A stretch of DNA of 17,734 nucleotides, taken from a virus. A program made the position numbers and the translations under genes. A model generated the notes under the pieces. That model saw nothing but the letters and a program-made list of their open reading frames with translations. It ran no database searches and had not been told where the DNA came from. The stretch is taken from the UHGV virus genome UHGV-1681308, one strand, 5' to 3'. This document shows, in pieces, positions 1-17,734 of the stretch. Every line of letters starts with the position of its first letter. The first letter of the stretch is position 1.

Positions 1-119
1 ATGTTGCAACCGTGGGTCACACGGTAAGAGGCGCGGTGATGGTGCTTGTGACATTTGTCACAAGCACCAAGTGATCCGCGAAGACAATCCGGTGCAACGC
101 CGGATGAGATCATGACAGT
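1..119 (+). mobile_element. tnpB: 3' terminus of a TnpB/IStron-type element truncated by the window edge: last 8 codons of tnpB (MLQPWVTR, stop at 25..27) plus omega-RNA scaffold to the right-end boundary
   Basis: Positions 1..119 align to 10192..10310 (3' end of the intact tnpB at 9133..10218 and its downstream region) at roughly 90% identity. Similarity stops abruptly after 119/10310. A 28-nt hairpin at 41..68 differs in stem sequence from the second copy but keeps its pairing. Confidence 0.7.
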
Positions 120-140
120 ACTATTTAACAGGAGCACACA

Positions 141-617
141 ATGACAGAGCGAGAATTGCGGCTCCGGCTGAGGCGGCTCCTGGGTACGGACAGGGGACTG
201 CCGGTCGAGAAGCTCGCTGCAGAACTGACGACACACAAGGTGGACATATTGCCGTACATGACGTGGTTGTGGAAGACACATGGACAGAAGTTCAGAGTGC
301 TGCTGACAAAGAAAGTGGCAGACTACGCAAAAGCGGCGGAAAAGGAAAAACAGAGCCTTCCGCAGCTGATCGTAAATGCTGGCACAATTTTCTTGCGACT
401 CTCAGAAGGCTCGCTTGAATCCGACAGGACTATCGAGATACTCGGTGACATGTGCGAACCTTATGCACTGTACTTCTTATTTGCAGGCGTAGGATTGCCC
501 TGCGACAAGTACCGCGCAGCAGCCAAGGAATACGCAGCTATGTTTCCTGACGCAGTGCGTGCTCTGCCTGAACCGTATAAGAAACTCGGAGAGGCTATGA
601 CACATGATACCACTTGA
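141..617 (+). CDS. hypothetical protein (158 aa), first gene downstream of the element right end
   Basis: ATG at 141 preceded by AGGAG (131..135). Stop overlaps the start of the next gene. No motif recognised. Confidence 0.6.
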   Translation: MTERELRLRLRRLLGTDRGLPVEKLAAELTTHKVDILPYMTWLWKTHGQKFRVLLTKKVADYAKAAEKEKQSLPQLIVNAGTIFLRLSEGSLESDRTIEILGDMCEPYALYFLFAGVGLPCDKYRAAAKEYAAMFPDAVRALPEPYKKLGEAMTHDTT

Positions 618-3102
618 CAAGCATGACTTGACTATGCTGCATGTGCTCAGCTCAGAGAAACTGATGCTGAAGTCGCTGAAGGCTGCCAAGGCAGGGCAGG
701 AACTGTTTCCACCGAGACGTGTACCGCATCTTGATCTGCTGTGGCGACACTTCATACGTTTCGCCATACAATCCAAGAAAGAAGGGCACTGGCTGCAGTG
801 GGACAGACAGGCGTATGTAGCTGACTGCCTCGAAGAACTGAAGCAGCGTGACGACATCAGCGACGAATGCAAAGCGCGATTCCAGGCAATATGCGTACAG
901 TATATCGGCGCTGAGCCATTGGACGCCGAGGCAGGCGACAAGCTGCTGCTGGAAGCTGTCAACGAAGCTATCAGAGCACAGATCAGCAGAGCCGTGTACA
1001 ATTCCGAGGCTTTCGACGGCATCAGACAACTGGTCAATAAAGGCGTCGCGCTGAAGGAGTCGTTGGAGACAGCTGACGAGAAGCAGAAATTGTTTGTGAA
1101 TCCGCTGCTTGAAGTCGAGACTTACCTGCATGTGTTGCCTAAGATGCCTACAGGTGTTCGCTACTTCGACAGAGTCACCAACGGCGGCATGTCTGAGGGC
1201 GAGGTAGCTTTGATTGCTGGATTGATGGGCGGTGGAAAGTGTCTTGGGAAAGACACACCCGTTCTCATGTACGACGGAACTGTAAAGAAAGTTCAGGATG
1301 TACGTGTAGGTGATCAGCTTATTGGTATGGACTCTACACCAAGAACAGTAATGTCTTTAGGTAGAGGTCGCAGTGAAATGTATAAAGTCACACCAGTAAA
1401 AGGTGATCCATTTACAGTTAACAGGTATCATATTCTGACAATGATATGCAGTGGTCCTGTAATATGGAAAGGAGTCAGATATAAACCAGGTGATCTTATT
1501 GATATCTGCGTTGAGGATCTGTACAGGCAATCCGACAGCTTTAAGTCACTTCTTAAGGTTATCAGAACAGGAGTGAACTTTAAACCTAAGGAGGAGCCTG
1601 AGTTAGATCCTTATTTTGTAGGTTTGTATTTGGGAGATGGAACGAAAGGAAAAGCCCAGATCACAACTGGTGACACAGAAGTTGTCGACTACTGTGTTAA
1701 GTATATGCAAGGTTTAGGTTTTGCATGTAATGTATCCAAAGATACTAGACATAACTGCGTTTATGTCAGTATAAGTAGAGCCAGCAACAAAACCGAAGGT
1801 GCGTTAACTATAATTCGTAGGAATACGTTTATAGATGATGAGAAGCGAATTTTGGATGTGTATAAGACTGGAAGCAGAGAGATTCGCATGAAAATACTTG
1901 CGGGTCTAGTTGACTCTGATGGATACACGCACCATGGTTTCCATGAGATAGTTACGAAGTATAGTAATCTAGCAGATGATATATGCTTCGTAGCGCGATC
2001 ATTAGGGTATGCAGCATATGTTAAAAAGTGTGAGAAAAAATGCTATAATACAGGTGCTGCAGGTACGTACTATAAGGTCAGTATATCTGGAGATTTCTCA
2101 GACTTACCTGTTTTGTTACCTAGACATAAGTTGTCAAAACGTAAGCAAGTCAAATCTGTGCTGAGGACAGGATATACTATAACCAAATTACCCGAGGATG
2201 AGTATTATGGGTTTACCATAGATGGTGATCACAGATTTCTTCTGGGTGACTTTACAATTACACATAACACAGCAACAGCAATCCAACTGGTAGGCAGTCA
2301 ACTGCTTGTAGGCAATCCAGTAGCATGGTTCACATTCGAGCAGCCGTTCGATCAGGACCTGATGCAGCGTATGGTATCCTTCATCACAGGCTACAGCCTG
2401 GACATCATACGTGGACGGGAATTCAAGGATCTGCCCGAGGACATTCGGGCAAAGTTTCTCACATTGAGCAACCAAATGTCGGACAAACTGATAGCAGCAG
2501 ACTTCTCGAACAACAACATGCTTGACAAGAACGATCCCGAGGATGATGGCTCTGTTTACAGTCTGTGCAAACGACTTGACATATGGGCTGACCAAGGCAA
2601 AGTGCCAAGCTACATCATGTTCGACTGGGTAGGCGCGGCAGTGAAACGCCTAGCGGCTGTACGCAGCATAGACATCGGGCAGATCACCAACTACATTGCG
2701 CTTGCCAATGAGATCATCGACGGTCTCGTACAGCTTGCCAAGCAGTACCATACGCGTGTAATCTTCTTTCATCAGCTGGATCCGGCGATCAAGAAGTCGC
2801 CTCCGTCCAGGAAGCCTACGACTGTGGAGCTTCAGATGATGAAGACGATGTCGAACTACACGCAGTACGCAATGGCAATCGGCAAGCGTGACGAAAATCA
2901 GCGCTGTTGGTTCATCTGCGACAAGTGCCGTAACAGCTACCCGTCAGAATGCGTCATCGAGCTGGATGGTGCACACGCCAAGTTCAATCTTCTGGAAGGA
3001 TATGCACCAGGCCGCAACGGACAGTTCATAAATATCAACGAGCTGCAGGAGGAGCTCAACGACAACAGTGACACGGCAGACAGCTACCAGCCTATAATCT
3101 GA
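604..3102 (+). CDS. intein-containing P-loop ATPase, probably a DnaB-like (SF4) replicative helicase; extein about 489 aa plus intein 343 aa
   Basis: Walker A GLMGGGK is followed immediately by Cys, and the extein resumes with T after the intein (reconstituted GLMGGGKT). C-extein has a Walker B-like YIMFDWV and a DnaB H4-like RVIFFHQLD. Extein size and P-loop position fit DnaB; a terminase or other RecA-fold ATPase is not excluded. Confidence 0.7.
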   Translation: MIPLDKHDLTMLHVLSSEKLMLKSLKAAKAGQELFPPRRVPHLDLLWRHFIRFAIQSKKEGHWLQWDRQAYVADCLEELKQRDDISDECKARFQAICVQYIGAEPLDAEAGDKLLLEAVNEAIRAQISRAVYNSEAFDGIRQLVNKGVALKESLETADEKQKLFVNPLLEVETYLHVLPKMPTGVRYFDRVTNGGMSEGEVALIAGLMGGGKCLGKDTPVLMYDGTVKKVQDVRVGDQLIGMDSTPRTVMSLGRGRSEMYKVTPVKGDPFTVNRYHILTMICSGPVIWKGVRYKPGDLIDICVEDLYRQSDSFKSLLKVIRTGVNFKPKEEPELDPYFVGLYLGDGTKGKAQITTGDTEVVDYCVKYMQGLGFACNVSKDTRHNCVYVSISRASNKTEGALTIIRRNTFIDDEKRILDVYKTGSREIRMKILAGLVDSDGYTHHGFHEIVTKYSNLADDICFVARSLGYAAYVKKCEKKCYNTGAAGTYYKVSISGDFSDLPVLLPRHKLSKRKQVKSVLRTGYTITKLPEDEYYGFTIDGDHRFLLGDFTITHNTATAIQLVGSQLLVGNPVAWFTFEQPFDQDLMQRMVSFITGYSLDIIRGREFKDLPEDIRAKFLTLSNQMSDKLIAADFSNNNMLDKNDPEDDGSVYSLCKRLDIWADQGKVPSYIMFDWVGAAVKRLAAVRSIDIGQITNYIALANEIIDGLVQLAKQYHTRVIFFHQLDPAIKKSPPSRKPTTVELQMMKTMSNYTQYAMAIGKRDENQRCWFICDKCRNSYPSECVIELDGAHAKFNLLEGYAPGRNGQFININELQEELNDNSDTADSYQPII
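1240..2268 (+). mobile_element. intein (343 aa) with LAGLIDADG homing-endonuclease domain, inserted in the Walker A P-loop
   Basis: N-terminal splicing block CLGKDTPVLMYDGT begins with Cys at 1240. Two LAGLIDADG motifs: YFVGLYLGDGTKG and KILAGLVDSDGYTHH. C-terminal block GFTIDGDHRFLLGDFTITHN is followed by the +1 nucleophile Thr at 2269. The intein DNA looks visibly AT-richer than the flanking extein. Confidence 0.85.
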
Positions 3103-3155
3103 CTTGCATTTTGCTGAATCTGTGCTATATTACTGTCCCTAAAAAGGAGACAGAT

Positions 3156-3659
3156 ATGGACAGATTCAGCACAATATTGCAGACAGCCAAGGCAAACTAC
3201 AGCACAACACATGGCGTTATCCTTAACCTGAGAAGCTCGAACAAACGTATACCGATCACGTTATGCGTATCCACAAGGCGCAACAGAAGTAAGATTGTAC
3301 CTACAGACTGCATTGTCTGGAGTAAGGATCGCATACTGTATCAGGGAACATTGACTGGCAAGCGCCTCAGGAACCTTATAGAGAAGTCTGACTTGTGCTG
3401 CATAGAGGTGACGAATGCTGTGGACATGGATTATGGTCCTGGCAAGTATATATGTCTTAACGATAAAGGTACCTGCCAGTGTACATCATGTCTGTGCCAC
3501 AAGCAGGATGACATCAGCTCAGTCCAGTGCTCAGATGCTGTAGCGTACAGAACAAATGCACTGGATGAACTGTGGCAGCAGGGAATAAAAGAATCAAGAA
3601 AAATACTAAAAGCAAAAAGAAAGGAAGCATTGCGTTATGCAACTGCTTTTTCTGGCTGA
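3156..3659 (+). CDS. hypothetical Cys-rich protein
   Basis: ATG at 3156 with AAGGAG at 3144..3149. The longest ORF begins at 3111, but 3156 has the RBS. No motif recognised. Confidence 0.55.
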   Translation: MDRFSTILQTAKANYSTTHGVILNLRSSNKRIPITLCVSTRRNRSKIVPTDCIVWSKDRILYQGTLTGKRLRNLIEKSDLCCIEVTNAVDMDYGPGKYICLNDKGTCQCTSCLCHKQDDISSVQCSDAVAYRTNALDELWQQGIKESRKILKAKRKEALRYATAFSG

Positions 3660-3936
3660 TGCCGGATCAACAATACACGCCTTTAAGAGCCCTGAAGCAT
3701 GTGTCAACCACGTCTTCAGGGTTTTTGCTGACGCCGGTAAAGGGCCGCATATAGAGAAACAATTATTCAGCAACTCAGATGGACTTCATATGGTAACAGT
3801 GAAGTCGTTCGACAAGAAGAAGGTGCTAGAGTTCATCAAGCAGATGCACCTGCACGCCTCATTCATTGTCGTGCTGAGAAACAGAGAACTGGATACAGAG
3901 GAACGGTACACCATCCGTAAGTCGTACTTAATGTGA
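3637..3936 (+). CDS. hypothetical protein (99 aa)
   Basis: ATG at 3637 with AAGGAAG at 3621..3627. Overlaps the preceding gene by 23 nt. Confidence 0.45.
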   Translation: MQLLFLADAGSTIHAFKSPEACVNHVFRVFADAGKGPHIEKQLFSNSDGLHMVTVKSFDKKKVLEFIKQMHLHASFIVVLRNRELDTEERYTIRKSYLM

Positions 3937-3954
3937 ACAAAATAAGGAGTACTG

Positions 3955-5334
3955 ATGCAAAAAGACATTACAAGATCAACACAGACAACATCCTATGTGA
4001 GAACAAGTATAGTAGACAACGAAGCTGCAGGAACTGATTTCCAGCAGGTTTTCCCATATCAGAAGAAGCTGTTCGGTCGCATTCTGTGGCCCAGCAAGGA
4101 CAGCATCGTGCGTATTGTACCCGGCAATGATGGTACACATACATTCCCGCAGGTAATCAACGCAGATACATGGACCACAGACGGTGACCAGACAAATTAC
4201 CTGTCTGACACTTTCTACATGACATACACTCTCAGCGGTTTCGGTGACAGCAAATGCGATATCTGCAGCAACCTGAAGCCAGGCAGTGATGAAGCCGCTA
4301 TGTATCCTGAATCCCCGCTCAATTACTTCTGCAACAAGATACATCGTACCATGCGGTATGTCTTGCAGGGTAAGGGCACGAAAGTCAGGTACAATGACAA
4401 GTGGCGCATGTGGACAGGGCTGCAAGGTACATTGCCGTTCCCGAAACCTACACTCATGTTCCAGGCTATCTGTGTACATCTGTGCGGAAGGGACTGTCTT
4501 AAGGAGGGCGAGGGAACTGATCCGGCACCTTTGTATGGCGTGATAGGCATCAATAACAAGACATCCATTGGCGAGCTCGTCAAGGCGCTTGTCGCACCCA
4601 TGGACAGACGCAGACCCATCGGTACAAACAACAACACATATGGTGCACTTGCAGAGGCGGCAGGCAACGTACTGTATCTGAACAGCGTCATAGACACTCA
4701 AGAGCACAAGTATCTTCAGCCCAGCATTCAGAGTTCGTCTGCACCTGCAAACAGCTGGGAACCTCAGCAGTACGACCTGACAGAGGACCTGTGCAAGCAG
4801 CTGTGGGTTCCCTGGGATAGAGTGCTGAAATACTATACAGTAAAAGAGCAGCTCGAACTTATAGCGTCTGAGTTTGGCGCTGATACTGTGAATTACGTGT
4901 TCTCTCTGTCTCCGCAGTGGGAAGGTCTGCAGATTCCTGAGCGCATTGCCGCTGTAGGTATGGGGCAGTACGCAGAGAATGCTCAGAGAGCTCCTTCATA
5001 TAGTGCCTTTGGACAGAACGTGCAGAAACAGGCATTTGGCAGTGCTCCCAGACAGGCAGCGCCAGCTTCAACGGCAAGTGCTGTTCCTGGGCTCAGCAGG
5101 GCTGCTCAGCCGTCTTTTGCGCTGCCGAATACGACACCTTTAGCCGGTGGCACTGCAAGTCCTGCTGTAAGCATGGACAGCATCAAAGCAGAGCTGGCAA
5201 AGATCAGAGCGGCCGCCAATACTGCACCCAGTGGAGCGGGAGCATTGGCAAGTGCTATGTTGAACGATCTCGAACTGCCGCCTGATGATGACGTCTACGA
5301 AGCTACAGGTGAGGAAAGTCTGGGAATCGAATAA
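3955..5334 (+). CDS. hypothetical protein (459 aa) with a low-complexity Ala/Ser/Pro region and an acidic C-terminal tail; possibly an ssDNA-binding or other replication accessory protein
   Basis: Strong RBS AAGGAG at 3944..3949 and ATG at 3955. C-terminus ...LELPPDDDVYEATGEESLGIE follows a disordered A/S/P-rich segment. Function is guessed from the tail and the replication-gene neighbourhood only. Confidence 0.6.
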   Translation: MQKDITRSTQTTSYVRTSIVDNEAAGTDFQQVFPYQKKLFGRILWPSKDSIVRIVPGNDGTHTFPQVINADTWTTDGDQTNYLSDTFYMTYTLSGFGDSKCDICSNLKPGSDEAAMYPESPLNYFCNKIHRTMRYVLQGKGTKVRYNDKWRMWTGLQGTLPFPKPTLMFQAICVHLCGRDCLKEGEGTDPAPLYGVIGINNKTSIGELVKALVAPMDRRRPIGTNNNTYGALAEAAGNVLYLNSVIDTQEHKYLQPSIQSSSAPANSWEPQQYDLTEDLCKQLWVPWDRVLKYYTVKEQLELIASEFGADTVNYVFSLSPQWEGLQIPERIAAVGMGQYAENAQRAPSYSAFGQNVQKQAFGSAPRQAAPASTASAVPGLSRAAQPSFALPNTTPLAGGTASPAVSMDSIKAELAKIRAAANTAPSGAGALASAMLNDLELPPDDDVYEATGEESLGIE

Positions 5335-5346
5335 CTAAAACATTCA

Positions 5347-5368
5347 GCCGGGTACTTATGTGCCCGGC
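5347..5368 (+). promoter_or_regulatory. GC-rich stem-loop between the upstream stop and the RBS of the first pentapeptide-repeat gene
   Basis: gccgggta (5347..5354) pairs with tgcccggc (5361..5368) around a 6-nt loop. It lies 3 nt upstream of the AAGGA RBS at 5371..5375. No U-tract follows, so it is not a classic intrinsic terminator. Confidence 0.35.
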
Positions 5369-5383
5369 ATAAGGACAAACAAG

Positions 5384-6406
5384 ATGAAAACAAAAAGAGT
5401 ACTGAAGAAAAACGCAATCAAGGCTTACAAAGCCTTCAACAGTGACCTGACTTGCAAAGGCTTCCGGTATGAAGTCGGCAAGGAATACCACCATAAAGGC
5501 AAGCTTGAGCTGTGCGAGGCAGGCTTCCATGCCTGCCCCAAACTGACTGACTGCTTCAATTTTTACCCGTTCGATAAAACTGAAACCAGAGTGGCCGAGG
5601 TGCTCGTCTGGGGTAAAGTCGAGTACGAAGACATAGGTGACAAGCTCTGCGCCTCAAATATCAAGGTAGTCAGAGAACTTACATGGACAGAGGTGTTGTC
5701 TCTGTGTAACAGCGGCTGCCGTAACAGTGGCTACCGTAACAGCGGCTGCCGTAACAGTGGCAACGGTAACAGTGGCAACCGTAACAGTGGCAACCGTAAC
5801 AGTGGCAACCGTAACAGCGGCTACGGTAACAGCGGCGATTGTAACAGTGGCAACTGGAATAGCGGCAACAATAACAGCGGCAATGGTAACATCGGCCACC
5901 GTAACAGCGGCTGCCGTAACAGTGGCAGCTGGAACAGCGGCGACGGTAACAGTGGCTACTTAAATACTCCGGCACAAAAGTATAGCTTTATTTTTAACAA
6001 ACAAGTTGAAAAGTCAGTCTTGGCTCAGATTGAGTTTCCGGAGTTCATGTGCTTCACTTTGTCAAAATGGATACCTGACTTCATAATGTCACAGCAGGAG
6101 AAAAAGCAGCACCCTGAATACGTTACAACAGGCGGTTATCTCAAGAAGTACACATATAAGGAAGCCTTCAGGAAGTCCTTCGAGGAAGCCAGACGCAAAC
6201 CTGACTGGCCCGAACAGCTTGAGAAGCTGAAATCACTGCCTAACTTCGATGCCAAGGTATTCGAGGAGATATCAGGCATCAAATCAAACGCACTTGGAAT
6301 CAGCGCTAAGGAGCTGGCAGACAAGGCAAAGACAGCCATGGAAGTCACAATGGCGGACATAGAGAAGGTATTCGGTTGCAAAATCAAGATTGTAGAGGAG
6401 AAGTGA
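5384..6406 (+). CDS. pentapeptide-repeat protein (N-x-G-x-x type, about 17 pentads) with conserved Cys/His-containing N-terminal domain and conserved C-terminal domain; paralog 1
   Basis: ATG at 5384 with AAGGA at 5371..5375. Central region is NSGCR NSGYR NSGCR NSGNG NSGNR NSGNR NSGNR and so on. N-terminal VLKKNAIKAYKAFNSDLTCKGFRYEVGK...CEAGFHAC and C-terminal KQHPEYVTTGGY...PDWPEQL...LPNFD.KVFEEISGIK are shared with 10835..11797. Confidence 0.8.
   Translation: MKTKRVLKKNAIKAYKAFNSDLTCKGFRYEVGKEYHHKGKLELCEAGFHACPKLTDCFNFYPFDKTETRVAEVLVWGKVEYEDIGDKLCASNIKVVRELTWTEVLSLCNSGCRNSGYRNSGCRNSGNGNSGNRNSGNRNSGNRNSGYGNSGDCNSGNWNSGNNNSGNGNIGHRNSGCRNSGSWNSGDGNSGYLNTPAQKYSFIFNKQVEKSVLAQIEFPEFMCFTLSKWIPDFIMSQQEKKQHPEYVTTGGYLKKYTYKEAFRKSFEEARRKPDWPEQLEKLKSLPNFDAKVFEEISGIKSNALGISAKELADKAKTAMEVTMADIEKVFGCKIKIVEEK
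5706..5957 (+). repeat. about 17 tandem copies of a 15-bp unit (GTAACAGYGGCNNNN) encoding the pentapeptide repeats, including three consecutive identical units
   Basis: Direct reading: cgtaacagtggcaac occurs three times back-to-back around 5765..5815, flanked by near-identical units. The period of 15 nt (5 codons) keeps the frame. Confidence 0.85.
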
Positions 6407-6407
6407 T

Positions 6408-6806
6408 ATGTCAGCAAATGCTTTCTATCCGCACACAGAAAGGGAACAGTTAGCTCCTTTTGCAAACAAACGTGTGTTGGTAACCGGAAAAGTGCAGCAT
6501 ATTGCAGCGTGGATGTCTGGTAAAAGGTGGGGGTTGCGAGCTACGCTGAAGCAGTGCAGAGTCAAGCATGGTAATATTCAAGTAAGTGTCGACCATTTTA
6601 CAGTCAACGTTGGTAAGCAGTTTATTGCCGTTCAAGCTAAAAGGAACACAACAGTATCTTTCTATGCCACAGTTAAGGCGTACCAGCCTGACAAACAGCT
6701 GAAATATGTACCGGATGATGTCAAGATCGCTCTTGGTTTTACGCCAAGAGTACCATCATATGGTATCAAATGGCCTACAAGGGTCGAGGTGCTCCATCGA
6801 TGCTAG
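6408..6806 (+). CDS. hypothetical protein (132 aa)
   Basis: ATG at 6408 is 1 nt after the stop of the preceding gene, with GAGGAG at 6395..6400. No motif recognised. Confidence 0.6.
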   Translation: MSANAFYPHTEREQLAPFANKRVLVTGKVQHIAAWMSGKRWGLRATLKQCRVKHGNIQVSVDHFTVNVGKQFIAVQAKRNTTVSFYATVKAYQPDKQLKYVPDDVKIALGFTPRVPSYGIKWPTRVEVLHRC

Positions 6807-7288
6807 TACGTGTAATTCCAAGGTACCTTATGGTACAGCTGTATAACAAGCATGTAGAAACTGGCGATACGGATGTGTTTCTTGACGGAAACCACTTTAT
6901 TTCCATTTACAGCACCAGAGATATGTCACCTTTGCCGGATCATCCACACGTATTTAAATTGATGTGCGATGATCTGACACTTGCTGATATGCGCATGTTC
7001 ACAGAGGATGGCTGGAATCATGTTACACTGTTTGATGAGGACATGGCAGACAAGATCGCAGCTTTCATAAAGAGCATTCCTGATACATGCAACTCACTTA
7101 TAGTGCACTGTGATGCAGGTGTCTCAAGATCAGGTGCTATAGGAATACTTGCCAACAGATACTTTAACGATGAAGGCAGCGCTGACGACGAGAAGTTCCA
7201 GCATGATTCGATGCCTTGGCTATCGCCAAACTCGCACATATTGATGCTTCTCAGACCCAGACTGCAAAGAAAGGAAACAAATGTCTAA
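6800..7288 (+). CDS. dual-specificity / protein-tyrosine-type (CX5R) phosphatase
   Basis: Active-site signature VHCDAGVSRSGAIG matches the cysteine-phosphatase P-loop (V)HCxAGxxR(S/T)G. Start is uncertain: the longest ORF begins at 6770 without an RBS; ATG 6800 (GAGGTG upstream, overlaps the previous stop) is preferred; ATG 6830 is also possible. Confidence 0.7.
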   Translation: MLVRVIPRYLMVQLYNKHVETGDTDVFLDGNHFISIYSTRDMSPLPDHPHVFKLMCDDLTLADMRMFTEDGWNHVTLFDEDMADKIAAFIKSIPDTCNSLIVHCDAGVSRSGAIGILANRYFNDEGSADDEKFQHDSMPWLSPNSHILMLLRPRLQRKETNV

Positions 7289-8234
7289 CTTAATCAAAAT
7301 CGGACGCAACAACGAACTCAAGAGAGCCACATTGGAGCTGCCTAAATACGGGGAGCTCACGGACGAGCGCGTAGTACAGGAAATGCGCGGCGTATTTGAC
7401 GGATTCGAATACGACCCAGACACTCAGGTCGAGACTGTGTTCAAAACAGTCGAGCAGATCGAGACTTATGCAGCTGAAGTCAGTAAAGAGCTTGAACAGG
7501 CCGACAATGACTTCAAGATGGCAGCAATCACCAATGCCGGTGCCATTGCAGCCAAGCGCTGGCACTTCGGTTTCATGATCAGCAAGTGCCTCAAGGCTTC
7601 CAAGTATGGTGAAGGGGTCGCCAATAAGATTGCAGCCGCAGCCAACATCTCGCTGCCGTATCTTTATCAGTACAGAGCAGTCGGCGACAATCTCAGTATC
7701 AGAGACGCTTACATCCTTGGTATGTATGGCGCTGGCTGGGATTGTATTCGTCAGGTTGCTGCAGTAAATGATCCCGATACAAGACAGAACCTCATTCAGT
7801 ACTTTGTCCAGTCTATCACGGACTGGAACAACAGTGTCGCCAAAGAGCAGGCTAAAGAGGCACTCAAGTCAGCATTGTCCATGCTGAAGCATGGTCCAGC
7901 CGAACTTGATGTTTCCAGTCCGGCAAAGATTGAGACAGCTGTCAACTTTGAATCCGAAGCTCCTGAATTCATGGAAGCAAAGAAACAGCTGCAGAAGCTG
8001 ATGACAGCATGCAGAGGCATTGTCAAAGATAACAAGCTGTCGCCGATGCTGAAGTCCTTTGGCGACTGTTATCTTGCCGATAATGTCCCCGATGCCGAAG
8101 CGCACCTCGATACACTGCACGAAGATGCGACAGCAGCATTGGAGCTTCTGCAGCAGGTTGAGAGTGTGTTGCCGCAGCTCAAGGAAGAAGTCACAAGCTT
8201 GCAGAATATGGGGCTCAGCCATGCAGACAGTTAA
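7281..8234 (+). CDS. hypothetical protein (317 aa)
   Basis: ATG at 7281 with AAAGGA RBS. Protein-like composition, no motif recognised. Confidence 0.6.
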   Translation: MSNLIKIGRNNELKRATLELPKYGELTDERVVQEMRGVFDGFEYDPDTQVETVFKTVEQIETYAAEVSKELEQADNDFKMAAITNAGAIAAKRWHFGFMISKCLKASKYGEGVANKIAAAANISLPYLYQYRAVGDNLSIRDAYILGMYGAGWDCIRQVAAVNDPDTRQNLIQYFVQSITDWNNSVAKEQAKEALKSALSMLKHGPAELDVSSPAKIETAVNFESEAPEFMEAKKQLQKLMTACRGIVKDNKLSPMLKSFGDCYLADNVPDAEAHLDTLHEDATAALELLQQVESVLPQLKEEVTSLQNMGLSHADS

Positions 8235-8460
8235 TCTTGATGTAGATGTGTCGGACCTTATGTGTCCGCACTGCGGTTCTGTCGACAGTGTCAAGTTGAT
8301 CGACCTTGGACCCGAACGAGATGCAGAGGGCGAATACGGTAACGTCAGATGCACCTGCTATGAGTGCGGCTGGTCGACATGTGACATGGATACAGCAGAG
8401 GACGCAGTGTACGCTTTTATCATCGGTCTCGACTGTGATATCAGGCACGACATAATATGA
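8221..8460 (+). CDS. small zinc-ribbon protein (about 79 aa)
   Basis: CPHCG ... CTCYECG four-Cys pattern. The ORF is open from 8059, but that part overlaps the preceding gene, so the start is placed at ATG 8221. Stop overlaps the next start (ATGA). Confidence 0.45.
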   Translation: MQTVNLDVDVSDLMCPHCGSVDSVKLIDLGPERDAEGEYGNVRCTCYECGWSTCDMDTAEDAVYAFIIGLDCDIRHDII

Positions 8461-8657
8461 AACCGATAGGCTACGGGAAGCTCACCAAGTTCCTCAAAGC
8501 CACAGCACCGATATCAAAGCAGTTTGAGAACGAAGTTCTGCGGGATGAGCGTCTCGCAGAACTTTTTTCGTGTGTAGCTGAGGTTGTGCTGCCGAAAGCT
8601 ACAGAACCGCAGAGATGGGCGTTGTGGCAGTGTTTCAAGGGTCTGAAAGGCGTTTAA
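8457..8657 (+). CDS. hypothetical protein (66 aa)
   Basis: ATG at 8457 overlapping the upstream stop. Ends 27 nt before the IStron left end. Confidence 0.45.
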   Translation: MKPIGYGKLTKFLKATAPISKQFENEVLRDERLAELFSCVAEVVLPKATEPQRWALWQCFKGLKGV

Positions 8658-8683
8658 CAACGCCCTTTAACCAGTGATGGCTA

Positions 8684-9110
8684 TCGAACAAGAAAGTGAA
8701 TTGCTAATAGATCCCAAGAGCCTCACGACGCCTGTAACAAGGATCGAAAGAGAAAACAAAGAAGTGAGGATACCGCAAGGCGACAGTAAGCCTAAACGGG
8801 AGTGACAACGGACGTTTAGCAGCCGAGCCATGCGTTCGACAGAACGCCAGCGCATGGAAGGTTCATCGACTATCCCAGATGGGAGTACCCGAGTAGCCAT
8901 GCTGCGACAGCAGCAAAAGTAAGGGGAAGCACTCTGGCTCAGGAATGAGTCAATGATATAGTCAGTGCTTCATGGAAACATGAAGAGTGGTCTCCTATTG
9001 ACACGGAGAAACCTGCTGTTACCCTGGCAAGGTACAGTGAACAGAACCATGGTCTCATTAAATGCAACATTAATTTGACGTTTTGATTTTCTGTATAAGG
9101 ATGTATATTA
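8684..9110 (+). ncRNA. putative group I intron ribozyme core (IStron intron module)
   Basis: R-like element GTTCATCGACTATCC (8861..8875) and S-like element GATATAGTC (8955..8963) can form P7 (GACTA/TAGTC). Several hairpins lie between them and upstream (ctaaacg/cgtttag at 8792..8819, gcgttc-gaca-gaacgc at 8832..8847, gctgc-gaca-gcagc at 8901..8914). No ORF. Not verified by a covariance model. Confidence 0.5.
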
Positions 9111-9132
9111 TCTGTATACAATAAGGAGTGCC

Positions 9133-10218
9133 ATGTACAGAGCCCACAAGATACGCATAGATTGCACAAGAGAGCAGCACAGCCTGTTAATGCAGACTGC
9201 TGGCTGCGCTCGTTATGCGTACAATTGGGGACTCGATAAGTGGGGCAAGATGTACGAAGCCTGGAAGGCTGATGCCTCGCAGGAGAAACCGGACAGATAT
9301 TCTGTAGCCAGACAGTGGACACAGGAGAAACCAGAGTGGGCAAATAAGACATCCAGAAGTCCAGTTGACTACTCTTTTATCAACCTCGGCACCGCCTTCA
9401 AGAACTTCTCAAGGCGCAAAACAAAGTACCCGAAGAAGCACAAGAGGTCACAGGGAATCTCATTCCAAGTGGCACCTGACAAGGCAGCTATAGTTGACAA
9501 CCAACTTAGACTGCCTAACATAGACTACGTGAAGCTCCGAGAGACTCCACGCTTCCAGGGCAAGATAACAGGCTACACAGTTCAGTACATAGCTTCCCAC
9601 TGGTACGTTACAATCGCCTTCGACTGTCCAGACGTCCCAAAAGAAGCACCGGAGTCCGTCGTCGGTATCGACGTAGGACTCCAGCACCCTGCTGTAGCCT
9701 CCGATGGCACCAAACTAGAGCTCCCCATAGAGAAGCTCCAAAAGCTCGAAGTCAAGAAACGTAGAGCACAGCGAGCCCTCAGCAGGAGCAAGAGAAACTC
9801 CAATGCGCGAAAGCGCAAGCGTACCAAACTCCAGCGTATACAACAGAAGATTACCAACATCCGTCAGGATGCAGCCCACAAGTTTACAACTACGGTGAGC
9901 AAAAACCACGCCACTGTAGTCACAGAAGATCTGGACATAAGTGAGCTCCAAAAGAAGGCCCCCGCACGTTCAGTGCGCAGAGCATACAACAGCTCCCTTA
10001 TGGGAACCATTCTTTGGCAGATCTCGTACAAAGCGGTGCACCATATCAAGGCACCAAAGTACTTTCCGAGCACCAAGAGATGCTCAACTTGTGGACATGT
10101 GAAGGAGGCTATGCCTCCGAACGTCAGGACATATCATTGCGACCACTGCGGTACACATCTCGATAGAGATGAGAACGCAGCTCGCAACTTGATGTTGCAA
10201 CCGTGGGTCACACGGTAA
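9133..10218 (+). CDS. tnpB: TnpB (OrfB) RuvC-like RNA-guided nuclease, IS200/IS605 family
   Basis: 361 aa. N-terminus MYRAHKIRIDCTREQHSLL...RYAYNWGL. RuvC-I GIDVGL, RuvC-II VVTEDLD, zinc finger CSTCGH...CDHCG, RuvC-III DRDENAARNL. RBS AAGGAG at 9123..9128. Confidence 0.9.
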   Translation: MYRAHKIRIDCTREQHSLLMQTAGCARYAYNWGLDKWGKMYEAWKADASQEKPDRYSVARQWTQEKPEWANKTSRSPVDYSFINLGTAFKNFSRRKTKYPKKHKRSQGISFQVAPDKAAIVDNQLRLPNIDYVKLRETPRFQGKITGYTVQYIASHWYVTIAFDCPDVPKEAPESVVGIDVGLQHPAVASDGTKLELPIEKLQKLEVKKRRAQRALSRSKRNSNARKRKRTKLQRIQQKITNIRQDAAHKFTTTVSKNHATVVTEDLDISELQKKAPARSVRRAYNSSLMGTILWQISYKAVHHIKAPKYFPSTKRCSTCGHVKEAMPPNVRTYHCDHCGTHLDRDENAARNLMLQPWVTR

Positions 10219-10326
10219 GAGGCGCGGTGATGGTACAGGCAGCATTCGCTGCAGGTACCAGATGATCCGCGAAGACAATCCGGTGTAACGCCGGATGAGA
10301 TCATGACAGTGCGTGTAACACATCGA
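10120..10326 (+). ncRNA. putative TnpB omega RNA (reRNA) scaffold overlapping the tnpB 3' end, plus about 16 nt of flank as guide (gcgtgtaacacatcga)
   Basis: Scaffold conserved with the copy at 1..119, including a hairpin at 10232..10259 with compensatory stem changes and a second conserved hairpin atccggtg-taa-cgccggat. Conservation ends exactly at 10310. The 5' boundary is a guess. Confidence 0.5.
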
Positions 10327-10834
10327 CATATAGTGTCCTGTATCTGCAGAGCAGCAGCAAACCTGCACTACATCCACGAGGGTATCGCACCCTTCTATTG
10401 GGATGGCAACAGGGCAGCTGCTGTGATGAATTGTCTAGGTATAGAACAAGATGTAGCCGCTAAAGGAAAGCGCAGACTGCTAGTGCATTTGATGTGTCTG
10501 CTGGGTGAACCTGCCGGACTGATGTTCAAGGTATCTCTGAGCTGCAACATGCTGGAGTACTTGCTGGGCAAACATTTTGGCGTCTCTTTTCGAAAGTATA
10601 ATGCAGCGGCTGAAGAGATCGCCGGTTGTGTCTTCAAGTGCACAGTAAGTGAGGACACAGCAGGGGCCTATCTAGCGGATTTCAGCGCAACACAAGCTAT
10701 GAAAGACCACAACAGAAAGCTGGCAGAGATGCGCATAAACCCAAGAAAATGTAAAACACCTGCAATGCCATGTGCATCCTGTACTAAAACCAGGGCTCAG
10801 TGCATTTTGGCATGTAAAGTTAAGGACAAACAAA

Positions 10835-11797
10835 ATGAAAACAGAAAAAGTACTGAAGAAAAATGCAATCAAGGCCTATAAAGCCTTCAACAGCGACCTG
10901 ACCTGCAGAGGCTTCCAATATGAAGTCGGTAAGACCTACAGACATATATTCCTAATCCGCTGTTGCGAGTCAGGATTCCATGCTTGTGAAAGGCTGGTTG
11001 ACTGCTTTGGCTACTATGAACCAAACCAAGCAAAAACTCGAATTTGCGAGGTTCTGGTCTGGGGCGATATTCAGAGGCATGATAAAGACACCAAGTTATG
11101 CGCATCCAGAATCCATATTGTCAAAGAGTTGTCCTGGAACAAAGTATGTCGTCTATGCAATAATACCGGCATCGGCAATCAGGGCTTATATAACTCTGGG
11201 AATTATAACAGTGGAAACTCAAATTCCGGTAACTGGAATGCAGGCAATAACAACAAAGGTAAGTACAATTCAGGTGATTGTAACATTGGTTTAGGTAATG
11301 TAGGCACAGGCAATATAGGCAATAATAACTGTGGCCAATATAATTACGGTCATAGGAATTCCGGAAACAATAACATAGGATGCCGCAATGTAGGAAACTA
11401 CAATACGGGCTACTATAATGTCGGTAACTGGAACAAAGGGTCGTTTAATATCGGCTGCTTCAATACAGCAGATGCCATTGTACATATGTTTAACAAGCCT
11501 GTTGTCGGAATCAGTCCATTCGATATTTTAGTCCCAGGTTTCTGCATCTTTGATACGACAGAATGGGTGTCGGCCAGATGTATGACAGATGAAGAAAAGA
11601 AGCAGCACCCTGAGTACGTTACAACAGGAGGATACCAAAAACAATACGCCTACAAGGAAGCCTTCAGGAAGTCCTTCGAGAAGGCAAAGCGACTCCCAGA
11701 TTGGCCCGAACAGCTTAAGAGGCTAAAGGCGCTGCCGAATTTCGATGTAAAGGTATTTGAGGAGATATCAGGTATCAAGGAAGAGGAACTTATGTAA
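10835..11797 (+). CDS. pentapeptide-repeat protein (degenerate N-x-G-x-x repeats), paralog 2 of 5384..6406
   Basis: ATG at 10835 with AAGGA at 10822..10826; the RBS and first ~110 nt are roughly 90% identical to paralog 1. Repeat region GNYNSGNSNSGNWNAGNNNKGKYNSGDCNIGLGNVGTGNIGNNN... The conserved C-terminal domain ends ...FEEISGIKEEELM. Confidence 0.8.
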   Translation: MKTEKVLKKNAIKAYKAFNSDLTCRGFQYEVGKTYRHIFLIRCCESGFHACERLVDCFGYYEPNQAKTRICEVLVWGDIQRHDKDTKLCASRIHIVKELSWNKVCRLCNNTGIGNQGLYNSGNYNSGNSNSGNWNAGNNNKGKYNSGDCNIGLGNVGTGNIGNNNCGQYNYGHRNSGNNNIGCRNVGNYNTGYYNVGNWNKGSFNIGCFNTADAIVHMFNKPVVGISPFDILVPGFCIFDTTEWVSARCMTDEEKKQHPEYVTTGGYQKQYAYKEAFRKSFEKAKRLPDWPEQLKRLKALPNFDVKVFEEISGIKEEELM

Positions 11798-11807
11798 AGA
11801 AAGGAGC

Positions 11808-12149
11808 ATGAAAGTGCAAGTGACAGAACTTGAAACGAGAGAAGTAACAGTGACACGCTACATACTGACTGAGAAGGTCTTCCACCTTGAAGAGTGCCCT
11901 GATTGGGCTCAGTATGCAGCTGTGGATGATGATGGGACTGCCTATTTTTATATGTGTCCACCTAGTCCCAGTGTACATGGGTATAGGTCTGCCTCAGCGT
12001 GTATTCGGATAGACACCGGTTATTCGCTTTTCGACGCCACCGACTGGCAGCACAGCCTTATCGAGCGGCCAAAGAAGGTACTCGAGGTTACCATGTCGGA
12101 CATCGAGAAGAAATATGGATGCAAAGTCAAGATTGTACGGGAGGAGTGA
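11808..12149 (+). CDS. small CPDWA-motif protein carrying the C-terminal tail motif that is fused to paralog 1 (EVTM.DIEK..GCK.KIV.E)
   Basis: RBS AAGGAG at 11801..11806. ATG 11808 is only 1 nt from the RBS, so GTG 11814 may be the true start. Contains EECPDWAQYAAVDDDGTAYFY, similar to 12685..13287. Ends ...EVTMSDIEKKYGCKVKIVREE, compared with ...EVTMADIEKVFGCKIKIVEEK at the end of 5384..6406. Confidence 0.5.
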   Translation: MKVQVTELETREVTVTRYILTEKVFHLEECPDWAQYAAVDDDGTAYFYMCPPSPSVHGYRSASACIRIDTGYSLFDATDWQHSLIERPKKVLEVTMSDIEKKYGCKVKIVREE

Positions 12150-12151
12150 AA

Positions 12152-12688
12152 ATGACTACAAAAGCATTTGTTACAAAATATGGGACTCAGATTAGCGGTG
12201 ATTTGGTCGATGAGCTGTCGCATCATTCAGATGTTCGTAGTTTCGTTCACTGGCTGCTGCATGAATGCGGCTATCTCGAATCCTTGAAGTTTGACTGGCT
12301 GGTTCAGTTGCTCAGAACCAGAGATGCAGACAGCTTGAGGCCCTATGTTGCCGAAGCTGTACTCAAATCCTGGCAGCAGCCAGTGTCCATCGGTATTCCG
12401 TCATCACTGTCGCCTGAAGCTGAAGCCTTGCTTACGGCAATGATAAATGACCATGAACATACGCAAGATGTGTATGCGCATGCAGTGAACATGAAAGAGA
12501 TCTCTGTGCAGAATGTACAGGTAGCTTATTGCGCCTCACCAGATATCAAGCGTTTGCTGTGGCAAATCCTGCACGGTATTATTGTCTGGAAATCTCTTGA
12601 TTACCGGTTATCAGAAACGTATGTAACACAGCAGGTGCTCAAATATATGCAACCAGTTGTATCTTTGTTTGAGGAGGACCTGGAATGA
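12152..12688 (+). CDS. hypothetical protein (178 aa)
   Basis: ATG at 12152 with GAGGAG at 12141..12146. The longer ORF from 11999 lacks an RBS. Confidence 0.55.
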   Translation: MTTKAFVTKYGTQISGDLVDELSHHSDVRSFVHWLLHECGYLESLKFDWLVQLLRTRDADSLRPYVAEAVLKSWQQPVSIGIPSSLSPEAEALLTAMINDHEHTQDVYAHAVNMKEISVQNVQVAYCASPDIKRLLWQILHGIIVWKSLDYRLSETYVTQQVLKYMQPVVSLFEEDLE

Positions 12689-13287
12689 CTGTAGACGATT
12701 TGGTTATGTTCGATACCAAGAAGCTTCTTGACTTCTTTAAGATAGATCAGTGCCCTGACTGGGCAGAGTGGGTCGCTGTAGATAGTGATGGAACGGTCTG
12801 TTATTATTCTGCTGAACCTACTATACTTAATACTTATAAGGATGAATGGAGGTGTGAAACAGTTAGACATAACTTTCGACCTGTCAGGATAAATGGCAAT
12901 AATATTAAAATTACTGTCGAGGACTGGACAAAAGCGAAAGTCAAGAGGCCTCCTACAGGCAATGAAATGTTTCTTGGTAAGTGCAGAAACATTTATGTCC
13001 ACATGAAAGACTCTAAGTATGTAGTTGCTTTCGAGTGCCGCACAGAGGATACCTATGACAACGATAGCTATTATTTGGAATTGACAGTCGAATTGGCAGC
13101 AGAGATATTCTCGAGAGACTTAGGGCATATCATTGCTGAGTGGCTGGGTAAGGATGTGTCTGTAGAAACCGAAGGTTCACATATTCGCAGTGCTCTTCAG
13201 TCCAGTATACCTGAAGCTTTCTCAGCCGCAGTTACTGATGTTCGTCTGTCATCAGGGCCAGGCACGAAAGGTCTGTGCAAAATATGA
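12685..13287 (+). CDS. CPDWA-motif protein (200 aa), paralogous domain to 11808..12149
   Basis: ATG at 12685 with GAGGAGG at 12671..12677. Motif DQCPDWAEWVAVDSDGTVCYY near the N-terminus. AT-richer than its neighbours. Confidence 0.6.
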   Translation: MTVDDLVMFDTKKLLDFFKIDQCPDWAEWVAVDSDGTVCYYSAEPTILNTYKDEWRCETVRHNFRPVRINGNNIKITVEDWTKAKVKRPPTGNEMFLGKCRNIYVHMKDSKYVVAFECRTEDTYDNDSYYLELTVELAAEIFSRDLGHIIAEWLGKDVSVETEGSHIRSALQSSIPEAFSAAVTDVRLSSGPGTKGLCKI

Positions 13288-13324
13288 AAACACTCAAAGA
13301 TTAAAGTAACAGAGAGGAGAATGT

Positions 13325-14665
13325 ATGAAAAAAGGACTCGGAAACCTGCTGGATGCACTCAGTAAGGCAGACGGCGGCGTCAGTATGTCCATTACAGAAT
13401 TCAAAGAAGCCCAGTACGGCATTCCGCTTAAGCATTACTGTTTGCAGTATCTTTTCGGCAGCACCGGGCTCAGGTACGGCGGCTTTTATCTGCTTGCCGG
13501 TAAGCCGAAGTCGTGCAAATCGCCCTTTGCTTTCTTCCTTGCACATCTCAGCTGCGAGAATGATGGCATTGCATATGTGTACGAACTTGAAGGCAAGGCG
13601 TCACCGACGTTGCTGACCAGCATGTTTGCAGACAGGCCCGAATGGCGAGAGGATGGCGGCCCTTTCAAGCTCATCCGAGGACTGACATTGGACGGCGCCG
13701 AGAAGCACCTTACAAAGTCTGTGCTCAAACTTTTCAAGCAGTACGAGGTTTACGATACTCCGCTGCTGATCGACTGGGACTCCATCTCAGGAGCTGCGAT
13801 GTCAGATGTCGTGTCCAAGATCGAGAAGGAAGGCGTAGCCAGTAAAGGCTACTATGAAAAAGCGCACATCATGAAGCATCTGACAGAGAGCTGGGTCGCA
13901 CTTACCAACAACATGCCTGTCGTGTTCGTCGGCGTCTTGCAGGAAAAGGAAAAGGCTGCAGAGGGATGGGCACCTGCAGGCGGACCGCAGAAGTCGTATG
14001 GCGGTGGCGATTCGCAGTTGTTCAAGGCAGGTACATTACTGTCGTTCTCTCACAGCACGCTGCAGAACGGTGCTGGCAAGCTCGTTCGTATCAAGACTGC
14101 ACTGAACGGATTTGCAGACAGCAGAGGCATTGAAGTAAAGTTTGTCTGGGATCAGTTCGGCGACCTTGAGACCGATTCACAGGGGCACAAGTGGCTTTTC
14201 GCAGAGGCGACGGCAAAGTGCCTCGCACAGCCGAAGATCGTAGGCGAGCTCAGAGACATCATTGATGTGAAGATCAATGATTCCGGCGACAGAGTGACTT
14301 GCAAGACGTTCGGTCTTGACAAGGTTACAGCAACAGAGTTCGAGGAAGCCCTGTTTGCGCCTGAGAACGCCAAGGTACTGGAAGATCTGTACAGATACCA
14401 AAAGATAGAAAAGATCAAGCTGCCCTCAGAGTATGCAGCTTACGCCGAGAAAGCAGGAGACAAGGAAGCCGCATATAAAGAGGCGCAGAAGCAGGCACAG
14501 CTCGAAGAGCGTGAGGCCAAGGCTGCGGAAGCTGCCGCAAAGGAAGCAGCCAAGCAGGCAAAACGAGAGGCGAAAGTCAAGAAGTCAGCTGCGGCATCCA
14601 ATCCGTTAGCGGCTTTAGCAGACATGGCAAAGAAAGCTGAGGCATCAGATGCAAAAGCTGAATAA
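13325..14665 (+). CDS. RecA-family recombinase, UvsX-like, with a Lys/Ala/Glu-rich low-complexity C-terminal tail
   Basis: Variant Walker A LLAGKPKSCKS resembles the T4 UvsX GPSKSFKS type. Walker B-like PLLIDWDS. L2-like GGPQKSYGGGDSQLFKAG. YVYELEGKASPTLLTSMFADRPEW resembles the UvsX segment after Walker A. RBS GAGGAG at 13314..13319. Confidence 0.7.
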   Translation: MKKGLGNLLDALSKADGGVSMSITEFKEAQYGIPLKHYCLQYLFGSTGLRYGGFYLLAGKPKSCKSPFAFFLAHLSCENDGIAYVYELEGKASPTLLTSMFADRPEWREDGGPFKLIRGLTLDGAEKHLTKSVLKLFKQYEVYDTPLLIDWDSISGAAMSDVVSKIEKEGVASKGYYEKAHIMKHLTESWVALTNNMPVVFVGVLQEKEKAAEGWAPAGGPQKSYGGGDSQLFKAGTLLSFSHSTLQNGAGKLVRIKTALNGFADSRGIEVKFVWDQFGDLETDSQGHKWLFAEATAKCLAQPKIVGELRDIIDVKINDSGDRVTCKTFGLDKVTATEFEEALFAPENAKVLEDLYRYQKIEKIKLPSEYAAYAEKAGDKEAAYKEAQKQAQLEEREAKAAEAAAKEAAKQAKREAKVKKSAAASNPLAALADMAKKAEASDAKAE

Positions 14666-14990
14666 CAAGCGCGTGTTCTGTACACCTTACGACGATCAGC
14701 GTATCGTGACAGCAAAAATCAAGAACGAAAAACACTATGTACTGAAAGCATGTCCGTTCTGCGGACGCAAGCCGGTAATCGAGACAGTGGAGCCGATATT
14801 CCATGATGATAAAGTCCAGTACTTTGTCTCATGTGCGCACCACGGCTGCGACTGCTACACAAGAACCTATCGCAGCCCAGGTGAGGCAATCGCGAAATGG
14901 AACAGACGCATCAGTCCGCTCGATCGCATTGTCGCTTCTGACTTGAAACGCAGTCTTAAAGCAGCGCAGAAAGAGGCGACAAATGTGTGA
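14649..14990 (+). CDS. Lar-family restriction-alleviation-like small Cys protein (putative anti-restriction)
   Basis: CPFCG ... SCAHHGCDC ... EAIAKWNRR matches the pattern I recall for Lar-family proteins (CPFCG zinc motif, conserved AW-NRR near the C-terminus). The identification rests on recalled motifs, not a search. Confidence 0.5.
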   Translation: MQKLNNKRVFCTPYDDQRIVTAKIKNEKHYVLKACPFCGRKPVIETVEPIFHDDKVQYFVSCAHHGCDCYTRTYRSPGEAIAKWNRRISPLDRIVASDLKRSLKAAQKEATNV

Positions 14991-15684
14991 TACATCAGAG
15001 TGGCCCACTACAGCTCAGGCTGTCAAGGAAATGATGACCGAAGTCTGTGATAAGAACCTGTTCGATTCAGGCGGCGCTTACGGATACGCCTACGAGCGTA
15101 GGGCCAATTGTGACAAGGAACCTGAATTCAAGACACATTACGAGCTCCTCGACAACGGCAAGTTGTACATAGAGGCTACGAAAAGCATGTACTGGCATCT
15201 TGTGAACACTTGTCAGTACAGACACGACCTCACTGTTATGCTGGATGCATATGCGGATCTCAAAGACGAGCGCTACGGAACATGTCTTGGTGAGGACTTC
15301 TTCGCCTCGTTTGGTCTCAAGTCAGGGTCAGACAATACATGCAACACTGAGACTATGCTGGACGGTACGTTTCTGTTCACGCATGCATACATCAGCGATG
15401 AAGCGACAGACCTTTTCGTGATCAGCACACACAATGGCTGTGACGTCAGATCTGGTTACAGCAGCGCCAAAGTATTCGAGAGTCCGGACGCTGAAGTCCT
15501 GTACAGCTTGGACAGTGCAAATCTTATGTGTCACAGATGTGATATACAGTTCGACCTGTCATCCAGTGGTACACGGACACTTGATCCTGACCAGTTCAGA
15601 CTCGAAAAGAACGATGACTTGCCGTACTTTGTTGATGGTAAACTGTACTGCCCAAAGTGCCACAAGCCGCTGGAGGTGTCCTGA
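14983..15684 (+). CDS. hypothetical protein with C-terminal zinc-ribbon-like CxxC...CxxC
   Basis: ATG at 14983 with AAGAGG RBS. MCHRCD ... CPKCHKP at the C-terminus. Confidence 0.55.
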   Translation: MCDTSEWPTTAQAVKEMMTEVCDKNLFDSGGAYGYAYERRANCDKEPEFKTHYELLDNGKLYIEATKSMYWHLVNTCQYRHDLTVMLDAYADLKDERYGTCLGEDFFASFGLKSGSDNTCNTETMLDGTFLFTHAYISDEATDLFVISTHNGCDVRSGYSSAKVFESPDAEVLYSLDSANLMCHRCDIQFDLSSSGTRTLDPDQFRLEKNDDLPYFVDGKLYCPKCHKPLEVS

Positions 15685-16160
15685 TGCCGAATGCACAGCT
15701 TATGGCTGCGCTGCACGCAAGTACCAAAGCGTTGCGTGAAATGGCACGCGACGACGCCACATACGACTTCGTGTATGCGCACAAAAACATGTTCGTCGGC
15801 AACAGAGAAGCCTTCAAGTCTGCTGTAGCCGCGTGTCAGGAGCGCTCAGGCAGAGAGCTGCTTGACAAGCTGGATCTGCAAGAGATCTGCATCGAGAAAG
15901 TAACCGAAGCAGAACTGCTGCACAGCTGCTACTACTTTGTCGACAGTCCACTGTATAAGCGCTTCATTCAGCTCACCAGCAGGCATGGCGGCATAGGTAC
16001 GGCAATCTTCGTCGTCAACAAGCGAGGCGTTGTTGTCACTAATAAGTACAGTCTGGACGCCTACGTACGGGTCAAGCATGTACTTGGCAGCACCGGTAAG
16101 TTGCCTGACATCATGTGGGCGCCAATAGAAGACCTTAAAGGTTTCACGTTCTACAACTAA
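15684..16160 (+). CDS. hypothetical protein (158 aa)
   Basis: ATG at 15684 overlaps the upstream stop (TGATG), with GGAGGTG at 15672..15678. Confidence 0.55.
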   Translation: MPNAQLMAALHASTKALREMARDDATYDFVYAHKNMFVGNREAFKSAVAACQERSGRELLDKLDLQEICIEKVTEAELLHSCYYFVDSPLYKRFIQLTSRHGGIGTAIFVVNKRGVVVTNKYSLDAYVRVKHVLGSTGKLPDIMWAPIEDLKGFTFYN

Positions 16161-16169
16161 GGAGGTTGG

Positions 16170-17734
16170 ATGCTGGAAACAAAAGTCATGTTCAATGCCA
16201 CAGAGCTCACAATCAAAGTGTCTGTGTGGGCACGGGGCGACCCGTTCCCTGCTATTGGGCATGCTGTAGGTATAGACACAGAAACCGAACTTATTACGGA
16301 CGCCGAGCTTACGCCGCCATTGGTTGTACTCGGCGTTTTCAATCCTGCCGACATGACTTGCTACCAGATAGCATGGAGTGATGCACAGTACTTCATGCAG
16401 GAGCTGCTTAAGCGTGACTGCAAGCTGTACTTCGCCAATGCAGGGTTCGACTACTTCGAGCTGGAGAGTGATGAGCTTCGGGATGCGGTCAGCAATGACC
16501 GTCTCGTAGACTTGCTCATCAGAGCTCCGCTTAAAGAGATCGCCACTATAGGGTACATCAGAACGCACAGCCTGAAGGACGCCTGCCAATGGCATCTCAA
16601 TTACGAGATGGACAAACATGAGGACGAAGGCGACCAGGCAGCTCGTGTCACGTTCCGCAGGAACAAAGACATCACAGATGAGCAGCGCATTTACCTGGCA
16701 ATCGACTGCGCGGCTACTTATTACGGGTGCGAGGCGATTGGTCCTCAGGCGACAGAGTGTACACATACACGCGGTCAGATAGTCCTGTATCATATCAGCA
16801 AGAACGGTTTTCCGTACGACCCGTACATGTTCGACTACTGCGAGAAGCTGCTGCAGCAGCATATGGATCAGTATCGTGCAGAGCTCATCACGTACGGGTA
16901 TCCGGATCCGTACAAGAAAGATATGCCCACTGAAATCAAGCAGCTGCAGGACGGCTGGCCTATGTTCAGGGACGCCTGGTTCGCTGCGCATATCAAAGAA
17001 AAGTACCAGTTCGAGGACTCGCTGCCAGGCAAGAGCACAGTAAAGCGCATACTGCTGTACGGCACTGCGTATATGCAGCACGGTACAGATAAAGGCACTC
17101 TGGCGCGGGTGTTCGCAGCATTGCTGCTGCAGGACAAGAACCTGTCCAAAAAGGAACAGGCTGCATATGACCAGCTGGTGGAGGAGCACGACTTCCTGGA
17201 TGCCTGCAATGGTATCGGCAAGAAGGAGGTTTGGCCGACGCTGCTGGTCGCGTGGATGCGTGCCGAGATGGACGGCAAGGACATCGCTGGCATATGGCAG
17301 GCAGTGGACGATGCGGTGCAGGACCATCCGCAATGGTTCTGTACTGAGGAGCCTGTCAAGCCCAAGGCATTCATGCAGGACCACCTGCGGGAACTGCAGG
17401 AAAAGTACCCTGGACTGGAGTTCGACAAGACGCTTAAGTCAGGTGAGCTGAAGTGCTCAAAGAAGGACGCGTGGAAGCTGGCGGATGCGGGGGTGAACGA
17501 TCCGTTGCTGACCGCGTACGTGAACTTTGGTCATGTGCAAAAGTACAAGTCGTCGTTCACGAACAGGGAATACCTCAGGAGCGACGGCAGAGTAAGGTGC
17601 CGCTTTGGCATCGTGGAGAGCGGTCGGTTTGGCCGCTTCACACCGCGAGGTGTGTCGAACAAGAAAGTGAATTGCTGGAACACCTTAACGGGTAACGCCG
17701 AAGGCAATCAGCAGCCGAGCCTTGTATCGAGAGA
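16170..17734 (+). CDS. family-A DNA polymerase, N-terminal part (3'-5' exonuclease domain plus start of polymerase domain); runs off the window and is probably interrupted by an IStron from about 17655
   Basis: Strong RBS TAAGGAGG at 16158..16165. Exo I VGIDTETE, Exo II NAGFDYFEL, Exo III YLAIDCAATYY. The frame stays open to the window end; the track omits it only because it has no stop in the window. From 17655 the DNA matches the IStron 5' end, so sequence beyond about 17654 is probably intron, not exon. Confidence 0.65.
   Translation, partial: MLETKVMFNATELTIKVSVWARGDPFPAIGHAVGIDTETELITDAELTPPLVVLGVFNPADMTCYQIAWSDAQYFMQELLKRDCKLYFANAGFDYFELESDELRDAVSNDRLVDLLIRAPLKEIATIGYIRTHSLKDACQWHLNYEMDKHEDEGDQAARVTFRRNKDITDEQRIYLAIDCAATYYGCEAIGPQATECTHTRGQIVLYHISKNGFPYDPYMFDYCEKLLQQHMDQYRAELITYGYPDPYKKDMPTEIKQLQDGWPMFRDAWFAAHIKEKYQFEDSLPGKSTVKRILLYGTAYMQHGTDKGTLARVFAALLLQDKNLSKKEQAAYDQLVEEHDFLDACNGIGKKEVWPTLLVAWMRAEMDGKDIAGIWQAVDDAVQDHPQWFCTEEPVKPKAFMQDHLRELQEKYPGLEFDKTLKSGELKCSKKDAWKLADAGVNDPLLTAYVNFGHVQKYKSSFTNREYLRSDGRVRCRFGIVESGRFGRFTPRGVSNKKVNCWNTLTGNAEGNQQPSLVSR
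17655..17734 (+). mobile_element. 5' terminus of a second IStron-like element (group I intron module) inside the polymerase gene; truncated by the window edge
   Basis: 17655..17676 is identical (22/22) to the left end at 8684..8705. The downstream block agcagccgagcc and the taacggg segment are shared with 8792..8830. This copy lacks an ~85-nt segment present at 8706..8790. Confidence 0.5.

Follow-up and report, generated by a model that had tools for sequence, protein, structure and literature searches.

Group I introns interrupt the replication genes of a number of phages, including Bacillus phage SPO1 and Staphylococcus phages Twort and K. Introns of this class in phage replication genes, DNA polymerase genes among them, are a classical finding (review PMC3984707; PMC3428280), one example being the group IA2 intron that interrupts the DNA polymerase gene of the cyanophage Pf-WMP3 (PMC3428280). 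IStrons combine a 5′ group I ribozyme with a gene derived from IS200/IS605 or IS607 and with transposon ends that serve as splice sites. They include the CdISt1 and BcISt1 groups of Tourasse et al. 2014 (PMC4227781) and CboIStron (bioRxiv 10.1101/2023.11.20.567912), and phage IStrons are already known from the C. botulinum phages c-st and D-1873 (PMC4227781). In the human gut, the Zeta-group crAss-like phages have genomes of 145-192 kb in which introns and inteins reach an “unprecedented” density (Yutin et al. 2021, PMC7886860). The Zeta-group introns were found via their endonuclease domains, and TnpB is not mentioned in that paper (PMC7886860). A screen of this kind would probably miss ORF-less introns such as those described below.

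The stretch of DNA analysed here, termed the window, is 17,734 nt long and constitutes an entire contig (ENA ERZ773229 NODE_1285_length_17734) of an uncultured human gut phage with a genome of ~190 kb. It terminates inside the feature under study. Its last 110 nt (17625-17734, + strand) are very probably the 5′ third of a group I intron that is compact, lacks an ORF and lies in a family-A DNA polymerase gene. Like the known phage polymerase introns, this is a self-splicing-type ribozyme that sits in an essential replication gene, at a codon that is highly conserved. Unlike them, it does not encode a homing endonuclease, it shares one 2.5-kb coding sequence with five other introns, some of the six being separated by exons of only 27 and 9 nt, and it has a near-identical (99%) copy in a second, unrelated gene. 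With the IStron found at ~8654 in the same window it shares a ribozyme family, while the insertion sequence component is absent.

Polymerase exon 1 and the IStron found no match among GenBank phages by megablast or tblastn, and the C-terminal half of the spliced polymerase matches only the polymerases of Thermus, Vibrio and Staphylococcus phages, at 24-27% identity. A record look-up for the window protein encoded at 15657-16160 returned none. As in the Zeta group, these are human-gut metagenomic phages with few GenBank homologs, related contigs of 191.6 and 192.1 kb, and both a PolA and a DnaB-type helicase. The likeness is circumstantial, consisting of size, habitat and intron/intein density, and the window contains no TerL or capsid gene. 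Elsewhere in the window (5360-6406 and 10772-11797), and in several copies in the related contigs L002 and L006, there are paralogous genes with DUF7666 and pentapeptide/NxGxx-type repeats, which are internally repetitive and strain-variable.

The polymerase frame opens at ATG 16170 and, as an earlier note on this DNA had stated, runs without a stop up to the final base, 17734. Exon 1 occupies 16170-17624 on the + strand (485 codons, MLETKV…RFGIVESG) and aligns full-length to the intronless proteins P0001, P0002 and P0004, which carry PF00476. Taken alone, exon 1 gives only a weak 3′-5′ exonuclease match (PF01612, E 0.006), and PF00476 is not found in it. Six full-length intronless homologs (P0001, P0002, P0004 and P0014-P0016), which are 38-67% identical and all carry PF00476, are uninterrupted at the junction, where they read …(S/T)(G/L)R(T/S)…PN(L/I/M/V)Q(Q/N)(Y/L)PS… (TGRTSASGPNLQQYPSHD in P0001). 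Therefore, exon 1 ends with GAG AGC GGT, at T17624. The insertion point is a Gly/Arg codon boundary within the conserved …(S/T)GR(T/L)S..PNLQ… segment, just upstream of motif A.

This places the discontinuity between 17624 and 17625, 30 nt upstream of the position 17655 originally proposed, and 17625-17654 is already intron, comprising the 3′ strand of P1 and the whole of P2. The peptide SGRFGRFTP had been likened to the start of the family-A segment TGRLSS..P. Only “…ESG” belongs to the polymerase, whereas “RFGRFTP” is read-through into the intron and its likeness to that segment is coincidental; bases of the P2 hairpin had been read as the polymerase codons “…FTPRGV”. The same read-through occurs in the gene call P0003 (…ESGRFGRFTPRGVSNKKVNCW…), which is 97% identical and has 267 member sequences.

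The continuation beyond 17734 can be read from L012 (ERZ914739, 21 kb), a contig from another sample and a different molecule, which is 99.94% identical to window positions 9178-17734 (~8.5 kb) and extends past the break. Exon 1 corresponds to L012 6993-8447, and the 110 nt of intron sequence 3′ of 17624 are identical (110/110) to L012 8448-8557. The full intron 1 in L012 is 308 nt long (8448-8755), contains no ORF (its longest stop-free stretch is 66 codons) and lacks tnpB. It ends …CAAGCCUG/CGC with a terminal G at 8755, and the reading frame is restored across this 3′ splice site, which was assessed in L012; the 3′ end falls outside the window. Downstream of it, L012 reads CGC ACA TCG GCC TCT AAG CCC AAC CTT, encoding RTSASKPNL, so that the spliced join is ESG/RTSASKPNLQQYP, which matches the intronless homologs. 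The expectation that the polymerase frame would resume downstream was thus borne out, as was the proposal that the gene is interrupted: the homologs are uninterrupted, and the interrupting element is of a self-splicing type with a ribozyme related to that of the IStron at ~8654. In more distant relatives (L001, L002 and L005) intron 1 is 309-347 nt long, again without an ORF.

If there were no intron, 17625-17734 would encode a lineage-specific in-frame insertion in the polymerase, with a peptide that includes RFGRFTPRGVSNKK. The open frame at the window end agrees with such an insertion, but the read-through ORF in L012 stops ~66 codons into the element (a 551-aa gene call), and the peptide encoded by 17625-17734 is absent from all full-length homologous polymerases, including the portion from 17655 for which an earlier check had been suggested. 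In addition, the sequence scores as a group I intron, and the downstream exons of 27 and 9 nt can be joined only at the RNA level. An in-frame insertion is therefore scarcely credible.

In a comparison with the Rfam group I model (RF00028, gathering score 50), L012 8438-8677 scores 55.1 bits (E 1.7e-13), so that the model recognizes the conserved catalytic core (P3-P9). The intron fragment of the window reaches only 12.3 bits by itself (E 0.75), with a flag for truncation at the 3′ end; at the gathering threshold Rfam returned nothing on the window, and permissive mode was required. The window part of intron 1 contains the 3′ strand of P1, P2, J2/3, the 5′ strand of P3, P4-P5-P4′ and the start of P6. 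P1 (17618-17638, + strand) consists of GAGCGGU/CG (17618-26), a GUU loop and the internal guide sequence UGGCCGCUU (17630-38). Within it, U17624 pairs with a G of the guide, and this U·G wobble identifies the 5′ splice site. A helix search, the Rfam covariance-model alignment and the minimum-free-energy fold all agree on this placement. Moreover, in a scripted search of five further insertion sites of the family, P1 covaries with the exon, and the splice-site U·G is kept at four of the five.

P2 is the hairpin CACACC-GCGA-GGUGUG (17639-17654, + strand), which has a GNRA loop and is supported by both the covariance-model alignment and the fold. In intron 2 the conserved core is likewise preceded by this hairpin, and in the IStron by an equivalent one with a GUGA loop. 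This hairpin was also considered as P1, with a splice site at ~17648-17654, and was rejected because it offers no U·G pair, because it recurs in other family members and because the homolog junction is ESG/R.

The relationship to the IStron was recognized from a repeat. The window contains exactly two copies of the 22-mer TCGAACAAGAAAGTGAATTGCT, one at 8684-8705 and the other at 17655-17676 (22/22 nt). None is expected by chance, and 200 shuffles gave no match with three or fewer mismatches. In the intron the block (17655-17676, + strand) spans J2/3, the 5′ strand of P3, J3/4 and the start of P4, which form the conserved core of the family, and it is also present in other intron-family members of L001 and L002. 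The repeat is thus real, but the DNA from 17655 onwards is not, as had been claimed, identical to the 5′ end of the IStron: the identity stops after 22 nt, and the IStron begins not at 8684 but at ~8654. Past the 22-mer the loci diverge, with one further common block of 12 nt, AGCAGCCGAGCC (17710-17721, + strand, equal to 8818-8829), which covers the 3′ strand of P4 and the start of P6. Overall, the two ribozymes are ~55% identical. That both ribozymes belong to a single intron family accounts for the 22-nt identity.

The IStron itself occupies 8654-10310 on the + strand (1657 nt) and consists of a ribozyme (~8654-9010), tnpB (9133-10218) and a right end. Rfam in permissive mode places a group I intron at 8642-8985 (31.9 bits, E 1e-5), and the ORF at 9133-10218 has OrfB_IS605, HTH and TNB domains (Pfam), its TnpB aligning full-length to the ISDra2 TnpB structures 8exa and 8h1j (E 1e-40). 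The flanks form one ORF of unknown function, with exons at 8457-8653 and 10311-10881. In seven related contigs the element is precisely absent, with window position 8653 joined to 10311 and an empty site that reads GGCGT/GCGTG (GGCGT/GCGTGTAACAC; GGCGT/GCGTGTAAC). Given these domains and this precise absence in relatives, the element is therefore a genuine, mobile, tnpB-only IStron. It has no tnpA. IStron copies are mobile in these phages, and others occur in L002, L004, L015 and L018.

Like described IStrons, the 8654-10310 element has a 5′ group I ribozyme, tnpB and a right end, lies inside an ORF and is precisely absent in relatives. Unlike CdISt1, BcISt1 and CboIStron, it is tnpB-only, its TnpB is ISDra2-like and its P1 lacks a U·G at the junction. 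GT is repeated at both junctions, which leaves the boundaries ambiguous by up to 2 nt. The junctions fail the joint group I rules, giving either exon U with intron U or exon G with intron G, and P1 (GGCGUU/AACGCC) has a junction pair of U-A or G-C. A similar “splice after G” has been reported for IStrons of the BcISt1 type.

The earlier note had interpreted the interruption of the polymerase gene as a second IStron. The intron stands (308 nt in L012), but the IStron does not. Although both the polymerase intron and the 8654 element have a 5′ group I ribozyme, the polymerase copy of intron 1 contains no IS200/IS605- or IS607-derived gene in L012, L001, L002 or L005. Its ends are also not transposon ends, since the intron 3′ end …GUGUGUACACAUCAAGCCUG bears no relation to the right end of the IStron, …GAUGAGAUCAUGACAGU. 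A check for a tnpB and a right-end scaffold downstream of 17734 had been suggested; the extended sequence has the 308-nt intron followed by exon 2 and neither of the two.

One scaffold appears to say otherwise. L015 (a JGI scaffold, 8476-10061) is 100% identical to window 15751-17734 and then, after ~145 nt of intron, leads to a tnpB with 85% identity to that of the window. Together with the core block shared with the IStron at ~8654 and the mobility of IStrons in these phages, this could indicate a polymerase intron that carries tnpB and transposon ends. However, L015 diverges from L012 at ~145 nt into the intron, and 48 N then precede the tnpB cassette. The right end of that cassette (…GATCATGACAGT) adjoins GCGAAAGCTTGCAG… and a sigma-70-like gene, with no polymerase exon after it. 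In a 192-kb genome this sigma gene lies ~31 kb from the polymerase gene (126,336 compared to 158,318), and the corresponding site is empty. L015 was rejected as a polymerase-tnpB link, on account of the 48-N gap and the distant sigma-gene locus, and is probably a scaffold jump between two intron-family members, induced by the repeat. In contrast, the gap-free, same-strain L012 has a 308-nt ORF-less intron followed by exon 2, and L001, L002 and L005 agree with it. A second IStron in the polymerase gene is accordingly improbable. The ribozyme at ~8654 additionally acquired an ISDra2-like tnpB and became an IStron, and the polymerase intron did not. L015 does show a second IStron copy in the strain population of the window, in the gene upstream of the sigma-70-like gene.

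The behavior of the assemblies bears on whether the exon-intron junction is itself an artefact, a chimeric contig end derived from a repeat. The window ends in a repeat. Five contigs (L003 and L007-L010) terminate no more than 127 nt into polymerase intron 1, and L014 terminates at the same base as the window, so that seven contigs from different assemblies stop within the first 127 nt of the intron. L015, moreover, shows that chimeras arise at intron 1. Evidently, the intron family is an assembly-breaking repeat, and the contig breaks at 17734 because the assembler failed to resolve it. The junction GAGAGCGGT/CGGTTTGGCC, however, is found in at least 12 independent contigs from different samples and assemblers, two of which (95 and 192 kb) run uninterrupted across it, and the polymerase exons are collinear downstream. 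An artefactual junction is thus very improbable. A scan of viral contigs for the window’s own exact junction pattern gave 0 matches because the relatives differ at one base.

L012 contains the whole polymerase gene, in seven exons of 1455, 27, 92, 229, 9, 411 and 246 nt and six introns of 308, 271, 221, 295, 236 and 256 nt, all of which are ORF-less. At all six, the 5′ exon ends in T (U) and the intron ends in G. Joining the exons yields a coding sequence of 2469 nt and a protein of 822 amino acids, which aligns with PF00476-carrying homologs and contains the family-A motifs A (DYSFAELVALA), B (RAKAVNFGLPGG; RQRAKAVNFGLPGG) and C (NFVHDE). Five of the six introns match RF00028, with scores of 55.5, 55.1, 42.7, 32.6 and 24.2 bits. 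The 236-nt intron that follows the 9-nt exon (L012 9900-10135) has the same U/…G/ boundaries, with no RF00028 match and no GAATTGC core, and it may belong to a different intron class.

Two of the exons are exceptionally short. The 27-nt micro-exon (L012 8756-8782, RTSASKPNL) lies between adjacent introns, and the 9-nt micro-exon AATTTCGGT (L012 9891-9899; L002 13486-13494) encodes the NFG of motif B. These 9 nt have to pair in P1 with the intron that follows and also act as the 3′ exon for the intron that precedes. A direct join of exons 3 and 4 in L002 as AKAV/DNKLLPGG was rejected because the 9-nt exon sits between two introns. The predicted ligated junction of exons 1 and 2a is GAGAGCGGT/CGCACATCGG. 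Further predicted polymerase junctions are CCCAACCTT/CAGCAGTAT, AGCTT/CGCAGAG and GTCCAT/GATGAAGC, and those of the 9-nt exon are GCAGTT/AATTTCGGT/CTGCCAGG.

Guanosine-dependent self-splicing, and the order in which its steps would occur, can be inferred from these sequences. In the folded primary transcript, the last exon bases GAGCGGU would pair with the guide UGGCCGCUU, and exogenous guanosine would attack after U17624. The freed exon would then attack after the terminal G of the intron (L012 8755), ligating …GAG AGC GGU to CGC ACA UCG… to restore the Gly/Arg junction. The five downstream introns (271, 221, 295, 236 and 256 nt) would be removed likewise, producing the 2469-nt mRNA and the 822-aa polymerase.

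Related phages carry different subsets of these introns. L001 and L002, with 91-93% DNA identity, have a different set in the polymerase gene, some with degenerate GIY-YIG or HNH remnants. An HNH-like stretch is found at L001 13195-14221, in an AT-rich polymerase intron of ~1 kb after NFG. Intron 2 of L001 and L002 contains, at ~12268, a GIY-YIG-like start (MDTKPVGFIYRIYCTL) with a stop after 16 codons, and this is thus a degenerate remnant. Gene calls of the homologs break at common hot spots, namely PNV/, DFSF/, AKAV/ and NFG/, while a break at ESG/ occurs only in the lineage of the window.

A copy of intron 1 is also found in another gene. In L004 and L006 (L006 1077-1386) it lies within the Walker-A codons of a helicase gene, as ATG GGC GGT/intron/GGA AAA ACA, and the window extein MGGGKTAT shows that the helicase join is exact. 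The helicase copy (L004) and the polymerase copy (L005), which are both on contig UOJO01001440, are identical at 307 of 310 positions. The polymerase (ESG/R) and helicase (MGG/GKT) sites share only GCGGT plus one more base, or 6 of the last 9 exon bases. This 99% identical copy, again preceded by an exon ending in GCGGT, independently fixes the first base of the intron. Combined with the restriction of the ESG/ break to one lineage, it suggests that intron 1 is a recent arrival. The window’s own helicase ORF (604-3102, DnaB/KaiC-type) has a 343-aa intein at 1240-2268, with Hint and LAGLIDADG domains, after the Walker-A GGGK; the group I intron position of L004 and L006 is 6 nt upstream of this intein site (after window 1233). 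Further introns of the same family are present in other genes of the 192-kb genome (L001 21125-21485; L020 7868-8230), and one of these splits an ORF that is continuous in L002 (…SEGYVLPF/…).

The copies in two genes would fit guide-directed ectopic insertion rather than endonuclease homing. It is possible, though on balance doubtful, that this ORF-less family spreads in general without a homing endonuclease, by ectopic insertion (reverse splicing or similar) at 5-6-nt guide matches. Consistent with such spread are the six introns in one polymerase gene, five of which score as group I, which have left a 9-nt exon, and the capture of a same-family ribozyme by an ISDra2-like TnpB to give phage-borne IStrons. 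If this were true, these genomes would offer a natural setting where plain introns coexist and exchange modules with RNA-guided IStrons of the same ribozyme lineage.

The polymerase intron is an ordinary occurrence for an intron-rich gut phage, and none of the findings on it overturns current understanding. What is notable is that one gene has six ORF-less introns and an exon of 9 nt, that the helicase gene has a 99% identical copy, and that a TnpB-bearing derivative of the same ribozyme family coexists with them. For annotation, gene calls at present give the polymerase of an abundant gut-phage lineage as a truncated product of ~520-555 aa that ends in a spurious tail; the six splice junctions recover the complete 822-aa enzyme and explain its fragmentation. 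For the biology of these phages, the locus reveals a dense packing of ORF-less group I introns in one essential gene and indicates that an intron moved very recently between genes that are unrelated. In addition, the presence of plain introns beside a TnpB-bearing IStron with a ribozyme of the same family makes these phages useful for the study of IStron origin.
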